A DNA stretch of 64,000 nucleotides. Source: Lophium mytilinum (Eukaryota). Both the position numbers and the translations under genes were made by a program. Position 1 is the stretch's first letter, and the number at the start of each line of letters is the position of its first letter. This document shows, piece after piece, positions 1-64,000 of the stretch. The notes below the pieces were generated by a model. That model searched no databases. It was not told where the DNA came from and saw only the letters and a program-made list of their open reading frames with translations. The stretch is from contig MU004182.1 of NCBI GenBank assembly GCA_010093605.1, forward strand, positions 2,651,195 to 2,715,194, given 5' to 3'.

Positions 1-439
1 TTACCTGGGTATGCCAGTGGATGATATTGAAGTGCTTCTTCTCTTTACTTCCCCACAGACCTGGGGCTGGGGCTCCTTTCTCCTCTCGCTTCGCCTTGTG
101 CTCCTTAAGAAGCCGGGAGTAGCTCTGGATCGAGACAGCCACGTCTTTCTTGCCTATATTGAGCCAATGCACGAGGCAAAACTGGCAAATCGCATGGCCG
201 CAATTAGCTCGCACGGGGATCTTGTGGTAGGTCTCCTGGTCCAGCATCTCATTGCCAGTGATGTCTCTTAGGCAAACGCTGCAGATCCGGTCGTCTACCT
301 TGATTGTATCGATTGGGGCGAGGCGGAGGTTCGAGAACAACCAGCTCTCGCGAAGCAGCATCGAGGTGTCTGGGGGGTCAGCGAGGATGTTGCTCGAAGC
401 CTTGGGGAACTGATCAATTGGAATATCCTCGAACGGCAT
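1..439 (-). CDS. RING-HC-like zinc finger protein, 5' part only (runs off the window start; absent from the ORF track)
   Basis: Manual translation from ATG 439 is open to position 1: MPFEDIPIDQFPK...DDRICSVCLRDITGNEMLDQETYHKIPVRANCGHAICQFCLVHWLN..., a CxxC-x23-CxH-xx-CxxC-xxxW pattern. It ends at CAG|GTAA, a probable intron donor at position 4. The last CxxC pair is not in the window. Confidence 0.8.
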   Translation of the reverse strand, partial: MPFEDIPIDQFPKASSNILADPPDTSMLLRESWLFSNLRLAPIDTIKVDDRICSVCLRDITGNEMLDQETYHKIPVRANCGHAICQFCLVHWLNIGKKDVAVSIQSYSRLLKEHKAKREEKGAPAPGLWGSKEKKHFNIIHWHTQV

Positions 440-1559
440 TGTTGATTGAGACAAAGGCTGTGTAGAGTGTTTTTTGTATGGTGGGTAAGCTAGTGGAGGA
501 AAGACGGAGCTGGTGGTGCGTTGTAGGGTTTGTGAGTTTCTGAGTTCTTGCAAGCCCAACTTATATTCCGGGGAAGAGGCTGATTCCCCTTTTCAGCAGA
601 AGCTGATGCTTACCTGGGTTCATGGTGAATGTCCGAAACGGCGCGTTTCGAGTCCAGCACAAAGTCGGGGCGCCGGTCTAAAACATTCAATAGCGGCTTG
701 CTTGAAGGCCTTTCGCAGCAGATGTTCCGCATCGAGGCTACCATGGCACTGATCAATGTCTTAGTCAGTGAACCGCGCCAAACGCCTCTCCGCCCCTCTA
801 CCCTTACCCCCTCCTTTTCGTTTCGTAGCTATTTGCACTGTCTTTTCTATTCTCCCTCTCTCCGCGTCAGAACGAAGCCGCCGTCGACTCAATTGTGCTC
901 CGCGGTCGAGATATGGGTAATCTCATCCGTCTCCCATATCCCTCCTCTCAAGAGTCCCGTCATGACCTTCCCGTCATGACCTCAGCCTATACGGTGGTCT
1001 AACCTCCCAAGCGGAGGTGTCGTGCTCCCAAGTGGCATACTCCGCCTCCAATGTTAGGGCCTGTCTTTGGTATTGAACCTGCCCATTCAAGAAGCCCATT
1101 CACCTGATTATGATCCGAACACTTCTAATACCGGTTTCGATTCGTGGCCTTTTCAGCTCTTAGAAAAAAATAGTCTGGGTACCACTCTAGAAAGACCCTG
1201 CACGCTGAGCCCATCCCTGCGATTCCTTAGGGGGAGATATGTCAGCATAGTGATCTTTTCCTCACAAGTATACTTTTCCATTCAGTCTAATTAATACACG
1301 AATCACACCTACAGTTGAGCGGGCACGATGTATACAGCAGGTGATATATCACCATTTATGGCTATCGATGTCACATAACATACACAAACATCGCAAAGAA
1401 TAGCGGAATAACTAAGGCGGTTTACCAACGCACAAAAGATACGACGCTACAATCTCCATGGCCCGAGATCAAAATTTCGTCTCTACAAACTCTACTAAAG
1501 TTCCCAGGCAAGTTTATCAACAAGACCATACGCGGACTCGAATGAAGACAATGATATCA

Positions 1560-2399
1560 CTACTCCCCCTCCATCTCTTTGCCCACCGCACCCCCATGCC
1601 GAGCCCGAAGCTCCCGCGCAACTTCCTGCTCAAAGTACACCTCAAAGATCTTCGGGCTCATCTCACGCACGGCGGGATACACCTCCTCCATCATCATCAC
1701 CTCAAGCCGTCGGACCTCGACGCCTGTTAGATTATTCGGATGCCGCTCCACTATCTCCTGGAGCACCTGTGCCCACGCTTGACGTGGTGTATTAGTGCGG
1801 ACTGCACGAGTTACCTCTTCTATCACCGCAAGCTTTAGACGCTGCGTGAGGACCTCTGGATCTGAATTGATCTCCCAGTCATTGTCCTCTAGTTCCGATA
1901 GGGTCAGGTCATCTATATCGGAATCGCAAGATGAAGGACCCGTCTCTGCATCATCCGTGTCTATGTCAGAGCTATCATTAGTTCCTTCGGTGGCATCCGA
2001 GTCCTCGCTGTCGTCATCGAGACTCATCGCTGTTTGAGGATTAACGACACTTCCTTGCGCTCCCACAGCTAAAGGGGCGGCGAGGAAAGGCTGGAACCGG
2101 CAATTCGGGCACGTGTCTCTGCTCTGAGATGTGCCGGTGAACCAGGGCCAGATGCATTCTTCGTGGAAGGCGTGGCCGCATTGGATGATTCGGATTGATA
2201 GGCGTTCGGTGTCTGAGGTTTCTTCTTTGCAGATTGAACAGGTGTCCCAGCTGGTGTTGTTCTCTTGCCGGCTCCAGACTAGCCCAGTCCAGAGGAAGTG
2301 CTGGAAGGTTGGGGGTGTCGACATTGCGGTGTCTGGGTTACCTTCTTTGTGAATTTGGGGTAGGGTGATGGTGGTTCGTGGAAAAGGGGGGTGGTTCAT
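1560..2399 (-). CDS. RING-H2 finger protein (putative E3 ubiquitin ligase) with acidic linker
   Basis: CSICKEE...CGHAFHEECIWPWF...TCPNCR is a complete C3H2C3 RING-H2 pattern in an intronless ORF. Confidence 0.88.
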   Translation of the reverse strand: MNHPPFPRTTITLPQIHKEGNPDTAMSTPPTFQHFLWTGLVWSRQENNTSWDTCSICKEETSDTERLSIRIIQCGHAFHEECIWPWFTGTSQSRDTCPNCRFQPFLAAPLAVGAQGSVVNPQTAMSLDDDSEDSDATEGTNDSSDIDTDDAETGPSSCDSDIDDLTLSELEDNDWEINSDPEVLTQRLKLAVIEEVTRAVRTNTPRQAWAQVLQEIVERHPNNLTGVEVRRLEVMMMEEVYPAVREMSPKIFEVYFEQEVARELRARHGGAVGKEMEGE

Positions 2400-3297
2400 T
2401 AGATGGAAGAGAACGAATTGGGATGGTGAACTTCATAAACAGCTCTCCTTGCTGGCTTACACTTTCACTTGGGAGCTTCATGGTGAATGTGGCTTCTCTT
2501 CACGCCTTTGAAGAGGATTGGCTCATGGACGAAGTGAATGATATGAAACGACTGGATGAAGACGATGGCTACGTTCAGATGATGGATATCAAAAGCTATG
2601 GTTGCTAGACGACTTCGAACTATGCAGTCATATTCACTCTTTCATTCATATGAACGTGCTGATGGCCATGGCTCTGAAGGAGTTCTCATGATATGCAGAA
2701 TGCTAAGGTTATTAGATAACCCGTTTCTGAAATAGTGCTGTCGACCGACAGTTGTCAAATGACAGATATGACGAATAAAATGACATATAACAGCTACAGG
2801 AAACAATGTAGGACACCTATTTGCCGTTTAACAATCGACACTGCAAGTTTGCCTTACACGCGCCACAATGGTCGGAAAGGTATATAAGTAGCATAGGGCC
2901 TTTCCTGGTCCCTTTATATAATTCTCCAATGGACTCATGAAAACACCGAAAGAGCGCCCTAAAGTTCTAACCTCTGACCTAGCTAATCGGTGGCATAGAC
3001 TCCTAAGAAGGCGTTGAAGATATGACTTGCCGTTCACTAAAGACCAAAGCCGCGTAGATGCGGTTCGATATGGCTACCATAGCCAACTATTCACTATCCA
3101 CAACCCCGATATATAACTACCTATGAACCTATTCGTTGCCCTCAACCTTTCAACAAACACCACACTCCTTTACATAACATCCTGACTCCCTGATTTCCTT
3201 CAGCACGCCAAACGAAAACTCCCCATACGTGCAATCGTATGTTCTTCCTGCCTGTCTTGGCCCTTCGTTCATCGTCACTAACTCACACCCTAGAAAA

Positions 3298-4008
3298 ATG
3301 GCACAGCGCTTTTTGGACCTCCTGCACTATCTGACCTACCTCGCGGCCAACGCCCCAGAAGCCAGCAGCGCGACGGAGACAGAAACATGCTCTATCTGCA
3401 AAGAAGATTTCCTCTCGGGAGCCCCCAACACCCTGCAAATGCTCCCATGCAAACACTATTTCCATCGCAGCTGTGTTATGCCTTGGTTCCAAGGGACCGA
3501 GCCGAACCATAACCGTTGCCCCTACTGCCGGACACAACTCTTCCGTGACGACATACTCACGACGTCCGAACTCCAGACAATCCAAGAACTTGGAACCGAC
3601 GAGTGGCTGGCCGGAGACGGACGAGCAAGCTGCGGGTGCAGTGTTCCTCATCTCGGAGGCGTGGAGGAATGGCCATGCTGTGGCCCCTGGCGACAAGCCG
3701 CGGAGAGGGACGAGACTTATGCGTTCCAGGACCTTGAGCGAGCGGACGAGTTGTGGATGTGGGTGCATACGCAGAAAAACTGCGATTGCGAGACACCAGA
3801 GGGTGTGAATCCGCGGGACTGGTGGAAGTGGCATTTAAGCCTGTCGTGCTTCTGGGATTACCTGCTGGAAATCGTCCAGGATGAGAATCCTGAGGCGTAT
3901 GAGAGGATGGAGAATGGAGAGGTGGATCACGAGGATATCATGAAGGACTACCTTTTTGAACATGAGCATAGGGGCAACTTTACGAGACGGGACTTGGATT
4001 ATGTCTAG
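3298..4008 (+). CDS. RING-H2 finger protein (putative E3 ubiquitin ligase)
   Basis: CSICKED...CKHYFHRSCVMPWF...RCPYCR. ATG 3298 follows an apparent 5'-UTR intron at 3237-3293 (GTATGT...CACTAAC...TAG). Confidence 0.88.
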   Translation: MAQRFLDLLHYLTYLAANAPEASSATETETCSICKEDFLSGAPNTLQMLPCKHYFHRSCVMPWFQGTEPNHNRCPYCRTQLFRDDILTTSELQTIQELGTDEWLAGDGRASCGCSVPHLGGVEEWPCCGPWRQAAERDETYAFQDLERADELWMWVHTQKNCDCETPEGVNPRDWWKWHLSLSCFWDYLLEIVQDENPEAYERMENGEVDHEDIMKDYLFEHEHRGNFTRRDLDYV

Positions 4009-4538
4009 CTGCTTTTGGGTCGGCGGGTTTCTAGGGTCTAGTCTTGTCTCCTTGCTCTATGAACTTGTTTTGGCTGGATTACGAAAATGGGTATAATTAC
4101 ACGATATGTTTGGGAGAACTCAGATAAGGGTACATTCACGATGGCTGACTTGAGCTTGCCGGGAGGCGGAAGAATTGTTGGTTGAAAGTTGGCAGGTTCT
4201 CCTCCATGAGCTGTTTGCAAAGCTCTTGGGCATAGCTCGCTACCTTTCCAAATATAGAAGCTTTTTTGGTCTTACGTAGTCCTTCGGTATTGAGCGAAGG
4301 GAAAATTGTCTGAGAACACCTTCGCCTTGAGACCTATGAGAAGTCTAGTGTCTCTGAACAACTTCACGACGACGAGGGCAAGGGAACAAACCACAAGTAT
4401 AACGAGTATAAAATCACAGTTCCCCTGTATTGCGACCTACTAAAAGCCCACCCCCAAACGCCTGATCGCTATGCACCAAAATCGACGGCCAACGCCCATA
4501 CCCACGCTATAAACGCTCCCTCAAGATGCCCGCTTGCT

Positions 4539-7500
4539 TCAGAAGTGCCCAATCACCGCCCGAGCATCCCCATTAGAATCCATCACCGTTTCTTGCTCCG
4601 TCTGCGTCTCCATCCTTACATGCCGCGGCTGTATGCTCTGTTCCGTAAACTGGTGCCAGCAATTCGGCGCCTGGAGGATATATTTCGCCATCGCGATCCT
4701 GAAGCGGTTACGATAGTCCTTCGGCGAGGTAATAGTCGGCTTGTTCTTCCCGCGATCTTTGATCCAGGACTCGAGTTTCTTGTCCCAGGTGTAGGTACGG
4801 ATGCAATCTGGAATGAGAAGTTAGTAAGTCTAGTAATGTTTGAAGAGACTTTTAAACACGATGAAGAAAGGAGAGTGCTTACCAATAATGCCGACGATGA
4901 TTTCTCGGTGCGTGTCATCGAAGCCGGCCATGAGACTGTAGTCCATTACGTTTTGCTGGGATAGGAAAAGCGTGTCATTCCAGACGCATGCTTTGAGGAG
5001 CTTCTTTGTATGCTCCCGCACGAAGATGGGTGTTTCAGAGTAGATTATGTCCACTAGATTCTCATCTAGCAGGACCTCATCGCGCTCTCCAGTGCTCTGG
5101 ATCTTCCGATTTCGCATAGAACCCTTGAGATCAAATCGCCGGTTGGGTTCGCGGTCGTAGAAGAGATTCTCCATGACTAGCATGTACCAATCGAAGTCTC
5201 GGCCAGTGGGTGTCTTGATCTGCACTTGGAAGAGGCCAAACATCTTTGCGATCACGGTCGGCAATCCCTCGAAGAGATTCTTGTGAGTGAAGGCGAAGTA
5301 GTTTGGCGCGAACCGGAAAAAAGAGTTGACTTCAATTGGCGAGAGAGACTTCAAGACGAAACGGTCGTCCAGTGTCTTAAGGAACAGCGATTTGCTTTTC
5401 CCGCCCTTAGAGTCCCATTTAGAACATCGGGACAAAGACTCGACAAAGCGATCAGCAACTCCGCACTTCCGGCGAAGCGCGTCGAATGACTCGGCATAGA
5501 AGATCTTGCATTGCGCTTTCACGCCGCGGTTAGTGAAGCCGTAGCGAATGTTCGTGTTTGCTTGGTGCAGTAGGTTCCGTTCAATAGAAGCCTCGGAGTC
5601 CGCCAGACCGTTTTGTCCCATCGCCTTTTCCATCTTGCTCTGCTCCGTGCGGAAACTGTGTAACTTGGTGAGATAGTCTGGGCTTGACAATGCTAGCGCA
5701 ATGATGGAACTGGGCTCGTCCTCGCGAACAATGATATCGGAGTCTTCCCACACATGCTCAATCTGGGCGAACGGGTAATCAAGTGGAGCCCATCCACTAG
5801 CAGAACGTTCAGACCAAAAGCTTGTCAGCATTCTCATCAAAGAGGTTTTCTCATGCTTCGGCAACTCCAAGCTAATATCGAGCTGCGACTCTGTTGGCGA
5901 CAACAGTTGGGACTCGTCGATACTTTCGGGGAGTCGTAAATCGTCCAAGATGGTGTTCTCAATGTCGCTAGCGTCGCCCTCGGCGTCTGAGGTAGGATGG
6001 CTGGTGTTCGCTCCATGTTCTTCGCCTTCAATAGATGGACTAGTGGAACTCTTTGGGCGCCGTTCGTCCATAGGCGATTCCGTTCCAGTCGTTGGTTCCG
6101 TAGTTCCAGAGAAACTGCTGTCCTCGAGTGTGCTGTTGTCTGTACTAAGCCGAGTAGGAGTAGCTACATTAGGGTCCTCCTCCGATTGGCTCTGTTCCTG
6201 TATAGCGTCATGTACGTCGTGATACACTTCTACTGAAGGTTTCGAAGACGCCAGAGGGTATGCCCGCGCTTGACGGCTTCGCTCTGCTCGAAGGCGCCTC
6301 TCACGAAGGCGCTCTTTCTCAAATTCGCGACTGAGCTGTTCAAAGTGCTTTGCCAATGTAGATACCCTAGACTCATTGCGCTTTCGAGGGACAGATCTGG
6401 GAATCATTGAATGGCTAGAAGACTTTGAAGCCTTAAAGGAACCTAAGCCCAGGCGTTCTGTCATTCTCTTTTCAAGAGCTTTCGCTGATTCACTAAGGCT
6501 CATCTTTTGCGGATCTCCTTTGCTGGTTCCAATAGACGTCGTGATACTGCTGGTTGAACCGTTACCATATTGGTCTCGCCGAGATAACCCCCCCGGCTGC
6601 GATTGGGTCCGGGTCATGGGTGGTGGTTTTAAAACACCTTCACGCCGAATGGTGTCGACTAAGCGAGGTATCTTCGATTCAATGATGGACCCAGACGGAA
6701 AGCTACTGAGTTCAGCTTGGTGCATGCTGTCCACAGCTTCAGATATAGAGTTATCCAACGGTTCTGGCTTGATAGACGGCGAATTAATTGTAGGCGCTAT
6801 TTCTTGCGACATGCTAGATTCTGGTGATAAGGTAGGTGGATTTCCATCTTGTGTAGCCTTCGGAGATGATGTGCTCTCTCGGAAATCAGAAGACACTGCA
6901 AGATCTAGATGACGGACATCTTCTCTCTCAAAGGCTTCAATGGAGGTTTGGAGAGGCATATCCGAATTGACGCTTATAGAGTTACTGCGGGAACCGGTCC
7001 CTTGGCCAACGGGAGTCGAGGTTTGTTCTTCTCCCAGCCGTGGGCCAGGTGTTTGATCTTCTTCGACTACTGATGTGAGCATATCCCTAGCATGCTCTGG
7101 GGACATGTGAGAAGGCATAGGATTCAAGGAGAGTGTCTCGCCCTTCTCGCGCAGCTCTGGGCTTGACAAGGCTTCATTTCCCTCGTCGACAGATGCTAAT
7201 GAGCTCGAGGACTCATCACGCTCGAGGAAGATCTTCTTCAATTGAAGGGCAGCAAGTCGCCTGATGTCTTTCTCCGAGGGGAAGAACTGATGCTCAAACT
7301 CCGCAAAAGCATCGTCCCACGAAATGGCTTTCTCTTGGATAGCTCGAATAGCTCTGTTGAGAGGGATGATTTCGTAGTATCTGGAGCACATGTACTTGTC
7401 TTGCAGTTTCTGTCGTAGCCAATCATGTTCCTCACTGGCTCGCTTCGTCAGTTTCTCAACCTCAGCTCGACAGGCTTCAATCTTCTCTGGTATTACACTT

Positions 7501-10500
7501 TCGACATGAATACTCTTGAGACGTGTTTTGACGGAGGTCATGAACCTGTCTAGCCGATCCTCTATCTTGAGAAACTGTTCGTTCTTCAGGCGGAGATCGC
7601 TATCCACCTTCCACGTCACTGTCGGTCGGGGTACTATGACTTCGTAGAGGTGGACGTTGTCGTATTGAATCTGAATCGCGACGTTGTTGAGTCCGAAGTA
7701 TCTGACATGGTCCCGATGAATGTCATGCGGGCATATATCAGCACGAGGATGTAACTTCGTGCTCCAGAACGTAAGCTCCAAATACTTTGCAAAGGAGTAT
7801 TTCCATGTGTTCTCAGACATAGGAATGACTTGAGTCTCGATAGCACATTTTCGGCAGACGCTCCACATCAGAATAGTACCGTGGAGACCTCGAATCTTAG
7901 AAGGATATTTCTTGACGATGACACTCATTTGGCCCTCTCCGTGAACGTATTGGCGATGATGGTCCAACATTCTCTTATCACACCCGTTCACGTCGCAGAC
8001 CGTACTCGCCCCGTGGCAAAGGTCTTCAACGTACTGACCAAGCGTACAGTCAGGTGTGAAACCATCATCGTAGTCATGCTCATGGTAGAATGCCAAAGCG
8101 ATGATTTCGGGACCAACGCACGGAGTGGATGTGACTGAGTTGACTACGCTGTATAAGACTGCAATCTTCTGATGGTTGAACGGATCGAAGAGATTCAGGT
8201 TACTAGACACGTAACCCTCCCATTGCCGTTTTTGAGTCTGGTATGCATGCAACGCCTTATCAAACTCGGCAGCATGGACCGCGTGCAGAAAGTCGCGCAC
8301 TTGCTTGGATGCCTGTTCCAAGACGGTGTGTACCATCTCGGGTTGGACCAGCTCGAACTCCTCGGGGTCGTCTGTACCCGCCTTCTCATCATCCGTGGTA
8401 TATCGATCGCGGAGATTCTTCAGATATCCCACTTTTCGTTCCTGCTCACGAGCCTGCATCAAGAGATACGGCTGCATGAATTTTACGAAGGGTGAGGCCG
8501 AAAGTATCTTTGTTTGATGTGTCTCGACCATTTCGCCATAGAATGAGGGCAGTGGAGCATCATCTGGAACAGTCAAGGCAGTTGCAGAGTTGCTCGTGAT
8601 GCTGTTCTTGGCTGATATCGGGGCAATTACTACGCTGTCGTTTGTGTCGTCTTCAATGGGTTGAGATTTGGCGTCGGAAGCTTCGTTTGTCGTTTGTGGT
8701 GAATGATCTTCCGGTGCCGCATTAACGGAGTCTCGAGAAGTGTCAGCGATCTCCAGAGCAGGCTTAGATGGATCCTTTTTCCCTGCTAGAATCGTCCCTC
8801 CCATGGTAGTGGATGGTATGAGAACGAATTCGTCTCGCATAAGACAGGTTTCGAGCTTGAGATTGTAGACAACAAAACAGAGAAATTCAGCAATCTTCTT
8901 CAGAGCCTTGAGCGTGTCGATCGTAGCTCCGCGTAATACAATTGTGCACCCCAGATCGCTCTGACATCCGGACAAGTAGATGTATGTCTTCTTCCTGTTC
9001 TCGTGGACATACGTTTTGACATCGAAGCTTTGGCATCGTCCGAGATGCGAAGGATCTATATTGAGTTTTTCCACCGAGGATATCATCCGCGTCTGAGTAC
9101 ACCTCGAGACAGCGTTGAGAACCGTTGGCTTGACGTTATATGCCACCGCGATGTTAGCCTCTTCGAGGAACTCTAGCGCGAGGCCAGCAACATTGCGTTG
9201 CACGAGCAGCACGGAAGGCTGGAGGGCAGCTATCCGGTCAACTAGGTTTCGTAGATATTCCCTTTCTTGCGCAATGACTGGTTCTAGGCTCATAAAATGT
9301 TGCTGGTGGCGCGCGTACTCTATCGGAAATGTGACTATCAGAATACGGGGATGCGCAATACTCCTCGGCATACTTTTCAAAGCTACTTTCTTTGTGAAGA
9401 CAACGCCCGACACGTACGAAGTGTCTCCTGGCCTTCCCCCAGGGATCTTCTTTAGTTTGATGTAATGCCGAATGTCGATATCGTCGTTATGTTGGACATC
9501 AGGATTGACGTCGTCCGTGCATTGTAGCAAAATGGGTAGGAGAGCTTTTTCCCATCTTGTCATATTTGGGATGGAAGAGTCATGCAGCATTTGCTTCAGT
9601 AACTTTCTGACATGGTGCAAGCTTGCTTGGTTGAGTTCAACAACAGGCGCATTGCCTCCTCGCATTGATGAGCTACGTGTCATTTGGAACCCCACCGTAG
9701 GCAGAGGAAGCATTGGAGGGTGGGGAGCTGGCGGTTGCCCAATGCTTCCAGCGAGACCAACTCCGAATGATCGAAGTAGGCTGTTGCTTTTCGCTCTTCG
9801 CGGAGATGGGCGCGGTCCAACTGTGCTGCTGATGCTCATGTTCCGTCTTCTTGAGTGTCGATTCATATGGCGGCTTGCAATGCTTGCCGTGTCCGTGTCT
9901 CGTGGAGGTCCCACTATGCTCCTTTCGCCGAGTCTAGACTTCCCCTTCCGCATAGCTGCCAAGAGACTGCCAAGCCCACTTCTTTCACTCTCTCCACTTG
10001 CATGAGCAGGCGAATCTGCGTTGAGAGTTGCGAATATGCTGGCTGGCTCTTCCTCGCTTGAATCTTCGTCAGACATGAAAGCTGCGAGATCTGGATCGAT
10101 GATATTGTCGTGATGGAAAGCCGGAAGCGTTGAGCGGTTTCGATGGTCTTCCGCATCGTGACGATGAAAAGGAGCTCGCTCATCGTATCGAACATGTCGC
10201 ATGTGCTGATGACGGGAAAGATGGCGTTTATGACTTGAGGATCGGGGTCTCCCGCTAAGGGATCGGAGTGATCTGGAGGAGCTGGGTCTAGCTAAGATCG
10301 GTGGTGCTCCAAGCTCTATGACTGCAGATCGGCGCTTCTTCTCTCCTCCAGCTTTTCGCGACATCGGGATGCTAATTGTAGGTGTGCCGATCTTGGTGTG
10401 GTCACTCTCAGTTGTGTCAGTATTGCGGTCTATGTCGTCCATGAAGCCTAAAGTTTCGTCTTGTTCATATAGAGAATTACGATCTGCCTCATCGGTGTAT

Positions 10501-11936
10501 ACCGAAGAGTCGTCATCATCTCCATAGAGGAGAGCCTCACAAGGTTTGCAAACTCTCAGATTGCCAGACTGGCCGAACAACTTGCCTGCTACTAGTGAGG
10601 TGCACTTGGCGTCGAATATCTGACCGCAAGTTCGGCAGTGGTGTTTTCTTCTGAAAGTTGAGAAAGCATCGCCGCAGTAAAAACAGTCCTTGGCATTCTC
10701 GTCCCGCATCCAAAACTCCTTTGGCAAGATCTTCCTGCGCGATTGGGAGAAGCCATTATTTGGAAGGTTTCTAGAGAGTGAACTCGAAGGTCTCGCCCGA
10801 GGATGTTCTTCTACGGATGGAAAGCGGGGGCTCCGAGCTGGAGCGACGGTGGCAACCGAGCTAAGACCGTCAGATGAAGATGTCCGCGAGTGTCGGTATC
10901 CTGGTAGGTGGGACTGGCTGATCTGTAGCATGGGAGGCCTTTGGGGAGCTTGAAGAGGTTTATATGTAGGGTCTGTGGCTAGCTTGTCCAGGACATGATC
11001 ACCGATCTCAGTCTCGCCTGCGCCTTTGGAGGGTAGTTTGCCAACTACAGTTAGAGGCTGACTGTTATCATCATCTCTTGGAGAAACGATTCTTTGCAGC
11101 CCTGAATCGCCTGTTTCGGTATCGTTGGGACTTTTCTGGGATTTGGACAATTCATAGAAAGCTCCTCCGTCAACCATCACTAGGTCATCGTCTTCAGTAG
11201 TATCACTCTCGTCATCCCGAAGGTCCATGTCGCCTCTAGATTGGCGGAAAGGCTCTTCACCGCTGGCTACATAGCATGCTCCATCGGCTGTGTTGGGTGT
11301 TCCAAGACCAGCTGAAGACGGATGCTGAGGACTGTCAAGTCCGCGGCCATTTTTCAATCTGAAGACGGAGCCTGCCGGGCTCCGTGACCCGTTGTCATTA
11401 TCTTTGTGTAGTTTCGACGATTCGATGCTAGCTGCCAAAGAGCCTCTCGATTTGTTTGTTGGCAAAGCCGGCTTCGGCCCGTTAGACGACCCTCTAGACG
11501 CAGCGGCTAGGCCCGAGTTGTTCGATTCTCTGGATGGAGGAAGTGGAATATCAGGGAAGTTTGTGACTGCGGGCGATTGCAGTCTTGACGAGGAAAAGGA
11601 TACTACAACCGGGGAGGAGACGGCAGTGCCTGGGCTCTTTGGTGTCTGCGAGGGCTTCGGTGTCCGTGTATTGGCACTGTTGATGGATATGTCATCGGGA
11701 GTCTCACTGCTATCCTTTGTGCCTCCCACGCTCGCCTTCAAGCGACTGTAGAGCCCACTGAAACCGCCTTGAACTAGGTCGATGCCCTTCGCGTCTCCGC
11801 CCGACGACGAAGGCGGCGAGGCAAAGTCGCCAAAGGTTGTGAGGCTCTCGGTGCGTGACGCAGAGCTGTGTATTTGGGCTAGGGGATCAGACACGGAGCC
11901 GCGTCGAGAGCGGCGTGTAGCGTCTTTGGGATTCAT
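4539..11936 (-). CDS. FAB1: 1-phosphatidylinositol-3-phosphate 5-kinase (Fab1/PIKfyve)
   Basis: FYVE finger (CFYC...[14 protein letters not shown]), CCT/TCP1-like domain ([10 protein letters not shown]) and PIP-kinase domain (GGKSKS..FLKT, FDLKGS, MDYSL). Intron 4808-4882 (GTAAGC...CTAAC...CAG) restores [20 protein letters not shown]; stop at 4539. Confidence 0.97.
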
Positions 11937-12655
11937 GGAGGCTTAAGAGGGTGTCTTTCGGGTGGAGCGCCGCCAGAGGTCGACCAGGCGTGGAGGCTTC
12001 GGAGCCCTGTGCGGGGAGGAAGCGGGCATGAGCTCGTATACATAAGGCATCAGCGTACTAAGGCCATCGTCGGCCACATGACGGAGGTGTCGGCGGCGTG
12101 AATGGGGCGTGCAAGAGGAGTGCGGCGTGGGGCGAGCGTGGTGCTCTGATGGGAACCGTCTTTGACAGATTCTAGTGGGGTCTTGGAAGCAGCAGAATAG
12201 GTCGATTGGTAGGGCAAGTGCGTATAATGGTCAAGTCGCAGTAGTTCGAACAAACATCGATGCTCGGGGAGCTTATGACGTTGCCAAGCTACACTATCAT
12301 TTTATGCGCTATCACTGCCGCCAGCCGCTGAGCAGGTGACAGCGTGGGGCGTGTCGGGATTGTTTGATCAGCCGCTATAACTACACCTCTTCCGTCTCGC
12401 GTGCCTTAGGCATACACGAGATGAGCCTTTGGAAGAGGCTATTCTTACTTCAAGCCCAGCTGTATCCCCAGTGTTATAATTATTGATATCTTTATTACTA
12501 TCAGACGCCTGGCCGAGTCACCGTCGGTGCGGTGTTTTCGGCGCACGCCCCCGCTCCCCACAAAACGCGAGGTCGCGTCGCCTCCGTCCTCCGAACTTCT
12601 TCACCCCACTGCAACACCTTTTCCTGCCTTCTTGCCCCGACCGGCATGCCTCCCG

Positions 12656-15600
12656 ATGGCCGACCTCCTCACTCAGTGGCTCTCTCGAGACATTGAAAAG
12701 GAGTTAAGCAGTGGCATAGACTGGCTCAAGTTAGCAGAGAAGGCGAAGCGCGAAGAAGAAGAGGATGGAGGTGAGCGTCCCCGGAGCCCTGGGTCGAGAC
12801 AGGCCAGGAAGAAGAGGAAGAGACTAACAGACATTCTAGGAAAGCTACCATATGAAGACGACGGGAGCAACCTCCGAATACCCGTGAGCCACGATGTTGA
12901 GAAGAGACGCTGTGTACAGATCCAAAAGGTCCTCTCCCTTACTTCTGTGCCTTGCGCCAAAATTAATTGCCCCACAATCAGATTATTCACCTCAAACCAC
13001 GTTTCGAGGTCATGCTATCTGACAGTTATGCCTCGATTCCTGCCAAGCTCACTTCCTCTTGCGTTAAACACTTCGAGAACCAACACAAGCGGAGAATCTT
13101 TGACGACACGGAATACGGCATTCTCTCAATCCGCGAGTTCAATATCGTAGCAACGCCCTATGGAGAACCGACTTGGCAACTTTCGCTGCTGGTAGACAGC
13201 ATGGAATGGCAGGGAGACTTTGAACGTCAGTTCGGGCATCCAGAGTCGATCCGCAAGAACCCAGATGTTGAAATGCAACTGAAAAAGCTGTCGGACTTCA
13301 GGCAGTGTGGGAATGGAACTACAACGGTGCCTGGGGAGACGGCCGGTACACCTGGCAGTCGACATCTTGAACCATCACCAGAGGCAGCAGAAGCCATCGA
13401 AAATGATGATATGGAGTCCTCTGCGCTGTTTACTCAGATGCAACCATCCACGCAGCGGCCAATTCCACGACGAGTAGAGTTTGGCGCAACGGAACGACAC
13501 AGCGTTGGGGGTGTGAACCGCCACAGTCCAACCCTCGTCGGCAACGTACGGAGCGCTCCTATGATTCAGTATCATGACGAGCAGCCTCGCAAAGATCCAA
13601 AGGTATCCAAAGTTGATACGCTCCTAAGCCTTCTACGCGCTGGAGGTCAAACGTCTCACAGAGCCAATGACTCCTCTAACGTTCCAAATGCAAACCCGCT
13701 ACGCAATGACTTCATGCCTCTTTCGGAAGAAAACGCCAATGGCTCCGTGCTTGCCGGTAGGAGGTCTTCAGGAAGAGGCGCCAATGTTCAACGTAGCCCC
13801 TCTGTTCAGTCCATACCGATACGTAGCTCGCCTCCGAAAAGCAGCTCTCCTCCCAGTAGACCATTTTCGAATGAAGCACACAGGGAGGTGCCACCTACCC
13901 AACGGCTTTTGGATGAGGTTCTGTCCGTCCCCGAGACGATTGGTATGCCTGCCTGGAAATATGGTTATTCAAAGACACAAGACCAATGCAGTTACCCTTT
14001 AGGCCAAGCAGCCATACTCGATCGGGACACTTCGCTTTTCCCCTCACTCCCGGGAAAAACGTTCCCTCGTCCAAACGTTCCTACACCTTTGCTAGCGTCG
14101 CTCAATAAGCGGGCAGACGAGGAACGCAGCCAGGACTCAGGAGAACAGGACCATGCCTCAAATATTTCGGAAGCTTCTGATGTTGAACAAGGATATGACT
14201 CTGAATATGACTCCTCTTCGAGCGCATCGGGCTCTTCGGTTTCAGCAGAATCAGCGATCTCTGGATGGGCGACAACTCCACCTCGACCTCCCACCCACCT
14301 GCTAGCTGGGTTACCTCCAGACAGCTCCGCTCCAAGAGTAGAAACACCCCCGAGGAATTCTCCCAGAGAGATGTCTCTATCTTCCACACACCCCCGGACA
14401 GCGTTGCCACCGGACAGTTCTGTCCCACAAGAGGATTCGCCTGTAAGGCGGGGTCCCAGTGGGTTGCCCCAAGAGACTCCAATCGAACTCATAGAGTCTG
14501 ATTCGGACGGTAGGGGAGCGCCCGGCAGGACTCAGATCTCAGTTTCTGAACCCGAAAGTCGAGTAAATCCAGCAATTCCATCCTCTCCACCCGAGCCAGC
14601 ATCACAAGCAAATCAAACAAGTTCGCCCGAACGAATAGACATCAGCGACAGTGAGGAAGAGATGGAGTTCGCCGTGTCTGAAGTACTAGAGGTTGACAAG
14701 GTAAACACTCAATCAGCATCTCGGGCAACTTGTACCTCACCACACCACCGTGAGGCTCGAGGCGTTCCAGAACTTCAAGTGAAGGAGACTCCTCAGCTTG
14801 AAGGTCATCGGAAGATACAGCGAGACCTCACCAAGCCTTCCTCTTCATGGTCTCCTGCTCGACAACGGTCTAGTGGACAGACAACCTCGTCCACTTCTGT
14901 AATTCCCAGTACCTATGTTGAACCCCGAGGGCAGCTCAACGCAAGGCCTATCGCTACCAAGAATAATTCGGTGATGATCGATCTTTCGTCAGACACGAAT
15001 GATCTAATGATTGATGAGCAATTAAACGCGGAAATAAATGCTGCCTCGCAGCGTCTGCCACCTGAGGTCCAAAGCCCATCGCCCGACCGGCCCAAAGCTT
15101 TGTCCACCTCGAATCACTCGCCGACACTGGCTCCACACGCATCGAGTAGCAACCCATCTTCGCTAGTGAAGCGCAAAGCTGCCGATCTTCCCACTGGAGT
15201 GAACAGCAGCAAAAAGCCTAGATCGGTTGGTCTTGGGCTTCCACGGGACTCAGATATGGCAAATGGAGATAACAAAGCACCTCCTATGACAATACGAGAA
15301 CAGAGACGCCAGAAATTGAACAGCTACAGCACGACAAGTCCAATACATGCTGAAGAACATTTACTACCGTCTCCCAGGTTCGGTACTAATCGTAGGGAAT
15401 CAAATAGACTTGTCGACAAGCACATTTCAACGCCGAATCATCGACCTTCTCCCGCGCGCGCTCTACCTCGGTCTAATAATACTTCGCCGAGGGACAGACC
15501 GCGAGACAGTGAGCGTGGGCTGCGTCATGATAACAGGTCGCCCGCCGTCGAGGGAGGCCCTTCAAAGACTGCCGCCCACATGTCTTCGAGGCCTGCGAAC

Positions 15601-16624
15601 CGTTCTGCTGTAACGGAAAACGCGTCAACTAATCCTGGGAAACCTCCGCAATCACCTAGCGCGGTCGTGTTTTCGACATTCTCTCAAGCCTATCCTGAAT
15701 ACAAGGGGACAATGAAGCAATTCGTAGGCATGTGCAAACAAATACAGAAGCTGGAAGACGAGAGAAAAAGACTGCCCAAGTTTTTGTGGGATGATTACGT
15801 GATCCGATACGAGATGGAATTCGTTGACTACCGCAACGAGTGCTTTGAAAACGGAGATGAACCCGTTTCGTACTATGAGTTTTATGACTCTATCAACGAG
15901 CACAAGTTCAAGAAACAGGTCCTTGACCCAGAGGGTCTCAAGCTGGTACTCGAGCAAACTTCAACCACTTCAAACTCAACCGCGTTCACCCTTCCCGTTC
16001 GCCGCCCACCGCCATCTCCCGCGGAGTCCAGCAACCCGAAGCGGACTCGCAAATCTCTTCCTTGGCAGCCCTCAAGTACGGCGCCCGCACTAGAAGGTGG
16101 GCGCCCTCGAATGTCACTGCCCTCTACTCCATCCCAGCAACCAAGAAGTAAGCCAACCCCGTTTGTTGTAAGTGCGGTCCAGTGGCATTGTGATGCGAGG
16201 CGAGTCGCTAACCAGATGTCAGGCCAAGGACAAGAACGATCGTTCCAAGTTGAAGGCCAGAACACATGGGCGCGTGGACGAGGAGGCTCACCGCGAGGTG
16301 AGACCCGAAACTTATTCACGGGCGTATGGGCAAGATCGCCCCAACGCGACAACCACGACCCATGGTCAGGCGGACGAGAGAGACCTTCTCCGAGGGTCTG
16401 TAGACAACCACGAGTACAAGGACGCGGTCGAGGCCGGGGATGGCCCTACCGGGATTGAGATGCACGAGGATCCGGATTCGAACTTCCGGCAGTTCGTGCG
16501 TGCGTATGCGTCTCTACCCGCTGTGAAAGGGCGATTGGGCGAACCTGATAGTGAGGGCTTTCTGCGGCCTCGGCGTGCGAAGCGGATTGATGTGATGGCG
16601 TGGCCGATTGGGTTTAAGCGCTAG
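12656..16624 (+). CDS. TPP1/Tpz1/Est3-type OB-fold telomere protein with long Ser/Pro-rich disordered region
   Basis: Intron 12929-12981 joins ...VQIQK to IIHLKPRFEVMLSDSYASIPAKLTSSCVKHFENQHKRRIFDDTEYGILSIREF, resembling the TPP1/Est3 OB fold (LSD motif, F-E-xxx-RRI helix). There is a folded segment FSTFSQAYPEYKG...FLWDDYVIR and a last exon ending FRQFVRAYASL...IDVMAW. 3' splicing is ambiguous. Confidence 0.75.
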
Positions 16625-17447
16625 CATTGTGCCTTCTTTGGATGAAGGAAGATATGGGCTTGGATAGAAGGACGTGATGACTTTGAGTTTTGGGATACCA
16701 CTCTGTACAGCGATGCATTGGATGACATGAATCATGCGTATAAAGGGTACATTGCGCATAGTTATAATGAAAAGGGTGTAATGTTATAGGCGTTGTGCTG
16801 AAATAATGTGGGTTGTCTGGGTGCGAAGCGGAGATATTTGAGTCGAGAATATCGAGATCAGGTCGAATTCGTCACTTTTATTCTCATACCAAAGATCATC
16901 TCAAGAACCCTAGCGAACGTCAGACCTTTAGCAATGCGACTCATGAAGTCACTGATTCGGAAGCACCAACTTTGCACTTTCCCCGCGGTAGGTACGGAAA
17001 AAGTGGCACACACACTCAATCAAGCGGTTCAACACCGTCTGAGGTGGCCCGGAGATCTATCAGGCTTGCCAAAGCTAGTATTTCATAAACAGCAATAACG
17101 TACTAGAGGACCTTGAACGGTGCTAAGAGAGGGTACACAACTTTTAGTAAATGACAGTACGTTGAGAAGCATAAACGGGAGCCATTCCGTGTGATATGGA
17201 CTCTCTTTGGGCTCATTACTTGACGTAGTAGCCGAATCTCACCATGGAGCTGGTGACTTTAGCAGGGCAAACCAGCGCTAGTCTGTACGATGCGGACTAG
17301 ATTTTGAATCGTGATTTGTGAAGACAGATTCATCACGGTAGAGAATCAACTGACGATTTAGTGTCCTGCTATAGGAAAGGTTTTCTATTCTAATGACATA
17401 ACAAAGACTGAAATACGATACAGTAACACTCAACAACTTCCTCGCCC

Positions 17448-20400
17448 TCAGTCCTTCGCCTTCTTCCTCCCCTTCTTCTTCTCATTGGTCACCTCAACAA
17501 TCTTCTCCACCAACACCTCCGTATCCAACAGCGGCTCCAGCCCTAAGTAAGAGGACCTTCGGTTGCCCCTCAGCGCCGGCGTATTTGGCGGCACTAGAAA
17601 CACACTCGACCTCTGCCGTTTCCCCCTCTCCGCGACTTCCTCTGCCGAATCTTCACTTTCTATGCCAAATCAGCTCGAGGCCTTAAGGGGTCTCGTTAGT
17701 GCATCCGAGGTCACTGACCTACCCTTCGCCGCTGCCGTCTTCTTTGCTTTCGTCGTAGTTGGCGACTTTGCTACCTTCTTTGCTACGGCAATGACTTTTG
17801 GTTTCACGGGCGCCTTCTTCGATACACCAATTTCTTTGGCTGGTGCTGCTTTTTTGGTAGGTGCTGCTTTCTTGACCAGCGTTGCTTTCTTGGCCGGCGT
17901 TGATTTCTTGGCCGGCGTTGCTTTCTTGGCTGGTGTCGTTTTCTTGGATGGTGTTGCTTTCTTCGCCGGTGCTGGTTTTTTCGCCGGTGCTGCTTTCTTT
18001 GCGGGTGTCGCCTTCTTAGCCTTCTTCGCCACCGGAGAATTCAGCTCAGAGCTAGAATCGAAGAGGACTTTATCGGCTTGAAAGGCCTCGTCGTCTGGGG
18101 CTTTCCGTTTACGGCCGCGAAGTGCGGGTGTTGGTGTTTCGGGTGTTTTTGCACGCGTGGTTCGCTGGCCCCTTAGTATAGCCGGAGGTGTTGACGGTGT
18201 GGGTGGGGGAGACGGGGTTACGAGTGGTTTTCTTTTACGAGGAGTTTTGGGCGTTGAAGGCTCAACTAGCGTTGACTCAGCGGCTTCGGATTTCTTGGTT
18301 GTTTTCTTCAAAGCAGCTTTCTTGGTCCTCTTCTTTGTTAGTCCCGGGGAGGTCTCGGAACTTTGCGTTACGAGACTAGCTTTGCGTATTCTAAAAGCTG
18401 CGTTTGGATGATCTGCCGGGTAGCGTTTCACGAGTCGGAGGACGGGTGAAGGCGTTCCAGGAGAAGGAGTAGGAGATTTCCTGTACGTTGCGTCCACCTT
18501 CTTGCCCCTTTTTGTAGCCTTCTTGACGCCGTTGGACGCTGCAGGGGCAGGCTCAAGTGTCAATTTCTTAGGCCTTCCCCTTTTCTTCGGTGCTGCTTCA
18601 CTCGCTCCTTGAACTTTCTTCAAGCTTGACCTCGTAGGAGAGGTTGGAGAATCCACATCCCCATCTTCGGCCTCGGGTTGATCATTATATCCGACTCGTC
18701 TCTCTACCGTGTTTTCAGAGAACTTGACTTTGGAGCCCTTCCTATATCCACTCGGCGATTCGACGATTACTCGGTCCCAGCCTGCTTCCATGACCTGCGA
18801 GTCAATCCTGTGCTCTTCGTAGTGCTCAAACATGCTTCGTAAACCTACGCCTTCAAAAGAAACTTTGCACACCAAGCAGTTATTCCCTAAGTCAGGGTGC
18901 AGTCGTCGAACGAGCGAGGCGTACTCCTCTCTCAATTCCACTTGTGGCATCTCTTTTATCTCGCGGTCAAGGTCGGAGGGATCGTCCTCGAATCCGCGCT
19001 CCAAGACATCCGGGTCTTGCCCTGGTTCGGCGGAAGAGGATCCTTTGCGAGAATTTGACTGCCGGTGTGGAGCTTGTGAAGCTGAGCTTAGTTTCCGCTG
19101 GCTAGTTCTACGCGAAGACGAAACTGGTTCTTCTTCTTCTTCTTCTTCTTCTTCTTCATCCACATTTTCATCGAAATCGAACAATGAGTCATGACTTTTC
19201 TCCGACACTCTGCCGTCTGAGCCCGATACTCTACGCGACTTCGAAGATCGATTCGAGGCCTGTGAAGATACACTTGACCTTCGTTGACTAGCAGGCCTGC
19301 CGATAGATGAAGCTATTTCGTCGACTTCGCCCTCTTCTAGGGAATTGTGGCTGGCTCGCGACGCTCTGCGGCCCGAGGCTGATGAATTCCTTGACTTTGA
19401 AGATCGACGCGAAGCCTGTGATGCTGAACTCGACTTTCGCCGACTGGTGGCTTTACCCATAGATGACGCTGTTTGATCTTCTTCGTCGATCTCGCCTTCT
19501 TCTGATGCCATTTGGCTGTCCTGCGACACTCTGCTACCGGAGCTTGACTTTCGCCGTTTTGCAGGCGGACCTGATGCTTGAGGATTCGACCTCGACCTTC
19601 GTTTTCTGGAGGCTCCAGGCGTGGATAGCGTTGTTTCGTCATCGTCTACGACAACTACTGTCTCTTCATCCTCTTCATCAACTATTGGCCAGTATATATC
19701 GTCGGCATTGTCGGTCCACGGCTCGTCCCCCAGGATTGGAGACACCGCGCCGCCTTGCGCTGCGCTTGGCTCATACTTCAGCGAAGCGATCTTCCGGGCA
19801 ATCGAGTCGGGTCGGACAGCCCCCAAGATATGTACTGGTGGAACTTTCGGGTATTCGTTTTTCCCATCGAGCCAGTTGGCCTCCATGAATTCTGCGTTCC
19901 CAGGGCCATAACTTCTAGCCTTTGCAATTGCCCCATGGATTCCGAACTTGTACAGCTCAAATGTAATCAATTCCATCTCGGAATTAAGATTAGAGGATTT
20001 AATGATCGTTGCCGCTGGCATTTTACCCGCTAGCCTCGGTATCCTTTTCCGATGCTCATCCAAATTCACTGATGCTGCAACGTTATCATCGCGTTTCACT
20101 CTTCCCGCCCCTCGTGCCAGCAACAGGTTTTCGCCTAAGGTAGACAGCCGATCTTTCAAAGCCTTCCGGTAGTACTCCGAATCGGGGTTTACGTACGTAG
20201 GGTCGGCCCACCCACCAGGCCGTCTGAAGAAGTAAAATGAGGGAAGATTGTCTCCTCTAAACGTAATATAAAACAAGTCTTCTCTCATCGGAGGGGGCCC
20301 GGGTTCCACGTCACTAAAATCGTATCCGGTACCAAGAAGAACCGGCCCCCAGGCACAAAGGCCCCCTCTTTTCGGACCCCGGACCCCCTTGAACATACGA

Positions 20401-22202
20401 GCAGCAGCCTTACGATCCGGATCCTCATTCCACGCCCAATCGTAGGGATGGAAGAATAAATGACCAGTATTTACGGCAAGCTGTGTATATTTATACCAGA
20501 AGTCGCCGCTTTCGATTGTTGCATCTCTCAGCTGATCTATAAGAATTCCGTCGTGAGCTGCGTCGACTTCTTTTGAGGTAAGTTCAGGCACATTGCTACG
20601 TCGGATGCTGGCATTGCTACGTCGGATGCTGGCATTGCTACGTCGGATGCTGGGTATGGCCCCCCAAGTATACTCCCGTACACTCGGCGTCATGAATTCC
20701 AACGTCTCGTCTGGGGATGTACGCAAGACTCTGTCCCATATCGGCCAATCAAGCCCGTTTGGTGGCACATCAAAGATATTGGCGTCATCGTCAAAAGGTT
20801 CTTTCTTTGGCCAGTGCGTAAAAGTGATTCTTGGTGGTGTAAAAGGAGGGAAATATGCCCGGGAGATGCCTACGTCCTCTGGGTCTGGCCCTGCAGGAAC
20901 GCGTTTAGGCGGAAGGTCGAGGTGTTCAACCACGAGTTTGCATTTCTCGCCAAACCAGCCATTTTTCCTTCGCGCTACATAGTCGATCACCGCTACACTA
21001 CGATGCTTCCCTCCTCTGGAGCAGAGTCCATACCGGACCGTAGCAGTGGTTTTCCCACTTGCCCTGGCTTCCTTTGATTTTTCATCTCGTAGGCGGCGAA
21101 TATCCTCCCAACACCAATTGGCGACGTCTTGCAGTCTGTATGGTGGTTTGTTTGGTTCTCTATACTCCAGGCGCGAGCGTATCGGTGTATCAAGACCAGT
21201 AAGATGTTCAGGCACAGGCGATCTCCGATCGGCCTTATCACCCTCTGGACGCAGGCCGTTCACATATTCTACTGGTCGTAGATCTCCATCTTTGATTTCG
21301 TACCACTCGAGATCCGGTGGCACTTTTTCTTTAGTCCATGTGTTTGTTCTCCTTGTAGCGAACGAGAAGAGAAATAGTTCAAAGTCTATGTCCGTGTTGT
21401 CTACTGCTTCCTCTGTGACCGCAGTCTCTGGCGGGTTACCATCTTGTGGTGGCTGTTTCGATGACCCCGCCTTCGTCGTTTTCGATTTCGGCTTGTCAAC
21501 TTTCTTCGGGACGAATTTCCCTTCCCGTAGGTCCTTTTTGTACTGCGTTAGGAGGTCCACCATGGGGTCACTCTCTTTGCTGACTGGTAGGCCCTTTTCC
21601 TGGCACCACCCTTTTAACGTCCCTGCTGTCATTTCGCCCAAGAACTTCTTATTGCGCACGTCGCTTTTATCTGGGAATATTGTGGCATCCGAGTCTGATC
21701 TATCTGACTCGGGTTGTGGGTCCTCCTTGTCTCTTTGTTCAAGCGCGGTTATGGTTTTTACCTTGTTATCGCGAAGAGCTCTCTGATTCTTGCATCCTCT
21801 CTTCTTGGCCATTTTGTAGAGTATGGGCTGACGCCTTTCCCAGTAAAACTTTCTGTGTAGCCTTCGTGCTTTCCTAGGTCCGTCTTTGGAGCTACTCCTT
21901 GTCTCTTTCTGCGGCGGCGCAGAAGTATCAGTTTCATCTCCACTCTCAGCACTGCTGGTGGGTGTAGGAGGTTTTCTCCCTGGCTTTGTCGGCCTCTTCC
22001 CCCTCTGCGACGGCGCGGGAGCAGCTGCCTCTTCGGTACTTTCATCTTCGCCGCCTTCGTCTTCGGCATCCTCGCTAACTTCGTCTTCAGCATCCTCGCT
22101 ACCTTCGTCTTCGGCATCTTCGCCATCGTCCGTGAGTTTAGGCGGTGTCTTTGCTACCTTTGCCAGCCTCTTCCCCTTCTGTCGCGACGCGGGAGTATTG
22201 GT

Positions 22203-22235
<33 letters not shown>

Positions 22236-23009
22236 TTCTGCTTCCTCGCTACTTCCGTCACTCTCTGTAGGCTCAGATCGTGTCTTCTCCGGCCTTGTGG
22301 GTGCCTTCGTCTTCGGCGGCGACTTGGGAAGATTTGACTCATCACCACCTCCAGGGCTACTTTCCTCACTGCTTTTCTCGCTCTCCGCGGGCTTAGGCGG
22401 TGTCTTTGCCGATTTTGCGGATGTCTTTCGCTTCTGTGGCGACGCGACAATTCTCGTATTATCACCACCTCCATCACTACTTTCATGACTACTGTCCTCG
22501 CTACTTTCGAAGGGCTCCGGGGGCTCAGACGTTGTCTTCGATGACTGTCGGCTCCCTTTCCTGGTCCCGGATGACGTCGGATCATTTTTCGACGCACCGC
22601 TCTCTTTCGGAACTGGAGTAGCACACTCGGGAACCTCTTCCTCGTCCTCTGGGCGTTCCTCCGCAGAATCGTCGTCCTCGGTCGTCGGCACTACCGCAAG
22701 TGTTGCTCGTCTTCGGTTTTCCGCGCGTATTCGCGCTATGCGAACGGCCTTGGTTCCCGACCAAGCTATTCCTAATTGTTCCGACCTTATTCTGAGAAGC
22801 GCGAGGGTCCAGTAGTTAAGGTCTTCGAACTCGTCACCCGGTCCAGTTCCAGTTCCTGGTTGCGTCAGGACTGCACCCGCAGCCGCACCTTGAGCCCCGC
22901 CTCCTCTTGCTCCTCCTCTTCCACCACGCCCGCCTCCACGCCCACCTCCGCGTCCACCACCACGGCCCCTCCCCGGATTTGGTGCGGTTGCTTTCGCTTT
23001 CGGCCCCAT
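17448..23009 (-). CDS. Large multi-module putative chromatin/RNA-binding protein (RGG, SAP-like motifs, RapZ C-terminal-like domain, C2H2-like finger, AT-hook, H1-like tail)
   Basis: Open frame from ATG 23009 (MGPKAK...). Intron 17660-17722 (GTAGGT...GCTGAT...TAG) adds a final exon ESEDSAEEV...KKKGRKKAKD*. Motifs: GRGRGGGRGG; LNYWTLALLRIRSEQLGIAWSGTKAVRIARI; LTGLDTPI...CSRGGKHRSVAV...VVEHLDL; CLVC-x14-HYEEH; KKRGRPKK; KKAxPA repeats. Confidence 0.85.
17840..18030 (-). repeat. Degenerate 18-bp coding tandem repeat encoding a histone H1-like KKAxPA array
   Basis: Encodes KKATPAKKAAPAKKPAPAKKATPSKKTTPAKKATPAKKSTPAKKATLVKKAAPTKKAAPA; + strand units resemble tttcttggccggcgttgc. Confidence 0.85.
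19128..19157. repeat. (TTC)10 microsatellite encoding poly-Glu
   Basis: Direct reading; E10 in the minus-strand protein. Confidence 0.95.
20591..20653. repeat. Perfect 3 x 21-bp tandem repeat (cattgctacgtcggatgctgg), in frame, encoding SIRRSN(A/V) x3
   Basis: Three identical contiguous copies read directly. Confidence 0.95.
22203..22235. repeat. (ATC)11 microsatellite encoding poly-Asp
   Basis: Direct reading; D11 in the minus-strand protein. Confidence 0.95.
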
Positions 23010-23656
23010 GGGAGCGTTCCGTCCGTTTGCTAATTGGCGCGTAAGATCTATTATCGAGTAGCCCAAATCTCGTGTCAAAAATTAAAACTAAAGCGCAACT
23101 TCGAACTCGAATCAAAGAGCCCAAAGAACGGCGAACGACGCGCTCAAAAAGAAAATCGATGTACCAGAAACCGCTCAAAGAACTTTCCCATCTCTCGTCT
23201 TTCAAGTTCCGCATCTAGTAATGCCCGGCCTGCCCACCCTAAGTTGTGCTCGAGGTTTCTTTGTTCCCTCGCAGGGGCCCACACCCCACTCGGCGGGTTG
23301 GAAGGAGTGCATTGACGGGTATGGTGTGATGATCATTGAAGTTAAAGGAATGGCGGGTTGATGGTTGGGGCACAAGGGGGACAAGAGGGTCGCATGCCGG
23401 AGTGTGGGTGGTGGTGGTGGTGTAATTTACAACGCCCACCACACCACCTATGCGATTGCGACAGTACACCCATACTCACAATTGACTTAAGAATACAACC
23501 TTATGGAGCGATATGCTCATTCATGTCTATTGTTCTCATGCTAGATATGGGTATTTCTAGGCCGCACAAAACGTTAACCTAGTCTCTAAACCAAAAAGAC
23601 CATCGAAATAGCAAAACTCACAAACCAGAAAAGGAGGAGAAAGAGGAGAGCATCAC

Positions 23657-24960
23657 TCACAACTCAGTCTTACTCGTCGTTCTCCTCTTCCCTTTCTCAT
23701 ACTCCTCACCCTCCCCATCCCCCTCCCTTTCCACCTTCCCAGCATCAAAAAACCCTTCCAACTCCATCCACTCCGCCGCAAATGCTGTCACTAACGTCGC
23801 CCAATCCTCCACAGTGTCGAGATCGAGATGCTCCCCATCATCTTCCATCTCGTGCCACACTGTTGGGAATGGCGAGGTTATGATATGCAGCACCTCAACG
23901 CCGCGCGCCATGAACGGGAGATGGTCATCCTGAATGCCCGTCCAGGGGCTAAATTGGTTGTCTTGTTTTTCGTAGTCTGGCAAAAACGCCGGTTCTTGCC
24001 GTTTCTTGATCGCCTTTTTATTACCATTCGCTTTCGCTTTCGCGGCGCGTTCAGCGAGCTTTGAGGGGTGATTTGGCGAGGACTTGAAGCGGCCGAGGGT
24101 CCGAAGCCGCGTCTCGAGCGCAGACATGTATTTATAGGCCCAATGTGTCGTTTTGAAGTATGAGGGGACGGTAGGGCGGGCGGCGCCGAGGAGGTCGAGG
24201 AGGAGGAAGAGGGAGATGCTGGAGAGGGGCGTGCGGTAGGTGGACATGGCGGGGTTGACGGCGTGTTCCCAGCTTTCGGCGAGGGCGCTGTGTGGAGGTT
24301 AGAGAAATGTCCACGATTCAAATATGCAATTGGGTTCTGTGCTTACCGTGCTCCGTACAAGCTGTCAGTGTCCGTCCAGCTGAGGAAAGCCTCTTCGCCA
24401 TCCAAGAGCAGTATCTGCACGCCTTGCTGCTCCTCGAGCTCTCCGAGTCCGTCAGTGGCCATGGATTTCCATTTCTTCGTGAGCGCGGCGTCGATGCTGC
24501 GTGCTGCGTGCATCAGTATCGCGCATGGCGCTGCGCTGTCGGTTGCCCCGATGAAGTCTTTCGGCGTGTATTTGCTGTCGTAATGCGCGACCAGTGTCAG
24601 ATGGCCGACTTCTCCGGGCTGTGTCCCAGGCGGGTCGCGCGTCGCAATGAGATTGACGAAGGGTATTTCCTTGCCCCCTGATACTGGGGTTGTGGAGGAT
24701 GAGTTCTGGAACTCCAGCGTCCATTCTGGGAGGGTATGGTGGAAGAAATCGACGAAGTGCTGCAAGACGGCGAGGGATCCGGGGGTTCCAGAGACACGCG
24801 GGATCAGAATTGGGGAGAGAAGAGCACCGGTATGGATGTCGAAGTCAGATCCCGGGCCGGGGAGAGACTTCAAGGTATTATCGGAGATAGTTGAGTATCC
24901 AGAGGTGAAGGGAAGTAAAGCGGAGGTGAATAGCAGGAGGAGGGATGGGAGAGACGGCAT
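23657..24960 (-). CDS. Glutaminyl-peptide cyclotransferase (glutaminyl cyclase, M28 fold), secretory pathway
   Basis: Signal peptide; AHYDSK, GATDSAAPC, DGEEAF, DSLYGAR, LLDLLG, IQDDHLPF and WHEMEDD motifs; intron 24288-24346; C-terminal KTEL resembles an ER retrieval signal. Confidence 0.93.
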
Positions 24961-25298
24961 TGCGGCGGACGTAGGTGCTACCAGACCTGCAAGATCTGTA
25001 GCATTTCTTTAGGTTAAAAAGGAGGGCATTTCACAGGCTGCACTGCACATCGTGGTGGTCCATGGGTGCAATGAGTTCATGTGGAGAGGTGTCTTCACCA
25101 TGGTACCGTCTTACGCGGTGAGCCTCGATACAGACGCCACGGAATGCGGGCCGATCACAGGTGCATCAGCCGCCGTTTTGGCCCCCCTGATTCGCCCTGC
25201 AGCAGGGAAAATCGGGCTTAGCTTTGGTTCCCCCAGACCTTTCTTTTCACTACATCCTATGCTATCAAAGCTGAATATTCCTCTATATCCATCAGAGA

Positions 25299-26303
25299 AT
25301 GGTTCTTCGACTAAGTCCTATTGCCGCTGGCATCAGGGCATGTTCGAGGATCCATACTGCTCCTTTACAGCCATGCACGCTCTGGTATAGCCCTGTTACG
25401 GTTCTGAGGGCCTCTCGACCGCATTCTTTCACGGCAACAACTCGTCGACAGCAGGAATCGCTACAACAGAAATCAGGATCCATCAGACCAGGTTGGTAGC
25501 CCACAACCTCTCTCTTCTTGACTTACCAATACCCGGTAGTTTATCCTGCGCTGCTCCAAATTTATGACGCTGGCATCCAGAAGACAGCCTTCATCCAGAC
25601 CTTCAAGGTACATCCGTCCGAAGACACCCTTTACTTTGACTGACACAGCTGCCTTCTCTTCAAGCCCGCGGCCGTCGGTCTGTTCCTCTTCTACTGCTCA
25701 TTCCTGGCTCCGCATTACTACTATGCCCCTGATGAGTCTCACGCTGCCCTCAAAGCTCTCGGTGGTTAGTTTGCTCCCATGCTATGCTTTGCCAACTCTT
25801 GATACTGCTCCATGATAATCTCTTTCTCTCCCTCTCTTTCTAACGTTGATCTAGTCATCGGCTTCGGTGCTCTTCCTATGATCGTCCTAGGATATGGGAC
25901 CGCTCCCTTCGTCAACTCCATCCTCCTACGCCTACCACAGACCGCCCGCAGGTCCCGCGATGCCATGATCCGCTATGTCCAGAACCTGCCGAAAGATGCT
26001 GAGCTAGAAATTGTGACCGCCCGCCTCCTTGGCTTCAAGAAGACCAATAGTGTCCGTCTCTCCGAAATGCACGTCTTGCCACCCCGCCGCTTTGGTTTCG
26101 CGAATCTCGAACACGTCGTGCCAGCGTGGCAGAGAAAGATAGAAGCGGAAAGACCGCTCTGGAAGAAAGTGGGGTCGCTACTTGGAGAGACGAGGAACAA
26201 GTTCTACGTTAAGGGCGACAAGGCATCGAGCAAGAGGAGTCGCGCCCCGGGCGTCTGGGAGCTGGTGTTCAAGCAGATCCAGCAGAATGGCCGCGGCAAG
26301 TGA
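25299..26303 (+). CDS. Conserved fungal hypothetical protein, probably mitochondrial membrane (two TM segments)
   Basis: Arg/Ser-rich presequence-like N-terminus. Three introns (donors GTTGGT ~25491, GTACAT ~25608, GTTAGT ~25765) give VYPALLQIYDAG...FK|PAAVGLFLFYCSFLAPHYY...|IGFGALPMIVLGYGTAPFVNSILLRLP. Confidence 0.75.
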
Positions 26304-26944
26304 AAGGCTTCCATTGATGCGCGACGCCTTCAAGGTTGCGCGTCGGTGAGAAAGAGACTCGAATGCGCATGTCGCAATGCCTGGTTGCTCAGTTGTCGTG
26401 TCGCGCAGCGGCATCGAGCGCGATGGCACTGCATATTCCTAGCGCGTCAACAAGAAATTCATCGAGGGCATGGAAGAAGTCCGATAAACAAACGTGTCGG
26501 AGCTAGGCCGTCTGCAACCAGAGGGATGAATTGATGGTGAAGGCAAAAGAGTGGTGAGGTGAAAATGCGACGGGGTTCACAACACCAAGTTGGGGCGTGC
26601 GCACGCAATTGGGTTGTGGTAAATCAAAACACCAGGGTTGTCGGGCTGGTGGTGGGCTATACACCGAGCGAGCGGCCTCAGGTCGGGGGAAAAACACCAT
26701 GGAGCGGGTTGGGATAGGCGGCGGAAGCAAACCGGCAGGTGCGGGAGCGCCCGCCGGCCCTCACCAAAGAAACCTACGTGAGGGGGACAATTTCCATAGG
26801 TATAAGTACCTAGAATTTTCCCGGGCTCCCATCAGTTCAAGTAAGTGCGGCGTATGGCTCTACGTGAGCCTGTGTGCTATGGCTGGGTGGTAGATGGGCC
26901 TGCATTAAACAGCACTTACCTCTGAACATAGTCTAATCTCCGGC

Positions 26945-27021
26945 GTCCTTGTGGCTGCAGATAACGGTAACTTGACTATCTTTTTTTTGAGGTTCGAGTC
27001 GCAGTGAGGTCACTTTTTTTT
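26945..27021 (+). pseudogene. Possible degenerate tRNA relic or isolated Pol III B-box followed by a T8 run
   Basis: GGTTCGAGTCG (26991-27001) matches 10/11 of the B-box consensus. GTCCTTG/TGAGGTC forms an acceptor-like stem (6/7 including G-U) followed by A and C(T)8. T-stem, D-arm and anticodon arm do not pair. Confidence 0.3.
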
Positions 27022-27723
27022 GAATCACTTCAGACGGTTAGGAATGAGTGAATAGACGTCATATATGGCTTCAGGAAGTCTTAAAACCGGATTGTAAGTG
27101 TTCACTCTTTTTTGCGAGTGAAATTTGAGGTGGTGGTTGTGGTTAATAAAGGCTGGCGGGCGAAATCACCTCTGCGAAAAGGCTATTCGCGCACGCGATT
27201 CTAGCTAAAATCTTCCTGCTCCTCATTCATCGCATGGCTTTCTTCTCTTATTCCCTTCATCGTATTGCAATTTTTTTAGCGGCCTTCTGAAGTCACTTAG
27301 CATCGCCGCATCTAAAAATGCGCATCCGCTTTTGACCTTGAGCGCCTCCAAATCTCCCCCGCCCTTGCGAACATGATGCCGACATGGGTGCGCTTAACTA
27401 CTAACTCAATAAAACACCAAAAAACTGGGTACATGATTGTGGTGTGGTAGACAACCCAATGACTCCACGCCGCTATCGCACGTGTTTCAGGGCCTCCAAT
27501 CACTAGAAGCTTTTGTCGCCCTTAATCAGTCTCACCGGCAATCCCGGGCTCTCATCGTGGAAGCACAAATAAACACGTGCAATACGGATATCAGCCTACT
27601 CTGGCAGTTAAAACATCAACATACGTAGAAAGCTCAAGCCTTTGCGACTCCTCCTGCACAAACACCCCTGGGAAGCCGATAAATCTGTACTGTGTTTCAA
27701 CACATCGAGACCCCCCGTACAGC

Positions 27724-28320
27724 ATGTACAAACCCTCCACAGGAGACCACCTTTTCAGCTTTAGCCGCTTCATCAACAACGCAGTCCCAAACCTCGCGCT
27801 CGGCCCTCGCGCAGATGACCTCACCGTTCGCGAACGGGACCAGCTCTTCGAGTACCAGATCTCGATCCTCGAGCCTTCAAAACTGCGCCCGCTCGCATTT
27901 TTCATGGGTGGGATCACCGCAAACGAAGGACTGTCCGCCCAAATCCATGCCGCCCTAATCAAGCACGAGGTTCTCTCAGCGAGCTCAGCAGCTATCAACA
28001 CGGAGGCCATCACGCCCAAATTTGCACATCAGCTCTCAATCATCTCGAGCTTCGCGCAGAAGAAGCTGGTGAATCTGCTGCTCTTTTGGGAAGAGGAACA
28101 GCAGCGGTGGCGGGTGCTTCTTGAGGAAGAAGCGGAGATTAAGGGCATGAGCGTGATTGAGGCAGAGCGTGAGGATGAAGGTGCTCTGGGGCCTTTGGGA
28201 AAGAGATTGGAGGAAATTGAGGGGATGATAAGGCTCAAGCCCAGTATGAGGAGCATAGAGGTCAGGCGGGTAGATCAGCTACCTAATGACAAGCAGGTAT
28301 ACGGTTCCCGGAGGCTTTGA
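27724..28320 (+). CDS. Hypothetical protein with C-terminal coiled coil
   Basis: 198-codon ORF from ATG 27724 with coding-like composition (LLLFWEEEQQRWRVLLEEEAEI...LEEIEGMIRLKPSMR); family not recognised. Confidence 0.7.
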   Translation: MYKPSTGDHLFSFSRFINNAVPNLALGPRADDLTVRERDQLFEYQISILEPSKLRPLAFFMGGITANEGLSAQIHAALIKHEVLSASSAAINTEAITPKFAHQLSIISSFAQKKLVNLLLFWEEEQQRWRVLLEEEAEIKGMSVIEAEREDEGALGPLGKRLEEIEGMIRLKPSMRSIEVRRVDQLPNDKQVYGSRRL

Positions 28321-28794
28321 TAAATAGCGGGACTGGACGTGTTTCCGTGTCAATTGAACCTTGAGGTAATGGCGCTGTGAGGAGGGCTTTCTTTATCTCG
28401 ACATAATACTAGATAAGATGATTAGATGGTCTATGTAGCAGTGCGTCCTAATAGAGATAGTACTTGATTCTTCGACTCCAATAGTCTACTTGACCGGCTT
28501 TGGTAACGAGACGCCGACAAACCTCAGACAGCGGCGAGCAGGTGTACACAGAATTATGCTACAAAAAGCACGTCCTCAAGAAAGCAAGTCTCAAACACGT
28601 TCATTTGTGCTAGAGCAGTCAGTAAGAACACGTACCCCTCCTAAGTGCCCCTCCTCGCGAAACCCCGTGACCCGTGAATCTTTCGTGTAACCGTGCCCGA
28701 AATCCTCAACCACGTACAATTCAATGCACCATGCGCAAACGACCACCACAACGCTATCGCCTAGAGCCCGTACTAGGTGACTTTAAGGATCGCC

Positions 28795-30972
28795 ATGTCT
28801 CTATTCGGCGGTGAGACCTCCGCAACCTCCGCGACCTCCGGTTCCTTCAGTCGAGACGCTTCCCCATTCACGCATAGCGGCAGCGAGCCTCCTCAAGCAG
28901 AGCAAATCGGCCAACCATCATCAATCCCCTCAATACCCTCACAAAAACCCAAGACCGATTTTGATGCCGATCCCTATGTCGACCACGATGAGGCTTTAGA
29001 GCTTCCCGATGCCCCAGACGACTCGGGATCCTCCGACTACGAACCCGACCGCCCCAACCGCTTCGTCGGCCCAGCGCAGACATGGCGGCGATACACAGCC
29101 GCCGAGAGGCAGCTCGCGGCTTCAATGGAGCAGGTCCTCGCTGGTGACTTGGCTGCTCACCTCTACAATGCGCATGCGCCGAAACGAGAGTTGCGCCCGA
29201 AGAACTTGCCTGGGTTGGAAAACTGGCACAGCAAGTCTCGGTGGTATAAAGAGAGCAATGAGCTTCGGAAGGAGGGACCACGTGTAGAAAGAGATCCGGA
29301 GTTCCTCCCTTGGAAGAGTTGGACGGCGTGGCCGCTCCCGGGGGCGCCTCGACTGCGGGAACGGTTTGGGGTAGAGGCTGGGGATGAGGAGGAGGATGGG
29401 TTGATGGGTGGAGCGCGCAACGCGAGTGCTGGAGATGATCTCCGAGATGTGCTTTTCGGCACCTTTCAGAGGTTCGCGAAGGAGCAGTGGGAAGCGAGGC
29501 CCCCTGCGGACTCGGAGAATGAGGATACAGATACGAGTGGGGAGAGTGAGACTGATACAGAAGCGGAGAAGGGTTGGAAGCAAGAGTCGCGGTCGCGGTC
29601 TAGAAGTACTGCTAGTCACAGTAGAAAACGTTCCGTCAAAGCCCGGAGTCCAAGGCGGCCTATGACAAGATCTCACAGTAGAGCCACAACTAGAGCTCCA
29701 AGCAGAGCTGCAAGCGAAGCTACAAATGGATCTGGAAGCAAACAAACGTCACCTATAGACTTGGCTACAGATTTCGATAATGATGTAGTTCGCTCAACTG
29801 AGGTCAAAATTCAGAGCGACGTAGAGGCCTCAGAAGCTTCGGAGGGTACTAAGAAACGAGAAGTCCGACGACGGACGCGCAAAGATATATATGTTGGGGG
29901 CGGTTCACCTTCACGTCCAGTGGTTCTCGCAGATGATGAAAAGGCTCGCAGGATTCTGAAGCCTACCGTCAACTCTCTCCTCTCAAGGGTTGACAGTCTT
30001 TCGGAGGCTCTTCGTCGATCGAACCAAAATCATTGGCAAGTAAGAGGATTGCCAGACACGGACACAGAGTCTGATGGCGATACTATCTCACGAGGCACAT
30101 CGCCGCTGAGGTCAAGGTCAAGATCAAGAAGGCCCTCAGCAAGTCAAAATCACCGAGCCTCGTCACGCCCACAACATGGTTCTCAATCAAATACAGATAG
30201 CAAATCAGCTCGTAATCGGTCGAAACGGAAGCTCAGTCAGCCTCGACGGAACCTATCAAACCCAGCGTTAGGCTCTGAAAGCGGCAATCTTTCTGGAGAC
30301 TCTGGCGATGTCGAAGACGAAGACGACCAAGAAGAACGCCAGTCTAGGAGCAGAAAACGACGCAAGAACCGCCAACATACCTTGAAACTACGTGATTGGA
30401 GCGAGGTCCTCGGCCTTGCATCGATGACAGGTTGGGATCCAGCTGTCATAGATAGAGCAGCGAAGCGCTGTTCCGCCCTCTTCGGCGAAAGCATGGAATT
30501 CCAGACTATGAAGGAAGAGGATTCGTTGAAGCCTTCTGGGGATCCGATCACGTACACACCAAACCTCATACTAGCTCCACAATCGCTCGATCCTGACGAT
30601 GACTCTTCTAGCTCAACAGAGCCTCGCCCGTATTGGCCGCTGGGGACGACTTCTTGCCCGCATACGGATTGCTGGGGAAACAAGCATATATTCAAGACGC
30701 CCTATCGCGTTATAGAACACTGTATTCGAGGCCACAAGTACGATCCTAGAGTTGAGAAGCGAGAGGCAAGCCCGATGCTTGGTGCTGTACATGTGGACGG
30801 ATTCCTACAGCCAATCCACAAGCAACAAGGCTGGAGAGGTGGTGATACGCAGGATTCGGAGAAGAGGCAGGAGCATGCGAAAAAAAGGACCGCTGACAAA
30901 ACTTGGGATATCAATGAGCCTGAATATCGTGCTTCGCTAAGGTTGGCGAAGAAAAGAGAATATGGGTTCTGA
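28795..30972 (+). CDS. RRN9: RNA polymerase I upstream activation factor subunit, Rrn9-domain protein
   Basis: RPNRF...AERQLAAS...DLAAHLYNAHA...WTAWPL (Rrn9 domain); LRDWSEVLGLASMTGW...RCSALFGESM; GAVHVDGFLQPI. Confidence 0.85.
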   Translation: MSLFGGETSATSATSGSFSRDASPFTHSGSEPPQAEQIGQPSSIPSIPSQKPKTDFDADPYVDHDEALELPDAPDDSGSSDYEPDRPNRFVGPAQTWRRYTAAERQLAASMEQVLAGDLAAHLYNAHAPKRELRPKNLPGLENWHSKSRWYKESNELRKEGPRVERDPEFLPWKSWTAWPLPGAPRLRERFGVEAGDEEEDGLMGGARNASAGDDLRDVLFGTFQRFAKEQWEARPPADSENEDTDTSGESETDTEAEKGWKQESRSRSRSTASHSRKRSVKARSPRRPMTRSHSRATTRAPSRAASEATNGSGSKQTSPIDLATDFDNDVVRSTEVKIQSDVEASEASEGTKKREVRRRTRKDIYVGGGSPSRPVVLADDEKARRILKPTVNSLLSRVDSLSEALRRSNQNHWQVRGLPDTDTESDGDTISRGTSPLRSRSRSRRPSASQNHRASSRPQHGSQSNTDSKSARNRSKRKLSQPRRNLSNPALGSESGNLSGDSGDVEDEDDQEERQSRSRKRRKNRQHTLKLRDWSEVLGLASMTGWDPAVIDRAAKRCSALFGESMEFQTMKEEDSLKPSGDPITYTPNLILAPQSLDPDDDSSSSTEPRPYWPLGTTSCPHTDCWGNKHIFKTPYRVIEHCIRGHKYDPRVEKREASPMLGAVHVDGFLQPIHKQQGWRGGDTQDSEKRQEHAKKRTADKTWDINEPEYRASLRLAKKREYGF

Positions 30973-31604
30973 CATTGCTTTTTTTGCAGTGCGGACCGGA
31001 ATACACATGATGAATATTATCGGCGTATACGGAAAGCTGACTATACGGCGGCGAAGGGAGTGTTTTCTTTGCATTAGCGTAGTGTCAATGAGGACTCTTA
31101 GGGGTAATTCGCATCAGACTTAGCCACTTTCTCTTTTCTCTCGCTACAATATACCCACCTAGTCCAGCAACTCCGTAGAGAAATCATTCTGTTCATGTTG
31201 CTTCCGTTCCTATATCAACGATTTGGTTGCTTCGCGTCAGAGTACTCTGGAGCATACATAAGTTTCATACTTGAAGTGCCTCAGCCGGTAGAGAACCTCG
31301 TCTCGAAATATTGAATATGCAGTCCATCTGCTAAGAAGCTCTCTCTCAATTCAGTCAACCAACCGAACTTCCAGAATGATCAAGCCCTTCCTCCGTTTTT
31401 CCGTTCGGATATATCGCTGATTTTCACGCACATATCTGTCGAAAGACTCACGGTCAAGTTGTTAGGAGATGAATAGGTCTAAAGGTCCGATGTTACTTGA
31501 ATTGTCAATGTCAAATGCACAACACACAGGTCCTTGTTGCGTGACAATATACCACCAGATTCTAAGAGTTATCAGAGTCACCCGACCGCCATTCTACCAA
31601 CTAA

Positions 31605-33594
31605 TCATCTCAACACGAGCTGCTTCCTCCCCGGGCTGGTGTCCTCAAGCTTCACCGTCAACTGCTTAGCCCGCTGCTCCATCTCCTCCACCGTGCCTAG
31701 ATTCTCATCTTTCGCCGATCCAACCAGCCCATGCCACAGCATCGCCAACTGTGACGATTTCCAGACTGGGGCACCCTTTTCGTTTGCCGTCTGCGCGATC
31801 ACGATAACGAGGAAGACAAGCGTAGCTACGAAAAGCCCAGCGGGAAGTGCGAGCCAAGGCCAGCGCACGTGGATGCAGGTCGTCTTGGTAAAAACTTCGC
31901 CTGTTGCGGGCTGGTTCCAGTCGCTGGGTATACCATGGACCGCGTTCTCAGGCTGCTTGCGAGTTTCACCGGATGGTAGATAGGGGTTTGGATCCCGAGG
32001 AATGGCTTGACCGCTGTTCCGGAGGTAGTTTGAGACTACAGTAGTGAAATTATTAAAGGCGGCATTGATGGAGTCGATAGTTATGCTTCCGTTGTTGTAG
32101 AGTTCTAGGAGGACGCCGGGGGAGCCGGGCCAGAGATTGATCCGGCTTTGAGGGCCTTCGCCCCGCAAAATGCCGAGGATAGGATCAGAGAAGAACTCAG
32201 AAGTTGACGGGGATAGATAGCCACTGAGAAGCTGAGCTTGGTAGGAACATTCTATCGGAATAGTAAGGTTGGTCGAGGAGGAAATCTGGTCTTGTGACTC
32301 GGTACCGTCCAGATAGGAACCATTCCAGGCCATCCACTCGGTCTCCTTGGATATATACCCATCAGACAATAGACGAGACTGAACTTTCGGAGTTAGACAG
32401 TCCACTTTTACAGTCCCCCAAACTGGTGCGTTATCCGCATAATACGACCAATTACTAGATGTGGACTGCAGCGTCTCGGAGAGGATGCTAGAATTTACTG
32501 TTGCAGTATATGTGCGAATACACCAGTACAGCGAGCAGCGACATCCAAGGACTGGCGACGCAGAAACGAGATCGATTGTCGAACTCAAATAAGGGGGTGT
32601 GCCGTTTCTTCCCGCGGGCACCAATTTCCCTTCAAAGATAGAATCGTGGGTCTTCCCGGAGACTAGAACGTACCATTCGAAATCTGTCTTCTGCGATGGG
32701 ACATAGCGTGCAGTAGTGTTTCGTCCATAGCCCGAAGAATCCGGTGGGGTCGTCGAGGTATAATTGCAGCCTCCTCCGATTTCTGGATCCCAACACGCTG
32801 TGTGAAGCTGGTCAGTGACATCAGTGCATTTGCTGCAGAGCCCCATCGAGTGGTATGGTTCCAAGAAAGAACAGAAATCCGATGAGCAGGTGTAGTTTGG
32901 CATTAAGGTAGTCGAATCTCCAAAGCTTGCGTCGATTGCACCTCGTAGAGATCCTGGCAGCGAATATCCGGTCAACCCCATCTTAAAGTATGAGTTAAGG
33001 CGGCCAACAGTAGAGGTGCCTTTCACGCTGACGCTACATTCATAGTAGCTGACTACAGCTTGCGCAAAGGGGTCAATACCAAAGGCAAGCAGAACGAGTG
33101 ATGCTCCAAGGAAAGCCCGCTTTTGTCTCCAACGGGCCAGCCAAAGCAACTTGGTGGCGCCTAAAGGGCCTCGGCTAGCCTCGTCATAGGTGGTTATGTC
33201 ACCTAGGCACCGTCTTTCGGAGAATACCCAAATCCATTTTAGTTGGCCGATGCCCTCACCGGCTACTAATAAAAGTGCACCTTTGGAGGTATTTATTAAT
33301 CCCCGACCTCATAAGCTTGGGGTAATACGTACCTTTGAAGACAGCGGCAAATACGGACAGGGCAGTATTGATGGTCAATCCGAGTGGCCATTTTGGCAAA
33401 GGCTGGTTCTGGTACTGATGGAGCACAGACACGAGGCCGCTGAAGGCGACAACATGTAGCAGTCCGGATAGTATTTCGAACCACCAGTTGCGAAACAAAC
33501 GAGATACCCAAGCGTGACGCCAAGGTGGCGTAAGTATCCATGCAATTGGAACCTTTTTCAGAAGATCGACAAGCGTCTGCAATATACGTAGCAT
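31605..33594 (-). CDS. DUF3176-family membrane protein
   Basis: WWFEI...YQNQPLPKWPLGLTINT; intron 33281-33332; GIGQLKWIW...YDEASRGPLGA...DPFAQ; C-terminal CIHVRWPWLALP...PVWKSSQLA. Start codon uncertain. Confidence 0.85.
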
Positions 33595-34736
33595 TTTTGC
33601 GGCTCCGTTACTTTCGTGTTGTGTGAAGTCATATAACGAGAGTGCAATGTTTCGTATCGGCGCCTACACTCGGAGCTGAAGATTTCGGTGAAAAGACCCG
33701 TACTTAAGAAGTATTTCATAGTTGCGAGGCTGCATTTGCCTTTGACTAGAATAGATAACATGGAAAGTGACCGCGGGCGAGGCTGTTGGCTGACGGCAAG
33801 GCAGAGGTGGAAAACGCAGGGGCTTGCAGTGAGAAGGGGGAGTATAGACGTGCAAAAGCAACATAATTGGGAGAACTGACAAGGCAGAAGAGCTGGGCGA
33901 AGCTGAGGCAACATCTTTGATGACGACTGCGGGGTCTGTGCATACGAACTTCTTGACCGGACTTTTGCCTTGCCCCTACAATGGGCAGGATTCTCAAGAT
34001 TATCAGGAATTTTAAGACTTTCGAGGCTTTCAAGACGAGATGCAGGAACCTGGCGGCTTGAGTGATGCGGCAGATGAAGAGGATATCTTGTACCTAAAGG
34101 GTGATCGGGTTCCCAGTTTCGTTGCAAGTACTTAGATTGATGGCTTTTTCGGATACAGGTGTGCCTTCTTATAATGCAAGGCAGAAAGTAGGACTGAAAC
34201 GAAACGCTGGGAGCGGTGGGGCCCGATTCCCCTTCCTTCAGGTTTGTAGAACAAGCCAGGCGGAATGACAAACGAAGACAAAGCCTCGAATTCTGCCTGG
34301 CCTTTTATCTTCGGCGTAACGGTAGAATACATAAGGTGTTCATTTCCAGTACATTGCCGCTGATAGACGGAAAGATAGTTGATGACATGGCAGAGCCTGC
34401 AGGTCAAATTCGACACTCTTAAAGGTAGACTGGGAGGTTCTTGGATTTGCTGATGTTGTAGCCTTCGCACGTGACCTTTCACATTTCACCCGCTGGCAAA
34501 AAGCTTCTCGGACAATTTGGACATATGGTCATGTCGGAATAAGCTCATTGTGTTGATTGTTCAAAGTGCGACTGTTGTGCCGTTCCAGATAAGCGTTTTA
34601 TCATACATACGTATATCACGTGACTGTCATATTCTCTCAGCTTTTCAGCCTCGCCAACCCTGACAACAACATCATCCTCCTTGGTTGCTTCATAACTCGC
34701 TGTATCTCGAGTCTTCGATCAAAACATCATCTAAGA

Positions 34737-36734
34737 ATGGGATCACAACAGCTGTACCAATACCCACAGCTTGAAGGAGAAGACGCTATCAGGCTGGTCG
34801 TCATTCAGCCTTCCGCAGACCTCACCGCACCGATTCGATGTTCAATCATTCAGACTTTACTATTAGAATGCGAAGACGACATCGCTGATCATTACGTGGC
34901 ACTCTCTTACGTCTGGGGCGATCAGACCAATCGACGCTCTGTCGAGGTCGATGGGAAGGCCGCCCTAGACATCACAGCCTCGCTTGATGAAGCACTTCGG
35001 CATATTCGAAACCATCACAAATGCCTGCGAATATGGGCTGACGGCGTTTGTATCAACCAAAATGACGTCGAAGAAAGAAATAAGCAGGTTCGACGGATGG
35101 GGAGGATCTATGAGAACGCGGCTCATACCATCATCTTCCTCGGACTGGCTACCCGTGAAACAGAGCTCTTATTTGACATCTCAAAGTCATTACGCCCCCC
35201 AGGACCTAATACACACGATAGAGAATTTTTGAGCCTATTCGGAAATCTATCGGATAGTGACCACACGAGCATTGTCAAAGATATTGTCGGCAGACCGTGG
35301 TTCGGCCGCATTTGGGTTCTACAAGAGCTTGTCTTCTCTTTAAACCCTTGGGTTCAATGCGGGACATCTCGAATCAAGTGGCAGCGCCTATGCGCGCACC
35401 TAATAAACCCAGTTCCGCATATTCATAGCATAATGGATGAAACACTCCGTTCTCTGTCAGACATGAACGAGGCCCGGAACCAGTTCAAGATTAGTCGAGC
35501 GATACCTAGCGCCCACTCTTATGCCCGATTTTTCGACCTGATAATTTCGAGGAGAGGATTGGGAGCGTCTGACCCCAGGGATCTAATTTATGCCCATCTT
35601 GGAATGACTGACGCCCATACCCAGAACGCCTTTGTGATTGACTATAAGAAGCCGTGCTCTGATTTATTCGAAGACGTCGCCATCCAGTTTATACGTTCTT
35701 CTAAGAATCTGTCCATTCTCGAGCACGTCGGAGACATTGGGCTGGTCAATCGGCGACCTGGACTTCCATCTTGGGTGCCAGACTGGACAACTCCTCTATT
35801 ATCCGAAGGCCTCAAAAAGCCTCCTAGCTTTCAAGTTGACCGATACGACTCTGTTTCTGTATCACACGTTCTTCCACATGTCTTAGGTTTCATCGCAGAC
35901 ACATATTGGATTGTTGACACGGTCGAACCAAGGTTGGAAAAGAGAAGGGTAAGGCTGAAGAAGACGAAGACCCAAATGGACATCAATTCGGAAACCTACG
36001 CGAAAAGTTGTGTGTCGCAAGGGGACGAACCTCGTGACATCAATCGCGATCGCAATGATGAAGATGTTTCCAGTGTCATGACACGCTTTGGGCATTGTAT
36101 GCTGGGAATTGTGAATCGGCTTCGTCCAGTCGAGAACAACTTAGTAAATTACGTTAAACAAGCGTTAAATTTCATCCCCAAAGCGTCATCACCTTCGCTA
36201 CTTAAGAGCACGGATGAATCGGCGGCCTCCCAAATTGCGAATTTCAGCTCATTGAGGACCACCTCCCAGTTTCTCATGCCACAGCTATCTCGGGGCTCGA
36301 CGGACTTGTTTTGGAACCCCGACGAATCAATCCACGCTAAAATGGCAAGATATATCCCGAAAAAAGTTCCCTTCGATGCACTTCGCCGAGCGAGTGTCGC
36401 TTACCTTGAAGGGCAGACCATTGCGTTGCTCGAACAAGGGGACATCACCGTAGTCCCACATTCAACACGTGCTGGTGACATTGTATGCCAATTTTTCCGC
36501 GGGCCCTTGCCACAATACGTTGTCCTACGTCCAGTAGACAACACATTTGACCCTGAGACAGAGGAATTCTTGCTGAAAGATCTTCAAAAAATGGCATGCG
36601 CCCTCCAGTCTAAAGATAGCGTTTGTCACGTTGAATTCGTGTCTGTCATGCCTTTTAATCGTGACCAAACTCTGGGATGGTGTCGTTGGCCACAAAGGTT
36701 TCATCCCGGCGGTGGAGCTTTTGCTCTTCACTGA
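34737..36734 (+). CDS. HET-domain (heterokaryon incompatibility, HET-6-like) protein
   Basis: YVALSYVWGD, IWADGVCINQND..ERNKQVRRMGRIY, RPWFGRIWVLQE, ASDPRDLIYA, LPSWVPDW; intronless. Confidence 0.92.
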   Translation: MGSQQLYQYPQLEGEDAIRLVVIQPSADLTAPIRCSIIQTLLLECEDDIADHYVALSYVWGDQTNRRSVEVDGKAALDITASLDEALRHIRNHHKCLRIWADGVCINQNDVEERNKQVRRMGRIYENAAHTIIFLGLATRETELLFDISKSLRPPGPNTHDREFLSLFGNLSDSDHTSIVKDIVGRPWFGRIWVLQELVFSLNPWVQCGTSRIKWQRLCAHLINPVPHIHSIMDETLRSLSDMNEARNQFKISRAIPSAHSYARFFDLIISRRGLGASDPRDLIYAHLGMTDAHTQNAFVIDYKKPCSDLFEDVAIQFIRSSKNLSILEHVGDIGLVNRRPGLPSWVPDWTTPLLSEGLKKPPSFQVDRYDSVSVSHVLPHVLGFIADTYWIVDTVEPRLEKRRVRLKKTKTQMDINSETYAKSCVSQGDEPRDINRDRNDEDVSSVMTRFGHCMLGIVNRLRPVENNLVNYVKQALNFIPKASSPSLLKSTDESAASQIANFSSLRTTSQFLMPQLSRGSTDLFWNPDESIHAKMARYIPKKVPFDALRRASVAYLEGQTIALLEQGDITVVPHSTRAGDIVCQFFRGPLPQYVVLRPVDNTFDPETEEFLLKDLQKMACALQSKDSVCHVEFVSVMPFNRDQTLGWCRWPQRFHPGGGAFALH

Positions 36735-37398
36735 TAATATCCAGTGTTGGAACCGTCAGAAAAGACACTCGCACGTGCTTGAAAGCGTTCGTAGATTGGA
36801 TGAAACATTTCCCTCCCGTTCGTCTCGACAAGAATTTCTCTTCTATTACCTTCTAAATATCTCCGAACAGACTATGACAAGAGAAGCTGAGTGTTCAGCA
36901 TCACGCGGGCATTTTTTCTTGCGTAGTTTGGAGCTCCGAAAGCTACTAGAAGGGCACTGTTTGCGCTGTTCTCCTATGTTCTGGTTGGCGGTACTAATAA
37001 TCGTTATAACCGCGAGGATGCGATCAGGAACGCTTCCTAGGCCTAGCACTTGCAAAGAACGAATACCTATTGCGCCACAAATCGACATCGATTTGATCCA
37101 CTACTCGAATCGCGGATAACGTCGAATTAATTTATATCTAATAATTAGGCAAGCTTGGCAAGCATGAGGGCCATGATCGGCCCTTCTACTATCCCAATGC
37201 AGTTGTTCTACCGATTAGCGCACCAAAACAGCCATTGCGTGATACGGGGGTCCATCTCTCATCATCGTTTACTCATGCAGCTTATTGTGCGCAAGAAGCA
37301 AAAGCGAGGGCAATATGTACTTCTTCCATCCGGGCTTTTTGCGATTGGCCTGCGTTCCGAATGCACGACATATCTACAATTCTCGGTAAACCAAATCT

Positions 37399-39027
37399 AT
37401 GAATATGTCTGACAAAGCAGTTCGAGTTGTTTCGCATTCTGTACAGAATGCCAGCAAACCAACATACGAGGTCGACGACACCGAAACTAAGGCTCTGACT
37501 AGAAGGGTCCTGTGGAAGCTTGATACTCGGTAGGCCATAGCTAGTATAGCAGTATATATTGGGATATTACTGACATCTCTCCACAGAGTACTCCCGCCTA
37601 TAGCAATTCTTTATCTTTGCAACTTCTTCGACAGATCTAATGTAGGCAACGCCAAAATCCTAGGCCTCGAGGACGATCTTCACCTTACCAACCATCACTA
37701 TGCCGTCGCCTTGTCGATCTTCTACGTCTTCTATGTTGTCTCAGACCTCCCGTCAAATCTGTTCCTCAAGACAGCCACCCCTAGGCTCTGGCTCCCCATC
37801 CTAGCAATCTTGTGGGGGATCGTCGTAATGTGCATTGGCTTCGTCCGAAACTTCGCTGAATTCGTCGTTGTACGTTCACTGCTCGGGATCTTCGAGGGTG
37901 GGCTGTATCCCGGCTCATTGCTGTATCTTTCAATGATGTACACGAAGGAAGAATTGGCGCTGCGGGTAGGCATATTCTACTCGTCGGCGTCGCTTTCGGG
38001 GGCCTTTGGTGGTCTTCTTGCGTCCGGACTCTCGCACATCCCGAAAACGTCAGTTGTGGATTGGAAATGGCGATGGGTGAGTACTTCGCTCTTATGACTC
38101 CATACTACGCTGACCTGTAGAAAAGATCATGATCATTGAGGGCATATTGACTATCCTCTGTGGCATTGGCGCAATCTTTTTGATACCAAACTCCGTGGAA
38201 ACCGCCACCTTCCTCACTCCCACCGAGCGCTCGCACGCCAGCGCCCGCCTCAAAGCATCTAATTACATCTCCGGATCCCTCATCGAGCCAGAAAGATTCC
38301 AGTGGTCCGAAGTCATCCGCGGTATTCTTTCGCCCCAGCTCTGGCTAAATGCGACCGCCTATTTCGCCATCTGCTGTGCACTGTACTCATTTAGTCTCTT
38401 CTTGCCTTCCATCATCGTATCTCTAGGCTACTCCGGTAGTAAAGCGCAGCTCATGACCGTCCCACCTTACGCCGTAGCTGCAGTAACAGGCACCTTCGTC
38501 GCTTTCTTGTCTGACCGACTGCGATTGCGCGGCGTTCTCGTGCTCTTCACCCTACCCCTCGCCGTGATTGGTTACGCAGTGATCGCGCGAGTGGACAGCA
38601 ATTCTGTCAAATACGGGATGACTTTCCTAATGGCTGTCGGAATCTACTCATCGGTGCCGCCGATCTTGGTATGGCTACTAAATAACAGCGCTGGGCACTA
38701 CAAGCGTGCGACCTCGGGCGCTATGCAGTTGGTGATAGCGAATTGCGGGGGTATTGTAGCTGCGTTTCTGTATCCAAATGATCAGAAGCCGGTGTATTAT
38801 GAGAGCCATAATATTGTGATGGGCTGTCTTTGCTATGCTTGGGTGGCGTAAGTCTTCTCAATATCTCCCCTACCTATGTCTCTCCGGCAGCCTACTAACC
38901 ATCTAGTAGTGTCCTTCTGAATATTCTGTACTGTTGGAAGGTCAACAAAGATAAGGTCGAAGGAAAGTACGACAAGTATATCGGGTACGGAGACGACAGA
39001 GACCCGTCTTTCAAGATGATTCTCTAA
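37399..39027 (+). CDS. MFS transporter, anion:cation symporter (Tna1/Dal5-like) family
   Basis: VLWKLDTR|VLP...FDRSNVGNAKILGL, SASLSGAFGGLLA, WRW|IMIIEG, AQLMTVPPYA, NNSAGHYKRA; three introns starting ~37530, 38077 and 38848; ends GDDRDPSFKMIL*. Confidence 0.92.
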
Positions 39028-39128
39028 GGCCACAGCTTGGAGCATATGTATTCCGCAATCACAAAAACCCGCCCTTCCATAGCATACCTAGATACTTCGT
39101 AGAAACCCCATCTCCATGCAACCCATTC

Positions 39129-39788
39129 TCACCTCCGCTCCACCACCGGCAACGCAATCGCCTCCCGCCCATTACTCAAAACCTCTTCCAACATCTCCAA
39201 CCGATCCTGCCCCCAAAACGGCTCCCCCCTATACACATAACACGGCGCCCCAAACAACCGCCCCTCCTCCGCCTCCCGCGTCAGCGCCCTCTCCTGCTCC
39301 ACTAACACGCTCTCCCCCTGCGCCCTCTCCACCAACCGCGCCCCCTCAAGTCCACACTCCCCCGCCACCCTCACCACCGTCCCCACATCCGCCACATCCC
39401 CCTCCTCCGCCCACACCACCCGCAGCCCCCTCTGCGCAAACGCCGCCACGCGCCCGCTCTCATACCCCTCCTCCTCCTCAATCGCCGCGAGCAGCACGCG
39501 GTGCGCGAGCGAGGGGTCCGCAGGGTAAAACTTCGGATGTGGCATGATGGGGATACCGCGGATGCGGCGCCAGCGCTCCATTTCGAGCAAGCGGTAGGCT
39601 TGGCGTTGGGGGGAGCGCTGGGCCACGGGGAGGCCGCCAGAGATGGAGAAGATGTGGGGCAGGTTAATGGGTTTGTAGATGAGGCGGGCGTTGTGGCGAA
39701 GGGCGAGGGCGTGTAGGTGGGCGCTGCCGATGTAGGACCAGAGCGAGATGAAGGAGAAGTAGTAGGTTATTGTTGGGCGGGTGGGCAT
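39129..39788 (-). CDS. 2-hydroxychromene-2-carboxylate isomerase-like protein (DsbA fold, kappa-class GST; NahD-like)
   Basis: ITYYFSFISLWSYIG, RQAYRLLEMERW, LFGAPCYVYRGEPFWGQDRLEML; intronless. Confidence 0.88.
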   Translation of the reverse strand: MPTRPTITYYFSFISLWSYIGSAHLHALALRHNARLIYKPINLPHIFSISGGLPVAQRSPQRQAYRLLEMERWRRIRGIPIMPHPKFYPADPSLAHRVLLAAIEEEEGYESGRVAAFAQRGLRVVWAEEGDVADVGTVVRVAGECGLEGARLVERAQGESVLVEQERALTREAEEGRLFGAPCYVYRGEPFWGQDRLEMLEEVLSNGREAIALPVVERR

Positions 39789-40178
39789 GGTTAGCAGTAG
39801 GTTTGGGGACTACTTTGGGTAGAGGGAGGGAGTGGGGAAGAAGAATTGTGGGAGGGTTGGAGTGGGTTGGAAGAGACGGCTAGATGGAGTTGAAGGTTGA
39901 TGGAAGCTGTACATGACTCGGTGGTTGATTGGGTCACGATTTACCTAGTGTTATGAAAGAGGGGTTGCGGCGAGCACGTAATTGTGCATCACCCCGCCCA
40001 TTATTCGGTAGACATGGTTTGACCGTATTTCCGAGATGGCTAGTTTTATTTCCGGTTGACATCTAAAGGTAACACAGGAAGACAAATCTCCACTCAAAAT
40101 TAAAGGCTGAAAAGTTCTAGACATGCTAGACGCACTTCGTTTCATCTTCTCGCTCTCCCTAGCCTACCTGGAAATTGA

Positions 40179-41544
40179 TCAAACGGTATGACTGTCCTTC
40201 CTACATTTCACAATACCTCGGGCTCTTTCCAGTTCTGCCGGAAGATTCACGTCCCAGATCCAGCCCATACGGCTCCTTATGTTCCTCTCAACAGCCTCCA
40301 AATCGTCGCCTTCTAGTTCGAAATCATACAACATTGAGGCTTCCCGGCTGGTTTCTACTAAATTCTGTGTCCTGGGCCGTCGCACAAGGTCATATGCCTC
40401 GAACGCTGTCTCCAGGCCTGCCACTCCAGTGCCTGCTTTCACAGCGTCTCCCACTAGATTGGTCAGGATATAAGCGTCTTCGATTGCCATGCCAGCCCCT
40501 GCACCTTGATGGGGTGTCGAAGCGTGAGCAGCATCGCCTAGGATGCAGATTCGCTTCTTGTGGTAGGTGCTCGCGGGAGGGTGGTTGAAGAGCGCCCAGA
40601 TATCTGGCTTCTGCATCAAGGAGATGATGCTGTGGACGGTAGGGCCCCAATCGGCGAAGTCTTCGAGCATTTCGTCTTTCGTGGTATGGACGACCCATTC
40701 CTTCGAAGGCCAAGCGGCACGGGAGGCGAATGCGACAACTGCTAACATCAGCACATGATCAAAGTAGGACCAGAAGTGCGGTATTTGTATTTGAGATGAG
40801 CTCACCGTTCATCGTCTCCCCCTTTTCAATTGGAAAGGTCAGAACATGACCATGATAGCCAAAATACAACTGACTGTTCAGGGCCTTCTCCTCGCCCAGC
40901 AGCTCTATCGCCTTCCCCATCGGAACGAGTCCGCGATACGCATACTTTCCCGAAAAGACGGCTTTCGCAGCGGGATCGTCCTTCCCTAGCAAGATTTCCC
41001 GGGTCCGCGACTTGATTCCATCGCATCCGATCACCGCCGTATGTTGCGCCTCGGTGCTATCCGCAAACTTCAGAAGCACATCCCCGCTCCCATCCTCCGC
41101 GTCTCCGATGTCCACCAATTTTTTTCCGAATTGCGACATCTCTTCTGGCACTAGCTTCACCATCTCGTCTAGAAAGTGCGCGCGGTGCACCCCACCTCTA
41201 CTGTTCGGATTTGTAAACTCGACGTCGCAGACCAAGTCGCCCACCTGGCTGCCCTCGGAAAATTTGTAACGCGCATCCCCGACTCGACAACTGAACCACA
41301 GCTTCTCATGGCTCGGCCACTGGTTCGCCGTTTTGCGTCGCAGGAAGCCTTCCTTGATCTCCGGGTCGAGTAAAGTCATGGCGCGCACTGAATTGGGCCC
41401 GAAGCCTACGCCGGCGCCAATTTCGCCAAAGTGCGACGCGGCTTCGTAGAGGGTGATTGGGACGTCATGCTTAAGGAGGCCGATGGCGAGGGTTAGCCCA
41501 GCGATACCGCCGCCCACGATAGCGATGTTCGGTTTATCGGCCAT
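40179..41544 (-). CDS. FAD-dependent monooxygenase, salicylate hydroxylase-like
   Basis: IAIVGGGIAG, FGEIGAGVGFGPN, VHRAHFLD, IGCDGIKS, LGDAAHASTPHQGAGAGMAIEDA; intron 40739-40805. Confidence 0.93.
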
Positions 41545-42230
41545 TGTGGCAGCCGTCGTTAGAGGAGTAGTAATAGGAGAGCTTGAGGAACTAGGTAGTA
41601 GGAAGAGTGATAGAATAGAACTAGATTGTGACTTTTAGACTCGTGCTAAGTGCTTCTTAGGAGGCTAGCCAGCGGTGAATATAAACATGGCTGAATCGTA
41701 CGAGGCCCCCCTCTACGGCCGATGTTGAGGCGACGGAGCAGGTCCGGCTGTGCCGCACGCAATATCGACGTGGTCGCTCTGCCGTGCCTCCCGTTGCCGT
41801 GTGCAGGGAGATGCATGGTGGTTGTGCATGAAAATACCTGAAGCATGCCAGATCGACGAGGTTTCGTGCATCTCTGGCGGGGATACGTTGCCCCGCTCCG
41901 ATCCGAGGCCTAGCCACTAGCGCCGATCATTCACTTCTCCACTCCTTCACCCTGCCCGCATGGGCGTTTTCTAGTCACGCTCACTTTCATCTGAACTCTT
42001 GTGCTCCAAAGGTGGGTTGTGTCACTCGACTTCCATGCTCATCGATGCAGTGTCTGGGCCCTCCTGCTTCTCGGGAGGACCAGTGTTGCCTACGTCATAT
42101 TCTCCTTCCTCTTTGAGGTGCATTCACTGACTTTCTCCAGCTGCGAAGCATCACATACACTATTCTTACTCGATTTTAGTTGATAATATTGCACGTCGAC
42201 TTTTATGTTTGGATACTTTGTTCTTTCATC

Positions 42231-43284
42231 ATGCCTCGATCCTCAGGAGCTGCCGTGCCTCAGCCATCCCAAGAGAAGACTGAGGACCCAGTCACTGTCT
42301 TAGTAACGGGCTTTGGAGTACGTACCTTTCCCAACCTCTCCAGTTCTGAGAATCTCTCCACTCTCCCAATTTGCAGAACCTATCTTATTCCCTCTACTTC
42401 TTCTCTCTTTCCTTGGCGCATTCTCGCCTTCTCGAGCGCCTCCTTGCCCCCATTTCTTCTCGCAAAGATCACGAAATTGTTTGATCAGACCTCTTCAACG
42501 CTCCATACTATCTCGAAGGATCACCTTCATCCTTTTTCAAGAGAAATACCGACAGCCTTAGCCCTTCCTAGAAAAGTACCCCACAAACTCCTCTTGGTCC
42601 ATAGCGAGCACCCTCCCAGCGATCCTCCCCGCAACGCCCCTCCACCCAACGCCAATTCGGATCATCGTCCACCACGAACCCATTCGTGTCGCCTACCACG
42701 CCGTCACAGACACCATCCCCGCCATCATAGACTCTTGCGCCCCAAAACCGGATATCGTCTTCCATATCGGCCTCGCGGCCGGCCGCACTTTCTACACCCT
42801 CGAGCGTGGCGCCCACCGCACTGGCTACAACTCCATCCCGGATGTCGACGGTCGGCTTTTTTCCGAGGCTGAAGTGGCCGCGCGCTGGCCACATCTCCCT
42901 CCCATCCTTAAAACCGCTTTCAAGACCGACGACGTGTGGCGGCGGTGGCGAGCGCAGCTGCCAGATTCAAACATTGATATCAGGCCGAGTGAGGACGCGG
43001 GGAATTTTATGTGTGGGTTTATCTATTATAATACCCTGGCGCACTTTTACGAGCAAAAGGATGAGGAGCGCCCGGTTACGTTTCTTCACGTGCCGAATCT
43101 GCCAACGAAGAAGGACGTCGATCAAGGTCGAGAGGTGGCATGTGCGCTGATCAGGGCGATGGTAGATAGCAGACGCGAACATGGGGTTACGGATGGAATT
43201 GCGGAGAAGCTGGTCAATCGGGCAGCGGAAATAGTGGCGAACAAGGACGAGGGTCCGAAGACTGATGTGAATTTTGTGGCTTGA
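42231..43284 (+). CDS. Pyroglutamyl-peptidase I (peptidase C15)
   Basis: VLVTGFG|PF...NSSW, FHIGLA, catalytic E (TLERGA), C (SEDAGNFMCGFIYY) and H (FLHVP); intron 42318-42561. Confidence 0.93.
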
Positions 43285-44570
43285 GCGAGTTCAGGTAAGG
43301 GAAGAAAAAAGACGTTGGTTATAAGGAGCATAAGCTGAAAAGAGGAGGTAGTCTACATTATCTTTTTGTACATTGATATGGGCCGTTGGGTACTAATTGC
43401 ATTATTGACTTATGAGTAAAAGGTACCAATCTATTCCTTCTTTCTTTTCTTTCTTGCTTCAAACTATTCTGTCAAGGGAAGGCTAAAAACGAAGTCTGTA
43501 TATATTCTAGTGCGGTTTAAATGCGGAGACTTGATAACTTGAAAGGTGGATGAGTTTTCTTTTTACTCCTTCGGCCTCTTCTATAAGATTTTTCAACCGT
43601 CTCCGCTTCCTTTCATTCCACTCCCCAACTAATACTCTGATCGATCTTGTTTTCTTTCTATATCGAAAGTATAATAGTTCGAGGTTCAGGTATTTAATTT
43701 CCACTCTTTATAGTGGCAAATTCGGAAATATCTAAGAGGTAGGAGAAGAGACGGATTTTCGGGGCGGTGGAATTGCTCATTCACACCACATAGCATTTCC
43801 TCGCGAAGTCCAAAGCACGTCTCAATGGTTTGCTTCATCTTCTTATCACGCCACCGTCTCTTAACTCCCTTTCGTACTGGGTATCCTCCGCTAGGAAGCA
43901 CACATCGCTAGCATCAGCTTCGATCTACTTGTCACGCAACCCTCTCATATCATCATTTGACTTCAAGAACCTCGACGGCTTTGAATGTTGCTCTTGGGAA
44001 GGACCCCTTCGCACAGGAGCGTAGCTGATGAGCAGATGTCGCTCATTCTCATCGGCACATCAGCCATCCTCATGACCAAGTGAACATCATCGCCAACGGG
44101 CCGTTTAAATGCTCACCATACTATGTGAATATACGACCGTAGAAACTCTTCTTTGATAAGGATGCGAATGCCACCTAGTATACGTAACCCCAGATACCGG
44201 ATCCGGCTCAGTGTCGCTGTGGAACAGCGGTTATCTCCGGTACTCACGTGTCAGGCCCGGGCCCGTTTCAGCCCCTATAGCCCCGTCATCGGCTTAATCA
44301 GTGAGGGGCGGTGAGGGCCTCCGCAGGCAGGCACGTTTGTATTTCTTCGCCTTCCTCCAGATATCTTTCTCTCCTCTACATCCTCATCGTCTTCATACAA
44401 TACAAGACGATCAGGGTTTCCTCATCTTCTGTTGCCCGACAAGCTTAGTAGCTACCTCTACAAGCTCTTCGGCTGCTGCTAACCCGCCTTCTCACACAAT
44501 AAACTGTCAAGAACCTCTGCAGCAGCTCCAATCACTCTTCCTCCTAATATCTACAGGGCTAGCCCTACCT

Positions 44571-46413
44571 ATGACCATCATGGCTTCATCCTTCTTGTCA
44601 CTTCTCCTCAAGGCTGCCATCCTAGGAGCAGTTCTTCTTCTTCCCCGCCTTCTGTGGAACTATCTCACCTCGCCAATCAAGGATATCCCTGGCCCTTTCT
44701 TGGCCAAGTTCACGAATTTCTGGCGACTATACAGCCATTGGGCTCGTACCCATATCGAGTCTCAGCGAGAGCTGCATGAGAAGTATGGCAGCGCGGTACG
44801 GATCGGACCTAACTGCGTCAGCATCAGTGATCCGAGCTTGATCTCCAAGATCTACTCCACGAGAGGTGAATTCGTCAAGGTGAGTACATATGCAGCTCTC
44901 TGCTGATACTCTTCAATGTATCCCATTTACTGATTTGAGGGTGAAGAGCGACCTTTACCGCGTCGCTGACGCCCACAATGACGGGAAACTTGTTGAGTCT
45001 ATCTTCAGCACGCGTAGCAACGCCTTCCACTCGATGTACATCAAGCCAGTCCAAAAGTCCTTTGCCATCGGTAGCATCCTAAAGATGGAGCCCCTTGTGG
45101 ACAGCACACTGGAGTCACTTTGCGAACACATCGAAGAACGCTTTATTGAAGGTGCAAACGCTGGAACATCATTTGATATTGCGAGCTGGGCACACTTATG
45201 TGAGTGATATAGCTGATGCTGAGCGCTTCCAACTAACCAGTGCTACTATAGATACATGGGACGTCATCAGCGAGCTTACCTTCAGCAAGAAGATGGGATT
45301 CCTCGAGACCGGTGCTGACGTAGAAGGCTATATTGCTACGAACAAGTTCCTCATGGGATACTTTAACTGGGTAAGCGCCCTCTCTCTCCTCTAAGTCGTT
45401 TATTAACATATCTTTTCATAGGTCGGCCAACTACCTAGCCTAGACCAATGGCTAGCCAATAACCCACTCCTATTCTCCCCCTTCAAATACCCCACCTTCT
45501 CCGGCATAGCCGGAATCTGCGCCCAGCGAATGGTCGAGCGCATTCAAAACCCTGCCCAGGCAAAGCATGACGACTTCCTCAATCTCTTTCTCCAAACCAA
45601 GACTGACTACCCTGGCATCGTCCGGGACGAGGACATAGTGGGATATCTGAGCCTCAACGTAAGCCCGCATGTCTCCTCTCATTCTCACTGCTCCTTGATT
45701 GCTTACACACCTCCCTGGAATAGCTCCTCGGCGGCGCCGATACAATTGCTATCGCCTTAAGTGCCCTCGTCTATCATCTCCTCCGCAACCCGGCCGCCCA
45801 TATCCGCCTCGTCACGGAACTCACTACCGCGGGCCTCGCCTTCCCTGCCTCCTACGCCGTCACGTCCCGGCTCCCCTATCTTTCTGCAGTTATCAGCGAA
45901 TCGATCCGCATGCACCCATCCATTGGACACATCTTGGAGCGGGTTGTCCCGGCCACCGGACTGGAGCTCCGCGATGGGCGCAAGATTGCACCAGGCACTA
46001 TAGTAGGAATGAATCCTTGGATAGTGGCAAGATCGACGGAGGTTTACGGGGAGGACGTCGATACCTTTCGGCCGGAGCGGTGGCTACAGGGCGAAGGAGA
46101 GAGTGTGGAGGTCTACGAAGCGAGGGTGACCAAGATGCGGAACACGGAATTTGCGTTTGGCGCGGGTCGGCGGGTGTGTACGGGCAAGCCCATTGCGATG
46201 GTGGAGCTGCACAAGGCTGTGGCGACACTGTTTGGACGATTCGAGGTAAGTCTTGGGTTGTTGGGAGACATTCAAGGGGAGACGAGAAGAGTGCTGACTC
46301 GATTGCAGATTGAGCTTGACGACCCGAAGACGCAGTGGGAGCTCACGAAGGGATGGTTTGTGTTTCCGACCAAGATCATGGTCAAGGTACGAAAGGCTAA
46401 GGGCAGGACTTGA
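44571..46413 (+). CDS. Cytochrome P450 monooxygenase
   Basis: N-terminal TM anchor then IPGPFLAKFT, YGSAVRIGPN, I-helix GGADT, ESIR, FRPERW and heme motif FGAGRRVCTG; five introns (donors ~44880, 45200, 45371, 45659, 46246). Confidence 0.95.
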
Positions 46414-47300
46414 TGGCCCTATTGCTCACAGGTCTCCTCCCTATGGGTTTCTCTTGATTCCATTGCTATTCTTTCTTACGTCTCTTACCTACGAGTCCCC
46501 TTAGAGCGTGGTTTTATACAAGACCCGGGATCGCCTAGAATATGGCTCCGGAGGTTCTACACGGCCCCTTAACTTACCCATCATAGAGTAGCATCTATGC
46601 CCCTTTCCTTTGTTGTCGTTGCGTCAGCGGGTGGAGAAAGCAGCTATGGAATTTCTGCGTCCACAAAAAGTATTAGGCCATAGCCTCAAGACTCTCTTTA
46701 ATAATCTCAAATGATCCCAACCATCTTCTTCAAGAATCACCTCTCATCAACCATACCCATAATCTTGTGGGCCCTCTAAGGCCATAGAAACAACATTCCC
46801 CACGACCCGAACGAGTCTCTGGTCTGATGTGAGGATGACCGGGAAGATGCAGGCTATTCTGATTGCAACAACGTGGCCTTGCTTGGTGGTGCACCGAGGT
46901 GCTAGGCCCAGACACTCGGGCTTGGTCATGCTGAGTCGTCCACCGACCACAACGTCCCCCGCCTTTTCAATGGCCAAGAACACTCCAATGCACGTGGTAC
47001 AACGAAGTCAAAGCGGGGTTAGTAGTACTGTTTCAAAATGTGTTGTCTCAACATTAGTGCGGAATTCTGCTCACGTTTTAGAAGCGCAAGCATTGTTGCT
47101 CCACGTTTTGCTCGGTCAACGATTGGTCTATCTCGGTAATCGGGGTCACACGACATCCAACTCCGCATTCGATTTAAGACACATGTGTTATATACACCTA
47201 GCTTCTTCATATTCGTATTCGGTTCGTCCCTCGTAGAGATACAGCTCTCATTAGCACCACCACGCATGCCGTTCATCGGTAGGAAAAGTCACACCCCTCC

Positions 47301-48128
47301 CTACGCAAACAACATGACGAGCGCCACCATACCCCCCGCGGCCCCCATGACGACCGCGCCCGTCTTCGCAGCCGCACCGCCGGTGGACGTCGTGCTGCTG
47401 GCTGGCGTCTTCCCAGCCGCTGTCGCCGCAGCTGTCGTCGGCGACTTGGTAATCACAGCCGCAGTAGCCGAGTCCACGGCGGAACTGGGTGCGACCAACG
47501 TTGCGTCCAGCTCCCAGTATGACGTGTAAGCAGACGCAGCGCACGACATGGTGGCGTAGGAGTCGCCGTTCATGTCGAGGGCGTCGGTGGCACAGTACGG
47601 CAGCGCCGTGTCAGTGCTACAGTGATTTCACGTCAGCGGGAGTAACTTTCTTTGACTGATGAAACATCGTTTTGCGAAGAAAGGAGGAACGGGCCGCTGA
47701 GAAGCAAGATGACGAGGAGGGCGGAGCATGCACGTACCAAGCAAGCACTTCACTATCTGTTGAGCATGCCGGGTCCGCCGAGCAAGAGGATAGGTCCCCG
47801 TATCCCACGCAGCTGGTCACTACATTGCAACCTGTTGCGACGCCTGCAGAGTAGCCCTTGCAACACCCACACCAACTGATTTCCGAGTTGTAGCCACACA
47901 CGTCGCCGTTATGGCAGGTGTACTGTGTGAAGTAGAAGTCGACCTCAGAGGCGCAGACATTGGTGTATCGTTTACGAGGAGGGGGCTGCTGGTGGGTTTG
48001 GGTGTGAAGCCATCTGCAGAGTAACCCTGGAGTGTCGTTGGCGTGGCTGTTGCATGCGCTATGTTCAAGGCTGTTGCAAATGACGCGAGGCTGACGGCTA
48101 TGTAAATGCGGTGGTGGAGGGTATACAT
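47301..48128 (-). CDS. Secreted Cys-rich, Ser/Thr-stalk, probably GPI-anchored protein with a reading-frame break near 47972
   Basis: Signal peptide plus GFTPKPT in one frame; KRYTNVC...TCHNGDVCGY...CGCC...C...SC...C in the adjacent frame. Intron 47617-47737 joins to TDTALPYC...; hydrophobic GPI-like tail (GGAAAKTGAVVMGAAGGMVALVMLFA). Confidence 0.75.
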
Positions 48129-48362
48129 GTTGCTTTGCGGCGCAGACAAATTGAAGGATGTGTAGATGTTAGAATGAAGGGATTGGGACGATACGCCGCA
48201 AGTGATGGATGATGTGTGATCAGGCTAATCGAGATATCACGTGTAGGTCACGTGTTTCGCAAATTGTACTTCAACTTTTTTTTCCCAGTTATTCGGGAAG
48301 ATGAATCATGATAAAAGATAAATTTCAATATCTTGTTCGATATCTATAGTACTCTACAGTAG

Positions 48363-49622
48363 CTACACCCTCTCCCTCAGCTTCCACCCGGTCTTCGACA
48401 CACGCGCGGCAACGAGCACGAAACTTCCCGCAACCATCATACTCCCAGCGAACACCTGGGCGTACAAGTACGCCCCGTCCGCCTTCTCGATAAGCGCACC
48501 TCCTATTGGACTACCTATCAGAGACGCAATGCCGACAACGCTAAACCCCATCCCGATCCGGATGCCCACTCTTTTAGGATCTGAGTTCAGGCTCGCAAGG
48601 GCGGCTTGGAGTAAGCTCTGCACGCCGGCGCCGAAGAAGCCGTAGAAGATGGTGAAGACGGTGACGCCGGCGACGGAAGAGATGGAGATCCAAATAAAGA
48701 GGAACGCGCCCGCAAAGAGCATGACTGGAATGAAGGTGTTGATAGGGCCGAGGAGCCTATCCGCTATCAGCGCTGGGACAAGACGCCCAGGCACACCCAC
48801 GCCGTTGACGAGGAGGATGAGGTTGAAGGAGGTGCGTTCTGAGACGTGAAGGACGTTTCGAGAGAACGGACGGACGTAGAAGTACGCCAGCCAGACGCCG
48901 ATGAAGCCGAAGAACATGCTGATGTTGTAGAGAAGGTAGGGGGGCTCGGCGAATGCTTTCCACTCAACCAGCGGGCCTCGTTTCCGTTTCCCGGGCTTCG
49001 ACGCGGCGAGGGAGAGGATGATGAAGGCGTTGAAGAGCATCACAAAGCCCATGATTCGCACGGTCCATGGGAAATTGATGCGATGCAGGAGTGTGAGGGC
49101 GATTGCAGGGAATACCATCCCGCCCGTCGCACCGCCGCATGCTACGCTCGAGATGGCCATGACGCGCCATTTATTACCGGCGAAGTGCGTCGCGGCGTTG
49201 GCGACGGCGGGACAGAAGACTAGGCCGTCACCCAGGCCTTTGCAGATGCCTTGGGAAAGAAGGAGTTGCCAGTACTGTGTACTCACCGAGCTCGTGAATA
49301 TCCCAACGATTTGGAGGGATAGGCCGGCGAATAGGGTGAGCCGGTAATGGCCTAGGTCCAGAGTGCGGCCGGAAAATGTGCCGACAAAATAGACAAGGAA
49401 GACTTGAGAAGATCCAATCCAGGAGATTGTGGATGGGGGAAGGTCGAGTGTGGTGGAGTAGTATTGTTGAAAGATTCCGAAGGCGTTGATGAAACCAAAG
49501 GAGTTGAAGACGCAGAGGTGGGATACTAGAACCTGAAGCCAGGCATCCCATTCGCTTTCGATGGGTTTTGCATCTTCTTCTAGCGCAATGTTTGCTTCAT
49601 CTGCATGATATTGGGCGGACAT
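48363..49622 (-). CDS. MFS monocarboxylate-porter family transporter (Mch5-like)
   Basis: AWLQVLVSHLCVFNSFGFINAFGIFQQYY, ISWIGS, YWQLLLSQGICKGLG, GVPGRLVP, IGIRIGM; first in-frame ATG at 49622. Confidence 0.92.
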   Translation of the reverse strand: MSAQYHADEANIALEEDAKPIESEWDAWLQVLVSHLCVFNSFGFINAFGIFQQYYSTTLDLPPSTISWIGSSQVFLVYFVGTFSGRTLDLGHYRLTLFAGLSLQIVGIFTSSVSTQYWQLLLSQGICKGLGDGLVFCPAVANAATHFAGNKWRVMAISSVACGGATGGMVFPAIALTLLHRINFPWTVRIMGFVMLFNAFIILSLAASKPGKRKRGPLVEWKAFAEPPYLLYNISMFFGFIGVWLAYFYVRPFSRNVLHVSERTSFNLILLVNGVGVPGRLVPALIADRLLGPINTFIPVMLFAGAFLFIWISISSVAGVTVFTIFYGFFGAGVQSLLQAALASLNSDPKRVGIRIGMGFSVVGIASLIGSPIGGALIEKADGAYLYAQVFAGSMMVAGSFVLVAARVSKTGWKLRERV

Positions 49623-50013
49623 CTCTATTGGAGCATTGCCATGGTGTTTTTGGCCGCTTAATGCGGTCCAAGGTGCGCTCTGGGGAGTAGCCACGATATC
49701 TAAACCGGGAAAAGAATGTGAATAACTGTCTCGCGTCGCCGGAGTTTCATAGATACCTATGTCACAAATGTTGAAGAACGATGAAAGAGTCACGGTGGTT
49801 GGAACAAAAGTTATGAGTTTTAGCGCCAATGCTGACGTGATCGCACTCGGCTTGAATCTTTCGCCTCGCACCGTCTTTCCGTTAACAAACAACAACTTGT
49901 CTCATCAGATTCATCAAGAATATCAAGTGCATCATTCCCAATTCGAGATAGCCTATTAAGATACCGAAATACAACTCCGAAACGAGGTCGTGATCCATCA
50001 TTGAACCCAACGT

Positions 50014-51590
50014 TCATTCAGGAACAGTCGTCTCAGGGATCTGGTGGTCTTTGGCCTCAACACCCGCTTTCCACCGATATTTGGAGCCCGCATGCTCCGG
50101 CAGAGGACCACTCTGGCCAGGGAGCCTATAGATATTCTCTCGGTACGTTCCGCCTGGGACTGCGTAGTCATCCCAGAATTCGCCTCGCGCCCGCAATTCA
50201 GGCAACAGAAGCTCCGCTACATCGATGAAGCTTTGCGGTTTGATCGCGTATGCCTATCAACACCGTTAAGATAGGTCTGCGATCTGTAGGAAGTGTACTC
50301 ACGATGTTGAAACCATCCACGTCTGCTTCCCGGACCCATCTTTCGAACTCATCTGCAACTTGAGCTGGAGTTCCTACTACAGTGGCTCCTAGCCCACCGA
50401 CAGTGATGTGCTTCGCAACGGTATGCTTTGTCCACTTCTTGACACCTGGAGCTGCTTTGGACCAGGCCTCTACAGCAGACCTACTCAAGATTTAGTCCCG
50501 CCGTGAAAGCTACGAGGAGCTTTACGTACCGAATGGCGTTGCTTTCCACATTACGAAGCTCTTCCTCGTCCCCGTATTTGGCCAAATCTACGCCAGTCCA
50601 TCCGCCGAATAGTGTCAGAGCTCCCTCGATAGACCCGTACTTCGAGTAGTCCTCGAACTTAGCAGCTGCTTCCTCTTCGGTTCGGCCGATGACTGGGGTA
50701 ATTAACGCCAGGAACTTGACATTCTGGGGGTCTCTGCCAAACTCCTTGGCAAGATCCCGAATCTCTTTGACATTCTTTGCGATTACAGAAGGGCTGTGGC
50801 CAGCTACGAAGATGGCCTCTGCGTGTCGAGCTGCAAAGGTTTTCCCGGCTTTTGAAGTTCCAGCCTGAAGCAAGACAGGTGTTCGTTGGGGACTGGGCTG
50901 ACAGATATGCGGACCTGGGACTTGGTAGTACTTTCCCTTGTGGTTGATTTCCCGAATGCGGTCTGGGTAAGAGTAGATTCCCTTCTTCCTATCCAAAACC
51001 ACTGCATCGTCTCTCCAGGACGACTCCCAGAGCTTGTACATGACTTGTAGGTATTCATCGGCCATGGCATATCGCTCATCGTGGGCAGGCTGCTCTGAGT
51101 TTGTGAGATTGCGAGCCGCTGAGTCTAAATATCCCGTTACGATGTTCCAGCCAAGTCTTCCTTTTGTGAGGTGATCAACGGTGGAGAGTCGTCTAGCGAG
51201 ATGATACGGCTGCTCATATGTGGTAGCAACCGTGACGCCAAAACCGATACTCTTGGTCACTGCTGCCATCGCCGAGAGGACTGCGAGCGGCTCATTTGTC
51301 GGCCATTGCGCGCCAGATCGAATTGCGTGGTCTAGATTTCGAGGGCCGTCGTACACGTCGTAGCCTCCGAGCACATCAGCAATGAATATTCCATGGATCT
51401 TTGCAGCCTCCAAGATTTTGGCTAGTTCGACCCAATGCTCTACATCGTTGAATTCGGACGAATGGTCATCGGGGTGCTGCCACAGTCCAGGAGACTGATG
51501 CCCGCTGCACATCATTACGAAGGCATTGAGGATCAAGCTCTTCTTCTTTGGCGCGCCATTTGATCTATCGGGGATTTCGGTTGAAGCCAT
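50014..51590 (-). CDS. Luciferase-like FMNH2-dependent monooxygenase, NtaA/DszA/DmoA/LadA family
   Basis: LNAF...GHQSPGLW, GIFIADVLGGYDVY, EQPYHLARRLSTVDHLTKGRLGWNIVTGYL, PSPQRTPVLLQAGTS, DVDGFN; introns 50481-50529 and 50254-50302. Confidence 0.95.
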
Positions 51591-52501
51591 TTTCACGACC
51601 TGTTACTGAAGCTGTTCGACTTTGGAAAGGGCTTCTCTTTGACTTGAGTTAGCGACGAAGCACTCGAGCGTGTTACGTGGGATCTGGGGAAGCAATGACG
51701 CACCAGGCAGCCCAGCATATGCACGAATAATAAGCTTCGTTTTTCTCCGGAGTTCGAGATTCCACTCAAAGTCGCATCATTGCATTCTTTTTCCGTGGAA
51801 GAGCTGGATTGTCCAATGGTTTGAAGCACGCCGGATGGGGTGGATGCCAAGCCGGTCTCTTTGTGGACCATTGCGTGCTTTGGCGATCTGTTTGGCAATT
51901 GTACCCCAACATCACATCATCCTCAACACCGTGGCGATCTTATCAATTGCATCCACTAAATGATGCCTAGGGAAATAGATCGTTGTCTAGTCGACTCTTT
52001 CTTGTATGCCAATAGCCCTTTAACCTCCCGTCGTCCACTTAGCTTAATACGTGACGGGCTACATAATCACCTCATCCCTGCTCATCACCGCCAATGCGCC
52101 TCTGGTCATCATGAAACCGCATTCAAGATACTCACTCATGCTTTTTTCGGTCGGAAGCCCGTGATTCCGGCACATTCCCGTCGTCAAAAGGTCTAGATCT
52201 CCAGATACCGCAGACATGGTCCTGGATAGAGCAATGGCGCAGGCATCGATCGGGCGCACTCCGATTACGGGGCCCCGGTAGCATGTCAGCGCCTTGTACG
52301 CGCTATCAGTCAGACAGTGGGACGAGGGTACATGAGGTGCTTTGGAAATTTCCGATCGGCAGTGAAGGACCCAAAGGGGTGGATCTATATCTTGCTGCCG
52401 ACCCACCTTTTCAGTCAATTCTGCGTCCTGGGCATTTCTCAAACACGTCCAACGCATCTCTCCTCTCGTGATTTTAGCTGCACTGAATCACAATCGCAAT
52501 C

Positions 52502-54888
52502 ATGCTAGACACTCGCGATGAAGCCGTCATTGCGGTTCCTCCTCCGCTGTCCCAGGCCGTTGGGTACATCGTGGTCGTGGTCATAGGGCTTGTCATCGCT
52601 TTCAGTGAGTCAATCTTTAGTCGAACAACACAGAATACTGAAGCGTTGTAGCCATGGTCTTTGTCACTCGTGTACTGAAGCGTACCGTGGGCGAAGATAA
52701 CGAAAAGACAGAGATGTAAGTCCACTCTGATTCCGGGATTGATCTTTTGCTTATGGTATTTTTAGGTTCATGACCGCCAATCGCAGCGTCAAGACAGGCT
52801 TGACAGCTTCTGCTGTAGTCTCTGTGCGTATAGATGCTCCACCATTTTCACGTCTTTTATCTGATTATTTCCCAGTCATGGCTCTGGAGTACCGCTATGC
52901 TGGGGTCTTCTCTCGTCGGATATGTCAATGGTGTTGCTGGACCATTCTGGTTTGCAGCTGGATGTAGTCCCATGATTGTTTTCTTTGCAGTGCTGGGCAT
53001 ATCCTGCAAGCGAAAGATTCCAGAAGCGCATACTCTTCTGGAAATCGTCCGGATACGTTATGGAACTACGGCTCACATCGTCTACATGTTCCTATGCCTT
53101 ATCAATAACCTATTCGCGAGCGCCAATATGCTGCTCGGAGCGTCCGCTGCCATTACAGCTATGTAAGCCGATCTTCTTATTTTGGAACGACTCCAGCTGA
53201 TCTTCGCAGGACCGGTATGCACATCATTGCGGCAACGTTCCTTCTTCCAGTCGGAGTTGCGCTATACACCTTCGTCGGTGGAATCAAAGCCACTTTCCTG
53301 ACCGATTATTTGCACACTTTTACTATTCTCATCATTCTGTGCTACTTCTCAGTCAAAGCCTTCACATTAGAGGAGGTTGGATCTCTTGAAAACCTGTACA
53401 AACTTGTCCAGGCCGCCGGAGAGCGTCATCCAGTCAGCGGCAATGAGCATGGCTCGTACCTGACCATGACCTCAAAGGGAGGGATTCTTTTCGGCATCCT
53501 CCACATCTGTGCCAACTTTGGTCTGGTTATCATGGACACGAGCTTCTTCATTAAGGCGTTCTCTGCCTCGCCCAAGGCCGTAGTTCCTGGCTATGTCATT
53601 GGAGGCATTGCTTACTTTGCAATCCCGTGGGGTATGGGTACTTTGGCGAGCTCCGTTGTGCTGGGACTTGAGAATAACCCTATTTTCCCCACATACCCAC
53701 GGGTAAGTAGCCGTAGCCCCATATGAGCTGCCACCAACTGACACATTCCAGGCTATGACTAGTACAGAGGTCAGTAACGGTCTTGTACTGCCATACTTTG
53801 CCATGACCATCGCGGGTAAAGGTGGAGCTGCAGCCATTCTCATCGTCACGTTCATGGCCGTTACCTCGACACTGTCGGCTCAAGTCATTGCCGTGAGCTC
53901 GATCATTAGCTTCGACATCTACAGAACGTATATCAACCCCAAGGCTAGCGATATAGATGTCATTCGCTGGTCCCACTTCGGTGTTGTATTTTTCGCTCTC
54001 TTTGCGTCGGGCTTCTCCACGATGCTGCACTACGTTGGCGTTGACCTAGGCTGGACACTATATATGGTACTTAACCGCAGCTTGTTTCGTTACAAGTGCA
54101 TCTTTGCTAATCTTTATTGTAGCTCGGAGTCATTACATGCCCCGGCATTTTCCCAACCGCCTTCACCATTCTCTGGCGCCGACAAAGCCGCTGGGCAGCC
54201 ATTCTTTCTCCACTACTAGGGATGGCCACGGGTTTCGCCGTCTGGCTCGGCTCTGCATACGCGCTCTACGGTAGTGTCACGATCGCGACTACCGGCCAGG
54301 TCCTCCCATGCGTCTACGGCACCGTCGCCTCAGCCGCTTCCCCCATCCTGTATTCTATCTCCATCACTCTCCTGAAGCCAGAGTACTTCGATTGGGCCGA
54401 CTTCCGCAAAGAGCGCCTCGCATTCGTCATCGATCACACATCTTCGACAGCCGACGTCGAGCTCGAAGAGGAGCTTGAAGCGCAACACGTGAATTCTCAG
54501 CCGCATCTCAAGCGCTGGGGTCGCATTGCGGCGATTTGGGCGGTGGCGACGTTTTTGGGGCATTGGGTGCTTTGGCCGCTGCCGATGTATGCGTCCAAGT
54601 ACATCTTTGGGCAAAAGGTATGTTTCCCTTCGAGACCTTCCCGATGCGTCAGATACTAACCATATGTTGTAGTTTTACGCCGCTTGGGTCGTGATCTCTC
54701 TCATCTGGCTTTGGGGCACCTTGTTCATAGCAGGATTTTATCCTCTCATCGATGGACGGCAACAGTTAGCCGATGTGTTCCGCGCAATTGTGAACGGCAA
54801 GGGAAAGAAGCAAAATTCGGGCAATTCGAGTGACTTGGATAGTGGTGTAGAGGTCGTAGGAGAGGACAAAGCGGCTCAGAAATTCTAG
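52502..54888 (+). CDS. Sodium:solute symporter, Dur3/urea active transporter-like
   Basis: PPLSQAVGY, FMTANRSVKTGLTASAVVS, HTLLEIVRIRYG, VGGIKATFLTDY, GSYLTMTS, MAVTSTLSAQVIAVSSIISFDIYRTYINP; seven GT-AG introns. Confidence 0.93.
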
Positions 54889-55356
54889 ATATGGAATCGC
54901 ATGCGTTATTTCACGACGTGGTGTCTAGAGGGGCTCTGGTATAGACCGATTTATAGACCTCATTTGGCGGCACATGGACTACCTCCCTTGCAGATCGGAA
55001 TAACCTTTGAGGTGAATACAGACCGCGCAGACAGGGTCCAAAGCTTGTTTTTGAGGCGAAAGCTTCACCTGTTACTAGCCCAATCAGATACCATATTTCT
55101 CATATCAGCCAAAAGTACATTGATGTTCTGAGGGTCCAAAAGTACCAACCCGACGGCCTTTGGATGCTTCGTTTCTCGGGCAGTCCGATTATGGTTGCTT
55201 CTTTTCTGGGGACCAATGACGACATCGCCAAAGCTCACAACCAAAACCTTCGAAACTACCACTATCGCAAAGCGGATTCGAAATACAGATCACCTCTACC
55301 ATTCCTTCATTATTGCCTAAACCAAACCTCCAAACCTACCCACAAATTCCCCCAAA

Positions 55357-56103
55357 ATGCCCAAAAAACTCATCCACCTCGTCCGCCACGGCGCCGGCCT
55401 GCACGACGAAACCCACGACACCTCAATCCCCGACCCCCTCCTCACTGACCTTGGCGCCTCCCAAGCTACCGCCCTACGCGATCTCCTCGCAACTCACAAC
55501 GTCTTCCCCACTCTCGAGCTCGTCGCCTCCTCACCTCTGCGACGCTGCATCCAAACCTCTCTCATCGCATTCCAACCCTACCTTTCTTCGCACCCATCTC
55601 TGCTCCTCCTCCCGCGCTCCCAAGAATCCTCCGCCGAGCCCGCAAACACCGGGTCCTCAATCCCCGCCATCGCTGACTTCTTCAAGGACCAGCCCGTCGC
55701 GCTCGACTTCTCCATGTGCGACAGGTACCCCGAGTTCAATTCGAAGACTGGGCTGTTTGCGCCTACGACGCCGGCGCTGGAGGAGCGCGCGAAGGAGCTG
55801 AGGCGGTTGTTGAGGGAGCGGGAGGAGAGGGTGGTTGCGGTGGCGGCGCATGGGAACTTTTTGCATCACATTACGGGGATGATTGATGTGGAGGGGAAGC
55901 AGGTTGGGGGGGATTGGGAAAATGCGGAATGGAGGGTTTTTGAGTTTGTCGATGGAACGGGTGAGGGGAATGGGGTTGTGGATGTGGAGGATGGGATTGT
56001 GGAGACGGAGTGGAGTTGGAGAAGGAGGGGGGCCGAGGGGCCGAGTTTGGTTGCTGGTGGTGGAGGAGAAGGGGATGTAGAGGGTCTGGATAGGGGATGG
56101 TAA
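55357..56103 (+). CDS. Histidine phosphatase / phosphoglycerate mutase-like protein
   Basis: HLVRHG, DPLLTDLG, SSPLRRCIQT, VAAHGNFL, WENAEWR. Confidence 0.9.
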   Translation: MPKKLIHLVRHGAGLHDETHDTSIPDPLLTDLGASQATALRDLLATHNVFPTLELVASSPLRRCIQTSLIAFQPYLSSHPSLLLLPRSQESSAEPANTGSSIPAIADFFKDQPVALDFSMCDRYPEFNSKTGLFAPTTPALEERAKELRRLLREREERVVAVAAHGNFLHHITGMIDVEGKQVGGDWENAEWRVFEFVDGTGEGNGVVDVEDGIVETEWSWRRRGAEGPSLVAGGGGEGDVEGLDRGW

Positions 56104-56267
56104 AGGACGAATGGTATGAGAGATGAAGAAGGAAAGTTGATACCTAAGATGGCTTGAGTCACTATAGCTTTACATTTCTTTATAGTTCTTTGATGGCGGA
56201 CTTCTACTAAGAGTCTATTAGTGCTTTAGAACATCCAGTTCATGCCCATTGAACAATACTATAAATC

Positions 56268-56297
56268 TCACGTGACGATCACATGACCGTCACATGA
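56268..56297. promoter_or_regulatory. Three tandem E-box (bHLH-type) motifs with 11-bp period
   Basis: TCACGTGA 56268-56275, TCACATGA 56279-56286, TCACATGA 56290-56297, upstream of the MDR reductase gene. Confidence 0.5.
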
Positions 56298-56764
56298 TAT
56301 GGGAAGAAAGACGACAACGCCCAAACAAGAGGCAGAATCCATTCCGATATCGCAAACAAAGAGCCCCCTTATGCGTTCCCGCTCCGGAGTACTTCCACTC
56401 GCTACCAACGGCCTGGAGCGACCTCCATAATATTCGTGCTTAATGCCCCCCATTACGTGCCAGCAAGGATAGTAAACGTGATATGTGCCAATGCACTACC
56501 ACCTCTGCCCCTCTCCACTCCCCAGCCGGCAACCACCCAAAAAAGTATCCCTAGATAAGCCACTATCCTGTGCGATTACATAGGCAAACTGTGCGTGATT
56601 ACGCCGAAGACGCTACGGCGTGCCGGAGATACGTCAGGGCGCGCATTCTTCATAATCACGACATGGGATCTGATCTACTCGATAGTTTGGTTCTAGGCTT
56701 CTTGGTTCCTTAGTTCTCTTTTCTTCTTTTTTCTCTTCATGGCGGTTCATAAAGACGGGAAGTT

Positions 56765-58336
56765 ATGACCACGACGCCGTATTTCGATATAACTTCCGAC
56801 GGTCTTTCGGAGAGCTCGATCATGGGCGTTTGGAATTGGATAAGGCCGGTGCAGTCGAAAACTACGAAACATCGAACTTCTGTCTCTATTTCGAAGCAGG
56901 ATAAGTCGCAGGCGGAGGCCGGGATGTCGAGAGAGCGGCATGATTCGAAAGTTCGAGGCTCGGACGAGGACCTTGCGAATGGGCTCTCGAAGACTAGCAT
57001 TTCTGTCCCAGAGCCGGAACTCCCCTCTTCGCAGACGATTCTACTTCTCAAGGAAGTCAAGACACCGTATACTCTGACCCCGGACTACCCGATCCCAGTG
57101 CCTGCAAACGACAATGAGATTCTGATACGAACGCAAGTCATTGGCCTAAACCCCATCGATTGGAAAGCACCGTACGTCCCAATCTCAGATTACTCAACTC
57201 TCTCTTGACCACCCCTAAGCCCCCCAAAAAGCCACTATCAAACCTCCAGCCCCAACAAATTCTAAACTACTCACAGGGACTATAACTTCGGCATCCCCTC
57301 TCTCCCACACATATGCGGCCGCGACGCCGTCGGCATAGTCGTCCGGGCCCCCAAATCCACCACGACCTCCAACAACCCCAGCCGGATCAAAGTCGGTGAC
57401 ACTGTCATCGCAACCTCAACCGACTACCGCAACACCTCCAAATCCACCTTCCAGTCCTACATCCTCGCCTCCCTCTCCAACACCGCCCTGCTCCCCGCCT
57501 CTATCTCCCCAACTACTGGCGCCGCTCTTGGTGTCGCCTACGTCGCCGCTGTGCTCGCCCTCGGAATCTGCCTCGGCATCGACTTCTCCGCCCTCCCCCT
57601 CGCCTCCGCAGCCGCTAACAGCGCGGGCCCCCACCTCCTCGAAATCGTCTCGAAAATCCCCGACGAGAAGCTGCCCGCCGACGTGATCGCGGAGTGCCGG
57701 CGCGCGCAGCAAGAAGACGGGGAGCGGCAGTTTGCGTACGACGCGCGGAAGCCAGGGGAAGCGGGCATGGGGGATTGGATCGCGGTGTGGGGGTCGTCGA
57801 CGACGGGGTTTTTGATCTCGCAGCTGGCGAGGCTGGCGGGGTTGAGGGTGGCGCTGGTGGTGGATTTGCATAAGCATGGCGCGCGGCTGTATAGTGATGG
57901 CGCCGATTTGTTGGTGGATGCGCATGATCCCGGGCGGGCGGTGGCGGTGATTAGAGGGGTGACGCAGGGAAGGTTGAGGTTTGGGGTGGATACGGTAGGG
58001 AAGGAGACGGCGGAGCATTTGGCGGATGCGCTTGCGAATGATGAGGGGGAGGAGGGGGTGGAGAGGCATCTTGTTGGTCTTACGGGGCTGCCGAAGGAGA
58101 AGAGACCCGGGGTGGTGCATCATACCGTGCCTATCAAGCTGTTCCACGAGGTTCTAGAAGTCGGAGAGGGGCTCATGAAGTGGTTGGAGGTCCTACTCGC
58201 GGAGCAACTGCTCAAGCCACCAGAGATAGAGGTGGTGGAAGGGGGTTTGGAGAGCGTAAATGGGGCCTTGGACCGAATGAGGAGGGGAGAGATATCAGGA
58301 AAGAGGATGGTTGTAAAGTTTCCGGAAGAGTCGTAG
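56765..58336 (+). CDS. MDR superfamily (GroES-like, quinone/enoyl reductase-like) oxidoreductase
   Basis: ILIRTQVIGLNPIDWKAP|DYNFGIP...CGRDAVGIVV, WIAVWGSSTTG, LDRMRRGEISGKRMVV; intron 57172-57276; start uncertain (56765, 56822 or 56923). Confidence 0.88.
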
Positions 58337-58450
58337 TCATGGTTTGCTGATTAGGAAATAGAGGCTCTTGCATTCTCGGTATTTACTTAATCTAGAGGGG
58401 CGGGAAAATATCAACCTTCAAGACAATGTTAGCAGCCCCAAACCTTGGAT

Positions 58451-60171
58451 TCATGAGGACCGAGCAACGACGGGAGGAAGACGGATCTTTCCCTGCATCA
58501 ACCGCATAATCCATAGACCTAGGACTAGTGCCACGTTCAAGCAACTAAACACCAACGAGCCGCCGAAGATGATGGAGTAGAATTTCCAGGCTTCGGTCTG
58601 CGACATCCTTACCACAGTGACCACGATGGCCCATGGAAGCATCCAGAGGAAGTTTGAGCCTAGCGACTGGTAGAGATACCATCGTGGGACTGTAGCCAAC
58701 AAGATTGCAGCAAGTTGGTAATCGATGGCGTAGAAAATGTAGCACCAATCGATATTCTGCGAAGCCGTTAGCAACCTCAAGATCTACCGGGAGGCTGGAA
58801 TACATACACGCCACATCGTCCGGGTAATTTGAGCCACTTCGTCCGAATTGGACAGGTAGAATGCGAATTCCTTCATTCCCCAGAACGACAAAAACAAGCA
58901 GAGCGGTACCTCTATACCGACGGAGAGAAGCGTGGAGACGATTGCCGGGCGGATTATTGCTATAAAACATCAGCAATCGTAGGTTCAACTCTAAGATCTC
59001 GACTTACTCTTTATGTCTTTCCAAGTTGCCGCAGGTTTACGGTCACTGGCCTCCTTCTGCTTTCGCCAATGACCCCATCGATGCCCAATGAAGGTCAAGG
59101 TTGAGTTCTGCAACGCTTGCACTGGCACCATGATAAGGCCCCATCGAATAGTATTGAATACTCCCCAAGCAGTAGCGTATTCTTGCCCAAGCCCGATAAT
59201 GGTGCTAACGACCCATAGATAAAACACGTTCCGAATAAGCGACTCGGTGAAGGTGTACACAGCAGGCCGTGCGAGCACAATCCAGGCCTTGATGTTTGGA
59301 CGCACTTGCTCCTCCGACTCTTCGTGCTGCCGTTCGATCCTCGTAACGAGGTAGATGAAGTACCCAAGCCCAACCAGTGCAGAAGTCATGTCGCAGGCTA
59401 GGCGAATTCCGGCTTGCATGAGGATGGTAGGTTTGAAGGACCCGACGTGGAATTTGGAAATGATAAGGAAATCTAATACGATATTGCAAACCACGCCAAT
59501 CAAGCTAATGACGAAAGGCACGTCTGGTTTATCCAGCGCTCGTGTACACGAGGAGACGGCAACTTGAATAGCGGATGACAGCGCAACCGGTGCTGAGACA
59601 CGGACGTAGTTCAAGGACGATTGTCGAACCTCTCTAGGAACGAACGACGCCGCAAACGACTCCGCAGCCGCTACGAACACTATAGACATGATGAGGCCCA
59701 TGAGGGTTTGGAAGACGACAAGAGTGTACGACAAGCTGAGCCGAGATCGCAAAGAGCGATTGTCTTCATCGCCAATGATGAGCCACGCTGTTCGTGGAAG
59801 GCCTTCGTTCAAAACCTCGGCGACAGTCGAAATGTACGTGTACACATCGGTAGTGACGACATGGCTGGAGTCAATGTTTGCGACCCAGAGTTTGCTGAGA
59901 GTTGAGTACAGTGCTGGCAGTAGGGCTGCGGCGAGGTTCCATCCCAACGATCCCCAGTACCTATCGAAGTCAGCAGAGGCCAAGGCACGTGATGTAACTA
60001 AGCGGATACTCACGTCTTGCGGCTCTGGTGCAACAGTCGATGCCGCTCGTCTGGTTCGCTGTCGGTTTCCGCGTCTTCGTCCCGGTCAACGCGGCTATCC
60101 GAGACAGTCGGCTCCGAATCCTTGCTCGGCAACATGCTGTACCAGTATCGTGAACTCCGCAGCCTTTTCAT
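58451..60171 (-). CDS. Multi-pass membrane protein, MATE-like efflux transporter family
   Basis: Four exons (intron 59961-60013 plus donors GTAAGT ~59007 and GTATGT ~58806); LLPALYSTLSKLWVANID, EVLNEGLPR, CNIVLDFLII, ATAWGVFNTIRWGLIMVP. MATE assignment is by resemblance only. Confidence 0.75.
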
Positions 60172-60837
60172 GTTGAGCTCCTGGGCTTCGGTGGTTTATA
60201 TCTCATGAGTGTGTGCTCGCGGTGAAAGCGGGGTTTGATAAGCCTGGCAAGCGATGTACTGTTTGTGTAACCACAAGCGACGATGCAGTTGGTTGGCTCT
60301 TGCAAACGACTGCTTGGTGGTGTATTTGCTTTTCAACTTGCCTGTACACCAACGAATCAGTAGTAGCGAGCGTCTTGGCGTTGGTAACAGGGAATGCAAT
60401 TACGATCGAATGAGGTTGCTGGCGAGTGTTGTACGCTTCGATATCGCTTTTAATACACATCGATGACTAACATCATACGTTTCTGCCAAGCTTTCGATTC
60501 ACGTCGCCCCGCTCGCTTCGTTGCAAAAATTTGTAAACCAAATGAGCACGGAGAGCTGTTTGATGTTGTCCTTGGTAGACATTGAAGTCATGTAGCTACG
60601 TTGATAGTGAGCTGTCGATAATCCCTTCGGCCAGCCCAGCGTTGTGGGCCGTACTAGTCTTACAGCCATGATGAGTGGCATGTGAATCTAGCCTGTGCCA
60701 TCAATAGACATTCCCGCAGTTCGGAATACATGCCATAAGGCCCTGACTGAACGCTTGCTGCACTGTGGCAGCTACCAGCACCGCAAGCTCTGAAACACAA
60801 AGCTAGAGTGAGAATCACCCTGAGAGATTTGCTCTCC

Positions 60838-61922
60838 TCACTCATCCATCTGCCATGCATACTCCATCTTCGCCAGATCCCCCTTGCGATTCCTCGCCTT
60901 GAACCACTGCCCCTCAAACCCGTTGGCTCGATCGACCCCATCCCACCTGTGGCCAGGCCTGATTCCGTACCGATTCGGGGGTGCCGCCCCTTTATATAGT
61001 GGCCTTCCGGTCCTGCTCTTGCCGCTCTTCTTGCTCTTTACGAATCCAGCCGCAGGGTCATTCCACCGATCTTGCTCTTTCAACTCATCATTCAGCTCCA
61101 CATCATCCACGCCCCTCGACAACTTCATAAACTTCGCATCTTGCAAGTCCTTTTTCCGCTTCTCGGCGTCCAACCGCTGTACATCGCCCTTCGCGGCCTT
61201 CTCTGCCTCTAATTTATCCTTTTCCGCTTTCTCGGCAGCCCGTCGCGCCTCCGCTCGCTTCATGGCTACGTTTATAATCCGGCCAGACGCGTCACGGTAT
61301 ATTGTCTCTCCAGCTCCCATCGCCCCTGTCTCGTGCGCCACGGCGGCGGCTTTAGCCCTGTCCTCTTCTTGGCGCTTCTTCATGGCCGCAGCGACCTGCG
61401 CGGCGGTTTGTAGTCCGGCGTGCGCACCGTTCTCCATCTTCAGTAGGTTCTCTGTATCCAGCATCTCCGGGGCCTCGTCCTCGGCCTCTTCAGCGGCGGT
61501 ACGTGAGTCGGCTGCGGCGGCGATAATGGCATCCGCGGCGGCAGCATTATCGCGAGCTATTTGAGACTTTGTCGAAGGGGCAAGGGCGCCGACGGTCGTC
61601 CAGGAGGTGGAAGCTTTCGAGCCGATAGTGCTGCCGACTGTGGTAATTAAAGTTAGCATTGGTCGCATGTGATTGTAGGATTCCCAGGCATATAGTGGGC
61701 AAGAATTACAGGAGAAAGAAATAGAGCATACCCACCAATTGTGGGTGCCTCATCATCGCTCTGATCGGCCTTGTTCTTCTCGTTCCAGCCTGTGATGTCG
61801 TCGTCGGCGATGATGAGACCGCCTTCGTCATGCTTGCCACCTTTGCGCTTTCGTTTCTTGCTCTTCTTAGCGGGCGGGTCCGCGGTGAGATAGTTCTTTG
61901 CGAGGTAGTCGGCGAGAGACAT
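60838..61922 (-). CDS. BUD13: Pre-mRNA splicing factor Bud13/Cwc26 (RES complex)
   Basis: [57 protein letters not shown]; intron 61638-61735. Confidence 0.96.
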
Positions 61923-62683
61923 GGTGGCGAGGAGTGGTGTTAATGATGGAGGCTAGAAAGTGGTGAGCTCTGATAGATGAAGTTCGATGTCTTGGCGCTG
62001 AGCTATTCTAGCGGGACCTAGGTATCTTTCCCGACCTCCCTGTATTTATTACCACACACCTGGGCACGATTCACAGTCTCCGCCCCATCTTTCTAATTTC
62101 TACCTCAAGCTCGTGTCAAGTCACCTTGTAATATGCAGAGCTATGCGCCAAATCAAGTGTCTATTCAAGCTCACCACAGGAGATCTATGAAGCGAGCGAC
62201 TGACCGCATCTCGAAATCATGGCTCTCTACTCGCTTTCACCAGTCACTTCCCCTGCAACTCTAGAAGCATCATGTCAGTGTTTCGGATCTAGAGCAGATT
62301 ATAGCTAGAAAGTTAGGACATGGATTACTAAGCTGACGATTCCCGCTGCTCAAACGAAACCAACAGATTTATCAGTGCCACTCTTCCCGTTCTCGTCCTA
62401 ATGCGTGTAGTTTTGATTCGGCGAGGTGAAGTCTTATAAGGTCCCATTGTATACAATGCTAGGAATACTTGGCATAGCTTCTAGGACCATCACGAGGAGC
62501 ATATCGAGACCTAGCCAGCCGCTGAGTCAGGATATATTCAATGTTCCGTTGGGGAAACCTCTCGATGCGAAGCGATGCTTGCTGGCTTTATTTCTTCTAG
62601 TATATGAGTACGGTACTGCCTAAATTCCCAATGTCGTTTATTTGCTGGAGAGGAAACTGGCCCTTTCGTATAAGTCCTTCATC

Positions 62684-63337
62684 ATGCTCCATGTCCTCAC
62701 CAGAGTGGCGCTCGCTACTACAGTTTCGACCATTGTCAGATCTCAGGAAGCACTGTCGCCTTTCTCCAATCCTGATCTAAAGGTTGACTCCACGAGCATT
62801 TCAAACATTATAATTACCTCTTCCCGACTCGAATCTACGGCCATTTCTTCCAACGTTGTCGCTTCATCGGAAGCAACACCCTTGGCTTCTGGCTCAACAC
62901 AACCCTCCACTCTTACTACATCCTCGGCATCCCTTACCCCATAAAATACCTCCGTTCCTGCACCCCTTGAACAGGGCCCTGGAGTCCTTGAAGATGACCC
63001 TACACGCGTGGAAATGGATCCAGAGACGAAGTCATTCGGCAACGCGATAGAGATGTAGCTATACGCTGGACTCCTGAAGGACGAACCACTCGAAGCTGGC
63101 ATTGAATCGCCACCAATTGTCTTACCATCGTGTCCTCCCGATGATAATCAAGCAGCCGCCTCCAACACTAAGCGAGGCGGTTTAGCCGGCGCTCTCGGCT
63201 TTCGTCCACGCCCAAAGCGAATATCACTGCCTCCATGCATGCCACAGACCCTAGCACTAGAGATTGCATTCTACTATGTGGCGAGCAACCCCGGCCAGTC
63301 GTGGCCAGCTGGTTTGAAGTCCCGGATACAGGATCAA
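62684..63337 (+). pseudogene. Pseudogene of a secreted pre-pro-protein (two in-frame nonsense codons)
   Basis: Signal-peptide-like MLHVLTRVALATTVSTIVRS. The frame continues through TAA 62942-44 and TAG 63056-58 to ...NTKRGG...RPKRISLPPC...LEIAFYYVAS...RIQDQ|GTGAGT; no downstream exon was found. Confidence 0.7.
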
Positions 63338-63926
63338 GTGAGTTCAAACGCGTGTTCTATTGTATACTCTCTGAAGGAGTTGAAATGATAGTATGTTCTG
63401 TTGAGAAATGCGTAAATACAGTACATATTGTGAGCTGTGGGTGAGGAAAATGACTCGACAAGTAGCGTGCAAATGAGCTATGGCGTTCAAGCTCCCATTG
63501 TCGCGGCCGTCACGCGACCTCCATCGCGATACCTCTCCCTCCCTCCTTGTAGAAGCGTCACGTGCATAAGAGCACGTGAATCTCTCACATGACCTTGCTT
63601 AAGGACATCCGGCCGCTGGTCCTAAGCGCCTCTTCTACGACCTCGTAGCTACTTCGTCTGTATACACCAATACAAGCTCTTCTCTGCGGTTCCCTGTCGC
63701 GCCGTGACACTCTTCATAACCAAGCTGAGTCTTACAGGCAAATTTTGACTGTACTGGCGCCTCTCGGATAGCCACCTGAGGACTACCGTTTGCAAAGAAA
63801 TCTGCAATAGAGCTCGAACAAGCAGGTCTAGATAATATTCAGTGTCTGCAAGCAAAACATCAGAAATAGACTTACTGCGAAAGCTAATGTCCAAGACGTT
63901 AGGCAGGCACTTAAACCGTTAAGCGC

Positions 63927-64000
63927 TCAAGCAGGCAGCTCCTGTGGCTTCCGAGTCATGCCCTGCAGCTCATGCGGCATCACATCCGCCGCCGGCACCT
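63927..64000 (-). CDS. Probable 3' end of a gene entering from the right edge
   Basis: VPAADVMPHELQGMTRKPQELPA*; repeated (H/Q)EL motifs resemble cytoplasmic tails of fungal single-pass membrane proteins. Confidence 0.45.
   Translation of the reverse strand, partial: VPAADVMPHELQGMTRKPQELPA

Follow-up and report, generated by a model that had tools for sequence, protein, structure and literature searches.

The minus strand of the window, by which we mean the whole 64,000-nucleotide stretch of Lophium mytilinum DNA that was analysed, carries a long open reading frame whose predicted Pezizomycotina product is 1779 aa long, or about 1830 aa (Table 1). Most of this protein is of low complexity: composition by segment gives an RGG N-terminus, acidic Ser-rich and SR-rich regions, and a K/A/P-rich tail. 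Between these lies the 158-aa peptide singled out in the first-pass annotation. The peptide is genuine, as minus-strand translation of positions 20913-21386 yields ORF residues 542-699, in which the four quoted motifs all occur in the order given there. The E. coli RapZ motifs quoted beside it can be found in the translated rapZ gene of K-12.

Table 1. Features of the RapZ-C-like gene. Positions are those of the window; residues are those of the main open reading frame.
Feature	Residues	Position	Strand	Basis and remarks
Main exon/ORF		17673..23009	-	1779 codons; ATG at 23009; in-frame stop 17670-17672
Probable second exon		17448..17659	-	69-aa C-terminal tail matching the orthologue's C-terminus; alternative joins translated
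Short intron between main and second exon		17660-17718 observed (59 nt), or 17660-17722 as the frame requires	-	
RapZ C-terminal-like domain	about 539-704	20898..21395	-	hhalign, MAFFT, Pfam PF22740; encloses 20913-21386
TGLD motif	604-607	21189..21200	-	Equivalent to E. coli T199-D202; SGLE in orthologue
Loop GLCSRGGKHRSV	661-672	20994..21029	-	Equivalent to E. coli G246-V255; holds anion-pocket H252/R253
Conserved region after RapZ-like domain	701-1105	19695..20909	-	Conserved with P0003; contains the in-frame 21-bp x3 repeat
Perfect 21-bp tandem repeat, 3 copies		20591..20653	-	TRF; IRRSNAS x3
C-x2-C-x12-H-x4-H, C2H2-like	1378-1400	18810..18878	-	Regex; conserved in orthologue
RGRP core in KKRGRPKK	1477-1480	18570..18581	-	Regex; AT-hook-like; conserved in orthologue

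The sole relative found is an uncharacterized protein of 1813 aa from Mytilinidion resinicola (BDZ99DRAFT_567102, hereafter P0003), which is 50% identical to the window protein over 1759 aligned positions. The two proteins share one architecture, RGG N-terminus through to K/A/P tail, and P0003 matches PF22740 just as weakly. The first-pass annotation had expected TGLD and GGKHRS to be conserved in orthologues, and this is so only loosely: P0003 reads SGLE for the former and EKGRHRS for the latter, in a loop (FSEKGRHRS) that is without Cys. P0003 also differs by the absence of the IRRSNAS repeat, which appears as a gap in the BLASTP alignment. At this same repeat a contig of run X1 omits 21 letters, and is thus one unit shorter than the window. 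Another feature of this run, which may be RNA, concerns the 3' part of the gene: one 57-letter contig skips 59 nt with GT..AG on the minus strand, and since its flanks of 27 and 30 letters fall under the 31-letter bridging rule, it is a weak hint of an intron only. Read with a 59-nt intron, the protein would end at ...KGRK; one of 63 nt would add the conserved 69-aa tail.

Judged from sequence comparison, residues about 539-704 are homologous to the whole C-terminal domain (CTD) of RapZ, though highly diverged, as the first-pass annotation had proposed. Aligned by hhalign to 30 bacterial RapZ-CTDs, the domain gives a probability of 97.1, an E-value of 5.3e-11, and a score of 66.8 over 128 columns (CTD columns 2-130). 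The best of 200 column shuffles reaches 29.0 and the reversed alignment 13.3, which places the true score about 19 standard deviations over the shuffles. In a BLASTP comparison, E. coli RapZ scores 27.3 bits (E 1e-4), and the alignment runs collinearly from TGLD to GGKHRSV. A custom HMM built on 30 Pseudomonadota RapZ-CTDs gives the window domain 15.7 bits and the Mytilinidion domain 19.9 bits; the highest score among 2000 shuffled sequences is 4.8. Reciprocally, every one of the 16 RapZ or RapZ-C ORFs from metagenomes is matched by an HMM built from the two fungal domains (12.7-24.6 bits), and PF22740 clusters make up 28 of the 30 neighbours in the Atlas. Compared with the bacterial CTDs, the fungal domain has insertions of 7, 13 and 10 residues.

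The Pfam match that had been predicted is there in rank but not in strength. PF22740 (PapZ_C) is the only Pfam family that the window protein matches, and it ranks first of the two matched by the orthologue, with E-values of 3.5e-4 (window) and 5.3e-5 (orthologue) for the domain pieces and of 0.011 and 0.0027 for the full proteins. However, the scores of 21.2 bits (window domain), 16.3 bits (whole window protein) and 18.3 bits (whole orthologue) all fall short of the 27-bit gathering cut-off. The NCBIfam RapZ model (NF003828 equivalog) gives 16.7 bits with E 0.004, its equivalog cut-off of 244 bits not being reached, and RapZ does not come up when the PDB is searched by sequence with either the peptide or the two-sequence profile. 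That every single-profile score lies under its curated threshold, and that HMMER aligns the C-terminal half only, is what would be expected if the likeness had arisen by chance or convergence around a short GGKHRSV-like motif, without RapZ ancestry. We consider this very improbable. The hhalign and MAFFT alignments, made independently, agree in register across the whole domain, and F167, D182, G200 and H276 are conserved far from the loop; both orthologues match PF22740 independently; and the distance of the hhalign score from its shuffles speaks against chance as well.

The RapZ N-terminal P-loop domain is missing from both fungal proteins, in line with the first-pass annotation. An HMM of that domain finds nothing in either at E<=100, the E. 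coli control scoring 199.9 bits, and the Walker A motif [AG]x4GK[ST] occurs in neither. The fungal protein differs from E. coli RapZ (YhbJ) in having no P-loop domain and in placing the CTD homologue inside a eukaryotic protein of ~1800 aa. RapZ-C-like domains without the NTPase are already represented in databases, as stand-alone proteins of Ascomycota, protists, Actinomycetota and phages: an Atlas cluster of Ascomycota proteins of about 150 aa has 1042 members, 10% of them with PF22740, and a feature score of 0.90. These stand-alone proteins are small and single-domain, whereas here the domain is embedded mid-protein. Full-text literature searches found no study or description of a eukaryotic RapZ-C domain. 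The architecture, which the first-pass annotation did not know to be described, contains a known domain in a new setting.

With a mixed alignment, AF2 yields a model with a pLDDT of 75.7 that superposes on 5o5s_A with Z 13.9 over 123/123 residues and on 5o5q_A with Z 14.2 (rmsd 2.5-2.6), the next unrelated structural match being at Z 6.2. Since 29 of the 31 alignment rows are bacterial RapZ, this likeness is not independent evidence. With the two fungal sequences alone the pLDDT drops to 40.2 and the model is unusable. More distant fold neighbours of the mixed-alignment model are the fructose-6-phosphate-binding subdomain of 6-phosphofructokinase (Z 4.1-4.5) and Cys-phosphatases (PRL at Z 6.2, DUSPs at about Z 5), values that belong to the structure-comparison class "common arrangement", and neither has a sequence-level match. 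The RapZ-CTD itself is reported to resemble a PFK subdomain (PMC5737377).

Residues were compared in a 31-row alignment of 29 bacterial CTDs and the two fungal proteins, in E. coli numbering. Among 20 bacterially invariant columns, 12 are kept in the window protein and 10 in both fungi: F167, D182, G200, G246, G250, H252, R253, S254, V255 and H276. The Gly of TGLD (G200) is invariant in 31/31 sequences. The fungal domain thus resembles the E. coli CTD (5O5S/5O5Q/8B0I; PF22740) in its collinear full-length alignment, in the G-x-H-R-S-V loop, and in F167, D182, G200 and H276; it lacks H190, T248, C247, R184, K194, R196, R211 and R277. In E. coli the CTD pocket binds sulphate and malonate through H190, T248, G249, H252 and R253 (PMC5737377), and it touches RNA backbone phosphates, the R253A variant being inactive (PMC9841335). 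This pocket is incomplete in the two fungal proteins. Both keep H252 and R253. In both, H190 gives way to Tyr (MAFFT) or Glu (hhalign), and T248 to Arg in the window and Glu in the orthologue; at the G249 position the window protein has Gly and the orthologue Lys. The loop between the Gly246 and Gly249 equivalents reads G-LCSR-GG against the bacterial G-CT-GG, which makes it two residues longer and not one, as the first-pass annotation had it. Because of these replacements, the Lys and the longer loop, the pocket may be reshaped or lost.

In E. coli the dimer strand reads YVFD (179-182), and D182A abolishes the CTD dimer (PMC5737377). The window protein has W-(YE)-I-K-D at this place and the orthologue W-E-I-S-D, with the invariant D182 but with K or S instead of F181. 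The domain might be a structural relic, in other words a RapZ-C fold that no longer binds a ligand and that, inside a disordered protein, acts only as a folded spacer or a unit of self-association. The invariant Asp would suit such a unit, as would the replacement of H190, T248, C247 and most basic surface residues, the two extra loop residues, and the fact that the two fungi share 42% identity in the domain against 50% for the whole protein. We nevertheless find this explanation rather unlikely. The two fungi and all 29 bacteria have the same residues at H-R-S-V, G250 and H276 although overall identity is about 20%, a pattern not easily accounted for unless the pocket itself is under selection. 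The retained G-x-H-R-S-V loop corresponds by alignment to the loop of the E. coli sulphate/malonate/phosphate pocket, and it is retained together with the Asp of the dimer strand.

The PTP phosphatase signature is a C-x5-R-S-type loop, and the bacterial CTGGKHRS has exactly this spacing. A cysteine-dependent, phosphatase-like active site had been suggested for the fungal domain. After RapZ, the neighbours of the model are indeed PRL, VSP and DUSP phosphatases (Z 4.5-6.2), and C247S inactivates E. coli RapZ, a catalytic role having been raised by the authors (PMC9841335). In the window, however, the Cys is shifted (C-x6-R), it is Phe in the only orthologue, and no phosphatase family is matched in Pfam at E<=1. 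With the Cys not conserved, we rejected this reading, which is hardly credible.

Composition and short motifs, and these only, suggest that the host protein may be a nuclear nucleic-acid-associated scaffold. Its C-terminal tail (K 18.9%, A 15.6%, P 13.3%) is conserved in both fungi, and the RGRP core is AT-hook-like. The label "chromatin-type" given in the first-pass annotation agrees with this core, with the tail and with the RGG repeats, but Pfam contains no SAP, zinc-finger, AT-hook or histone match for the window protein. In residues 1-110, 375-530, 1330-1480 and 1480-1779, Pfam at E<=10 gives only two weak unrelated matches. By eye, SAP domains could be read into residues about 60-100 and 440-490, a candidate that was dropped as Pfam gives it no support. 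The conserved region that follows the RapZ-like domain (residues 701-1105) has no Pfam match, no PDB sequence match (best E 0.53) and no usable Atlas match.

Taken together, we favour the view, at a probability of roughly 0.55, that the diverged RapZ-CTD would serve as a phosphate/anion-binding, possibly dimerising, module in a nuclear nucleic-acid scaffold. The domain would still fold around an anion hole and bind a phosphate group, either on a phospho-metabolite or in a nucleic-acid backbone, and it may pair with a second copy via the beta-strand equivalent to YVFD. Together with the adjoining 400-aa conserved region, it would form the only folded core of the host protein. The scaffold around it would consist of the RGG N-terminus, the SR-rich stretch, the C2H2-like motif, the RGRP core, and the lysine/alanine/proline tail. 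Survival of the H-R-S-V anion loop, the dimer-strand Asp and the C-terminal His supports phosphate binding as the core, ancestral function.

The surface by which enterobacteria recognise GlmY and GlmZ would, on the other hand, have been replaced. The residues of E. coli RapZ that contact GlmZ are K170, R184, H190, K194, R196, R211, R238 and K251 (PMC9841335). Apart from H190, their window/orthologue equivalents are R/E (K170), D/V (R184), V/W (K194), E/E (R196), Y/D (R211), K/H (R238) and K/R (K251), so that among the eight a like residue is found only at K251 and, partly, at K170 and R238. With most of these contacts not kept, RapZ-style sRNA recognition is not supported. The loss of H190, T248 and most RNA-contact basic residues, along with the shifted Cys or Phe, makes either a GlmZ-type RNA binder or a Cys-phosphatase unlikely.

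The same residues bear on the reading of the first-pass annotation, a metabolite- or RNA-sensing module. In this view the domain would sense an amino-sugar phosphate (GlcN6P-type) or small RNA and link metabolite level to the handling of chromatin or RNA in the nucleus. The E. coli CTD alone is reported to bind GlcN6P (PMC7073468), RGG and SR stretches occur in the host protein, and two metagenomic ORFs (482 and 491 aa) carry a CTD behind a non-RapZ N-terminus. Yet H190, T248 and five or six of the eight RNA-contact residues are not kept, and in RapZ itself the GlcN6P site is described as "yet uncharacterized" (PMC9841335). We regard such a sensor as quite improbable. A still bolder and more doubtful version would be that a lineage-restricted nuclear scaffold captured a bacterial-type RapZ-C sugar-phosphate pocket and reads a phospho-metabolite through it, for example an amino-sugar phosphate of the chitin precursor pathway, thereby altering the engagement of RNA or chromatin by its RGG, SR and AT-hook segments. 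If true, this would be a eukaryotic counterpart of the mutually exclusive binding of metabolite and RNA by RapZ.

The fungal pair is also informative about the domain itself. The RapZ CTD has so far been studied only in enterobacterial RapZ, as a platform for small RNA and GlcN6P. The two fungal proteins show which residues survive without the RapZ partners, namely the NTPase domain, GlmY/GlmZ and RNase E, and the surviving residues provide a minimal set for mutagenesis.

Two Dothideomycete-type genomes are known to carry the gene, and nothing further has been characterised about the host protein, so that the practical reach is limited. Single-sequence phmmer against 1.84 billion representative proteins returns the orthologue only. 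Word-index searches give one match among proteins of 978-3114 aa and none at 30-977 aa, the two-sequence fungal profile matches no protein of 94-305 aa, the stand-alone RapZ-C proteins included, even at E<=10, and none of 50,697 phage records is matched by the peptide in tblastn at E<=1. A metagenome search with the bacterial pattern CTGGxHRSV, the only one used, retrieves 16 loci, all bacterial-type, with no fungal intermediates among them. A separate contig search with E. coli RapZ returns 80 near-identical Enterobacterales loci.

The 158-aa peptide encoded at window positions 20913-21386 (minus strand) contains, in the order claimed by the first-pass annotation, the motifs FELFLFSFATRR, HLTGLDTPIRSRL, VRYGLCSRGGKHRSVAVIDYVA and KLVVEHLDL, and the E. 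coli motifs quoted for comparison are present in the K-12 rapZ translation. It corresponds to residues 542-699 of a 1779-codon ORF with its ATG at 23009, in a stop-to-stop frame of 1803 codons (17670-23081). The window has a G+C content of 51.9% and no N, and contigs from three coded runs of sequence reads span the gene at 99% identity or higher.

The only named Pfam family found in this protein is the RapZ C-terminal domain (CTD, PF22740; domain 21.2 bits, E 3.5e-4; whole protein 16.3 bits), which is also the top family for its orthologue, the Mytilinidion resinicola protein BDZ99DRAFT_567102 (whole protein 18.3 bits; domain E 5.3e-5). All of these scores fall below the cut-off of 27, and in both fungi the matches are confined to the C-terminal half of the profile. 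With the NCBIfam RapZ profile (E 0.004) and BLASTP against E. coli RapZ (E 1e-4, 27.3 bits, collinear from TGLD to GGKHRSV), these single-profile tests are weak yet consistent. A reference set was built by scanning 81 genomes, a sample of the phylum to which an Enterobacter genome belongs, for PF22740 (67 matched). The best 30 loci by score were kept, with the E. coli protein standing in for the locus identical to it, and the CTDs were trimmed at E. coli residue 155. All 30 are from Pseudomonadota, so the resulting profile is narrower than Pfam's. It scored the window domain at 15.7 bits and the Mytilinidion domain at 19.9 bits, against a maximum of 4.8 bits over 2000 shuffles. When a two-fungus alignment was compared with this set, hhalign gave a probability of 97.1 (E 5.3e-11, score 66.8, 128 columns, CTD columns 2-130); 200 column shuffles averaged 13.0 (sd 2.8, maximum 29.0) and the reversed alignment scored 13.3. 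MAFFT with 31 sequences independently arrived at an identical register, in which the fungal domains carry insertions of 7, 13 and 10 residues. Conversely, an HMM built from both fungal domains matched each of the 16 RapZ-type ORFs at the metagenome loci (12.7-24.6 bits), and 28 of the 30 ESM Atlas neighbours were PF22740 clusters (first match score 0.91, 205 shared features). Together, these results make it very likely that the proposed homology to the RapZ CTD is real, and a chance resemblance, for which sub-threshold Pfam scores might speak, is very improbable. The domain lies beyond Pfam's curated boundary for PF22740. Neither the RapZ N-terminal domain nor a Walker A motif was found, in agreement with the claimed absence of the P-loop domain. 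Separately, metagenome ORFs L115:1807-3279 (491 aa) and L117:133-1578 (482 aa) carry the RapZ CTD only, at the C-terminus, after about 350 aa unlike RapZ.

The 31 sequences share ten invariant columns (F167, D182, G200, G246, G250, H252, R253, S254, V255 and H276, numbered as in E. coli). In the 29 bacterial rows 20 columns do not vary; the window protein keeps 12 of them and both fungi 10. The RapZ pocket (H190, T248, G249, H252, R253) binds malonate or sulphate, and probably also the ligand phosphate (PMC5737377); the CTD by itself binds GlcN6P (PMC7073468), and in the cryo-EM complex the pockets touch GlmZ backbone phosphates (PMC9841335). H252 and R253 are present in both fungi. The H190 position holds Tyr in the MAFFT alignment and Glu in that of hhalign, the T248 position Arg in the window and Glu in the orthologue, and the G249 position Gly and Lys, respectively. 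The fungal loop is longer than the bacterial one by two residues, not by the single one first reported. At the seven basic E. coli RNA-contact positions K170, R184, K194, R196, R211, R238 and K251, the window/orthologue residues are R/E, D/V, V/W, E/E, Y/D, K/H and K/R. Among the inactive RapZ mutants are H190A, G249W, R253A, K170A and C247A/S (PMC9841335). A GlcN6P-type or RNA sensor, as initially proposed, has to contend with the losses at H190, T248 and most RNA-contact positions, and is improbable. The suggested cysteine phosphatase is less credible still: the window Cys lies within the loop insertion, so that the spacing becomes C-x6-R, and the orthologue's residue there is Phe. The RapZ dimer strand YVFD (PMC5737377) reads W-(YE)-I-K-D in the window and W-E-I-S-D in the orthologue, with D182 invariant and F181 lost. 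With its RapZ-specific surfaces lost, the domain could also be a ligand-dead structural relic, a possible but rather doubtful reading against which the conserved loop speaks.

With the two fungal rows alone, AF2 failed (pLDDT 40.2); the 31-row alignment gave pLDDT 75.7 and pTM 0.75. For the latter model, Foldseek returned only RapZ entries at E<=1e-3 (best 5o5q_A, 3.8e-4), and VIA-align gave Z 14.2 for 5o5q_A (rmsd 2.6, 127 aligned) and 13.9 for 5o5s_A (123/123), the next match being at 6.2. Since 29 of the 31 rows are RapZ, this match indicates compatibility of the predicted domain with the RapZ-CTD fold, not independent proof. After RapZ, the PDB structures closest to the model of 20871-21401 (minus strand) are cysteine phosphatases, with PRL at Z 6.2 and VSP and numerous DUSPs at about 5, and phosphofructokinases at Z 4.1-4.5. 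C-x5-R-S spacing is seen in the bacterial loop CTGGKHRS, and this, with the phosphatase-like neighbours, may bear on why C247S inactivates E. coli RapZ (PMC9841335).

Features of the host protein and its surroundings
Feature	Position	Strand	Basis or content
RGG repeats	N-terminus	-	composition/regex, both fungi
Acidic Ser-rich stretch, pI 4.3		-	composition/regex, both fungi
Ser/Arg-rich stretch		-	composition/regex, both fungi
C-x2-C-x12-H-x4-H motif		-	regex, both fungi
KKRGRPKK motif		-	regex, both fungi
Tail: Lys 18.9%, Ala 15.6%, Pro 13.3%; pI 10.8		-	composition, both fungi
400-aa conserved region, directly after RapZ-like domain	19695-20909	-	conserved with orthologue
Perfect 21-bp tandem repeat x3	20591-20653	-	IRRSNAS x3, inside 400-aa region
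18-bp unit x10.6	17831-18021	-	K/A/P tail
(TTC)10	19128-19157	-	poly-Glu run
(ATC)11	22203-22235	-	poly-Asp run
ORF stop, probable short intron, tail frame	17448-17722	-	alternative joins, orthologue C-terminus, one X1 contig
TPP1-like long ORF, 1163 aa	12967-16455	+	shelterin TPP1/ACD-type domain, E 2.4e-10
Fab1/PIKfyve-type lipid kinase, 2370 aa	4833-11942	-	FYVE, Cpn60_TCP1, PIP5K domains

The composition and motifs of the host protein suggest that it is nuclear and associated with nucleic acid, but fall short of proving the chromatin protein of the first-pass annotation. No match to the 400-aa region came from Pfam, PDB sequences or the Atlas; it may represent a folded domain not yet described, the constant companion of the RapZ-like domain in this protein. 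The most likely reading (probability about 0.55) is that the RapZ-C fold would bind an anion or phosphate, possibly pair with itself, and together with the adjoining region supply a disordered nucleic-acid scaffold with its folded core. The homology, the conservation of the loop and the disappearance of RapZ-specific surfaces are established; both binding and host context are inferred.

The sole relative found is the uncharacterised 1813-aa M. resinicola (Dothideomycetes) protein, with 50% identity across 1759 aligned positions from RGG N-terminus through K/A/P tail. Among 1.84 billion representatives, the 158-aa peptide matched it alone at E<=0.001 (E 1.7e-25), and no relatives appeared among shorter proteins, nor at 94-305 aa with a two-sequence profile. 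Three HMMs run over the window in six frames detected no further RapZ-like segment. The neighbouring genes are ordinary for Pezizomycotina (Fab1/PIKfyve-type kinase, TPP1-like protein, M28 peptidase-family gene, RRN9, HET, MFS). Full-text searches of an open-access library turned up no study of RapZ-C domains in eukaryotes; RapZ-C-only Ascomycota proteins are nonetheless already in databases, for instance in an Atlas cluster of 1042 members. The novelty lies in the architecture: a RapZ-C domain of sub-threshold score inside a protein of about 1800 aa, known from two fungi.

The IRRSNAS repeat is absent from the orthologue and one unit shorter in a contig from X1, one of the three runs; its in-frame length is polymorphic between isolates. 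In each of the three runs, the contigs break off at both triplet repeats. One 57-letter X1 contig omits 17660-17718 (59 nt, GT..AG on the minus strand), with flanks of 27 and 30 letters, shorter than the 31 required for bridging; that X1 is RNA is only a guess. This join would give an early stop and a 1765-aa protein ending in KGRK, and with an alternative 63-nt intron (17660-17722) the protein would have 1832 aa and end in a tail matching the orthologue's. Downstream of the ORF stop, the frame at 17659-17451 (minus strand) encodes a 69-aa tail similar to the orthologue's C-terminus only when 63 nt are removed. The long ORF's stop (17670-17672) is probably within a short intron, and the choice between the two forms has no effect on the RapZ-like domain.
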